This document shows positions 1 through 64,000 of a stretch of 64,000 nt of DNA, in pieces. The stretch spans positions 5,704,001-5,768,000 of the forward strand of contig CM102283.1 of the NCBI GenBank assembly GCA_046563655.1. Direction: 5' to 3'. Origin of the DNA: Yuukianura sp. NJ FZ-2021 (lineage: Eukaryota). Each line of letters opens with the position of its first letter. The first letter of the stretch is position 1. A model generated the notes under the pieces. That model was not told where the DNA came from. It did not search any database and saw only the letters and a program-made list of their open reading frames with translations. Made by a program: the position numbers and the translations under genes.

Positions 1-785
1 AGTTCAAATTCCTTTTCGTTTTTGTCTTTTTCTATTTTTTAGAAGAAACAAAAAAGTGATTTTGGCATTTTAAATAAAAATAAAATTCAAAAATGGTGAC
101 ACGCCAGTGCTCCGAATGAATTGCCACGAAACCAATTGCTCCGAAAGACAAGGTGTTCTGAAACTGATTAAACTTACATTAAAGTGCTTAACGTCAAGTG
201 GGTTAGTTTGTAAATCATAAGGTTACGTCTGGTTTGGTTAACAATCATGAAATTCCACTTGGTTGAGTTATAAGTCACACTATAGTTTCGGTGTAATCTG
301 GTTTTCGGAGCAATTCATTCGGAGGAATGGCATGGAATCGTTTCTGATTGGAGGCGGAGATGTGCTTGGGTAGAATAAAGTTGTAAATCATTAAAATAAA
401 GTTCGCAAATTACGGAAAACAAAATGCGAATTTTTAACATAACATGACTTTTAAAGAAACGCCTTTTCGTGTTGAACATCATTGCAGAGATCAATTGCAC
501 TTAAGCAAATAAAACCCGCCTTCATTTTCATTTTAGTAATTGACACGCCAATCTCGCTTCAAGTTTAACAACAAAACCACTCCCCCCACCTCCTCCCCTT
601 TTGATTTCATTTCAATTAACATCTCTTATTTTAGTTACTTAATTTCGTACAATTTCAGTATTTGTTAGGCTATGTTTGTCAGGTTTTATGTCCTATAATA
701 CGCTAGGGTATGCTAGGTAAACTTAGTTAAAGTTACATTTGGCATAATCATGTTGATTAAATTTCTTTTGAACTAATAATTGCAG

Positions 786-1124
786 ACCAAACTGGTGATC
801 AGTGGGCTTTCCCTATGCCAAAGCATCAAAGTCCCCTTCGTACTTTTACCCCCGGAAAACGCAGAGCCTGATCCCTACCCCCGCTTTCCCTCTCCCCCGC
901 CACTCCAAGTCCAGTCTCCGCCGGCCCCACCACCAACCCACCAAGCCCCACCTGCTCAAGGCCAGAACCAAGTGACTCAGATTGAAGCCACCGTGGAACA
1001 CCATCCACCAACCACCAATCAAACAGTCTCTTCACCTTCCAACCTCACTAAACTCTTTGAAAGAGTCGGACTCACTTCCAGCTCACCTTCCATTACCAGC
1101 CCTACTAAGAAAACTACTTCCTGA
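786..1124 (+). CDS. Terminal coding exon of a gene starting left of the window; Pro/Ser/Thr-rich tail, N-terminal part weakly arrestin-like
   Basis: Branch-like ctaat (773) and ttgcag acceptor (AG 784-785), then an open frame TKLVISGLSLCQSIKVPFVLLPPENAEP...KKTTS* in a GC-richer block. The first ~25 residues resemble the arrestin C-terminal strands (VKLVV..GGDV.VELPF.LM.PKP), but that is only inference. Confidence 0.55.
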   Translation, partial: TKLVISGLSLCQSIKVPFVLLPPENAEPDPYPRFPSPPPLQVQSPPAPPPTHQAPPAQGQNQVTQIEATVEHHPPTTNQTVSSPSNLTKLFERVGLTSSSPSITSPTKKTTS

Positions 1125-3619
1125 ACGACCTTTGACCTTTAGAGGGCATTGACCTTTTGGAGAAAGGTCATTGACCTTGTACTTCGGAGCTGTAAAAACG
1201 AAATGTGCTGGACTCTGTGATGTTCGTGGGCAATGCACTAGGAAGAACATTATCAATATTATGAAGTTCCAAAATTCTACTTTGCCAAAAACTGTTCAAA
1301 ACGCCCGGGGGCACTTTTGGCTAAAAACGGTTCTGGAATCTGATTACGCTTAAAATCAAACAAACTGAACCAAACATAACATGGAAAAGGGTTTTTTTAA
1401 AAGTTTAGAACAAGTAAAAAGTAATAAGAATACATAAAATTTTGATTTCATGAATTTGTAAGTGTTAACTACCACACCCAAAATGTTTTGAAGTTTACTG
1501 AAAACCAAAATGCGGGAAACACAAATAAAACCGCGAATTTTAGAAATAAGGGATGAGATCTCGTTTTTGTTTTGATCTTGTCAATATTTTAAACCTGAAT
1601 TAAATAAAATTACAATTAATTAATTACAATTAACTCTGTTCATACCATATCAATAACAAAAGTAACCTCAATCAATTAAATAAGGAATAAAATGATCTGG
1701 GAATTGATGAAAGAAAAAAACTTTAATTTTTTAAAATTAATTGTGTGTTTTTTGATTACGTTCTGCGGAAATTCCGTTGGGGCAAGTTGAGACAATTGAC
1801 GCATTTAGGCTTATTGACGCACATCTTAAAATTTTTGCAAAAATTTCCTGAAATTCCTTAAGTTTTAGGAAATGAGTTGACGATTAACTTGACCTGTGAC
1901 CTTGGTTAAGCAAAACTTATTCTTAAGCGTTTCTCATCACCGTCATAATAAGATACGGAAGTTGACGTTGGCAGGTTAAGTGGATGAGTTACGATTTGAT
2001 TTGATTAAAATGGCGGCTGAACTTGAAGTTGTGTGTCGTCCTCCCACTTTCAACTGACACGCGTCACTCATCGACGCAATCAGACTCAAAACGAGTTCAT
2101 TTGATTGGCACCAGGCATCAGGCAACAAAGCTTTATTAACAAAAAGCCTAAACTTTTTTTTCGAAACGACAAAAAACAGTTTTCCCGAAAAAACCGGTTT
2201 GTTTTCGTTGAAATTTTTTAATCAAAATGAGCTCAAAGTGTCAGATGTAGTGGGAGAGAGGAAAAAAACGTTAAGAGTTAAGGGTCTTTTTGAATTTCGG
2301 CGCAATAGTTCAAATGAACACTTTTAAGCGCCAAGATTCAAACCTCGTCAAGCTGCTTTTGGCTCAGAGGGGAGTCTGCGTAAAGGTGAAACATTTTCCA
2401 ACACAAAACTTTGTTCGTGTGAATCAAACTTTATGCCTTAAGTTCAAACTCCTAAATTACAAAAGAACTTGATTGGACGATGAAAAATTTGGCCTCAGGC
2501 GAAGTGACCTCATCTCTGGTCTCAAAGTCACCTTTTGACCTGTTCATTCACTTTTTTGAAACAATCACATTTTTCTACTTTTCAAAACGACTTTGGGGGA
2601 GGGAGAGATTGGGAAAAAATGGAAATGTTTTTTGATGCTGTCGGAATGTGAATGTGGCTCTTTACAAGGAAATACAATTAGGAGAAACTAATTTTATCGC
2701 CACGTCTTGTGATGACAATGACATTCGGCGTGTTGTCACGTGATATGAAAATGGGAGATGCTAATTGGTGGGACACGGGCGCTAAATACAAACAAGATTA
2801 ATTGAGGAGACATGGAAACTTCTTTTGTGTTTTTGAATTCTGTCCACGTAGTTCATAAAAAACGAATTTCGACTTATTAATATGTTGGTGATGATGGTCG
2901 AACACCCAAGTGGTTCTGGCCCTACACCGCCAAAACACAAATTTTAAGTTGATTTTAATTATCAGGAAATTTATCACCGCGATTTTAATCAACTTAACGT
3001 GCCATTTAATTACAATACGTGTAAGTTGTGGACTGCATTTTCATAATTTCTGAAATTTTCTGGCACATTATTTTTTCTAATTTATTGTAAATTTTATGCT
3101 TTTCAATTAAACTTTTTTTTAATTGTAAGAAAGCTCAGTAATTTGAAAATTTTGGTAAAACCGACGTGCATTTTTTTTTTCAAAATTAGATTTCAACACT
3201 ACTTCTCTATTAAAATCGGTTTAATTTCTGTTATGGAATTAATATTTTGAACATTTTTGAATAGAAGTTGTTTAAGCTGTCGCGAATTTTTTTAAAAATT
3301 GAACGTGAAGACTATTGTATAATAATAGACAGTTAGTTTAATTTTGAACACGGAATTAAAATTTTGAAAATGCTGGAAATAAGTTTTGCTGTTTTTTTTA
3401 AACCGCTTTTCAAACGGACGCTGTATTTTTCGAATTTGAATGTCGATGTAAACTAAATCCTCAAATTCAAATATCATCCCAGTGTACTCGTGAAACTAAA
3501 AACGTATCAGTTAAACGGTTCTCTGTCTAACATTAAAAGTTTTAGAATGTTTAGAAGTGCCACAAATGTATTTTAAAACAAAATTCCTTCCAACTGACGC
3601 GCGTCTTTTTCAAAATTGA

Positions 3620-3663
3620 ATTTGGAGACTGCAGTCTCCAAATCTACAGCATGCTGTAGATTT
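3620..3663. repeat. Two overlapping perfect 24-bp palindromes
   Basis: atttggagactgcagtctccaaat (3620-3643) and aaatctacagcatgctgtagattt (3640-3663), each checked base by base. Confidence 0.9.
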
Positions 3664-4339
3664 TCTAAAAATGGAAGCGCGTACATGTATGATTAGCAGG
3701 ACGATGCCACTTGTTCGTAACTACTGTTACGCACTAAAACACATCATCCGAAGATGGAGATGTGAAAAGGCAGAGGTAATACGGGAGCCATGTAAGGTAC
3801 TTGACTTGAGCAAATATTTAGAATCAATTCACACTGCCACTCAAATTCCCGCTAAAATTCGAATGCCCACTTTGTTGACCCTAGGAAGCAATTAGGGACA
3901 AGAGGCATAGGAATTGGCCGTGGAATGCCTAAATCCAATGTAAGTTACATTGGAAGTCGTTGGACAAATACTTTCCTGGAAGGTTCCGAATACCTAGCAT
4001 ATTGCCGTAAGTGACTGGACTTAAGTGGCAGAGAATGAAGGTGTTTTGGCAGAAGTTGTCTGTTGGCGGGAATCAGGAATGAGGGAGATGACAAGTGACA
4101 AATTGGTCAGACGACACTTGAGTTCGTCCCTTCCATATCAATCAACCGACAACGAAAAAGTTAAACGACGCTGATGTTAAGAAATTGAGCAGGCGCAACG
4201 GGAGCTCAATTTCGTTCCAAACGCAGTAGATACGTATCTTAAATTTTAAAAATAATGTAAATAACATTTGACATTTGGGCACCATTTTGAATTTTTAAAC
4301 CAACACTAATACCTGAGCCCATACAGCTCCAAAGTCTCT

Positions 4340-4900
4340 TCACTTTCTCTAATGTTCCCCTGAACTTTCTCTGATTGGTCTAAAGTTGGCGTTCCCCGAT
4401 TGTTCAACAAAACTGACTTTGCTGATTGTCCAAAACATAACTTTCCCTTCCGACCCGTAAAGACCAGCGAAACTTTCCTTGATTCGTTCAACACTGACGT
4501 TTAACTGATTCGTGAAACATTCAGTTTTTCTGGTGAAAGCCGAACTTCTTAGATTGGCCCACGCCTGACTTCCATGACCGGCAAAGATCTGAATGCTTTG
4601 ACTACGTAGAATGGTTCAACTAAATTGGTTCGACACAAAATGGTTCAACAGCTCAAAAACCTGACCTATTACACATTGAACCTAATGTTTTTGAACCATT
4701 TAAGCTCTTGAACGAATTAAATTTTGAACAAATGGTGTGCTTTTCCCAACGCATCATGATTGCTCAAAGCCTAAACTTTCCTAATTTGGCAAAAGCTAAG
4801 TTCTCTCCCTGAAAACCGAAGTTCTCCTAATTGGTTAAAACTTGAGTTCTCTGATTGGCCAAAACACGAAGTTCTCTGATAAAGCCAATAAAACTTTCTC
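4340..4900. repeat. Degenerate short tandem/inverted repeat tract (ttctctgattgg..aaaac units; tggttcaa/ttgaacca units at about 4610-4740), possibly decayed MITE(s)
   Basis: Recurrent (g/c)ttctc(t/c)(g/t)attggNNaaaac-like motifs, with ggttcaa motifs on the left and ttgaac motifs on the right of 4610-4740. No clear TIR/TSD pair. Confidence 0.45.
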
Positions 4901-6403
4901 TCACTATTGCATTCGATGCCAAAACGTTTCGTTTTCGTCATTTTTTCTTCAAGTCAAAAACAATTTCGGTTTTGAATGAAAAATACTGATAGACAATTTA
5001 TACATCAACCAACGAAAAAAGTCAAAAGAAAAGTGAGTGGCTTGTGGCCTCATCAATTGTTAATTTAGATTTGAAAATGGACATTGAGTGGCCACTTGTG
5101 GTGGTACTTATGGCCATTTCAGGTCCAAAAGGCGTAAGTGCCTTACTGAATGAATTTTTTCTATTCAGATTGAGGGGACAATGGATTCACCTGTGCTTTA
5201 TTACACTCTCTTCTACCATCATCTTATCCCCTTCATCTCTCTTACGGAAGATGCGGACTGAATCTTTCCAACTTAACATTTTCAATGAATGAACGCGAGA
5301 CGACTACTCTGTTCATTCAAAGGAAGCTGGTGGCTTGGCTTCTACTCCACCTGGAGGCAGAGGAAATAAAAACAATGGTCGTAATTTATTGGGCAAGGAA
5401 ACGTCTCAGGAGAGACATGATTTAGTGCTTTCTTCCCTTGGTGAACAAATGACTGACCTCTGAACCCTATACGTGTACATTTGGACTTTTATTTGCAAAA
5501 CTCGTTTGGCACAACAACAGTTGCTCCCAGCAAAAATAGTAATCTCTCACCTAATCTAAATTAATACATCTCACCCTCCTTCGTTAGCCAGAGGAAAGAA
5601 CGTTTCATTCCACATTTCATCGACTCTGATTCAAAATCAATGACATTTGGAAATCTTCATGGTGGCTGCTCCTTCTTTTAATGTGTTAAAAGTTGACAAG
5701 CAAGTGAGCACAACAGTCCAACTAACGTCAAACAGTCGTCCACTTACAGTTTGAATTATAGGCGCCAGCCCAGTTCACAACACAAAGAATTTATGGTGAC
5801 CATTTCAGTTCAGGATTTTCGATTCCTAATTGTTCAAGATCCAGTCAATCAAAATATTCGAACTGGTTTGGATTTCATTGTCCACAATCAAATGTGTTTT
5901 GATTCGAAGTCTGAGATTTCAATTCAAAAAATTTAAGGTTCGGTACTACGTTAAATTTTTAAATTCCTTAAAGTCTTAATGAATTTTTCTTTCTTAATGA
6001 ATGGCACGTTTTTTGGCACGCAGAAACCCGCGGCAACTTGAGTATCCACCAGTGAATTTGAAAAAGTGTCATTTCTATACACTTATTTTCATTCTCATTT
6101 TATATAAAAAAAAGTTTTTTTTGAAAGTTATTTTATTTTATGTAAAATGAAGTTCTTTTCTTTGGCTTCTATTTTTAGGTTAATAAAAATAATGTTAGTA
6201 ATATAAATATGTTTTTGAGTCGTATGTGTTGGCTGGGTTAAAACTAATATTGCTTAGGTGGAATACCGTCATGATCATTCCATATACGTACTTTGGCTTT
6301 AAGTTTAATCGACTAGGGTTTCCTAAAACTTCCTGGACGAATTGCACTAACCTTGAAATTTTGAATTCCATGGCATGAACCGTTTTTGGCGCCATTTTCG
6401 TCG

Positions 6404-9400
6404 TCACGGGATTCTCGGTTGAGTTGAAGCTGTTTGAGGAAGAATGGCGGTCTGTTGCGACTGTTTACTGGGTTTTGGAAGATGGCGCTTCATGTGGAGT
6501 GCTAGATGGTCTGACCGGGCAAAGGACCTCTCACATACTTTACATTTGAAAGGTTTGGCGCCAGTGTGCTTGCGGTAGTGACGCGTCAATTCATCTGAAC
6601 GAGCGAACCTCCACTGACATTCAGGCCAGTGACATCTATACGGCTTTTCACCTGGAACCAAGATGAAGCAACTTTTTAACAAAAATACCCAGGTAGCACA
6701 TTTCGCTGAAAAAGTACAGTTTTTTAGGCATTTGAATTTGCAAGCATTAGCTTTAAGAAATCAGAGAATTTTTATAAAACATCATGCAGTCCAGGTTCGT
6801 AAACAAGAAAATAGTTTTTTCTTCAACAGGTTACGCAATAAGTCGCCTTTTTTTTATTTTTTCTCTTCGACATTTCAAAAATTAAAACGCTTCACAGCAA
6901 CTCTTGTTTCCCTTGAAATTTTTCCTTCGAACTTTTCTTTTCTTCATTTCGCACGTTCCGGTTGGTGCAAACTTTTAAATTTTTGCACAAAAAGAGCAAA
7001 AAAAAAGTTCAGGGGGAAATCAAAGGGAAAAAAAATGTTTCCAACAATATTTTTGAAGAAAGGGGAGTTATTGCCTAACCTGTTAAAGAAGAACTATTTC
7101 ATTGTTATAGGAACCTTGATGCAGTCAAAGAAATTATTTTTTTGAATCGACCGTCTAAATTTGAAAAGTGGATTTAAAGTGACACTTGAGGTGAGCAGAT
7201 CAACAAATCCCCCTTACTCTACTTGGAGGTGGAGAGGCACGCTGTGGGCGACACGTCGAGACCCCAATGACCAGCGGATGACAGGCGGATTGATTTTTTG
7301 CAAATTCCTGAGACAATGCAAACTACTTGCTAAAGTTCGTACTCTGCGAACTCTTGGATGCTTGCGGAGGATTGGTTGCAAAAACTGGTTTTGAGGAACT
7401 GGTGGTTGCCTCATATTTATTTACGAAGTGGAGGGGAATAAAGTTGGCTCTTTTGGTCACCTGGGAAGAGAGGTGCTGTGTGATAATGAGAATAATGGAA
7501 ATGTAAAATGGGGAGAGAGTGTGTAGACATGATGGAAAACAAGGGGAAATTAACATTAAATTATACGCCAGTGATCACAGGGTCTTCACAGTGTCTTCAT
7601 GATTCCCTCGGCCCATTCATCAATTCAATCGTGGTAACTCCTCCACGGGATTCCCACCAAAAACGTTCTTTTGGAATCATGTTTAACAGCGCTTTCAAAA
7701 AATTACGGACAAACGGATACTGGTCACGAGAAATTTTTGAAAAGATTTGCAGAGTCCCCACTCCAGAAATCTCGGTGGACAAGCAAAACGAGATGCCCGC
7801 ATGCACATTTGCTAAAATTTTGAAAATCTCGAATTGTGGAAATTCTAGGTACCACAAAATTAAGGAAAATTTTTGAAAATCGATGAGTACACAAATCAAG
7901 TGAAAGCAACGGAAATGCTACGCAGAACTACCTGACTTTCAAAAATGAAATTGAACCAAACTTTTTTTTTTCTTTTTTTTGGATTTGAAAAATTTGGCCA
8001 AGCGAATTCGCAGTGAGTAACGATTCAAAATGTGGAAAATGTTTTCTGCTGACGCTGCTTGTGCTTTTAGGCTTTGAAAGACAAATGGAATAGATTTTGA
8101 AAAAATTGTGGAACTGAAAAAAAAACACGAACATACTAGAAGAAATAAAAATTTGAACAGGAAAGGGCCAAATTTCAGCAATAAATCGCATGGACGACTT
8201 CTGGAAATCTGGGGTCATAAGTCATTTGGGGTCAAAGGTCACAATATCATAATCCTAAGCCTACTCCATGTAATGTGCTGGTTTGGAATTGATTTATGAA
8301 GAAAATGAATTTGTTACCTGTGTGAATCCGTTGATGAGCTTTGAGATGTGAACTTTTCGTGTAGACTTTGGTACAACCTGTAAATCAAAATGAAGACATG
8401 ATGATGAGTTGGAGCAATTTTGGATTGTTAGGGAGAATGGTTGATTGGAAAAAATTAAATTAAATGTCAATTAAATTAAATGTTGGATGCCCAAAGGACT
8501 TTGGAGAGCTTTAGCATTAGGGGCAGAAGGGGATTATGAAGTCAGTTATTTGTAAAAGTTCATTTTATATGAAAGCACCATGGGCCCTTGAGGCAACCAC
8601 GTACTAAAAAGGAACCACTTCAACCATCGGACAGATCTAATTGACTTTCTGACGCAACATCCAACAAACATCTTCACAATCCACATTCTCTCAACATCAA
8701 AACTTAACTAAAAGCCTCACTCCAAAACCTCAGTCGAACGAAATCAACGTTCCACTTGATTTTCAAAATACTGGTCAGAATTATGCTCCAAAGTTCGAAA
8801 TTTTAATTATGAAACATTGCAAACTTCGAAACCATCCTACAACACACCTCAATCAGAAAGTTTTTGAGTAAAACAAACTCAAAATGCGAAAATATTAACA
8901 ACATTTGACTTTTTCTTTTTTAGTTCCGGCTTGGGTAACATTTCAGTTTGAAATTCGAAAATTTAAGAGTTTAAATTTCAAAAAACTACATTGAGTTGAG
9001 ATTGTTTCAAAAAATGTTAACCGTAAAATTTCTTACCATGAAAATCACAGTGATGGATTCTGCGTTTCTCTAACTCGGGATTGTTTCGTCTGTTGTATTT
9101 CTGCGGCAGTCCACTTCCGCTCCCTGTTTCCTCTGCTTGATGCCTCTCCGCATGCGTATCAACCGATTCTACTTCCAACTGCTCATGCGTCGATTCATCT
9201 CCAGTCGACGGCTGCGTCAGACCAAGTCTACTAAACTGTTTGTAGTACGGAGGTGGCGGAGTTCTGCGCGGCAAAGACAATTCACCGCTCAATTCTGGAC
9301 CTGGAGAACCTAAACCTGTTGATTTAGTTCAGAATTAAATTTTGTCGCAATTGCACAGAAAAAATGTCGCAAACTTTACAACTTACCAGGTTGAGACACG

Positions 9401-12156
9401 GGTGGAGTCGGTGGAATGTAAGTGGCACTGGGACTCTTGAAAGGAGCAGGGTAGCGAATGGACGAGTAGAACTGACTCTGCGACTGCGCTTGCGTGTCTA
9501 TATGTTGCGATACACTGCTGAGCGTTGCCGGAAGGTAGTCCATACTTTGCTGCGTCTGCGCCTGGGATAAATAGTGCGGCACATGGAGGTGACTTTCATC
9601 TGATTGTGTGAACTGGCCAAAGGGAGCCGGGGGTGGCTCGACCTTGGAGATTTCCTCCCAGGGGGGCAGGGGGAGCGGGGGTGGGCGGAGGTAGAGGTCA
9701 TCGTAGGTCGTTGACCCCTGAGATGTGCCCATGAGATGCTGGGGAGTATCGTAGTGGGGGTGGTACTGGTGGGTGGGGTGGTGGAGCAGGGACAGCGGCG
9801 GCTCAGCATGCATTTCCGTGTGGTGGAGATGCCCCATGCGAGGGTGAGAGTGAGACTCTTTGGCTTTCTTCAAATACACATCCAAGTCAACTTTCTCCTG
9901 AAAAATTAATTTGTATAAAATAATATATAACATAATATAAACAAAAATTTATAATATAAATAATTTAGATTTGAAATTTTGTTCGCAGAAAAAAACAAAT
10001 CGCGAAATGTGGGATCGGAGTAGAACCGAAATTTCGATTTTAGTTTTTTTTTTCTTTTACCATCGACATGGATGAATAAAAGTTGTTCAAATCTCATCAA
10101 TTTTTAACAAAAAGAAACAAATTCTTGAAGATAAATATTAAAACTCTGTTTCGTATTTTCTCTTTTCCGGAGATGTTTAGCCATCTGAATCCTTAAATGA
10201 GATTTTTTTGGTTCTTTTTCTTTTGAAAAAGTAGGAAATCGGGTACCGTCACTTCGTTGACAGTCTGGAATTCATTATTCTTGAAAGAGTGTCTCCCTGG
10301 AGAGTTCTGGAGAAGTTTGAATTATTCAGGAAGGTACAAAAGGCAGCGGATTTGGAGGATTGCAAGGGATAAGCAGAATCCACGGAATTCATTGGTGAAG
10401 CACAGGAGCTTTCCAGGATGAACTTTGACTTTTCGGTTTGTACATTTACAAAAACGTGATACAAAAAACAAGAGTAGCAGCAGGCATTAACACCAATCGG
10501 GGGAAATATCTTGGAGTGACAAAATGTTACGGTGAAAGAAACTAGCGATAAAAAATGCTCGTAACTTTTTAAAAACTTGATAAAAATTGAAGTTGAAGAA
10601 ATTCTATTCCAGAAAGGATGAAAGAGGTTTTGATACTTTTCCAGGTCAAAAATGAAGTTAATCCTTGTTCAAAAAAACTGAGCACTTTTCTTTAGAAGTG
10701 AAAGGAAAATTGCAGTTTTTGAAATTAACTAAGTTCTTTAGCATTTGAAAAAATAAGTAAAGGGATTTTGATTTTTTTTCATTTAACTAAAGACAGAATT
10801 CTGTTCTCTCTGCACAGAAGTCTGCGCTTTGAACTAGACGAAATGCGTGGTTGAACCAAAAAAAGTTTTTTGTTTACTGTTAAGTCATTTCAAACAGAAA
10901 ATCCTCTTAAGTTCCAATTTTCACCCAAAGTGCTTTTCAAAAGAAAGACAAAATGTATGAAACGATTTCGGAACCGACTTTAATCCTCTACAGCACCAAA
11001 TCCAGAAAATAAATTCCTTTTTTAAAGAAAAACAGGCAATGTGTTTTAACCGGAAAGCGTCCGTCAGACACTTGAACGATTAAATGCTTAAAAAAGAATT
11101 TGAACTTTTTCTAAATAAATAAACTTTTGACTAAAAACTGTCAAATGAAAAACGATATTTTCGTTATCTTCGAAAAAAAAAATCTATGCTTTTTAAAACC
11201 GCAGCAATTAATTTGGTCAAAAATGAAAAGATCAAAAAGTGAAATGGTCAAAGCATAAAAAGATCAAAGAGTGAAAATACCAAAAAGTGAAAATATGAAA
11301 TTGGCGGGGAATTTCTAGGTTCAGTTTAAAGCTTAAATTGGTTATGCAACTTTAGCTTAAATTGGTTCCATATCTTCATCTTTTTCTTTAAAACTAAAAC
11401 CGAAATTTTATTTAATTTTGTCCCGCAACATAGTGTAATTCATTTTTACATTGCATCACTACTAATGGGGAAAGCTCGAGTTTCCCAAAAAAGACAATTT
11501 TGGTTTTACGAAGGCCAGAAACCAAATGCCACTGATGCGCTGCTTCACAAAAAATTCATAAAACCTTGCACATTATGAAAATTTCAAAAAGGAATTCTAG
11601 CCGCATATGAAGATGGGCTTCTACAAAAGATAGGCAACGTTTTTCACAGAAACATCACAAATTTCTTCGTTTTTTTTGAAAAAAAATTAGATGCTTGTTA
11701 AAAATTTCTTGTTTATAATAGTTTGATATTCAAGTTTGTGAGTCCATTTGTATGATTTAATATTAGGAAGACACAAAATGGTTTGTGTACCTTCTGGGGT
11801 TGCGGAGTGTACTGCCCAGGGGGGTTGTGGAGGAGGTGGGGCGGGGGTTGTGAGTGTGGTGGGGTGTAGGTGCCACCAGGAGGGGAACCGAAGTGGGCCG
11901 CCTGGTGTCCGTAGTCTTGATGTCCCGCCAGAATGCTTTCCACCGGCGGGGAGTGGGACCCTGGAGAGTTTCTGGGGTAAGTGAGGGGGCAGTTCAAGAG
12001 GTCAGGCACAATTTGGTCGTCGTCAGCAGCAGTACAAAGTGGATCCTCCCGGAAGTAGCGGTGACCGTTGTCCAGGAACAGGCTCAGGCACGTCGGTCCA
12101 CCACCATCCATCACGCAACGCAAACCGTCACCAAAACTCCCGCCGCTCTTCACCAT
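6404..12156 (-). CDS. KLF5: Kruppel-like factor, KLF5/Dar1 class C2H2 zinc-finger transcription factor
   Basis: Hand-spliced exons 12156-11791, 9897-9387, 9315-9037, 8377-8318, 6651-6404, all GT-AG and phase-compatible. They give [97 protein letters not shown], the KLF5/dar1 signature. The 5' end is less certain. Confidence 0.92.
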
Positions 12157-15129
12157 TGCACATGCGCAATGGCCTCAACATTCAGAACTTTCACGCACTT
12201 CCGTCTCACGTTTCTTATCCAGTCTATAAAAACTAAAGTATACACTGCGCAGTTGTGAGGAATCGAACCTTCAACTACGTACTGATGATGACTAACCGTG
12301 TTTTGGCGTTGTGGCACATGCTCAAAAGTTAGATGAGGCGTGTGCTGCGGTTAGGTCGTAACTAAAAACGAACGACGAAGATCCAACTATGACTGTGAAG
12401 TTGTTGGGAAGATGATGGTGACATGGGGTGAACTTTTGTTGTTCTTAATCTCCACTTGCCTCTCTGCCAAGATAGGACTAAACTTTTACGTGAATGAATG
12501 GTCAATGAAGTACTGCGGGGAATGAATGAATCGAACCAACTTGAAAGATCCCTCATCCCCTGGACAAGCCAACATCTTCAAAACTTGTTTGATCTCATCC
12601 CCCTCCCCCCAAAAACAGCCACCCTCCCCCCTCTCACCCTAAACACTAGTCAACCTAGGCCAAACAGGTAACTCCGCCATTCATTTCCGCCACACAGGAC
12701 ACAAATCATCGGAAATAGCCAAACTAATTCATTAGCCCAACTTCTAACTTGCTCAAAACGTCTTTGTCTCCTGCACAAGAAATGTATAGTTTCAAAAAAA
12801 AAAGTTCCTTTGGCAATGACTCTTCTGTGGTGGAGGATTGACCTCTTGTAGAGATGGACTTAAAGATTGGACGAAGAGACCTGAAGTGACGATGTTGAAG
12901 TTAGATTGAAGAGGTACTATAGAGAGTGCGTGTTAAGAGAGGTGACATGGAAGTGGACAAATGACAAAGGGATTAGTGTCAACACCTCCATAATCCTTGT
13001 TCAATTCAACTTTTTAAGGAACTTTTTTTTGAAAACGGTGTTTTCGTAACTTGAAACTTTAGAAAAGAAGCTTTTTCGTATCACTCCAATCCATCCGTGT
13101 CACTTTGCATTCATTCTGACGCCGTTTTATGTTTTAGCATCAGATTCAATTTCTTGAAAAAAAAACACACACACAACATAACATAAAAAGTGGAAATCTT
13201 ACAAAACAGGCACAGATGAAGAGACAACTTTCACCATTGCGTTTTTTGTAGCACAAAAATGTGTCTGTGCTTTCACTAATTTTTAAAAACTTCCTTCACT
13301 TTTTTTATTTCCTGAAAAAGTCCAAAAAGTTGAGAGCTTTTAATCTTGAACGTGTGAATTTTGTAATGAATTTTGAAAAAATCTAGGAAATTTTTGAATT
13401 GTTTCATATTTGACGTATCATATTTCACATTTCTGCGAAAGTTGTCGCACTTTTGAGCGTATGTTGTCTGTATGTACGACACAGTTTGATAAACTCACGA
13501 AGATTTTTAAGTGTGTGTAGCGTAAGAGGAAGGATTTCAAGAGAATTTAGGAAATGAGTAATTTTGAAAGAAGGAAAGATTTGGGGATGAGAGGGGTCAA
13601 GAGGTCAGGGAAATTTTCATATTCAATTTCTTCCTTTTGGTGCACTATGATGATATGATTATGGTCTTCAACTCACATATCTTCGTATTTTTTATGTATA
13701 CTACATTACGTGCTAATATAAGCATAACATTATGTACACTATGTTAAAACCATTTCGCTGGACTGGTTTTTTTTGCAAACCTTTTTTTTGCATTTTTTAA
13801 TGCCTCATTAAACGGCGCGTGCTTACGAGTGTTTCTCTCTCTTTAACTTATCAACAAACCACTTCAAAAACTAGCAGACAAAATGTCTTTTGCAGTCGTT
13901 CTTGTTCCGCAATTGATCATCCTCTTGTGACACACGCCTAAAAATAAATAAAACAAACTCTATTTATTTATAGTCTCACTTTCGAGTGTCATAAAACTCA
14001 CTTTTAGTGTAAGATGATCTTCACAGAGCGGGAAATTTTAAAATTTTGAACGTCCCGCCTCCCACGCCGCTTGTGCGTTTCATCTTCCATCAATTATGGG
14101 CCTCATCTTATGTCTTGTGGTTTCGGAGTGGTTTGTTGGAGAGAGAGTCATTTAAAATGTTAGGTTGAAGAAAATTAATAATATTAGGGAAATTGCCTGT
14201 TTAATTTTTCAAACTGTACAATTTCTGGTGCTTTTAATTCCTACAACGGAGCTCTTGAACTTTGGAGGAAAAGAAAAAAGCTTTTGTACTTTTTAAAAAG
14301 TTTGTAAATCCTTTAAAAACTTTTTAAAATAATCTCCTGTGCACTCTTCTGCTACAAAGCAAAAGGGAAAGAAGATTTAGTAGAGAAAATTACCTGCTAG
14401 GCCAGTCCATAAAATTTTATGAGCCTCTTCTTCTGTCAAAATGAAGAATAAGATGAAAGATGAGCATCTTTTTTTCAAGGCATAGCGCCAACAAAAGTCC
14501 CTCAGCTCCGTTAAGCGGGCAACCAAGTGTCTAGGACGTCAGGTTCAGTGAAATGGACACTCAAGAACGGAAACATTCGTACCTAGATGCTGCATGACAC
14601 GACGCTTTTCATTGGTCAGTCTTTGACATAATCAGGTTAGGTCGTCATGTGCGGCTAAAGAAACAAAACTAGTTTTTGGAACATTCAGGTGAGCCAGTTT
14701 CCGGTTAAAAGTGTCCAGGAATTGACTTAAAGAGATTTGGATGATGGACAAATGAAGAGTAGTAAAAGAGGAAGAGGTGTAAGTGCCATCGTGTTGTTTG
14801 GGCAGATAGGAGGTCAGTATGAAGTGAACTACAAATTGGTATCCTAATTACACCTTTCTCCTCACGATCTCCAATCTATCAATCTTCCAGTTTAACAAAC
14901 CACTCATCCCCACTAAATTATTAAACTAAAGACACCCAAGCACCCAGTCATACCTAAGCTACACCTCCGATTAAACACAATTTAAGACTTTCAGACTCTA
15001 AAGTGAATTTAGTTACTCCCTCGAAACAATTTCTTGTCAAAGGGAAATTTTGAAAATTTATTCAAATTCGAATTATTAAAATGAATTGCACAAGACCTGT
15101 AATCCTGTTGGAGCACAAGTTGTTTCAAG

Positions 15130-15830
15130 TTGATCTTTTTGTCAACGCAGCAACACCGCCGCAGGCCTTTCTTCAGCAGCATTTACGTGTTTCTTCAGCA
15201 TATGAAGGATTTTGCAGATTTCAGCTACAACAATGTTCGTGTTTTACTGATTTTCTTCAGAAATTTCCAGCTGACAGCAACAGCAACCTCAGCATTTTTC
15301 TGATATTTTTGCAAAAGCATCGGCTGTTTCTGATTTCTGTTGTAAAATTGAACTTTTCTGATTTCTCCTGCAACATTCAAACTTTCCGATTTCTGCAGTA
15401 ATTAGCAAATTTTGTAAAAATTTCTACACCAATAGCAAGAATTTACGGATATTTCAACAGTAGCATTCGATTTTTCATTATTTTGATTGCGAGATTGAAC
15501 TTTTCTAATTTCTCCTGAAACATTCAAATTCTCTGTTTCTGCAGGAATTTGCAAATATTCCACAGCAGGATCAAAATTCTTCTGCTTTTTGCAGCAACAT
15601 TCGTATTTTTCTGATTCCTTTGGCAGCATTACACTTTCCCTGGTTTCTCATGGAATAACGAATTTTTGTATTTCTGCAGCAGTATTTCTGTTGTTAAGCT
15701 GCGTAACTTTTGGCTATATTCTGAAATTCAGATTTTTTCTGTTTTCTGCAGTATTATCAATCATTTCATGACAAAATATCCAAATTTTTCTGGTTTCCGC
15801 ACCACAAGTTGTAGTTTCTGCAGGTACCGT
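15130..15830. repeat. Degenerate low-complexity tandem repeat (tttctg/gcagca-rich, ~25-bp units) with a ~50-bp direct repeat
   Basis: ttgaacttttctgatttctcctgcaacattcaaactttccgatttctgcag (about 15348-15399) versus ttgaacttttctaatttctcctgaaacattcaaattctctgtttctgcag (about 15495-15544), plus many shorter related units. ORFs over the tract are not protein-like. Confidence 0.55.
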
Positions 15831-17208
15831 GTGTGTTGGACATTGTTTGTAATGTTGATTTATTGGAAGGGAAGAGAAGGCGGACATGGGTCGTCCCTTC
15901 GCCTGTAATTTTTGTATTGTTTACATTTTGTGCTGTCATTAGATCCATGATCTCCCGAACTTCTTGCAGCGGGACGAAGGCGGTTGTCGGATGTTGATGA
16001 ATGCCGCAGTGGAGAGATGCAGAGGGTCCATAAATAATCCTAAAGTCTATCTCCCATCTTGCAAGTGGACGTGGTTAGAATGGACTTTTTAAATGTCTTG
16101 GCTACGTCCACAGGCGCTCATTAAGTCAAGGGACTCCAATCGTTTCATATTCCGTTCCGCCACTCTTCAAAATTTTATATGCCCACCAATATTCAATCGA
16201 TGGACGGAAATCTACATGCAGAGTGGAACCCACAAATGGGTTCTGGAGTGCTTGTTCATACTTGCTTACTGCACAGTCATCTTTTCAATTAACTTACTTT
16301 TAGGCTTCATTTCCTCAACGTATAGTCTAACCTAAAGCTAAAACAGTACATCCGATGTGGCTCAACTTTCAAAATCCAAAAACCGAAAATCGGAAGTTGC
16401 CGTGAAATCGGGGGTGAAATACACAAAAAAAAAACCTCGAAAAATGAAAGTGCTACACAGAAGTCACCGACGCTAACTAACTTTAAATCTTTCAAAAAAT
16501 TATTTTTTGAGAAACAAGTTTTAAAAAAATGCTTGTGTGGGAAATATGAAACCTTATGTTAGGACATTGGCGGCGTGCTATGTGGAACATGAAATGACGG
16601 CAAATTGACCTCTTCCTAATGAAATGACCTCTGATTATATTGAATTCAGTTTTACTTTGAAATTGTAAATGATTTTTTTTTTGAAATTCGAAATGAGCAT
16701 TGGATTTGGTAGTGATGAACGGAAGTCTTAATTGTTGGCTTTCGGCTCCTAATTGTTCCACAATGACATTGGATGTTGGACTGATACTTGTAGAAGTAAC
16801 AATGGAGTTTGAATTGTGATTGACGGATTCGAAGATGTGATTGGCGGAGACACCCGTGGCGGGAGTTAATCACTCCATGCATTTACTTCTTTGTCTTCCA
16901 GATTCAATCTCTCATCTCTCAACATCATCCTTCTACTTCACAGACTCCGTTGTACTACTAAAACTTTGAGGCTTTGTACAATTGGACTTTCTATCGACAC
17001 ATCCGATCTTCAACTTTTAAATCGAAGTTGAAGCGTGAGATGAATAATTGTTCAGACTTTCTTCGGTCAATGAAGAAACAAAGAAACACGTAACATACAC
17101 CCCTACAGAAACTCAAAACTTTTTTGAACTTTTTTAGGTATATATTGACATAAATATCATTTATTCAACCGTTTTAGCCGAACTGCGTTACTACAAAGGT
17201 ACTCCATC

Positions 17209-18456
17209 TTAAGCAGGTATTCGTTCAATGACTCGGTCTCGTTCGGTGTGACCTTTCGGTAGCGGCGGAAGCGAACACAAGCAGAACCGCCAGCGCTGTT
17301 TTCGATTCAGCTTGTCACAGTCTCCGAGTTGCGTTCGCAGACTTTTACTACAAAAAAAAAATTCGAAAAAAAAGTCAAGCCTTTTGAGTTTTGTTAACAA
17401 CTTTTCCGAGATTCCAGTATTGAGAACATGCAGTTACAATCATTTAAATGTCGTATATTAGTACAAGGTACCATAAAACTTGTAATAAACACATGAGCGT
17501 TTACCCAAAATCTCAACTTTTACGCCCAGAGTTTAACAGAAACCGGCGTTTGTATTGGGAAGTAGTTTTGTGGTATCGTGTTTCATTCTACGACATTCAT
17601 ACGATGTGTTGCACTGCATTTTTAAAGTTCATAACGTACGGTGGTGTTTCGTCCTCGGTTTCGCGGGTAGGCGTCCACCTTGAACCAAAATTTTACAATT
17701 TTAATTGAATGAACGATTTGCGGTAAGAAAATGTTCTAAAATTGTAAAAACGAAAGTTTCAGCTTGCAAGAAATCTTACTGTTGACTTTGTAAGCATTTA
17801 GGATTTGCTCCGTTTGGAGTTGGCGTTCCTTTTCCAAAGTCCATGATTTGCCATTTGTCCACGCCGAGAGTTCTGCCAACGAACGTAATGTTCCAGTATC
17901 GGTTGTAAGTTTCTGGACGCTTTCCATCTGGATGCTCAACGATCAGAGCAAGTTCGTTGTGCGTGTTGTTTTGAGACTGAGATCGAATAGTCAGAAACCG
18001 ATGGTCTACAGAAAAAAAATTGAAAATAAAAAAACTGAAGAAATATGATGCAAAATTTTGATAGCATTCTCAAGTAGTTGCGGGTTTACCTTTGAAATAC
18101 TGCAGCGACCATGTCGTGGATGGGACGACACGAAACTTAGTTGTGTTAACGTAACCAGGTCGATAGCCCGGTAGGCCTGGATCCCACGCATGGAGCACCT
18201 AGCAAAAATAGCTTAATTAGATCAGACTAAATCCAGAAGTAATTGGCTTCACAGATTTAATTAAGATTAACTAAATTAAATACTAGATTATTATCTCTTA
18301 CTATTAACTAAAGTTTATACTTACGGTAGCATCCACTTCGTTTTCTATGACGTACACAGCTCCATTAATGAGATTTTCTCCAGGATAATTGTCCGCACCC
18401 TCCTTATCTGGTGTTGTAGCCAACCAAAATATCGAACCGATTAAAGCGAAATTCAT
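17209..18456 (-). CDS. Uncharacterised 214-aa protein, 5 exons, with a C-terminal ricin-B/beta-trefoil-like QxW repeat
   Basis: Exons 18456-18325, 18198-18090, 18005-17780, 17678-17640, 17347-17209 (132+109+226+39+139 = 645 nt), all GT-AG, phase-consistent and without internal stops. Product MNFALIGSIFWLATT...RYWNITFVG...KWQI...PKCLQSQQW...TQLGDCDKLNRKQRWRF...IPA*. Confidence 0.7.
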
Positions 18457-18879
18457 TTTTAAAAAAAAAATTCAAAGTCTAACGAAATCTAGCACGAAAA
18501 GTTTCAAAATAGTGAAATTGTAAGTAGATTTCTACTTGAAAGAGAAAAATCGATGATCTGCCACACTCCACGCAAGTCCACAGATTTTCAAACGTTGACA
18601 TTGGGGTGGAAGTTTTTCAATTTTCAGTAATAAATACACTAAACAGTAATGAGTTAAACATGATAAATTCTCAAATTTCTATTAAATATTTAAAAAAAAA
18701 ATATTTGCATATTATATTTTAATAAAGGTTATCCGAGACAGTATCTGTCTGTGTTAATATTTTGTGGCCAATGGCTACTGGATCATAACTTACGCAAAAC
18801 GTTTGCACTTTACGCAAATACTAAACCTATTTGTAATGAATCGATATCGGTAAAATCGAATGATACAGTAAAGAACGAA

Positions 18880-20190
18880 TCAATTGAAAATGTATTCTCC
18901 CACATTTTTGACCATATCCTCAATGGGTCTCAAATATGGACATTGTTTGTAGTATTTTGAACAGTCGCTTCCCATTTTTCCAGCTTCAAATGCTTTTTGC
19001 ATATGCATCAATGCAGGCAGTTCGTCTCCAAATCCTTTAGCCATTGCTCCAAAAAGATCTTCGAATTGTGAAACGGGTTGTTGGTCTTCCGAGTCATGCG
19101 ACATTCCTTGGGCTCTGCCGACACGCCCCTTCGGTGACAACTGCGACTGCCCAGTATCGTTGGAAATGTCAGAAGAAGCGTTTCTCCCACGCTCACACAT
19201 GGCGTATAAAGCGCAAGTTTGAAATTCTGATGCCGTGTGTCGTACTTGGTTCAAAACGGTAAACCAAAAGTTTCCTCCAGTCCCATTCTTCGTCGGATCG
19301 TCGTCCTTCAATGCTCGAGATTTCGCGTCTTTTTCTACAAACAATCCCAAAATTCAGTAAAACTGAAAATAAACATTTTTGTCGTAAAAATGTGATTTTT
19401 TGTTAATTTACCGCTCCTTTGACTTGATGATCCATAGTAGTCGTTATTATAAGGATAAGCACCCACATCGTACGTTTGTCCGTAGCCCAGTGGCTTGGTG
19501 AGTCCTAGTCCCGGAACTAACGTTTCCAAAAACCCGGGAAAGAAACCACCGAATCCATTCGACGTCCAGCCACCACCCCCTGGCACTCCAAATCCACCTC
19601 CAAACATATTACCAAACTTTGGTAAAATTGCTGGTATGAAAAGAAGTGCAGCAATGCCCACGACAGCAACAACGGCCAACCCGCCAACATTCAATTTCAG
19701 AACATTAGCCAGATCCGAGAGAGAATCGTATCCACGGTGCTGAGAAACTTGGTTTAGAAGACGCTCTGTTGACAGTGACACAAATGGGACCGTAAACGCC
19801 AACCCGAACTACATAAAACAAATGTGATGTCAAGTTTAGAAATCAACTAAGGTCAGAGGTCAAAGGTCACCTGCAAATCCGGAGGTCCTTTGGCAATTCC
19901 AATTCCACTGCGAGGGTTCGGTGCATGCGCATACGGATGAAGTTTCGGGGCGTAGATTGTATTCAAATTGGAAGCTCCGGTGCTCACACGACTGCCATTG
20001 TAGTAACTTCCATCGTATTTATCCGGTATTTTCGGCATGCCCCTACAAAAGTAATGTTTTCAAAATTAAAATTTCGAAATTTCGTATTTCAACATTTCAA
20101 AAAATGTTTTTTGGATTACCCGGATGTCGCTCCAAGGCAAAGATGAACAGCGATCAACAGCCATAAGAAAGTTTCCAGTCCCTGGCCCAT
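18880..20190 (-). CDS. Secreted/membrane arthropod DM4/DM12-like protein
   Basis: Exons 20190-20120 (signal peptide MGQGLETFLWLLIAVHLCLGATSG), 20042-19871, 19808-19412, 19334-18880, phase-consistent. Motifs QFGLAFTVPFVSL, CALYAMCE and AFEAGKMGSDCSKYYKQCP match the DM4/DM12 cysteine pattern. Confidence 0.7.
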
Positions 20191-20927
20191 TGGTAACCGA
20201 ACGTGTCAACAGTTGGATCCTAACTAAAAAGAAATTTTGAAAAACGTAATGATTTATATTAGTTTTTTAATTAATAAGCAGAGGCATTGTTGAATATCAT
20301 TGATCCGGCAAATGAGTATACACTCCCGTGTGACGAAATAATTGCACTTGCGCAGTGCAACAGAGCATGAATCCAATTGGTTAACTGGCAGAGTCAAATG
20401 GTTCTTCCTGACAATGTCCAATTCTTCCCCTAAATTGTGTGTGTCGTCTCGCTCTATGACTTGGTGACAACAAAAGTACACTTCAAATGTCACTTTTCCT
20501 AATTATTGTTCCTCCACCGATGTAACAACTTTCTACTCCAGATACCGTGACATGACGTTCAGTTTTAACCCAATCAAAACACTCAGTTTTCAGAACACTC
20601 AAAACAGAAAACACAAGAAAATTCAGTACTTGTGAGTGATTTCCTTTTGGCTTGTTTTGAAATCATGACCTAATCATAGCCTATTTGTGTTTCCAAAACG
20701 TACTGGCCTGAGCTACTCAAAACGAGTCATGTCCAATTCAAACTGCTTTGTAAAATTTTGAATTATGAAATTCAGTATAAGTGGTTATGAGGAATTATGT
20801 TTCAGAAAAATAATCATATACTCTGAAAACGTTTAACAAAAAGGATAAAACATCTATTCACAAACATACTGGTTATGTTATGTAACTGTAAGAATACGAA
20901 TAAGTTATGCATGCGGTTTCGAATGAC

Positions 20928-22557
20928 TTAGGCTAACCGTGCCACTTTCTCTGGTAATGTTTGCTCCGCAAGGGACAGTCTATCAATCTTGCGCTGAATC
21001 CTCATGGCTTGGAATACCGTTAGACTAGCTGCAGCGGATAGTGCGATCATGAAGGTAAACACCATTCCCCAGCCGTAATTGTCAGCGATGTATCCAACGA
21101 TGGGTCCTTCAATCACGGCTCCAAATGTTCCAATTCCATTGACCTAGAGATTTTTAGTCATTCCAATTAGTTTCTAACTTTAGAAGATGAAGTTTAAAGA
21201 ATTAGAATCATCGTAAAGCATTACCAAGCCTGTTACTGCAGCTCCACTTCTTCTTCCGCCTGCCTCACCAATCTTCATTGAAAATGAACCAGCCAGAAGT
21301 GAATCTGCTGCACCATTGGTGGCTCCCGCCAAAAGTATCCATAGTGCATTGTAAAGGAACCCAAGTTGAGCAGTGGCGGTGAACAAAAACAAACTGATGG
21401 AACTAACCGTCACAAATGTCCACATTCCAAAGAGACCGTCAGCAGCAAAGTAGCGATCAATTATCAGTCCTAAACACAGAAATAAAATTCGTGTTAAAAA
21501 AAGTCTTACGCTAATATGTTCATTTAAGCTTACCTATTACAGGAGATCCAAAGGATCCTCCAATATCAAAAATTGTACTGAATAGTCCGGCTTCGGCAAT
21601 TGTATAATGAAGATGGTGCAGAAGAAACATCGGCAACCACATCATCATGCAGTACCGGACAACTTTAATGAATAGTACGGTCATTGTAATCTCGAAAACG
21701 CCTGGTATCCTCCACAGTGACCAGAATGTCTGTTTCTGTAATTGTTCTTCTGTAGCGAGGTATGCCTTTGAGTTGTTGGCTTCTTTTCCAAGGATTGAAA
21801 TGTTACGAGATTCAGGGGTTTGAATAACACAGAAAACTAGCAGTGCTAAAGCAACTGCAGCGAGAGATGAAGGAACGTAGACCATTCGCCATCCATAGTA
21901 AGACTGAATATAAACTGCAAATGCTGTTCCTGCTGCACCACCGATAAACACAGAGGTAGCAAGTACTCCAACAACAGTGTTGATTTTAGCATCTGGATAC
22001 CAGGCGCAAACGACCTTCACCGAAGCCGGCCATATCGGACCTACATTTATAAATAACGACAAAATTGAACTTAAATGATATGAATACTGTCCACTAATAA
22101 GCTTTCCTCGTAGAAAACTCACTCACCTTGCACTGCACCATTGATGGCCATCAACATGAACAGCACGAAGTACGAATTCCACAAACCGAAAGTGAACATT
22201 GATGTGCCTGCTAGAGCAAGGCACAAAGCGATTGTCAGTCTTGGTCCGAACCGATCCGCGACTTTGCTTGTGCTGACTTGGGCCAGGGCATAAGGCCCTA
22301 GAAGGGCTGTGTCCAACCATCCTAGTTGAGATTTGGTAAATTTCAGTTCCAACTCCAGAAGGGGTTTAATAACCTGAATAACGTAACGTTGCATAGATAA
22401 ATACAATAACAAAACAAGCGTAACATGAAACTTCTCATTATGACTTTAGTAGACCATTTACCCCGAGAGGTTTACGGAGAAAGTAAGTCACCGTGTAGGC
22501 GAGCCATGTTGCACCAAACGTAATCAGTTGATACTTCTGTAGAACTGATGTGAACAT
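20928..22557 (-). CDS. MFS sugar-phosphate exchanger, SLC37/GlpT-like
   Basis: Exons 22557-22462, 22373-22127, 22040-21534, 21469-21225, 21143-20928. Motifs TWLAYTVTYFLRKPLGVIK, ADRFGPR, KVVRYCMMMWLP, FDIGG and AAVTGLVNGIGTFGAVIEGP, with multiple hydrophobic helices. Confidence 0.85.
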
Positions 22558-25500
22558 GGTTGGTTTGTCCTGTCAGTCAGAAACCGATAAAAAAATACGC
22601 TTCAGTCTGCAACACGCAACCACCAGCTGGAAAGTTGTTTAGTCCGCCTTCACGACTTCTACAAAACACAAACAATGAAAATTGTTAAACTTAACCTAGA
22701 GATTACTATACTAATATTATTATACTATTATGTAGAAAATTTAACTATTTACTTGTTTGCGATGAAATTAAAATTTTACTTAACTCCACAAAGCTTGAAC
22801 AGCTGAAGCTATTCAATTTAATATCCGGTCTTACCCGACACGTCCGTTCGTTGGACTCCTCTCATTTCCTGTTAAATGACTGATGACTAGACCTTACTTG
22901 GTTGGTTGAGTTAATTAACTACGTAAAGAGCTTCCCACACAACTTCCCCGTTTCTTCTGAATCTGAATTGACAATTGTAAATTTTAAATCTGAAAGTCGG
23001 TTGGGGTAAGGTACAAGGAGCGTCATTGTAGCATAACCTAACGCTGCAACAACGCTGTAATTACAATAGGTAAGCTACTCTGTGTGGGAACGTATGGTAC
23101 CACCTTATGTAAAGTTAGGATGAGTTCAACTGACTAACTAAGTCGCCATTTTCAGTTAAGTATTGTTGCCTAGTATTGTAGCCACTTCACAAATAGCTAC
23201 GCTGTGTGGTTACAATTACGTTCAATATTTCTTATGGCACTCCAAAACCGAAACAAACGCACGCACCAATTCTCTGAAAACTCGGAAATTTCAGGAAATA
23301 CTGCGAACACAAATGTACGGTGTAGATCAATAAGAGAAAGCTGCATCAGAAGGATAGGTATTTTTTTTAAATCTTGATTCTTCTTCTGCAATTAATTCGG
23401 TATTTAAAGCACTACTGCTGGCATCTCTTGCTGTGGTTATTCTGCTTCATACCTTCATTGGACATAAATAGCCTAGCCTGAACACATTGTAATTCATTAA
23501 TCATATTCGTAATGAGTCGGCTTTTGAAACAAGTTGTTCTTTCTTCTTCATTTTTTCCTGCGAATTCCTGAAAATTGCTATTCTCAGTTGCAAATTGCAA
23601 CCTGCATCATTTATCCGAAATTGTTACTCACAAAAAACGTAGTTTAGTTGAACTTCGGTTTCATTTTACATACAGCGTATAAAAACGTAACCCTAATAGT
23701 ATGAAGTTTGAAGTTGGAATTAGAAAGTGTGGAATTTGAAGGGGGATGCTTCGAATGCCCGGTTGGCAGGGGAGTATCGGAGGAGGGGGGCATTGACTGG
23801 AACTTTCACTTCCATAATCCGAGCCTTGGCAGGGACACATATTGTGCCTATCGATTACAAGCCTCAGTCTCCCCTACCCATTGTTAGCTAATCCTTAATC
23901 GTGAAATCGGCCACACGTGTTGCTCCCTTATGCTAAATGACAACTTCAATCTCCCTCCATTTAGACATTATCCACAACAATAATGCATGGAACACTTCTT
24001 TCTTTTCTTTCTCCAACTTACAAAGTCAAAAATCAAAAATAGCAAGTCCAAAAACCGAATTTCTAATTTTAGAAGTTTCAGAAGTGGAGCAGAAAGAGAG
24101 TCAATAGTCGAAAAATGAGACTAAACCATACCAGAGATTACGTTCTTTCAAAAAAAAAAGTTCTGTCACAAAATTAGAAATTTTGAAATTTTTTGGAAAA
24201 CGGTGAAAGTTGATATTGCGAGAGATGACACCCGAGAGTCCACTTTTTCTGTAATTCGACGCATCACTAAATCCTTAGTTTCAGTTGTCTATTTCAATTC
24301 AAAGGTCACCGGGATAATTCTTTCTTGTTCTTTTTTTTTTGTAGAAAAGGGAGGGGAAAGCGGGATAATTTGAAAGTTGCTAAGGATGCATGTAAAGTTG
24401 AGTCAAAGGATGATGACAAGCCTAAATTAAATTTGACAATTTTACGGTTGACACAAGAATGGGAAATCAGTTCCACTGTCTCTCCGTCCAGAAGACGACA
24501 TCTGGGCGCTACGAATTCTAAACCAACAATTGCATATTTGTTGCACAGTTCCAATTGTTATGTTTTTCCTTTGAATGTTGCTAATGCAGGTTCTACAAAA
24601 GTTCAAAGATTTTACTTGAAAACTGGCCTAAAAACAGCTCTCGGGTCAAAGTTCAATTCGCGCTACAACAAAACTGGGCCAGAGGTCAAACTCACTTTCG
24701 GTTTCGTTCAAATTTGTCCAAGTCTTTAGTGTTTCGCTGCAGTCACATGCCAATGAAATGGCAAAAAAGGCTATTCATACGACATTGTCTGACTGTCTGT
24801 TCACATTTTCGTAATTCATGCCATTGCACTTCTAGGTTTAAAATTCAAACTGCTAAACACATCACAAAAAGTAAATGACAATTTTGAATTCATTTTGCTC
24901 TTGCATTTTGTGTTTTAAACCTTGCAAAGTAAGAAACTAAACATTAGTGCAAAAGTAGTAAATGTAAATTTTGTAAGTGACAATCATTTGTACAAGTTTG
25001 TTTCTGGCAACGGAAATGGAAGTACATTTGCTTCCAGAAGAGACAAATGGCAACTCCGTTGACAAGCGACAAGACTACCACAAAGTGAACAACACCGAAC
25101 ATTGTACAGCATGGCACACAGTGACTTTACATTGATGAGCGCAGGATGTTATTCAACCTATGTCCTTAGCAGAATTAATTAACACCAGAACTCATTCGTT
25201 CTACAGGACACCAAAAATCAACATTTCATTTGTTCATGTCAAAAACTCTAATTTTTAAAACTCGATTGACCTAAAACTGAATTGCAAGTTTTTCGAACAT
25301 TCGAGTTTTTCAGATTTTAGTAAAAAGCAGGAATATATTCGAAAAGACTGTTTTTTGCTTTTTTCTGAAAATCTAACTTTTGTGTAAGTTTTCCAAAGTT
25401 TTGTGACTTTTTTGAAACTTTCTTTTAGTTTCTAACAAGGTTCGAACAGTCGAAGAGGAGAAAAGCACCACTTGTGCTGGGTTTAACTTAGGAGCAAGGG

Positions 25501-28500
25501 AGGAGGGAAAGTTTAAATTTTTTAATTAAGAACGAAAAATTAGGATCCTTCTTTTTTACAACAGTCTCCGTAAAGTCAAAATTGAAAAGTTTTCCACTTC
25601 AATTTCTTCACCCTCCTCTGGAAAACTTAAAATATTCACTCGTTTACTTTTACAACTTTTCACTAAAAACTTCTAAAACGTCGAAAGCCCTCTCACTACT
25701 TTTTTCTTTTGAAAAATTGAAAGTCGGTGTTGAAAAGTAGGAAAGTCGTAGCCAACAGGGGCTTCACGGAAGCGTTAAAAAAGAAAAGAGAGACAGACGC
25801 TACCAACCGTGTTAGCATTTGAGAGGCCCTGCAGGGTGAAAGTAAAAGAGATTGTATCATTTTAAAACTACTTTTTTCAAACTTTCCCGCCGCTTTTACT
25901 TGCCCAAAGGCGCCTTGCGGAGTAAACAAAGTTCTTTGGCGAAGTGGAGACGTACGGCAAGGCCGTTGTCCATTTGTCACGGATTGGTCCAAGTGGAAAA
26001 TTGGCCAAAGGACGTTTTTTTGAAACGGATTTTTCCCGCTCTTTTTTGTGAAATGCGGAGTGTTTACCACTAATAAGTCCCCTGGGCCCTTCGTTTTATT
26101 TACTCCTTTGCACGTGACTTTCCTGTTGACTACCAATGTTCAAATTGAGACACCAGCGGAAACCGTGGGGGGTAAGGAAGACGCGTGGCGTCTGCGCGTG
26201 GCCAACACGCTCGTGACTCCTTTCTCTTGATGGCCCAATCACTCGCCTCATTTCACTTGTTCTAGGGAAAGCGCCAGTATTTGAATTCCCAGATTTCAAA
26301 CAACTGATTCCGAAATGAAACAAAGAACGGCGTTTGGATCCCAGGATATTAACAATTTCACATTACGTTCGCCCCTGTGGTCAAAGCAGAATCGGGCCAC
26401 CAGAAACTGGTGTGGTTAGCGCTTGGCGTACGACATGAAAGTTTGCGTACACGGTAGCATTAAAGTATGCATGCGCGAAGGAATCGGATTCGACGTGGAG
26501 AAGTTTAAACTCAACACAAAGGTCAAACAATTTGAAAAACATTAAAAATTTTCAATTTGGAAAAAGTTTGGCAGTCTGTGACCGGAGGCTGAAAATTTGC
26601 AATCCCAGGAACTTTTTTTTTTCAAAAGTTGTGGAATTGATTTTTGAAATTTTAGTATCCAGAGAGCACCCTACGCATTTTTTTTGAAATTTCCTTTTGT
26701 TGCACTGGGGTTTTCTAGTGTAGTTGAAATTTGAATTGTATTGCATTCCAATCATTCCTCGCTCCGTTAGTCATCCTCCGAAGCGTAATGCACAAGGGAA
26801 AATTCAGAAATGGCAATTTGTCATCCACTAACTACACTCACTGCTCCACCCTTCCACAACTGGAAACTCAACAATAGAAAATAGAAAGTAAAACACATTA
26901 TGGTAAGAGAAAGTTTTTAGAAAACTTTTTCAGCAACAGTTTTTACTCACTGTTAAAAAGATGCATAAAAGCCCAAGTGGTGATCCTATTTTGAACAAGG
27001 GTTTCATTTTCGAAAAAGAATCAAAATGCACGGTTTCGTTTTGGGTGAATTCATAATTTTTACCCTCATTTCTATTCTCGTGGGCTCGCGGACCTTGAAG
27101 TTTCGCTTTGTTTTGAAAATTGGGTAACATTTTGAACAATCGGCTTATTTTTTTGCCCGTTTCTGACATAATTTTCTGCATAAATGGAGCACTTCACGTG
27201 TTCCACAGTTGTATTGAATAGGCAACAGCTGAGAACAAATCATGCGGTCAAAGGTCGACAGTTGCAACAGCTCGCACTGCAAGAGAAAGTTGATTTGAAT
27301 CAATCAAAATTTCTATTCAAATTATTTAAAATTCAGCTAATCTTAAATTAAAAAAGTCTGTTTTAAAATTTGAAGACTACATATAAGTTTTCACCTTCGA
27401 ATTTGAAAGAATTCAACTCACAGAAAAACAACGCGAATTGACGAAGACTGGAGTTGCGCTGCTAATTTAAGTGTAACTTCGGCAGTTACGTTAAAAAACC
27501 GAAACGCAAAATGACATACTGAGCATGCTCATACTGAATTTTTAACTTATTAACAACGAGAATACCGTTCTAGTTAATTTTACATTGCTACCTTTGCTAT
27601 TTAAGTAAAATAACACCTCAATCCGGACTAAATTATAATAAATGTCACGCACTGGAATCCAAATTAATTTGGAAGGGCCCTGTGCTGTGGAGGGGTCCCT
27701 TGGCAGGGGGACTTCAGCTGTTACGTGATCTCCTTTCTCTGCCGTCAGTGTCGGAAGGTCAGCTTTCAACTTTGATTTCTTTTTTCTGTGTCTGTTTGTT
27801 TGGCTTTCTCCTGAATTAATTCCGGAGAGATGAAGAAGGAACCTTATCGGTTTCAACTAATCCCATCCGCTTAATGCCCGTATTTGGCCCTTCCGTTTTG
27901 ACAGCTTGTCACCTCCTGCGCTCCCTTCAAAGTCACACCGGATCAAGTTACACAACCAAAAAGTCTAATCTCATCTCGCAACAAGTTTCGGATTTTTCTA
28001 ATTTCGGAAAAATGTGAATTTTCGGTTTCTGTTTCTCCAAAAACTGAGCATCGCTGAAAATACAATGAATCAGGGAGTCTACAAATCAAAATCAGGTTGG
28101 ATCCAATAACAAGCATAGAAACCCAAAGCTCAAAAATTTTCAGATTTGGAAAAATTTTAGATTTTTTTAAAAAGAAAATTCAGCCTTACAGAGTTCCAAC
28201 ACTAAATGCAGCATTTATCCGGTACACCGAAATGAAAAATCAGAGGTGGTTTATGTATTTTTTTTTCGTATGAAATTTTGGTAGTGAAAGCGTAGGCTGT
28301 TTGTTGATCTTCTGTGAATCTGGGATGTGATCCTGTTTGGCCTTCCGTCCAGCAGCTAGGGGTGCATTGTTGCTGTCAGCGGTGGGTCTGACTTATTAGT
28401 GCATGCACAACAATAGTCGGCACCTTTGTCCACGCTCAGGCACGTGTTGTCGCTTAATAATATTCAACTCCATCCATATTCATTTGGAACCAGGGCTTAG

Positions 28501-28680
28501 GAACCCCCGCTTTCTTCATTTCATTACTCCCTCTGACTCATCTTTCCCCCAAATGAATCCATCAGGTCAAAGGTCAAATTATATTTTGCATTTACTCTTC
28601 ATTTAAAAAAAACACTTTGGCCATTTTCCGTCTTCTATGATTGACTCAAGATTGTGTGAAGTGTTTTGTTTTCTCCACAT

Positions 28681-28760
28681 TCTGATTGGCCAATCACTGC
28701 CTATTGGCTGATGTGTGCCCTGGAAGAAGGAAAAGGCAGTTTGGGGGGTCACGTGACCAG
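28681..28760. promoter_or_regulatory. Candidate regulatory cluster upstream of Lmx1 (palindromic double CCAAT, third CCAAT, palindromic E-box)
   Basis: tgattggccaatca (28683-28696), ctattgg (about 28701) and ggtcacgtgacc (about 28747-28758), roughly 1.5 kb upstream of the Lmx1 ATG. Function is inferred only. Confidence 0.3.
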
Positions 28761-30211
28761 GGGCCCTTAAAGTCCTCTTTGTCTCTCATCCTACTATTTA
28801 CACAACATTCTTAATTTCGAACTTCCAACTGCAGTTTGCCCGGGAAAATGGGAAAGGTTTTGTCTTGTTTTTGTGGAAGCGGAGCGTGTGAACGCTGAAA
28901 GTGGACTTTCTCCGAAGAACTCTCTGATATTGGTGTGTCCGTTTGGCAAATACGCCGAGGATGTTGGGATTAAAGTCTGTTTGAATCTAGATCCATAAGT
29001 ACACAAAACTATAGTAAACGAAAGTGTTCCCGAAGGCACAAAAAGTGACTAATAGGACACACAACCACGAAAGTGCAGCGCCAGCCACAGGAACAAACTG
29101 TTGGATCCACAACTTCAGGATTCTGATAAATTTTGCAGATTTCATATTCTATTATTTTATTTTTAGTTTTATGAATTTTGTAAATAGAGTTACTCGAAGT
29201 AGTTCTGTTGAATCCTGAATTTGAATTTGCAAAACCAGATGCTGCGGGGTTTGTAATTATTCATTTCCATGTTCTACAACTGTGGAGAGCAGAAAGAGAC
29301 AGGAATACATTACGTCTCACAGGAAAATTTGAATTGACATTGTAAAATATAGTAACAGCAACTAAATCGACTAAAATATAAGTAGCTTAAATTTAAAATT
29401 AAAATTTCCAAAAGTATTGTTTAATTTTTTTTTGGAAAAATAAATTCTTTAAGACGGATAAGTAACAAAATTCTATTTTTTAAAGAATGATTTCCTTTTC
29501 CAGATTTAAAAGAAAAATTCATAATATTTAAAATAATATACAAAGTGACCCAACGTTATTTGAATTACTCAAAAAACGTTGCATTGACCATTACAGTACA
29601 TTAAGAAGCTGTTTACATAAAGTTGTTCCGTGGAGAAAGTTTAAGCAGGTTTATTTTTTCGTTTCTCCTTTCTCTGTACATATTTTTTTCTTCCTTTTTT
29701 TTCAATTTTATTTTAGTTTTTTGTTCCATAGAATGTGGATTGAAGTGTGTTTTGTTGAGCCTAAGTTTTTTTTCGTTATTCGGAAGAGTGAAGTAGGGGG
29801 AGGAGTGGTGAGTGGAGAAAGTGAGGGTTGTGATTGGCTGAGTTGATTTGATTGAGAGGCGTGGCATATCCTCTTTCCCCGATCTCCGAAAAATCGGAGA
29901 GTTGTGCAAATGCCCTTTGCCCCACACTACCAGTCAGTTCAGACTCATCCGGAGGTCAGGAGACACACACATTTTTATCCAATTTTTAGCAGAACTTGAA
30001 AACTGTATGTTTGGAACGTGTTGATTAGGCCCGTTGGGAGATCAGTTCAAGTCGGAGTGTTTTGTGGTTGAAATTAGAGATTTACAAGGGACCCACAGAA
30101 GGACTTTCGGTTTTTGAAGTGGAGTTGACTTGTGGGTCACTTCAAAATTAGTTTTGAATTTTGAAAACCAACAATTTCAGAATTAGTGGAGTGCCGAAGT
30201 AGACGGCAACC

Positions 30212-32863
30212 ATGTTGGAATTCAAAGACCAAATGAAGGCAGAATCTGATTCGGGTAACTTTGCCAAATCAAATTTTGAAAACTGTTTTAGTTTAAAAAA
30301 CGTATTAAATCAGAAAAATGTCTATAAACCTGTACAATCTAAAAAAAAGTTCAGCGAATTTTGTGAAATTTTCGGAAGCACAAAAACTCAAAAACTTACA
30401 TAAGCCAATATAAAAAAAAAGTCTTATAAAAGTTTTAGAATTTGCCAGTAACTTGATTCTAGCCGATGAAACTCGTAAAAATTTTGCTAATTCTTTTTCG
30501 AACTTTTGAGTTAGTTAGAAATGTTTATTTGCCAAAAGTCAGACTTTAAATAAAAAAACTTTGAAATAGAAAAACTCAACTTTCCACCTGAACATTAGAA
30601 TTTCAGCGAAAAAAAAATAGTAATTACAAAATATCAAAAGTTAATATCAGAATAACTCCTAGTTTTTCTTTGTGTACAAAATATAGATGGATGTCACAGT
30701 CACTTGCGCGGTGAACTGTGTGAACGTTGTGGTCAGAAGATCCGTGACCGCTGGTTGCTCAAAGTCGGTGAGACACATTGGCACGAAGAGTGCTTGACCT
30801 GCTGCGTCTGTCACGCCCCCCTTGCCCACTCCTGCTACTTCCGCAACACCAAACTCTACTGCAAAGTGGACTACGACAGAATCTTCGGAGTCAAATGTTC
30901 CCGCTGTGGAGAGAGACTGTTGCCACAGGAACTCGTCATGCGAGCATCCGTAAGTTTCAGCCAATTCAATTACTTTCTGCCTCATTGCTCTTGATTGATG
31001 GAGACTCATAGGTGTCAAAGACTAAGGTGAAGAAGTTGCGGGCAATGAAAATGGCGGCGGGATTTGAACGCATTTTGAATAAGTGGTGAAGTTTATTTGG
31101 AATTCATGGAGATGCATAAGCTCCTTGTGGTTTTCCATCTTTTAGCCATAAATCCCTGCTGCTGACACCTGTAAATTACACTAGCTTTTTCTTCCTTATG
31201 TTCTGCTTATGACTTTTTCAATTTCAATTTTTGAAAAGTGAAAGTTGAATTTTAAATTGCACTAAGAACTTTTGCAATTCAAACCTTTTGAAATTCAAAA
31301 GTGACCGCCCTGGTTGCCCTCCCACTGAACCTAAAGTGTAACTTTGATGACAGGGTATCATGATGATATGTTTGGAATGGAACCTGATACGAATCTTTTC
31401 ATAAAAAATAAATTCGAAAATTACATGTATTTTGATTTTTATTGAAATTTGATAGACACAAGTATTTCATTTGGCCTGTTTCGTCTGTACGGCCTGCTGC
31501 TCTCCCCTCCAGAAAGGTGACCAATTCATCCTCCGTGGCACGCAAATCTACTGCCGTGCAGATTTCGAAAAAGAAATGTACCTCCTCCAACAATCAAACA
31601 GTCCAAGGGGTAAGTACGGGGTCAGGTCAATCTTCAAAAAATCAGGAAATTGATTTGGTTTTTTGATCGAACTCTCTCGTGTCAAGTCCAAAAGAAATTA
31701 AAATTTTGATTAGAAAAACAATTGGGAGTTCAGAAAAAAAAAGAAAGAAGAAGAGAAAACAAAAAGAGAAAAGTTCCAACAAAACTATTCAGAATTAAAT
31801 TTAAAATTTAAAAATTTTAAATGTAGAAGCAAAATTTAAGGAAATGCAATATAAAAAAACATGAAATGCTAACAATAACAATGCATTCTTGGAAACTGCA
31901 GGCAGTGACGATGTCATTGGAGACGAGAACAGCAGACCACGAGACGGTCGTCGAGGCCCGAAGCGTCCGCGTACCATTCTTACTTCTGCGCAGCGCCGTC
32001 AGTTCAAAGCTTCCTTTGAAATTAGTCCAAAACCCTGCAGAAAGGTAATCATTTTTCGACTTAAATGTTGAACAATGACCTTTGACCTTTCAGTTGAACT
32101 TTGAGATTTGAATTGTACTTGAATCTTTGAGATTTGAGTTATCCCTTGAATCTTGAATTGACCTTTGACCTTGTCATGGTTTTAGGTGCGAGAAGCCTTA
32201 GCAAAAGAAACTGGTCTTAGCGTCCGAGTTGTCCAGGTTTGGTTCCAGAACCAGCGAGCTAAAATGAAAAAGTTACAGCGGAAGGCTAAGCAGGATCCAA
32301 GTGACGGGAAAGGTGACAAGGAAGGGAAGGACAAGGATGACAAGAACCACAAAAGTGATACGTCGTCATCCGAGCCTTCTGGACACTACTTTGAAGGTCA
32401 ATCGGATGACCCCTTCACTCCCTCCAGCTCTCAACCGCTTAATCCAAACATGCCATACTCACCAGACGGTAATTGCCAATCAGAAACTTTCTTTAAAACA
32501 AGTCTCCGCTGTAGACATGATTCGAAAAACATGTTTTAGGCAATTTTTGAACGAATATTTTGAATTCCTAGAACTTTTAAAAACCAAAATTGAAAAAAAA
32601 ACTTGATTGATCGATTTTCAGACGCCTATCCTACAAATTCCGGTGAGAGTTTCTGTAGCTCCGAGCTTTCTCTAGAAGATTCCACTGGACTTGAAGGGCT
32701 GGACGACTCCGGACCGGAACTGCATGTCCATCCACTGGATCTGCCTGGTCATGGTGGAGGTCACGGAGGTCACGGCCTGCCAGAACTCCTCCCACCATAT
32801 TCCCAAATCAATCCCATTGACAAGCTGTATCTCATGCAGAATTCTTACTTCACCGACACTTGA
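30212..32863 (+). CDS. Lmx1: LIM-homeodomain transcription factor Lmx1
   Basis: Exons 30212-30254, 30687-30949, 31456-31609, 31902-32044, 32186-32468, 32622-32863. Two LIM domains, homeodomain [57 protein letters not shown] and the Lmx1 C-terminal motif [14 protein letters not shown]. Confidence 0.95.
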
Positions 32864-33931
32864 ACCCCCCCTTAAACATTTGGAGTCCAAAGATGAAAGG
32901 GAGCAGCGGAAGAATATATTGGATGTTCTAGGTTTTTCTGGAGACAAGATGCCCTGACTCCCTTTGTCCCTTCCACTTTCACTTTGAAGATGAAGGGAGA
33001 AAGTAATGAAAGTGGGAGGGCTGCTCCGTCTCCATGGCCTCCGCTCAATTTCGGATTCTTGTATCGTGGAGCCTTGGTTCCTCTGGCTGGCGGACTTTAT
33101 TGAATTCTATTCTTTACACAAGGAGAGGCTCATATTGGACTTTCTCCGCCGAGAAACTGAGAAGACAGCCCCCCTCCCTTCCATTCCTCACATTCTGCTC
33201 CTGGAAGCTGAGGGAGATCACATGCAGACAAAGGGATTACAATCGCCTTCTTTCCATGGAAACTCACATATATTTTACTTTCACTTTCCACAAGATCCGA
33301 CCTTCAGTATGTTCATGTTCCAACGTTGGAACTTCTAAGGTTCTGAAATCTGAAAAAAAAAGTCAAGAAAATGTTAAGCAAAACACGAGAGAGAAAGTCC
33401 TCATATGATACTTTCCGACGCGTCAACCTACGTTGAGGAAGAAAGCAAATCCGAGCCCAATTCACTATAGGGTAAATTGTAAAAATGAATTAAACTTTTA
33501 GATTAACTTAAGTTATGGATACCGACATACTTTCTAACAGCTTAAGAATGCTTTTCTAACCCAAAGTTAACTTTTATTTAAGCAAGGTAAGGTAAGCTTC
33601 GGGATTTAGAATTTTAATTCTCCTGTAAAGGTGCATGATCCGTAATGTAAACTACGAAGTTAAATTTCAAAAAATAAAGGCAAAATAGATTTTGACATTT
33701 GATTTAAGGAAGTAATCGTAATACGGGATTTCAATTAGTAGTTTCCAAAAACAGGTTAGTATCCGAGTTTTTATTGAAAAGAGAACTGAAAAAGTGGAGT
33801 AACTCCTGACAAACACGTATATTCAAAATTTGCACTTTTACACTTTGTATTATTTCCAAAGCCGGACCAAACCCTGCTGCGGTGTTTTTTTAGAGGACGG
33901 CGTTTCTTAGAAGTTTTACGGTACGTGAATT

Positions 33932-34651
33932 TTATACTTTCCGGGTGTAAGTAGCACGAAGATGATTATTGAGTGAGGGAGTTCTGGTAGTTGCCATACT
34001 TAATTCTTGCATCATTTCATTTTCGGAGAGTTGTATAAACTTGCGTTCAATCTGGAATTTAATACAAAATTTTAATTTTTGTTTTTGAATTTAGATTTCT
34101 TGTATATATACCATCGTCACTTCCGGTTCTTTAGCAGCACTCATTCGAACTAAGTTCTTGCTCTTCAAAACGATTTTTTGAGGGTCACACAACTGAGTTT
34201 CTTCCAAAGATACGACACCTTTACATCATACATGAACGTTTAACAATTCGATGTCAAATTAAACGGCAAAATGATATTTTAGAGGATTACCGAAATTGTG
34301 GGCGACCATAAATGACCAACCAGAGCCATTTGCACGCAAAAATCCGCTTTCTAAATGCATCGGGCTTTTCTTCTCCGGATGGGACGATGAGCCAGTGTAC
34401 GCCAGAACTGGTTGTTGACCACACAGCTAAAGTGAAATCAAAATACAACGATTTACTGAACGTTAACGCTTAATTCTTTCTTCAGGCTTAAAAGTAACAT
34501 TTAGAAGTAAGAGCACCTTAAATTCAACAGTGTCATTGTAATTGAAATCCTTGCTGTTAGGGAAATGGCCAAAACCGTCTTTACTCTCCCAAACCCCAAC
34601 AAGCCATGCAATTGGTTTCAGAACTTCCGCAATTTGACCTTCCAGCTCCAT
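33932..34651 (-). CDS. THAP4: Stand-alone nitrobindin (THAP4 C-terminal/DUF1794-like heme beta-barrel) protein
   Basis: Exons 34651-34517, 34426-34291, 34218-34112, 34051-33932. Product includes LKPIAWLVGVWES..GFGHFP..KDFNYNDTVEF..GQQPVLAY...PMHLESGFLR...MVAHNFGVVSLEE...IERKF...MATTRTP...HLRATYTR. No THAP zinc-finger exon seen. Confidence 0.85.
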
Positions 34652-34774
34652 GTTAATTTATTAATTTTAGGCTGCAACACCAAGGACAGCAGAATGGACA
34701 AAATCAATTGTATAGCAACAATCAGACAACAGACAGAATCAATCAAAGTTAGCAGGTCAGCTGATGAGGAAAAC

Positions 34775-35173
34775 CAGTGTTGCTGGATATCCACTTTTTC
34801 GATATTTCATCCACGGCTGGATATCCAGTGGATGAAATGGACGAAATGGATGAATCCAAAGGGGCGGAGCTTTGCCCGCAGGGTATGCATAATTTGATAA
34901 TAAAGATTGAAAAGGAATGAAAAACAATACAAAAACAACCGGAAATCGTGCTAAAATAACTTCTAATAACAAAACCAATTAGATAAAAGCGGTTTAAATA
35001 CTTAATTAAACTATTTCCTATTATTTAATATAAATTTATTTGAAATTGGCGTTGAGTTTTTCAACTCAGCTGATTTCTTCCATCCACCATCCAGTTGGAC
35101 CCCATTTCATCCACTGGATATCCAGTGGAAGTGGCAATTAAGCCACTGGACGTTTAAGCATCCAGCAACACTG
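34775..35173. mobile_element. Non-autonomous hAT-like MITE (399 bp)
   Basis: 14-bp TIR cagtgttgctggat / atccagcaacactg, an exact 8-bp TSD aggaaaac (34767-34774 and 35174-35181), and a 24-bp subterminal inverted repeat ctggatatccagtggatgaaatgg / ccatttcatccactggatatccag. Confidence 0.88.
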
Positions 35174-35934
35174 AGGAAAACAGAAGCCTAGAAACTCCCG
35201 CTTTCCCTCGCTTTAATTTCAGTTTTGAATTTATAAATCAATTCGGTTGGTGTAAGGTTCGACTACCACAATTGTAGCCGGGCAGTGTAGCCAGTAACCG
35301 CTTTGTCATTCAGACTCAATAAGTGGCCATACTGGGCGAAAATCCATGTTGCCATTTCTGGTTAGATTAAGTTTAAAGTGGCTGCAGTGAATATGTTCAC
35401 GGTGAACCGTGTACCTGTACTCAACTGCACCGATTGTTGCAACAACATGTTGACACCGATAACGGATTATGGTCGTTCAGTCTTAAGTCATCCATCAATT
35501 TAATTTGCAAAGGTGAAGAGTGATTTTCATATTTTGGGCATTTGGTAAGACACACTAAATAAGTAAAATGTTAATTAGCTGCCAAAATGAATTGTTCCTA
35601 ATTGTGAATTAATTGGAATGCACAAGAAGAACAATTGATGGGAGATGGGAGCTTTCGTGCTTTGTGTATAAGAAAACGACACAGGTGAAGCTCATGCAAT
35701 GAGCGGCAAATTTGAATTACAAATTTGAAAGGTCACTTTCATTTTTTTCCAACCCAAATAAACTTTGAAAAAGAAAATCAGGAGAGAGAGACAATACAGA
35801 GAAGAAGGAAAACTGCACAACAACAAAGCAAAATCATCTTCGTCAATCAACTTTCTTCACCAGTTGACCTGTTCGATTGCCCGAGTTTGATTGATTTTGG
35901 TTTACTCCTATCCTCGAAACCAAGGATTCCGAAA

Positions 35935-36889
35935 ATGCCAACGATGTGTGAAGATGAATATGGAACTACACCGGTACAGCATCATGGATTTAATCCATAT
36001 ACGGAGAATGGAGGGTAACGGGGTTTTCTGATTAATTTATTGTTCCGATTAATCGTTTTCGTTGTTATTATTCATATGGGGATTTTCTACAATTCTATCC
36101 TAATTTTAACAGGAGTGTTGTCGCTGTTGCCGGCGAAGGATTCGCAGTAATTGGATCGGATACTAGGCTCTCGGCAGGGTATGCAATTTATACCCGAGAT
36201 CAATCCAAATTGACTGTCTTAGGCAAGAAGAGCGTTCTAGGAGCGTGTGGATGCTGGTGTGACGTTTTGACTTTGACGCGTCTCATTGATGCCCGAATGA
36301 AGGTAATTGGGAATTGCTTAGATTAGATTCATGGAACTAAAAAGATTGATTTCGGATCGTAATTAATCTCTGGGTATGCTTTTAGCTTTACAAGCATGAG
36401 CACCAGAAGGAAATGTCAACCGTGGCCGCAGCTCAGATGTTATCCACGATGTTATACAACAAGCGGTTCTTTCCGTATTATGTTTCCAACACCTTAGCCG
36501 GGCTTGATGCCAGTGGTAATGGAGTGGTGTACAGTTATGACCCCGTGGGTCACATGGAGCTTAGTAAATTCCATGCAGGAGGTTCTGCCGGAGCTTTTTT
36601 GCAGCCGCTTTTGGATAACCAGGTAGCCTATACGTCGAGTAACGTGAACTAACTCAAATTTTAAAGAACAATTCCTTATCTGTCGTACTTCTGGATTACT
36701 TAGATTGGATATAACAACATGACAGTGAAACCCACGCAGCCGCTGACTCTGGACAAGGCAATCAGAATTATCAAAGATGTCTTCACCTCCGCTGCAGAAC
36801 GGGAAATTCATACCGGAGATGGACTCATCATCAACATTATCACCAAGGATGGTATTCGAGAGGAACGCTTTCCACTTCGTCAGGATTAA
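35935..36889 (+). CDS. PSMB1: Proteasome subunit beta type-1 (beta6)
   Basis: Exons 35935-36014, 36113-36302, 36386-36622, 36704-36889. Motifs [59 protein letters not shown] and [15 protein letters not shown]...FPLRQD*. Confidence 0.95.
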
Positions 36890-37260
36890 ATTACCCATCC
36901 ATAAATTACTACTTTCAATTACTCTTTAAAATACAAAGTAAACTCTTTCAAATAAAGGTAAAAATAAACTTATTGGTACTGGTCTGATGATTCTGCAGGT
37001 TGGATTTGTAATTTAAGGTTTTCTACGATTTAATTCACCAGAATCGGTAGTGATAACGAAACTACTGGGACTACAGTTAGATTTAGTCCAATGTTATTTA
37101 TAATCATCACTGACGTAGAAAATGAATGAAAGCATTACGGCACGGCTTGAAGCTTCTTGATTATTTATATTGATTTTGAATGATTATTTCTTAATTACGG
37201 GTGTATCCCTCATTGATTGATTATGGCCAAGATGCTGAGGGATATTCGTAGCTTGGCCAA

Positions 37261-37926
37261 TTACTTCTTGGAAGGCGGAGGGGCAAGAGGCTTCCCCTTG
37301 TCTTTTCCACGAAGTTTCATTTCTAAAAGAATCCAAGTTTAAGCATTTCCTAATCGCTAAAAGAATTGTGTAGAAGTTTTTAAAATTCTAACCAATTGCA
37401 CGCTCAATTTTTCCAAGCACAAGTTGGTTGGGAATTCCACGTCCAGCTTCGTAGTCGGTGATCACTTGGGGCTTCTCATTGATCCGCTACAAAGACAAAG
37501 AACAAAAAGCTTAGTTGATAGTAAATATCAAACAGAGACGAAGACCATGCTATCTCAACATACTGTTGCCAAGTCCTTCTGTGACAATCCCTTCGCTTGG
37601 CGTCCCTGCATGATCAACTTGCCCACATCCAGGCTCAAGGTTTGATGCTTCAATTCTTCCGTCTCGTGGTCCAACTTTGCAACGTTCAAGGTCGTGCCAT
37701 GTTGTTTGTTGGTTCCAGCTCCGTACTTCTGGGATGTTTCCACCGTTTGACCGGTTCGACGAGCAGTGTTCACAGCCTGAAACGAAAGAAAACATTGCAG
37801 TCATTCAGTTCAACCCTAGCCTAAAGTTACATCAAATAAAAAATTATTTGTTCTAGGTACCTGTTCGGTCTTCAGTGCTGCTCCCTTAGGCACCTTTTTA
37901 CGCAAAATCGTAACTTCCGTATCCAT
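37261..37926 (-). CDS. EDF1: Endothelial differentiation-related factor 1 / multiprotein bridging factor 1
   Basis: Exons 37926-37861, 37776-37564, 37486-37393, 37322-37261. Motifs [57 protein letters not shown] and [18 protein letters not shown]. Confidence 0.95.
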
Positions 37927-38541
37927 ATTGCTGCGTTTCCTTTAGTTTTTCAACCTTCCTGATGGAGATTAATACGAAAATCGAGAAACTTGCTTCCCCT
38001 GAAAAATAGATTAAATAAATCAAGATCGATTGAATTACGTGTTGCTTGTATTTAACCTGTTGATCTAAATCCAATGCAGATTTAAAACAGCTGATGCAAT
38101 CAAGTTAAGATAAAAACGATCTTCGAACGTCTGGCTCACCTGGAAATGGAACGTACTACGACAGAGCGGATATCTCCGGTAGAGGTAGGAGCTTCTCTGT
38201 AAAAATAAAGATTTATTGGAAATGGAGTATGTGAATTTATAGACAAATCGATCAAAGTAATTGATTTTCAAGTGTTTCCAAACAAAACTGGTTTTTGTTT
38301 TTGTTTTGGTCATTTCAAATTCCATGGAACATGTAAACCAGTGTTTCCGTGCCATCTGGTAGCGGATATTTAAGGATTTCTCTCATATTACATTACCCAC
38401 TCTCTCCCTCTATGCTGATTTGAAGAACTGCTTCCCTTGCTGTCTCTAAAAACACATTGGGTTCTCCTTTCGGATAATTTCAATTTCAATTGATCACTGA
38501 TCTCGCGCTACGGTTTTGGATCAACGTTTCAACCGGAGAAT

Positions 38542-39778
38542 ATGGCAGACAGGTATTCATTGTACTACGAGCTTTAATTAATTTGGTTATTTAGGGGCCC
38601 TAAAGGGGTACAGGATTGTGTAGATTGTTACGGTTCTAACATGCGTTTTGTATGTCTATAGTAAGAAAACAACCGCTGCAAAGGGACCCAAAGTCAGCAC
38701 ACGGAAGTTGCCGGCTGTCCCAGAATCCATCCTTAAGCGACGTAAGAAGAATGAAGTGTCAAAGGCCATTCAGCTCAAGCGCGCAGCCACCGTAAGTTGG
38801 AATTTTCGGAAGACGACTATAGATCTGTCGTTATCATTTTCAGTGGGATATTTTTTTTGAAGTAAAATATTATACTTCTATTTTTTTTGACAGGATCGTC
38901 GTCTGAAGCGTAACAAGCGTGTCAAGATTTTTAAGCGTGCGGAAGAGTACGTCAAGGAGTACAGACAGAAGGAGCGAGATGAAATCCGAATGTTTAGACA
39001 AGCCCGAAATCAGGGCAACTTCTACGTTCCTGCAGAGCCAAAACTCGCCTTTGTCATCCGTATCCGTGGGTATGTTTAAATCATTTTGTGGTTTAATGGA
39101 TTTAATTGATCGTTATTTTCCTTTTACTATCATGTTTTTATTTTTCTGTAGTATCAATCAAATCCACCCCAAGGTACGCAAGGCTCTGCAGCTTTTCCGA
39201 TTGAGGCAAATCAACAACGGAGTCTTTGTCAAACTGAACAAGGTAAATTGTTCTCCGTTCATTATATTTTTAGACCAGCAGAATAACGAGCAACGACACA
39301 TGTTTACTACATCATTTCATTGCTTCTAGGCCACAATTAACATGCTCCGAATCTGTGAACCACACATTGCTTGGGGATACCCGAATCAGAAGAGCGTACG
39401 TGACTTGATCTACAAACGTGGATTTGCCAAGGTTGACCATCGCCGTACTCCTCTGACCTCTAACGCCATCATTGAGAAGGCTCTGGGTAAGAAAGACATC
39501 ATCTGTATGGAAGACTTAGTACATGAAATCTTCACCGTCGGAAAGAACTTCAAGTACGCTTCCAACTTCCTCTGGCCCTTCAAGGTAATTCCATTTTCCA
39601 TATTTAGAATGCTTAAGTCATTTTTTTTTAATTTGGTAAACTGGAACTAATTTTTGTTCCGCTTTAGCTGAACACACCAACTGGCGGATGGAGAAAGAAG
39701 ACAAACCATTACGTGGAGGGAGGTGACTTCGGTAATCGAGAGGACAAGATCAACGAGCTCCTCAGGAAAATGGTGTAG
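38542..39778 (+). CDS. RPL7: 60S ribosomal protein L7 (uL30)
   Basis: Exons 38542-38552, 38662-38791, 38894-39069, 39152-39242, 39330-39584, 39668-39778. Motifs [62 protein letters not shown] and [43 protein letters not shown]. Confidence 0.97.
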
Positions 39779-39977
39779 AGAAATTAGTTAATTTTATTTC
39801 ATGTCTTATCCTCCTCCTCAATTTTTTTTGAAATAAAAGGTAACTGGTTTCAAAATTACCGCAACTATTGAGGTTTCATAAATTATTTTAATTATCAAAC
39901 TTAATTTATTAGCAGATTGATTGCTCCAAGTAGCTAGTTGTAATGCTAGTGTATCGAAATTCCAATATAGTGGATAT

Positions 39978-39997
39978 GGCGGGAAGCGAATTTGAAA
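39978..39997 (+). promoter_or_regulatory. E2F-like site plus CHR-like TTTGAA in the short RPL7-ADAM17 intergenic region
   Basis: ggcgggaagcgaatttgaaa lies upstream of ADAM17, whose 5' UTR has an intron (gtaagt 40222 to ttgcag 40301) just before the ATG at 40304. Function is inferred. Confidence 0.3.
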
Positions 39998-40303
39998 GTG
40001 GGGCAAAACTTATTTGTTTTTATTTTGTTTTGCAGGAGTCTTCCAGTGTTCCAGTCTTCTCATTATTCTCGGATGTCCATTAATCAATTGACAATTGGTC
40101 TCATTTCTTCCTTTGCAACGGCAAACTGCTCAACTGCTGTGGATTAGGATAATACATCTCTTCAGTTTCTAGGCAGCTATTCCATGATTGATTACATCAC
40201 AACATCATCTGATGTCCTTTTGTAAGTACAAAGGAAATAATTTTAGTGTCAGGATTTTTATTTGTGATTGATTGGAATCAATAATAGCTGTCTAATTGCA
40301 GCG

Positions 40304-43300
40304 ATGTACAGACTGAAGTTTATCTTGCTGTTGTCCCTCTTCAGTTACTTCAAACAATCCCGATACAGTACAGAAGCATTACTCGATCCTCAACAAGACA
40401 TTAGGAAAAATCTCCGCTACTACGAACTCCTTCATGCTGTCGACTTTACTCATCACATTGTAAAAAGAGGGATTAATCCAAGCTCTCATCCTTACAATCG
40501 TATTAAAGAGCTCCAATTCAACACCCTTGGACGGTAAAGGCTTGTTTACTAAATTGCTAGCATTGTATTTTGTATGGTTCTAAAAATATAATTTTTGGTG
40601 TATTAGTGATTTTTTGTTGGTACTGAACCCAAATACCGGAATTTTTGATGCTCAATTCCGAGCCTACGAGGTCGGACGTGATGGTCGGGAACTGCCGATA
40701 CTAATAGGTAAAGTAAAGGTGCACTTTACAAATGTTTTTCTTATTAGCTTTGTACAAGAATTGACTGAAAGATACATTTTTCATCTCAGATCGTGAAAGT
40801 TTTTACGAGGGCCGAGTGTTTGGAGAGGATGACTCTGACGTAAGAGCTCATTTAGAGGACAACGGGGTTATGACTGCTACTATTCGGACAAAAAACGAAA
40901 CTTACCACATCGAGGTAAGCCTTAGGTTACCTGGTAAGCTCTGCTCAAAACTTTGATGCTAAATTAGCGAAATCAAACAGTTATACTAACTATCTTTGCA
41001 TTTACAGCCATCTTGGAGGCATTTGAAAGATGGTGACCATTTGACAATGATCACATACAAGGGATCAGACGTCAAATACTCATGGGAGAACGAACAATCT
41101 CCAGACGTCCCTCACGTTCCCGTCTGCGCATACATAAAGGAGGGAGCCAGCAATGTCAGTGAAGAAGGTCCCGAGCCAGATTACGATTCGATTTTAAAAC
41201 GCTGGAAGAGAGATTTGTCTCTGGAACGACGTTCTGCTCTTCGTCCGCACAAGACGCGCTGTCCCCTTCTACTCGTAGCGGATTACCGTTTTTACCGGGA
41301 GATGGGTGGCTCCAGTAACAAATCTACAATCAACTACCTAATCAGTTTGATCGATCGTGTAACAAAAATTTATGAAGAGACACAGTGGAGAGACAAGGCG
41401 GACGAAGTAGGATTTGATGGAATGGGGTTCGTCATCAAGAAAATTGTTGTCCACTCAGAGCCAACAATGACTCAGGTACTTTGCCAACACATGACCTTGG
41501 TAATGCCAGAGGTAATGCAACTTAATTAATTTTGTTGTTACAGCATGGAGAAATGCATTATAATATGCATATGGACAAATGGGATGTTCGGACGCTACTT
41601 GAAGGTTTTGCTAATTAATAATCTGTTTCCCAATATTTCTAATATTATGTGAAGTTCATGGATCCCATTTTGTGCTTGCAGTATTCAGCAGAGAATATAC
41701 TCACAAGGACTTTTGCTTGGCGCATCTCTTTACGGATATTAAGTTCGAAGGAGGAATTCTCGGATTGGCTTACGTTGGATCTCCTAGAAGAAACTCAGTC
41801 GGAGGAATTTGTACACCGGGTAAGTCTTCTACAATTCTTAGATTGTTAAATAAACCAGTATTTCATTACTTCTTGTTGTTTAGAATATTTTAAGAATGGG
41901 TACACGCTGTATCTAAACTCGGGCCTTAGTTCCAGCAGAAACCATTATGGTCAGAGGGTTATCACAAGAGAGGCGGATTTAGTAACTGCACATGAATTTG
42001 GGCATAATTGGGGCTCGGAACATGATCCGGATAATCCTGAATGCAGCCCCAGCGCTAGCCAAGGTAAAGTGTACTATTTTTTGATAAGAACTTAAGAACA
42101 TTATTCTGATTGGCCAGATTAGCTTATTGTTTTGGATTTGTTTTTCAGGCGGCAGCTACTTGATGTACACATACTCTGTGTCCGGATATGATCTCAACAA
42201 CAAAGTAAATCTATTGTCAACTTTTTGCATGAGCAGGAGTTAATTTTGTTATTCTTTGAATCAGCGATTTTCACCGTGCAGTTTACGCTCGATCCGGAAA
42301 GTATTGCTGACAAAGTCGGAGCGTTGCTTTTCCGAACCGGAAGAATCCTTCTGTGGAAACTTACGTGTAGAAGGAAATGAACAGTGCGATGCTGGATTGC
42401 TTGGAACAGAAGACTCGGACGCATGTTGTCGCCCAAACTGGTAAATGTATATTTCTTATTCTATTTTAAATTATACGACAATACTCTTGTGTATTATAAG
42501 GAGTACCCGGTATTACAAGGTTTTAATTTTAATTGACTTTATTCTGGTAAATATTAAATATTAGTACACTTCGCCAAGGAGCCGTTTGCAGTGACAAGAA
42601 TTCTCCGTGTTGCCAGTCTTGTCAGTTTATGGGAATTGGAGAAAAGTGTCGTGAAGCTCAACTTGCTACTTGCGAACAAGATAGTCGGTGTACAGGAACA
42701 GCAGCGGAGTGCCCTAAAAGTGCTCCCATGGCAGACGGAACTCCATGTGTTGAGAAAGGTCAATGCAAGCATGGACGCTGCATTCCTTACTGCGAAACTC
42801 TTGGAAAACAGAGTTGCATGTGTGACAAACGTAAGACAAATCATGAGTTCACCAATTCACAACCAACGTATCAAGCTTTCTTCTCTGAATTCTTACTTGA
42901 ATTTTTCTACAGTTGAAAACAACAATGCTTGTAAGCGATGCTGCCGAATACATTTGAACGCGACGTGCTTCCCGATTGAACCTCACGAGACGTTACCGGA
43001 TGGGACGCCTTGTGTTCAAGGAATCTGCAATCACGTGAGCTTCAATTTTAAAACGTCATGCTACTAGCCCTAACAAAACTTTTTGGTGACAACTAATTAA
43101 TTTTCGCAATTAATCGATTTTAATTAACTCTCCAGGGCGTTTGTGAGCGAACGGTCCATGACGTCGTGGAAAGATTCTGGGACATTATTGAAGATATCAA
43201 CATCAATCGGCTACTGAAATTTCTCAAAGACAACATCATATTTACCGTGGTAGTTGTGAGTGGCGTCGTTTGGATTCCTGCCAGTGCAGTCATTAGCTAC

Positions 43301-43447
43301 ATTGACAGAAAAAGTCACAAAGTGGCCATGGAAGAGGACTTATGGGGACGAAACAAAACGGATTTGATCCACTCCGCTGACACTCGAACTGTAATTTACA
43401 TCAGGCCCAAATTAGCCGCCGGAGAGCATTACGGAATCAATCAGTGA
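40304..43447 (+). CDS. ADAM17: ADAM17/TACE metalloprotease (multi-exon)
   Basis: Signal peptide, prodomain (HHIVKRG, YHIEPSWRH), furin-like [44 protein letters not shown], zinc motif [12 protein letters not shown] (about 41991-42026), Met-turn YLMY, disintegrin/Cys-rich region, [13 protein letters not shown], a TM segment and a short tail. Confidence 0.95.
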
Positions 43448-44365
43448 TCTCAGTGCATCATCATAAACCTTGCACGCAAGTCTAGTCATGTAATTGCATC
43501 TCTTAGTTCAGTATTCTCATTCATAGTTTTTATACTTAAACGTTTCTTGTGCTTGCAAGTTTTAAATCTAGGAGTTTCTGAGCAACTAACGCAATTTGAC
43601 AAAACGAGACTAAAAAGTTAAGTTTGAAAATTGGAGTAACGACTACCAAGTTGAACCTCGATTTCACTTTTCATTGAATCGTACACGTCTCGATTGCAAA
43701 TTCAAATTATTCACATCATGAAAGTTTGGATTGAAACTTTTGTGTGTGTATTTGTTTGACAAAGGAGGAAAAAGTGTGTAATTGCATTGTGTTGTGAGTA
43801 AAACAATGTCGGAATGGGGGCAAAAGTGAGTGTTGACGTGCGTGGTCAATGAGGTGTAGTTGACTTTGATTGGGAATACTTGTGTGTATTTTCTATTTCC
43901 GTGATGCTGTGTTGGTGGTATCTGCCAAGAAGAAACAGTTATGAGGAGGCAGTTGAACTCTGGGTAATTTACACAGAACAATAGATGAAGAAGGAACAGG
44001 TAGAAATGGCCTCAGGATACTTGCGGGGAAGAGAGGCTCAAGCCAAGGATTAAAGGACTTCTGGGCAGGAGGAATGTTGGTCGTATCTCTTGTGGTGCCC
44101 CACAGTCACTGAATACGACTGGCACTTGTCACTTCTTCACAAGGCACACCCCAGCACATTCCTACAAATTGTCACTCTTTGACAGTACTTTTGGCATCGA
44201 AGCCAGGATGAGCGGCATACGGATCCACAGTTTAGTAGTGTAACACTACTAGTGTTTGCTACAAACGACATCGTTTGCTAGTGAACTTCAACACAGTTCC
44301 AGCTTTTTCAAGAAATTGTTCAAGTTAATCAGAAGTTCTACGGAAGTGAAAGTCGTTCAACCCCC

Positions 44366-47300
44366 ATGGACTTCAATACCGTAAGACACGATGAAATTGT
44401 TGGCAAAGTGGCCTTGTTTCAATCCTGTTTTGGATTGAGACCACTTTCTTTGCATATCTAGTTTGAATTTGAATTGGATTGACACTTCATGAGGTTTAGT
44501 TGTTACTTAACGTTAATTAAAATTGTGCTTTTGTTTTTTCTACTCAGGGAGACGCGGTGTGGTTCACACCGCCCGGGGGAACATATCCGGTACCCGGGGA
44601 AGTTCTGGAGTTTCATCGTCAAGGAAATGTCCTCACGATTCTGTCGCTGGATGAAGATAATGTAAGTTTCAGAAGCAAGTTTTAGAAAATTGAAAATTCA
44701 AATCGTCATGTGGTAGAAAAATGTTTTGATTTTAACTTTTTTGATGTGTAGGCTGGACATTATACCGTGGACAACAATGGCAGCGTACGGAAACGAAATT
44801 CGGAAGTGCTTTACGAGGATATGATTGGATTGAGGTGATTTCAAATTCAAACTGTAAAAAAAAATGTTTGTTTCCTGAAACTCAAAATTTTGATTCGAAT
44901 TTCAGCGACCTGTCAGAAGCAGCGTTATTGTGGAACATCAAAAAAAGATATTCGAACGGAATGATTTACGTAAGTCCATACTATTTTTGATTTTTTTTTC
45001 GTTTTTTTTTTTAAAATGTACTCTGACTTGCAATCACGTTTTGCTTTACATTCCACAGACGTACATTGGCAGTATCCTGATCGCAGTGAATCCATACAAA
45101 ATGTATGAAATTTATGGACAACCCGTGGTGAAACAATACGAAGGCCAAGTACTTGGTTCTCTTCCGCCGTAAGTCATATTTTTTATGCCTTGGCCCTACC
45201 CAACTTTATGATGTGCCACACCTACCATTGACAGTGTGACAAATTGGATTTCTAAGTAACGGTAATCAATTATGCTAAATTCCAGACACCTCTTTGCCAT
45301 TGGATCCTCAGCGTATAGCAAAATGGTGAAAGACTCTGCGTCTCAAGTGGTTGTGATCAGTGGAGAAAGTGGAAGTGGAAAAACAGAATCAACTAAACTA
45401 ATTTTGGGGTAAGCTGAGACTATCTCCTTTTTTATGATGTAAAACTGATTATTGTCGGAATCTGAACTACAAAGTACAAAGTTTTTTTTTGAATTTTAGG
45501 TACTTAGCATTGGTGAACAAGTCACCATCGAATTTAATCACGGAACAAATACTGGAAGCGTCTCCACTGCTCGAGTCTTTTGGGAATGCGAAGACTAGCA
45601 AGAACGACAATTCGAGTCGATTTGGAAAATACATTCAAGTCTACTTTGAAAAGTGAGCGGGAACAATGGATTCTGCATGCAAATTTTTAAACTTTCTTAA
45701 AATTGGCGGATTTCTTAAAATTTTAATTTTAATTTTCCAGTGGAAGGATTACTGGGTCACGCATCACGGAATATTTGTTGGAGAAGAGTCGGATTGTCAC
45801 TCAAGCCTCCGATGAACGAAACTATCACGTCTTCTATGAAATCCTGAAGGGCCTTAGCCGGGAGCAAAAGGAACTGTACGGACTCACTTCGGCCGAGAAA
45901 TATTTTTATTTGAACCAAGGAGGAAACTGTTCTTTACAATCGGATGCTTCCGACTTCAATGCTCTCATGAGTGCTTTTCAGATTCTGGGATTCAGCTCTG
46001 ATGAAACTGATGTCATTCTAAGGATTCTTGCAAGCGGTGAGTTATTTATAACTAATCCTATGCATGTTTAAATTCGTTTTCTCATGAAGCGTTAACTATG
46101 TGTTGTCATTCAGTGCTCCATCTTGGGAACGTTTACTTTCACCGGAAGTCCATGAAACATGGTCAAGAAGGAGTAGAAATTGGGTCTGATGCTGAAATTC
46201 AGTGGGTTGCGCATCTTCTTCAAATTCATCCCGACGGAATTCGGAAATGTCTTACTACCAAGATCACGGAAGCTCGACGAGAGCGCTTGGCCACGCCTCT
46301 TTCGATTGATCAAAGTTTGGATTCAAGGGACGCCATTGCTAAAGTACTTTACAGCTCTCTCTTCACTTGGCTTGTCAGTCGCGTTAACCGGTAAGGAATT
46401 GCTAACTTTCCGTTTTTTTGTTCTGAAATGTTGGCTCGAAAATGGCTACATTCTTTTTGTATTACAGAATCGTGTTCAAGGGAGAATCAAAAAGTATCAA
46501 CATTTTGGACATTTTTGGCTTTGAAGTTTTTCAGGTGAGAGAAAATTTCTAAAGTTGATTTTTAATTTTTAAAACAATTTTTTTAAAACATGAATTGAAT
46601 TGCAGGATAATTCCTTTGAGCAATTGTGCATCAACTATGCCAATGAATCACTCCAACACTACCTCAACAAACACATCTTCAAATTGGAACAACTTGAGTA
46701 CGCCAAGGAGAAAATTGATTGGGTTCCTATATCATACAACGACAATTTGAGTGTCATCAATTTGCTTAGCAAAAAACCAATTGGAATTCTTCATCTGCTG
46801 GACGATGAAAGTAACTTTCCTAAAGGCACCGTGAGTTCCAGTTCTGCCTTTGTGCATTGTGCTGATTTTAAATTTTAACATTACGCCACATCACCGTTTG
46901 ATTTTTTTTGTGTAGGATACTTCCTTCCTGGAGAAAGCACATTACAATCACGCGTTGAACGAATCTTACGCTCGTCCTCGGATGAATTGCAACGAATTCG
47001 GAATCAAACACTATGCAGGAAGTGTCATGTACACCGTGGAAGGTTTTCTGGAAAAGAATCGAGATACTTTGAGGCCGGATGTTGTCAAACTTTTGGGTGG
47101 CAGCGGTAGTCAGGTATTTGTCATGGGGTTTCTTTTTAAGAAAATAAATTAAGAATCAACTCTCAAATGTAATTCTAATTTGGAAACGATTTTCCGTTGC
47201 AGATGATTTCGAAAATGTTTCACTTGGGTGCTTCAAATTCCGCAAGAAGTCCGAAGTCCGGTCGCTTTGTTACCGTAAAGCCACGAGCTCCTACGGTAGC

Positions 47301-50300
47301 TGCACGATTTCACGATTCCTTGCAAAGTCTGCTTGTGAGCATGAGCAAATGTAGTCCCTGGTTTGTTCGCTGTATCAAACCAAACTGTACAAAGCAAGCC
47401 GGCTTCTTCGACGTTCCAGTTGTCCTGGAGCAGATCCGTTATGCTGGACTACTAGAGACTATTCGGATCCGAAAGTTGGGTTATCCAAGCCGAATGCCCT
47501 ATGCTGACTTTGCTTTGCGTTACAAGTGTTTGGTAAAACCGTATTCTCAGGGAATGGATCCGCGTGACATCACTGGCCTCGTTTTGAGAGACACTCCGCA
47601 TGGAGAATTCCAGCCAGGAATTACAAAAATATTTCTGAGAGAAAGTTTAGAACAGAAACTGGAACAGAGGTTGCATGATTTATACCACAACAGCACCGTG
47701 CTACTGCAGAAAACTGTCAGAGGGTACTTGGCCAGAAAAAGATTCAAGCGTATGAAGATGAGTGCTGTGGTGATTCAAGCAGTTTGGAGAGGAAAGCGAG
47801 AGAGAAAGTTTTATCAAGATTTGAAGCGGAGCGCTGTTGTCCTACAACGAGGCTGGAGAAAAGTGCGACGCAAGCGTGTTGCAAGGAAAACGAGAAGCAA
47901 AGTACGCGGATGTGTTGTCAGCGGAGTCAATCACTTGGAAGTTCCAGCTGAACTGGCTCTAATACTTTCCAAACTGGATGGTAAATTCTTACATGGATTA
48001 CCGAAAGCTTATGTTAAGTTATAATTAGTTGCAGATTTTTAATTAGTTGTGTTTTGTCTTACAGATTGGCATCCACCACATACGGAACGGAATTTGGTCA
48101 AACTTGTTGGCGAAGTTAGCAAGAAGAACAAACTGCTGCTGCTACCACCAGACATTGATGCTTGTTCTCTCAGCAAGTACATAAAAGAGAATGTCAAGAC
48201 GCAAGTGCTGGGCATGAAGCGCGAACCAATTTCGATTCCATTCTTGGCAAATTCGCCACAAGAAGAAAGTGTGGCAATGTTCAAATTGATTTTGAGGTAA
48301 GCATTTGTTCCAACGATTTCACACTTTCAGTAACTTTTTTAAGTATTTTACTGTACTTTGACTTTCAGATTGATGAACGATGTCAATTGCCTCCCAGTGA
48401 GACAACAAGCGATTACAAACTACTTAATCCGGAAATCCTTGGAATCAGTTCCACTCCAAGACGAAGTTCTCATTCAAATTGTAAACCAAACAGTGGGGAA
48501 CAAAGATGAAGAAAACTGCGAGCGTGGATACTTTCTGCTATCAAATGCTCTGAGTTCCCTTAAACCCTCAAGGGCCCTGTTTCGGCCTCTTCTCAAATAC
48601 GTTTCGGACTCTTCGTCAGTATTTTCTCACCAACTTCAGCAGAAACTGTTAGCTCAAACGGATACAAAATTTAGAGAATTCGCACCAACTTTACTGGAGT
48701 GGAGATGCAACAAAGTGAAAGCCAATGCTGCTCTTACTGTCTATTACGCCGATGGAGAGTACAGCAACATTGAAGTCAACAGTTGGACGAGCGTGAGTGA
48801 ACTGGCTGAAACGGCAGCAGAAGTACGTTTGGGAGAAGGAACTTATGGATGGGCATTGGAATTGGAAGAATCTGAAGTTGAAGGACTCGTGTTTGATGTC
48901 ATTGCATCAATTGAAGCGGGCGGCCTTTTTCTGTCCAGTCCAACATTTCTGTTTGGAAAAGAAGAAAAGAAGACTCGGAGTTTGGAAGATTTGGCTGACA
49001 GTTATGGATTGAGCGAGAGCAAGTTGAACAATCGGTATCGTTCTTCCGAAAAGATTTGGGACGAGCATTCGTCACATCTTCCGCCACCGAGAATGCCCAG
49101 TATGAACCAGTATGATGACGACAAAGCTTCATTTTTAGATGAACCATCAGAAGATCCTACTTATGGTACTACGGGATACGCTGACAGTGATATCATGTCT
49201 GCTCGGACTTCGGAAGATCCACGACTAGGTCAAAGGTCAGGTCATCCTAGGTTTATCAAGGCTTCAGCCAAGCGGAGCTCTGTGACTGGATCTTATTCAA
49301 GTAGAGCCTACATCGAGCGGATGGGCGAAGTCAAGTCAAGTGCTATGAGCGATACGAGTGAAGCGCCTAGTTTGGCTTCTCATGTCCGTAGAGTTCGAGT
49401 TCCAAGTCAAGCGTCAGATGTGGAGCAATTTCTGGATGATTTGTTTAGTCCATTGCTGGATGGAAACCTGGATGATTTGAGCGATGCTCGGTCCTTAATC
49501 CAAAGCATCAAGGGAGGCGAACCTGCTTTTGCGCAGTTCGGTTTCTCACCCTCACGTAAGATTTTTCTGAAAGATTCAAAATTAACAACGTTTTCCAATT
49601 TCATTCGTTTAAGATTTATCAAAGTATTTAGTTTTGTGAAGTTCAATGTTGTAAATTAACATTTGATTGTTTTTTTTAGCACTCAATGTACATCCTCAGG
49701 ATTACAACAATATGCAAAGAGCCTTTCTGCAGTCAGCAATGGCCCAGAATATTCAAATTCAGCAACAACTCATCGCTCAGAATAATGCTTTGCAGAAACT
49801 GCTTGAACGAGAGGTGATAATTTTAGTTATAAACATAAATAATATAAACAGTAAACAAATAACTTAATGTTATGCGAATATCTTTGTAGATGGATGCCAA
49901 AGCTGCCGCAGGTCCATCAACATCAAGAGGCCCGCCTGTAATTCATACAACCAAAAACGCGGTCAACGACCCCCAGCCATTCATTCCTCCTCCACCTCCT
50001 CTTCCGCCAGATTTAATCGAAGGCTCTCGTCCATTCGTCGATCCCTACGGGCGGGCCAAGACAGTTCGAATTGGAAAATGGCGATGGCCTCCAGCTCCAG
50101 ACGACAATTTTGCAGAGATGATGAAAGAAGCCAAGAGCAAAAGTAATACCCCAGAGACGTCACTTCCTCCTCCTCAGCCGCTATTTGTCCACAAAGTGGC
50201 CAGACCGTTTGGAGATGCCGTTGGAAAACTGAAAATTAGCAGTGAAATGAGGATGAAGTTAGAACAAGTTACGAGCATCAGAGGAACAAGTCCAACTAAA

Positions 50301-53300
50301 ATGAGTAGAGATGAAAGTATCATTCCAAAGAAGATTGGGGAAGATCGAAAGTCAATGTTGGCTGAGAAGTTGGGTGGAGTAGCTCCGCCTCCACCTCCTC
50401 CTCCTCCAATCATTTCGCCCCCAGCATTTCCTCAGATACGTGATCAAATACGTGAGTAACTTCACTTTCTTTTCACATTTAACTTAATCATTTTCTTAAT
50501 CACCAGAAAATTATGATTTATGAATTATGAAATTATGGAAAAAGGAAAATCAAATGATTTTTTTGTGTTTTAGCTTTTGCTACGTCCAATCCAGAGAGGA
50601 AGGAAGTTATGGAGTTCATTCCGCCGCCTCGTCCTCCAATGCAGAAAGTCGTTACACCAAACCACGCCCCGTTCTTTACGTATAATCGAGTTCCCTGGGC
50701 ATTCCGCCTGCGCAAGGAAGTATTTGCTCCTGGAGAGACCTCAACTCCACTGACTTTGACCTTGATATTTATCCAAGTAGTTCGAGATACCTTCGGAGGA
50801 AACATTCGAATTTCAGGCTCTGAACGCTCACGCATGCGCAGCATATTGGATCAATACGACCTGTCGCTGGCTACTTGTGGACAAGCCAAATTCAACGTCA
50901 AGAAAAGTGTTGTGGGAGTGGCCAAAGAATGGTTGCTGTACTTTAACAAATTTTGGCGTGTTGAGGTATAATTCCTACACTAAATTTTTACTAATTGCGA
51001 TTGTGTAGATTAATGCTTAATCGGTTGACTATTATATAAATTCACTTACCTTATTGTTTACAGACCACAACAGAAGCCAAGTACATTGCAGCTAATGCTC
51101 TTGGAGTTAAATTGGTCAAGAAAGCTGGAAGTAATTTGCACGTTCTGGATAATTTTGGTTACGAACGTATTTCTTCCGTTTACGCTGAAAATGGACGACT
51201 CCAAATCAGTCTCATTAATGGAATGCGGATGAACTTTTACTCCAGAACTGCTGATGACATTGAACATTGGATTGGAATTTTCTCTAAAACTGTAAGTTGA
51301 AACGGAAACCAGTGAACCTGAACCAGGAGTAACTTCAAACTTGGCAAAAGATTTTATCAGCGTTCAGCTTTTTTGTTGGATTTTCAAGTACATTTAACAT
51401 TTTCGCGCTAAAAATTATACCCCTCTGAGTTTTATTGGAAGTGCCATAATTTTATGGTGTCAAGTTTAGAGTTAAGGGGTAGGTTACCCTTAATGGATAG
51501 CCATTTAGAAAATGAAATGAAAAATAAGGGGGGCCTTTAACGTTTTTCGTTATGGTTGCGTGGGTGAGCTTCACTTAATTGCTTACTCTCTCATTTCCGC
51601 TCCAATTCTTTGCTAATACCTCAACATTTTTGAGTAAAGTGATTTTTGTGTAGCGTTGGTCAGCCCACACAACAACCCTGAGCTCCTGCTTACAGTTTTC
51701 GAAAAAGTTCTGCGCGGTTTCTATTGTTCAAATGTCACCGTTGTGACACCGTGTTCGTAATGAAAAGTTAGAAAACTTAGGATTTTGATTAAGCTAAAGT
51801 TAGTTTTGTGTCAGTTTCTGTTCAAATGGCAACTGAAACAGAATGCGGACTTCCACTTAAAACGTGGCATCAACAAGTTAGAGACTCCAAGTACACGAGT
51901 CCAGTTTTACGGCTTTATCTTAATACGGTTGAGAATACGGAGTCTGCTCCTGCCAATACAGAAGAGGTTTCTGCGCAGTCGCTGTGTTTTGTCACTTGTT
52001 TGGTATTGTGAATTGTTGTTGATTCAGATTTAAGCTTTGACTTTTTTGAATTTCAGGCAGCCGTACCCAGTCCAGATGATGAAGTGGATTCGCAGTCCCA
52101 CCTTGTTCAAAATATTCGTCATTCTTCTCCAGCTCATGTTCAACCACCGCCAACTTCTGATGGGAAGCACTCCTTACTCCAATTTGCAATGGAACATTTT
52201 CGTAGAGACAAGTAATGAAAGATCATTTGAAATAATAATTTTTTGAATTTTGAACTATTTCTGAAATTTTTTTTATCGTAGATTTCGCCTAGGCGGTCCA
52301 CCTTCCAATTCTTCATGGACGTGGGCTGAACAAGTGGCCATGGTAAAATACAGTCAGACTCCAATTGAGCAAAGTCTTCTGCCACTGGACGATGTCAACA
52401 ATCGACTAGCCGTGGAGTGTTACATCAGCATCATGAAGTACATGGGAGACTATGGTGGAGGATCCGGTGGAAATGAAATGGAAGCTGTGTATACACTTTT
52501 ACGCAACTGCCACGGTTCACCACCACTCCGCGACGAACTGTACTGTCAAATGATGAAGCAAACAACCAATAACAACAAAACGGCTCAACGCGGTTGGCGC
52601 CTGTTTACAATATTATCGGCCTACTTCACATGTAGTGAGGAACTGAAACCGTATCTCTTCAAGTACTTGGAGTCGGCTGCATATGACAAACGAAGAGCTT
52701 ACCATGGCACTGCCCTTGTCACACTCCAGAATCTGAGAAAGACTTTCAAATATGGGGGCAGAAGGAACGTACCCAGTGTGGAGGAGATCACGGCAATCAC
52801 TGCTGGAAGAAATGCCAAGAGACAAATCTTCAGGCTTCCAGGAGGCACTCAAAGAGTTCTTAATGTCAAGGGCTCCACGGTTGTCAAGGTCAGTCGAATT
52901 TTTTTAAAAATGGATTCCAGTTGTATCTAAAATGTTTCCGTTATCGTCGCAGGATATTATCGAGGAGATGTGTGGTCTACTTAATATTACCCGGGTTGAA
53001 GAGCGAGAAGAATTTAGCATTTACTGCATAGTGGAAGGCGACACTTTTACTATGCCGTTGATGAAGGAAGAATACATCCTAGATGTCACCACGGAACTTT
53101 ATAAAAATGACCAGGTCAGCATGGCACATCTTCAGCATTTCGAAATTTCTTGTGTTTTGAAATAACTTTGGTTTGATCTTCATTCAGATTTTCTATTTGA
53201 TCTTCTGTCGCTCCGTGTGGTTCTTCCCGCTGAAACTTGATTCGGAACCTTATGTTGAAGTCGTATTTAATCAAGTAGCGCCGGACTATTTGGAAGGTTT

Positions 53301-54101
53301 GCTGCTGGTGATGCCCAATGGAAACCTTCGAGAGGACGACGTTGTAAGCTGCAACCTAACCTGAAATTGAGACTTAGGCTTTGTAGATGGATGTGTAATT
53401 TATTTTAACTGGTACATAGCATGACGTTGCTCGAATAGCTGCCCTTCTTCATCGAGCGGCAGAACTAACTCAAGCCCCGACGCTTAAGGAAACGAAGTAC
53501 TTGCTACCAAAACCAGCACTGGCGGCGCGAGATGTCAAACCAAACCAATGGGTCAATCTGGTGCAGAGTCACTGGGACGGAGTTCGTGGAATGAGTTCTG
53601 GACAGGCCAAGGCCAAGGTTTTGGGTAAGAAATCGGTTTGAAATTCAGCGGCATTTCTATCTACGGAACTCACATAAATGTGGTTTTGTTTCAATCGTAG
53701 AAATTCTGCAATCTTGGTCGCTGTTTGGCTCGAGCTTCTTTTCAGTACGGCGAATTGTGGATCCCTCACCGCCCGAGGAGTATATTATGGCTTTGAACAA
53801 AAATGGAGTCCATTTCCTGGATCCAGTGACACATGTAAGTGGATGTTTAAATTACACAGGAAAAAGATTGCAAAATTTAATCATTTTATGCAATGTTAAA
53901 CAGGAACCGCTCTCATTCTCACCTTACAACGAAATCATTTCTACTCGGAAGGTCAAAAACGAAGAAGGAGTCCTATACTTGGACCTGAAATTTGGAAATT
54001 TGATGCAGCAACGAATTAGTCGAGTTCAAACGGAACATGCTCATGAAATTTCACGTCTTATTCGAATGTATATTTATATCAAAAAGGGAATTTCAAATTG
54101 A
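44366..54101 (+). CDS. Myo15: Unconventional myosin XV (Myo10A/Sisyphus-like): motor, IQ motifs, two MyTH4 domains, FERM; about 26 exons
   Basis: [16 protein letters not shown] start, P-loop GESGSGKT (about 45362), [43 protein letters not shown] repeats, first MyTH4 ([13 protein letters not shown]), [32 protein letters not shown], second MyTH4 ([16 protein letters not shown]) and FERM to the stop at 54101. The start exon is less certain. Confidence 0.92.
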
Positions 54102-54324
54102 AACAAAGTTAATGAACATAACGATAGTTTCGACATTATACTTTAACTGTACTACAGCAGATGCAATACCGTAATTAATATCCAAGCAAAAACGTTTATA
54201 GTAAATCCGAAAATCACTTTGTATCACTAATGTCCATAGCCAAACAGTTTCTTCATTAATTGCACCAAACTTATACAAAAAAAGCTTGAGGAATCCGAGA
54301 TCCGATCCGGGTTTTAGCCAGGCC

Positions 54325-54480
54325 GGTTGGAGTCTAGTTTTGTAGTCTGTTTTTCTTTTAATCCCTGAGTTAGGTTAGGTTTGGTGTTGAAGGAGCATAG
54401 TGCGTCGTGCACTGTGTCCTGATTTCTTAACCTAACTCATGGACTGAATGAAAAACAGACTACAAAACTAGACTCCAACC
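54325..54480. mobile_element. Foldback (hairpin) MITE, 156 bp, 8-bp TSD
   Basis: Arms ggttggagtctagttttgtagtctgtttttc...tgagttaggtta and taacctaactca...gaaaaacagactacaaaactagactccaacc (about 53 bp, first 31 bp perfect). Inner hairpin agga-gcatagtgc...gcactgtgt-cct. Exact TSD gccaggcc at 54317-54324 and 54481-54488. Confidence 0.88.
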
Positions 54481-54691
54481 GCCAGGCCCCTCTTCCATGA
54501 GAAGCGGAAGACCAATAGAGTAAACGAGAGATGAGGCGGGAAGAGAGATCTGGAAGAATCAGTCAATCAGTCTCCAGCAGCATTCTTCTGTTCTTAATCC
54601 TTGGTGACAACATTACTCCAAACACACCAACCAGCACACCTTGTATCTGCCTTACACAACGTATTTAATACGATTCTTGTTGAGGTTCAGA

Positions 54692-55268
54692 ATGGGAAGA
54701 ACAAAAGCTGTCGCAAAGAAACGACCTTCAGTAAGTCTCTGAATTTGATTGATTTAGTTTTTTTTAAACGAGGTTGCTGGTGACAAATGCACTAATGTGT
54801 AACGTTTTAGGGCGAGAAACAGTCAACTAAAGAGCCAAAGAAGTTTAATGCTGATCGGGGGACAAAAGCTCTGCGAGAAATTCGCCGTTATCAAAAGACC
54901 TACTATCCCCTTCTAATTGATGTAGCACCATTCCAACTGCTGGTTCGGGTAAGTGAACAGTTGTATTTCGTGACAATAGAGAGTTATTGGACTTTTTTTT
55001 TAATTGACTAAGAAATGTTCCTAGTTTCCTAAATTTTTTTTAGTCAATTGTAGCTAAGAGTAAGTATTTTACTTTACAGGAGATAGCCCAAGACCTTGGC
55101 ACTAACGTGGGGTGGTCAACGGAATCCTTAATGTCGCTTCAGTACGCTGCTGAGGAATTTGTGGTGCGCGTCTTAGAGGATGCACATTTGTGTGCGCTTC
55201 ACGCTAAGCGTGTAACCATCATGTCCAAGGATATTCAACTCGTCCGTCGTATGCGTGGAGAACTTTAA
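54692..55268 (+). CDS. Divergent intron-containing histone H3 variant (CenH3/CENP-A candidate or novel variant), 121 aa
   Basis: Exons 54692-54730, 54811-54948, 55080-55268 (both donors gtaagt, AG acceptors, phase 0). Product [121 protein letters not shown]. Confidence 0.9.
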
Positions 55269-55275
55269 TATCTCT

Positions 55276-55477
55276 CAGATTGGCCATGACATGACGTAGT
55301 TCTGCAGCCGTAATGTATCCGACATCACCAACATCAAATACTTTGAGAACTTCTTTCATTTCCTCTTCAGTCTTCAGTGTCAGTTGCCTCAACGTGTTTG
55401 GCCATAAGTTCCAGAAATTCTGGTTCTTCAATCGTTCTAGACGCATCTACTTCGTTGATCACGTTTAGCAAATCCTT
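55276..55477 (-). pseudogene. Calmodulin-like pseudogene fragment (EF-hands 2-3 region), frameshifted
   Basis: [33 protein letters not shown] / [32 protein letters not shown] aligns to calmodulin [65 protein letters not shown]. The frameshift comes from a 7-bp duplication (cttcagt x2, 55365-55378). No start and no fourth EF-hand. Confidence 0.85.
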
Positions 55478-55677
55478 GCGTTAGGAATTGGACCTCAGGA
55501 TTTTTTACGTTAGGAATTGGACGTCACGATTTTCTGCGTTAGAAATTCGACCTCAGGATTTTCTGCGTTAGGAATTGAACGTCAGGATTTTCTGCGTTAG
55601 GAATTTCTGCATTAGAAATTGAACGTCAGGAATTTCTGCATTAGGAATTGAATGTCAGGAATTTCTGCATTAGGAAT
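55478..55677. repeat. 29-bp minisatellite (six full copies, one 15-bp truncated copy and a partial copy)
   Basis: Consensus gcgttaggaattgaacgtcaggattttct, parsed unit by unit. Short inverted ttcctaa copies follow at about 55695-55720. Confidence 0.9.
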
Positions 55678-56058
55678 AGCCTGTTTCTTATTAATTCCTA
55701 ATGTTGAAAAATTCCTAACATTAATCAGCAAATCTCCCCCCATATTCAGTTTCTACGTTTTCTTACAATTTGCCCTCTGTTTCTCCATTTCGAAATAGTT
55801 CTTAAACTATACTGCTACCGTTCAAATCAATGTCAACTTTTCCCAGATTGGACCATAAATAAAACTTGCTCTACCAAACCATTAGTTCTCTCAGTTAGAG
55901 AATGACATTCATTATCAGGAACGTTAAAAACACAGGTAGGTGAGCACTACTGGTAATGTCCGTAACCAAACAGTTTATTATTTTCACCAAACTTATACAA
56001 AAAGTTGATTTACGAATTACAGACGATATGGTTCCAATGTCTTTGTATATTTAGCCAA

Positions 56059-59897
<3,839 letters not shown>

Positions 59898-60888
59898 TTT
59901 CCCGGTTTTCCAAACAAATCACCGTCGACTACTGAACGTACCCTGCGAAAGCAACCAACAAAAATTACAAAGATTAATACTATTAATTTTTAGATTACGT
60001 TACAAATCTAATTATAAGAATGACGTTATTTACGTTTTAATAACCGAACAGATGGAGGAAGACAACAATGAGGCAAGATTGACAGCCGATTGAGTCAGAG
60101 AGAAATCAAGGAATTGCTGAATGAGTGGAGTTGAATGAAGAATTCGCTAGACTAATCCTCTGAAAAGTCGGAATTTAATTGCAGTGTCAATGTGCCGGTT
60201 GCGTTCATTTCGTCCCGCTCAAAGTTAAGCGACAAATGTAGATTTGCATTTATTATTGTAAACTATTGTTGTAACTAAATACAAGGATCTCCGTGTTTTG
60301 CTGAATTAAATACTTTTGTATAAATAGCAATTAGCAACATGAAATGTATTAATTAGTGTTTAGCGATCGATCGCGATCAGTGTAATTAGAAAGCCCAACT
60401 CCGCGTTACTTTGTGAAAAGAGAATGTCTAGAATCCTTGAGATTTACCTGTCTCTCCCAAAGGTGCGGTTTCAGTAAGGACTAAATTACCACTATTATAC
60501 CCCGCCGTGGTAGCCACACGTGAAATGTTTTGTGGCTGCAACGGGTGGCTACATTTGAGTGACTGCTCATTGAAATGCGTTAGAATAACTTACTCTAACT
60601 TAAAGTGGCAACATAAGTTGCGCCATAAAGTAGCCAGTCATTACAACCACGACGTTACCAAGCGTGGTTGCATTTAAACCGTTAGTCTTTACGGTAACCC
60701 CACATCTCATGTTTGTTTATGTGATATATTTTTCGGAGTTGAATTGACAAGAAGAATTCATTCAAGAAATTCGTTTTCGTGTATTTCAGCATTCGCGAAC
60801 AATCGTCTGTGGAATCTGGAGTAGAAAGTGGAATTCCTACACGCAACAACATCCAAACGAATTGATTAATAAGGTTGGAAGAAGTGGT

Positions 60889-61413
60889 ATGTCATTGGTG
60901 CAGTACGTCGTCGTCAGGAACGACCTTCTCACTACACTCAAGTGGCCGCTTGGAGCAGTTATTGGTAAGTTATGTCAACCTGCTTATATCGATTGTTTTG
61001 GCATGGCATACCACCCGGTTATGTTGTTACGTTACGTTACGTTAGGAGAATGGGGTTAGGTTAACAGGATATTGTTGTCGATAACGATTTCAAATGTAAG
61101 GGTTGACACTTTGAGTGTGTACGATTTGTTTGCAGCTCAAGGTTGTCATGCGGTGTCAGCAGTCCTTGCGTTAACTAAAGATGACCCGGATACAGTTTCG
61201 TACTTATCTGAACTGGACACAATGCACAAAGTGGTTCTAGGCGCTCCGACTCTTGAATCACTTACGCAGTTGGCTGCTAAGTTAAGTGAACGCGGTGTAG
61301 TTTATAAACTTTGGACCGAACAGCCAGAAAATATACCGACTTGTCTTGCTCTGAAGCCGTATCGTCGTGACGATGTCAAAAATCTCTTTCGTCATCTCAA
61401 ACTCTTTAGTTAA
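60889..61413 (+). CDS. PTRHD1: Putative peptidyl-tRNA hydrolase PTRHD1 (PTH2 family)
   Basis: Exons 60889-60964 and 61136-61413. Product MSLVQYVVVRNDL...WPLGAVIAQGCHA...YLSELDTMHKVVL...KLWTEQPENIPTCLALKPY...FRHLKLFS*. Confidence 0.92.
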
Positions 61414-62178
61414 ACGCATGATTTTTATCTTGATTAATTGGTTTAGCCAGTTGGACTTGGATCCCACTCAATTAAAAGTTTAAATGCGTTGATATTTCAT
61501 GCCAAAGATTCCTCGTTAAGTTTTCTTTTTTCCAACCTATTTGGAAATGGTATTCTTTTGGCGAATTTGCCAAGTTAGAAACTCGAGCTGGATTGTTTTG
61601 GCCTCGTTACGCGTAGGATAATATTCGCTTTTTATACAATTCGTTTTTAGGGGTGGGCTCATCTTCAGACGTTTTGAACGCGCTTCCGCATCTCATGCCT
61701 CAAAAGTTAAAAATAAATTAGCCGAACGAACGTAATGTTTAGAATTTGGCAAGTCACAGAAGCCGGATTCAAAAATAAACTTTCATTCCTTTTTTCTCTT
61801 CCGCTTTTTCAGTCTAATGGCTGAAGAATGCGAAAGTGACGGCACGAGTTGGACTCGGTTGAGCATAGTCGTAATAATTTTTTAGAATGAACTTCGATAC
61901 CAAGCAACGTAGAGTTCTAAAAGCTTTTTCAATGTATTTCTGTGGTTTTAACTTCAAATCATTTACGTAAATCCAGTATTTCGTGGCAAGCATTGTGTAC
62001 TACGGGGACAACTTTTTTTTCGGAATCAGTGAAGTGTTGGTTAAGTTGTGTTAATTTTATTTTTAATTCAGGCAGTATTTATAATTCGTCATAAAAATCA
62101 TTCGGGAGTGACAACTTGTTAAAATATTTGCTTTACGAAACTTGCAATTCTACTAATCTTAAGCATTGCATTTCTAAA

Positions 62179-63535
62179 ATGGCATCAAGAAAAGGGCGGG
62201 GCATGGTGCGTGGGCTATCAGTTCGAAGTCGACCGCCGCCAAGTGCATCATCCAGTTCAGGAATTCAGCGACATAGGGCTGGTGGTGGCAGTGGAAATAG
62301 TGAGCGCCATGGTGCAGGTCACCATCGTCACCATCATCATCACCGTTCTCCTGGAACGGACATTGAACAAGGAGGTCAAGGCATGCTGGGAAGAACTAAA
62401 CTTAAAAACTGTTGTCGCTCTGTTGCTACTTTTATGTGTACACAAGTCGGTGTTGGGGGAGTGATTGTTGGATATGCCATTTGCGGAGCATTTGTGTTCA
62501 TGGCACTGGAAACTGATGGAAATCCATTGGGAAATGCTGAGTATGACAGAATGAATCACAGTAGAACTTCGACTGTCAGTCACTTATTTGCAAACTACTC
62601 TGCGTACCAATGGAACGAAACTGCTTGGGATATAGTGGCCAATGCAACATTGAAAGATTTCCAGGTACGTTTCATAATTTGTTGAAGTAATTAGATTTCC
62701 TCTTTTGTTTTTGATCCGATAGTTGTGAATACTTCTAGGACCAAGTTGTGGATGCTGTGAAGAAAGGTTACGATGGACGTACAATTAAACAGAAATGGAA
62801 CTTCCCAGCAGCCCTAATGTTTACACTTTCCATTTTTACCATGATTGGTTACGGTAACCTCGTTCCACGAACAGATTGGGGCAAAGTTGTTACCATCCTG
62901 TACGCAGTTTTCGGCATTCCGTTGTACGTTCTCTACTTTCTGAACATGGGCCGAGCTCTGGCGCGAGCTTTCAAGTGGGTCTACATCAAACTTAGCACTT
63001 GTCAATTCGGTAAGTATCTATCAATATTACAAAAATACTTGTTCAACTTCGTGAATTGATTGGTTCAATTTTAGGATCTCGAGGTTCATCAAGTTCCAGC
63101 GAATCTGACTCGAGTGAAGGCGTGACGATGCCTGCAACAGGTCAAGTTCGTGGAAGCCAGAAAATCGACTCCATAGTTGTACCGAGTACAGCTTCCCTTT
63201 ATGTCCTCATCTCATACATTGCAGTTGGGACGATAATGTTTGCAGAATGGGAAAACTGGGAGTATTTGAACTCAGTGTACTTTTGTGTCATCAGTTTGTG
63301 TAAAATTGGATTAGGGGATTTTGTGCCTGGAACGAGCATTGAAGCTGGAAATTCTGAACGAAATCAAATTAAGCTCGTGATTAACTTTATCTACTTGCTA
63401 CTAGGACTGGGTTTAGTGGCAATGTGTTACAATCTTCTACGGGAAGAAGTTTTAGCAAAATTGAAACAAATGAAGGCCGATGTGAATGACATTTTCCAAG
63501 TAGTTCGACGAGAGTGCAATTGTTGCGCTAAATAG
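62179..63535 (+). CDS. Two-pore-domain (K2P/TWiK family) potassium channel
   Basis: Exons 62179-62664, 62739-63009, 63075-63535. M1 (VGYAICGAFVFMALE), P1 WNFPAALMFTLSIFTMIGYGNLVPRT, M2 (YAVFGIPL), M3, P2 WEYLNSVYFCVISLCKIGLGDFVPG and M4. Confidence 0.92.
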
Positions 63536-63728
63536 GCTGAATTCATAGTCCCTTTTTTAAACATAACAGAACAATCTAAAGTTCATGTAGCTCTGGTGGA
63601 ATGCAAGCCAAAACAATCGAACTGAAAACTGTTGTGCCAAAACTTATAGTTTTATATCATTTCCTAACTGCGTCATTTTGTTTTTGAAGCATTTAATTAG
63701 ATACGGAAAGAGAAGACGTGCTATAGCG

Positions 63729-64000
63729 ATGGCAGATTCATCCTCTGGAGTGAACGGAACGAACATACCGAAACAGTCGGAAACTGACGGCAAAACCAAC
63801 GAGGTTGATCGAGAAAAACAAGCGTAAGTGAAATTCAGGCTTTGGATATTGTGCTGATGGTTGATTGATGATGATGATTGCTATAAAAAACTGTTTTTAT
63901 TCTAATTCCAGGTTAGTGGTTTCGAGTAACCAGTCGGCTGATACAATGCAAGAGGCGGACACGACGCTAGGAGTGAATCCTAGAGAACCGATAGCAAACA
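63729..64000 (+). CDS. 5' part of an unknown gene running off the window
   Basis: The ATG at 63729 opens MADSSSGVNGTNIPKQSETDGKTNEVDREKQA. A gtaagt donor after 63823 and a ttccag acceptor (exon from 63912) continue the frame (LVVSSNQSADTMQEADTTLGVNPREPIAN) to the window edge. Confidence 0.55.

Follow-up and report, generated by a model that had tools for sequence, protein, structure and literature searches.

The 64,000-nt window analysed here (Yuukianura sp. NJ FZ-2021, contig CM102283.1, positions 5,704,001 to 5,768,000) contains an intron-bearing gene for a real, transcribed, strongly diverged and lineage-restricted variant of histone H3. Judged from its sequence, a putative centromeric role is our best guess, and a tentative one. 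We do not file the gene as a proven centromeric histone (CenH3), because two of the diagnostic features of that family fail. The variant is a useful find, not a revolutionary one. The coordinates of the gene and of the features around it are given in Table 1.

Table 1. Features of the H3 variant gene and its surroundings (positions are those of the window).
Feature	Position	Strand	Remarks
Minimum 5′ UTR	54610-54691	+	No ATG; X4 contig record 28 begins at 54610, which is not a mapped transcription start, as DNA contigs break at 54610 too
Exon 1	54692-54730	+	13 codons from ATG; start of the N-tail, GRTK after Met; then GTAAGT
Intron 1	54731-54810	+	80 nt, GT..AG, 32.5% G+C
Exon 2	54811-54948	+	46 codons; TTTTAG before, GTAAGT after; remaining tail, alphaN and most of alpha1, with Q68 and the one-residue insertion
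Intron 2	54949-55079	+	131 nt, GT..AG, 27.5% G+C
Exon 3	55080-55268	+	62 codons and TAA; TTTACAG before; end of alpha1, loop 1, alpha2, loop 2 and alpha3, with W at 84 and A at 107
In-frame indel, 18 nt	54838-54855	+	Codons 23-28; in the window, missing from all X1-X4 contigs compared
3′ coding patch	55188-55263	+	76 nt, 91% identical (7 differences) to one of the organism’s canonical-type H3 genes, which is low-copy
Junction	55264-55270	+	7 nt, last codon and stop; the H3-type fit ends at 55263, the EF-hand-type fit begins at 55271
EF-hand (calmodulin-like) gene fragment	55271-55476	-	Truncated, antisense, in the 3′ UTR of the variant
Tandem array	55477-55677	.	29-nt unit, about 7 copies
54-nt direct repeat, upstream copy	54228-54281	+	
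Direct repeat, downstream copy	55954-56003	+	In the 3′ UTR of the convergent AARS gene
MITE-like hairpin	54317-54480	.	54-nt inverted arms, 93% complementary; upstream of the gene

A preliminary description of this DNA had proposed three phase-0 exons with consensus splice sites that encode a stop-free protein of 121 aa, and the sequence and its translation agree with that proposal. When joined, the exons form a frame of 121 codons with no internal stop and a terminal TAA. All junctions are in phase 0, and both introns start with GTAAGT and have a pyrimidine-rich end closing in AG. The G+C content of the exons is 47.5%, against the lower values of the two introns (Table 1). An in-frame stop lies at 54605-54607 (the stop-to-stop ORF runs from 54608 to 54742), and the next ATG after it is that at 54692. 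As had been pointed out, the gene escaped the ORF list, which contains only separate stop-to-stop pieces of it. A search of 53500-57000 with Rfam (E up to 1) gave no histone 3′ stem-loop, the sole match being unrelated (E 0.4). Introns and the lack of a 3′ stem-loop are the features expected of replication-independent histone genes, and the gene is of this type. It is worth adding to the annotation, whichever reading of its function holds.

Both splice junctions named in the preliminary description (54730/54811 and 54948/55080) were checked in contigs from four sequencing runs (X1-X4), which come from one sample and one study, have a library kind guessed as ‘DNA?’, and were compared at a likeness of at least 80%. 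A single 1758-nt contig of X4 (record 28) links all three exons in order, and each joint falls precisely on the predicted borders. The contig is laid out as 54610-54728, 29 letters that represent the end of exon 1 followed by the beginning of another allele’s exon 2, 54856-54947, and 55079-55470, and it extends 1131 nt past 55470. Its first joint takes out intron 1 exactly; the joint from 54947 to 55079 (‘skips 131, GT..AG (cut +1)’), which occurs in X4 only, corresponds exactly to intron 2. These joints are absent from X1-X3, where the locus is unspliced (e.g., X1 record 5, 54610-55363). A lack of spliced transcripts had been named beforehand as a sign of a recent pseudogene; what was found instead is a spliced contig in X4. 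Most simply, X4 would be a cDNA-type library made from the same sample, and transcription and splicing of the gene would follow the prediction. Because the library kind of X4 is a guess, the joined form could stem from a processed DNA copy and not from RNA, and if X4 is a DNA library, such a copy would still have needed a spliced germ-line transcript. Transcription and splicing of the gene therefore take place now or took place in the past.

The predicted protein is a relative of histone H3, with a chance reading frame excluded. Exon 3 matches the Pfam family Histone (PF00125) with an E-value of 2.1e-18 and 67.2 bits (cut-off 26.4), and exon 2 matches it weakly, under the cut-off (E 0.0094, 16.6 bits). 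The best 60 PDB matches of exon 3 are histone H3 chains in 60 of 60 cases, and the same is true of exon 2. From the equivalent of G44 onward, 56 of the 90 residues that align with canonical-type H3 are identical (62%), a recount that bears out the earlier manual figure of about 56 of 92. Over the whole protein the identity is 53-58%, about 46% of the residues being different. The seven residues across the exon 2/3 junction are identical to those of H3. Substitutions in the fold often exchange one hydrophobic residue for another (Y to F, L to V, F to L, I to L, A to V and I to M), and the variant keeps the equivalents of H3 L109, C110, H113, D123, L126 and R129, which we take to be H3-H3′ interface residues. 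Its predicted pI is 9.9, against 11.3 for canonical-type H3.

Alignments to H3 chains reproduce the individual residues that the preliminary description had singled out, namely replacement of F84 by W and of T107 by A, retention of Q68, a gap-free loop 1, and a one-residue insertion after alphaN. They also contain the reported losses of basic residues (R63 to D, K64 to V, R69 to L, R83 to G) together with K79 to G, and the ARKS motif is absent, as stated. The N-terminal tail is short, as described, with 29 residues ahead of the G44 equivalent, and the first 20 or so residues of the H3 tail have no counterpart. To call this tail unalignable was too strong, since local alignments place variant residues 3-29 on H3 22/23-43, and 8 of the 12 residues from 3 to 14 match the canonical-type tail of the protein P0264 (hand count). 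S13 aligns at H3 position 31 and is polymorphic (S13L), and the equivalents of H3 positions 87, 89 and 90 are E, L and M. Histone H3.3 is recognised by near-identity to H3 and by a signature at positions 31, 87, 89 and 90. E, L and M at the last three are neither the H3.3 nor the H3.2 pattern, so that the S31 equivalent is the only signature position of the variant that fits H3.3, and the identity given above is far from near-identity.

In three papers, CenH3 proteins are recognised by an extended loop 1, by a tail that has diverged, and by the absence of Q, F and T from positions 69, 85 and 108, respectively (PMC4359364, PMC7598501, PMC8097292); the third position is given as 118 in PMC4359364 and PMC8097292 and as 108 in PMC7598501. 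For the four features that concern the fold, the variant has the CenH3 state in two (F84 to W, T107 to A) and the H3 state in two (Q68, loop 1 length). Position numbers are those of H3, so that W84, Q68 and A107 correspond to 85, 69 and 108 when the initial Met is counted. The retained Q lies in a PFQ stretch, and the T of the RVTIM stretch next to A107 is likewise retained. Loop 1 has no extension: six residues separate the end of alpha1 from position 84, the same number as in 150 canonical-type rows.

The weight of these residues was gauged in a survey of 239 fetched H3-family proteins of 60-230 aa, of which 226 had a residue in each of the three columns and 13 gapped rows were left out. The combination of Q68, W84, A107 and a canonical loop 1 is present in the variant alone among the 227 rows. 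Taken singly, the markers are weak: 20 of the 226 other proteins have A107 beside F84, and of the 18 with W84, 14 have no loop extension (11 of these 14 come from one cluster). The preliminary description had treated these positions as the usual CenH3 discriminators. That view has to be weakened for A107 alone, given its occurrence beside F84. Its central observation, a mosaic of CenH3-type and H3-type residues in an intact, intron-bearing H3-fold gene, describes a true mosaic, and this mosaic is real and unusual. That canonical H3 is the best match of the variant is no argument against CenH3, because the control protein P0328, which has a long loop 1 and W84, also has canonical H3 as its first match and Cnp1 at rank 60.

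Among the matches listed from three large protein searches and the loci kept from one metagenome scan there was no closer relative, identity to exon 3 being about 65% at most. In 5.8 billion proteins, a word-based search returned no relative above 62% identity among proteins of 110-2000 aa (101 matches), and none above 59% was found among proteins of 34-109 aa (14 matches). HMMER, run exhaustively on 1.84 billion cluster representatives, gave 7383 matches, and the best 150 of these were at most 65% and mostly 57% identical; about 57% is the identity to exon 3 that is typical of canonical-type H3 in this set. Since sequences were clustered at 50% identity, one of the canonical H3 clusters could contain a relative that its representative masks. 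The metagenome scan added 80 loci, kept from 565 confirmed ones; all 80 were 51-59% identical and apparently recovered through the conserved HAKRVTIM pattern, and matches to the patterns specific to the variant may lie beyond these 80. In 77 of the 78 usable metagenome loci there was no intron before the EIAQD motif, and as these loci are not arthropod genes they are uninformative on the origin of intron 2. Queries of a protein atlas with exon 3 and with the protein P0047 gave generic H3 clusters only. Cluster look-ups (8 of 8 and 7 of 7 proteins found) led to six named clusters, and the names on these six were without exception generic or uninformative (e.g., ‘histone H3’, ‘histone H3/H4’, ‘unnamed protein product’). 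In a tree of 187 distinct fold rows, which is a quick tree of fetched rows without named arthropod CenH3, the terminal branch of the variant was the third-longest. The neighbour of the variant in this tree was P0047 (support 0.84), a grouping that may reflect long-branch attraction; among 34 derived fold residues of the variant, P0047 shares 6 and the protein P0095 shares 11. By these sequence comparisons, the variant is a lineage-restricted orphan on a long branch.

At the 3′ end, the last 76 coding bases probably go back to copying from an H3.3-type gene or to recent sharing with it. In the run contigs, nucleotide identity to H3 is below 80% everywhere but in these bases, and the ten codons before 55188 differ from the matching canonical-type H3 gene at 14 of 30 bases (hand comparison). 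A 91% patch that follows such divergent sequence suggests recent gene conversion or shared ancestry, confined to the 3′ end. The matching gene is represented by a 1204-nt contig in X4, and its contigs (records 19 and 29) have, in their loose ends as we read them, canonical residues before the patch and Arg-Ala-stop after it. At least four of the seven differences within the patch are needed for four residue differences, so at most three are silent in the 21 shared codons.

The sequence that follows the patch is of a different kind. The EF-hand fragment matches Pfam EF-hand_6 with an E-value of 9.3e-05, which is below the cut-off; other contigs fit 55271-55437 at 92-95% and diverge before 55271, and on the minus strand they continue the EF-hand frame. 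The whole block of H3 variant, EF-hand fragment and tandem array is bracketed by the direct repeats, which are identical at 46 of 54 positions (E 3e-13) and have two copies only in the window. The idea that these repeats mark an insertion present in some haplotypes and absent in others was rejected, since contigs carrying the downstream copy account more simply for the loose ends at 54281. Taken together, the 91% H3-type 3′ end, the stop codon within the junction, the direct repeats and a replacement-rich polymorphism point to a locus that was rearranged fairly recently. Upstream of the gene, the hairpin at 54317-54480 is absent in another haplotype (joint from 54316 to 54481, X1-X3) and is high-copy in the genome, with a summed contig depth in the thousands. 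Cover in X4 is zero in the upstream bins 54150-54239 and 54510-54599. On the other side, the coding sequence of a convergent alanyl-tRNA synthetase (AARS) gene ends near 56065 on the minus strand. Over the whole AARS gene, its best matches are P0105 (69.9%, tblastn pieces) and then the springtail Orchesella dallaii (64.5%), with all others, including those of named insects, at or below 60.1%. The host is accordingly probably a springtail or some other early-branching hexapod. The remaining genes in the window are ordinary animal genes.

Relative to the window, the run contigs carry six replacement changes (A6S, S13L, S18P, P46A, T73P and L99I), two silent changes and TAG in place of the stop TAA. 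With six replacement changes on 276 sites and two silent changes on 87 sites, the replacement/silent ratio is about 0.95, which fits weak constraint; given these counts, a ratio of 0.1 is unlikely (binomial estimate of about 0.004), and a ratio of 0.3 is compatible with them. The tail (29 codons) varies more than any other part of the protein, with three replacement changes, two silent changes and the 6-codon in-frame indel, which points to weak present constraint on the tail. The fold region (92 codons) has three replacement changes. Expressed per length, variation amounts to 3 changes in 276 nt of the fold, 5 in 87 nt of the tail, and 5 changes plus indels in the 82-nt leader. Indels of 1, 2, 4, 6 and 7 nt are present in the flanks and in intron 2, and the one indel in the coding sequence has a length divisible by three. 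None of the haplotypes seen contains a frameshift or a premature stop.

This variation bears directly on the possibility that the gene is a transcribed but functionless relic, namely a partial, 3′-truncated duplicate of an H3-type gene that is drifting to a pseudogene and whose frame is open by luck or recent origin only. The ratio of about 0.95 is in keeping with such a relic, as are P46A and T73P, which add or remove a proline, and the allele with the 6-codon deletion, which is the sole form in the runs. So are the loss of four basic DNA-contact residues, the reduced net charge that is evident in the lower pI, and the replacement of the native stop by one in junction filler. However, about 46% of the residues have changed, yet the 121 codons have acquired no stop, no frameshift and no loss of a splice site in any haplotype; by a rough estimate, neutral drift would leave the frame open a few times in a hundred, before indels are considered. 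The sole coding indel is in frame, in contrast to those of the flanks and intron 2, both the tail and the leader vary more than the fold does, and many of the fold substitutions are hydrophobic for hydrophobic. The gene is, moreover, spliced. Pure decay is unlikely because of the extent of change without a disabling mutation, the in-frame indel and the splicing, and we consider a relic of any kind an unlikely explanation. A chimeric join of H3-like and EF-hand-like sequence in the assembly would be consistent with the abruptness of the junction at 55264-55270 and with the window’s 18-nt segment at 54838, which is in none of the contigs compared. The junction is nevertheless crossed by contigs of three runs (X1 record 5, 54610-55363; X3 record 18, 54759-55388; X4 record 28, 55079-55470), all of them from one sample and study that is possibly also the source of the window, and we regard an assembly artefact as highly improbable.

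The choice that matters more lies between a centromeric and a non-centromeric role, and here the evidence is split. The centromeric reading draws on the divergence of the protein, its size, its short and variable tail, W84 and A107, and on prior knowledge. Monocentric arthropods normally have one CenH3, and we know of no other class of animal H3 variants that is as diverged. The lack of a closer relative is as expected for a fast-evolving protein. Against a centromeric role stand the retention of Q68, the canonical length of loop 1, and the H3-like stretches at the exon 2/3 junction and in the tail. The 91% H3-type 3′ end, the position of the stop where an unrelated gene fragment adjoins, and the flanking direct repeats also count against it, since a locus rearranged in this way looks fairly recent and not like an old, stable, essential gene. 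The replacement/silent ratio has to be added on the same side, and CenH3s are not known to lack R63, K64 and R69 as a rule. The alternative is a lineage-specific, non-centromeric variant derived from an H3.3-type gene, for example a germline- or stage-specific one, which would form unstable or specialised nucleosomes or act off chromatin, with W84 and A107 convergent or incidental. It is favoured by the same Q68 and loop 1, by a tail that aligns to H3 22-43 with S13 at position 31, and by the abrupt step from divergent codons to the 76-base patch. The making of the 3′ end at a rearrangement junction, in a block between direct repeats, speaks for it too. So do the lack of an orthologue in the protein searches and the metagenome scan, the low specificity of W84 and A107 when taken singly, and the existence of other mosaics such as P0095. 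Its difficulty is the degree of divergence: primate and rodent testis H3 variants stay above about 85% identity to H3, far over the 53-58% observed here, and a young origin is hard to reconcile with a nucleotide identity of less than 80% outside the last 76 bases. By prior expectation, too, a single strongly diverged arthropod H3 is usually the CenH3. We therefore treat a non-centromeric variant as a serious possibility, ranked behind a centromeric one.

Should the gene encode a centromeric histone, as we tentatively prefer, the variant would pair with H4 through its largely kept alpha2-alpha3 core and would take the place of H3 in a small subset of nucleosomes. The altered surface of loop 1 and alpha2 (W84, F99, R102, A107 and H108) could then be what a chaperone or kinetochore protein recognises, and the loss of R63, K64, R69 and R83, together with the 29-residue tail, would give looser wrapping of DNA. 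Incorporation into nucleosomes, centromeric location and weak wrapping are what we infer from the protein’s features; the weakly wrapped nucleosomes, unmodifiable at K27 and K79, that the preliminary description had envisaged are likewise a prediction from the lost residues. A further history, which seems to us somewhat unlikely, is that the gene differs in origin from the ancestral CenH3, in that an H3.3-derived copy in the hexapod lineage was rebuilt at a rearrangement junction, still exchanges sequence with H3.3, and gained the CenH3 hallmarks (W84, A107, loss of R83) independently while keeping Q68 and a short loop 1. Such a copy might have replaced the old centromeric histone, or it might have founded a new class of non-centromeric nucleosomes with loose wrapping.

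The consequences differ between the readings. A literature search by title and abstract found no paper on a springtail centromeric histone. If the variant is the CenH3 of a springtail, it would be a working centromeric histone without the longer loop 1 or the change of Q68 that genome screens use. Such screens could miss CenH3s of this kind and wrongly score lineages as CenH3-less, which would bear on the debate about CenH3 loss in insects. If it is non-centromeric, it would have diverged to a degree unusual among animal H3 variants and would have few DNA-contact arginines, and its apparent H3.3-type 3′ patch and birth at a junction would provide a worked example of how histone variants originate.

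Among known systems, the variant resembles the CenH3 family in the replacement of F84 and T107, in its fast-evolving, variable tail and in the lack of close sequence relatives. It differs from the family in the lack of a loop 1 extension and in the retention of Q68, two positions treated as diagnostic in PMC4359364, PMC7598501 and PMC8097292. It also differs in the absence of R63, K64 and R69 and in a 3′ end whose DNA is nearly identical to that of a canonical-type H3 gene. In size, it compares with cCENH3 of Tribolium castaneum, which has a 378-bp gene, a protein of 14.2 kDa and 51% fold identity to H3 (PMC7598501). Both proteins are small and short-tailed (121 aa here), and the fold identity of 62% found here is in the same range, whereas the Tribolium gene, as presented there, is one 378-bp stretch and the variant has two introns. 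The Cid paralogues of Drosophila are described as lineage-specific CenH3 duplicates that move and specialise (PMC5435080, PMC8200288); the variant is similarly a lineage-restricted, fast-evolving H3-fold gene at a locus that seems recently rearranged. Unlike Cid, it shows no sign of a paralogue, all run contigs of at least 80% likeness over exons 1-3 being allelic except for the 76-nt H3-type match. With H3.3 it shares introns, the lack of a 3′ stem-loop, the 91% patch of 76 bases and S at the equivalent of position 31, and it differs from H3.3 in about 46% of its residues, its long branch and the missing first 20 or so tail residues; E, L and M at 87, 89 and 90 set it apart from both H3.3 and H3.2. 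Finally, four proteins from environmental and Logan assemblies (P0095, P0047, P0348 and P0320) likewise mix H3-type and CenH3-type states, but among the 227 rows surveyed Q68, W84, A107 and a canonical loop 1 are united in the variant only.

The three-exon H3 variant, which encodes a diverged protein with the histone H3 fold, lies in a 1.72-kb block between two direct repeats, together with a hairpin element, a truncated EF-hand gene fragment and a tandem array (see table). The repeats and the block that they enclose may be the trace left by an insertion in the intergenic region between the myosin gene and the convergent alanyl-tRNA synthetase (AARS) gene. The gene set of the window (1-64000) is ordinary for a compact animal genome.

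Features of the window, with positions in nt unless kb is given
Feature	Position	Strand	Details
C2H2 zinc-finger gene	6.4 kb	minus	
LIM-homeobox gene	30.6-32.5 kb		
Reprolysin/ADAM-type gene	41-43 kb		
MyTH4 myosin	45.7-54.1 kb		
Direct repeats	54228-54281 and 55954-56003		54 nt, 85% identical; either side of the 1.72-kb block
Hairpin element	54317-54480		54-nt inverted arms, 93% complementary; 50-nt loop
EF-hand (calmodulin-like) gene fragment, truncated	55271-55476	minus	
Tandem array	55477-55677		~7 copies of a 29-nt unit; immediately after the EF-hand fragment
AARS	56.06-59.9 kb	minus	
PTH2	61 kb		
Two-pore-type ion channel	62-63.5 kb		

The hairpin element upstream of the H3 variant is skipped exactly in contigs of three sequencing runs (X1-X3; joint 54316->54481), and the summed depth of run contigs over it reaches thousands. 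It looks like a high-copy, MITE-like element whose presence or absence differs between haplotypes. The EF-hand fragment is antisense to the H3 variant and is located within its 3′ untranslated region; a second copy elsewhere in the genome is 92-95% similar, with a coding frame that runs on beyond the breakpoint. At 55364, within this fragment, the window haplotype carries seven additional bases that the run contigs lack.

The downstream direct repeat contains TTTATT, which in the orientation of the convergent AARS gene would be AATAAA. The spliced contig of the fourth run (X4) extends 1131 nt past 55470 (~55470-56600) and also matches this repeat copy, and therefore the H3-variant and AARS transcripts seem either to have overlapping 3′ ends or to have been joined during assembly.

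Passages of PMC4359364 and PMC8097292 give the third diagnostic CenH3 position as 118, and one of PMC7598501 gives it as 108; of these, only 108 (T107 without the initiator Met) agrees with how the other two positions are numbered. H3-type and CenH3-type states are also mixed in four H3 variants from environmental and Logan assemblies (P0095, P0047, P0348 and P0320), examples being W84 with no lengthening of loop 1, and A107 together with F84. When P0095 was compared with the H3 variant of the window, 11 of the 34 derived fold residues of the window protein were common to both.
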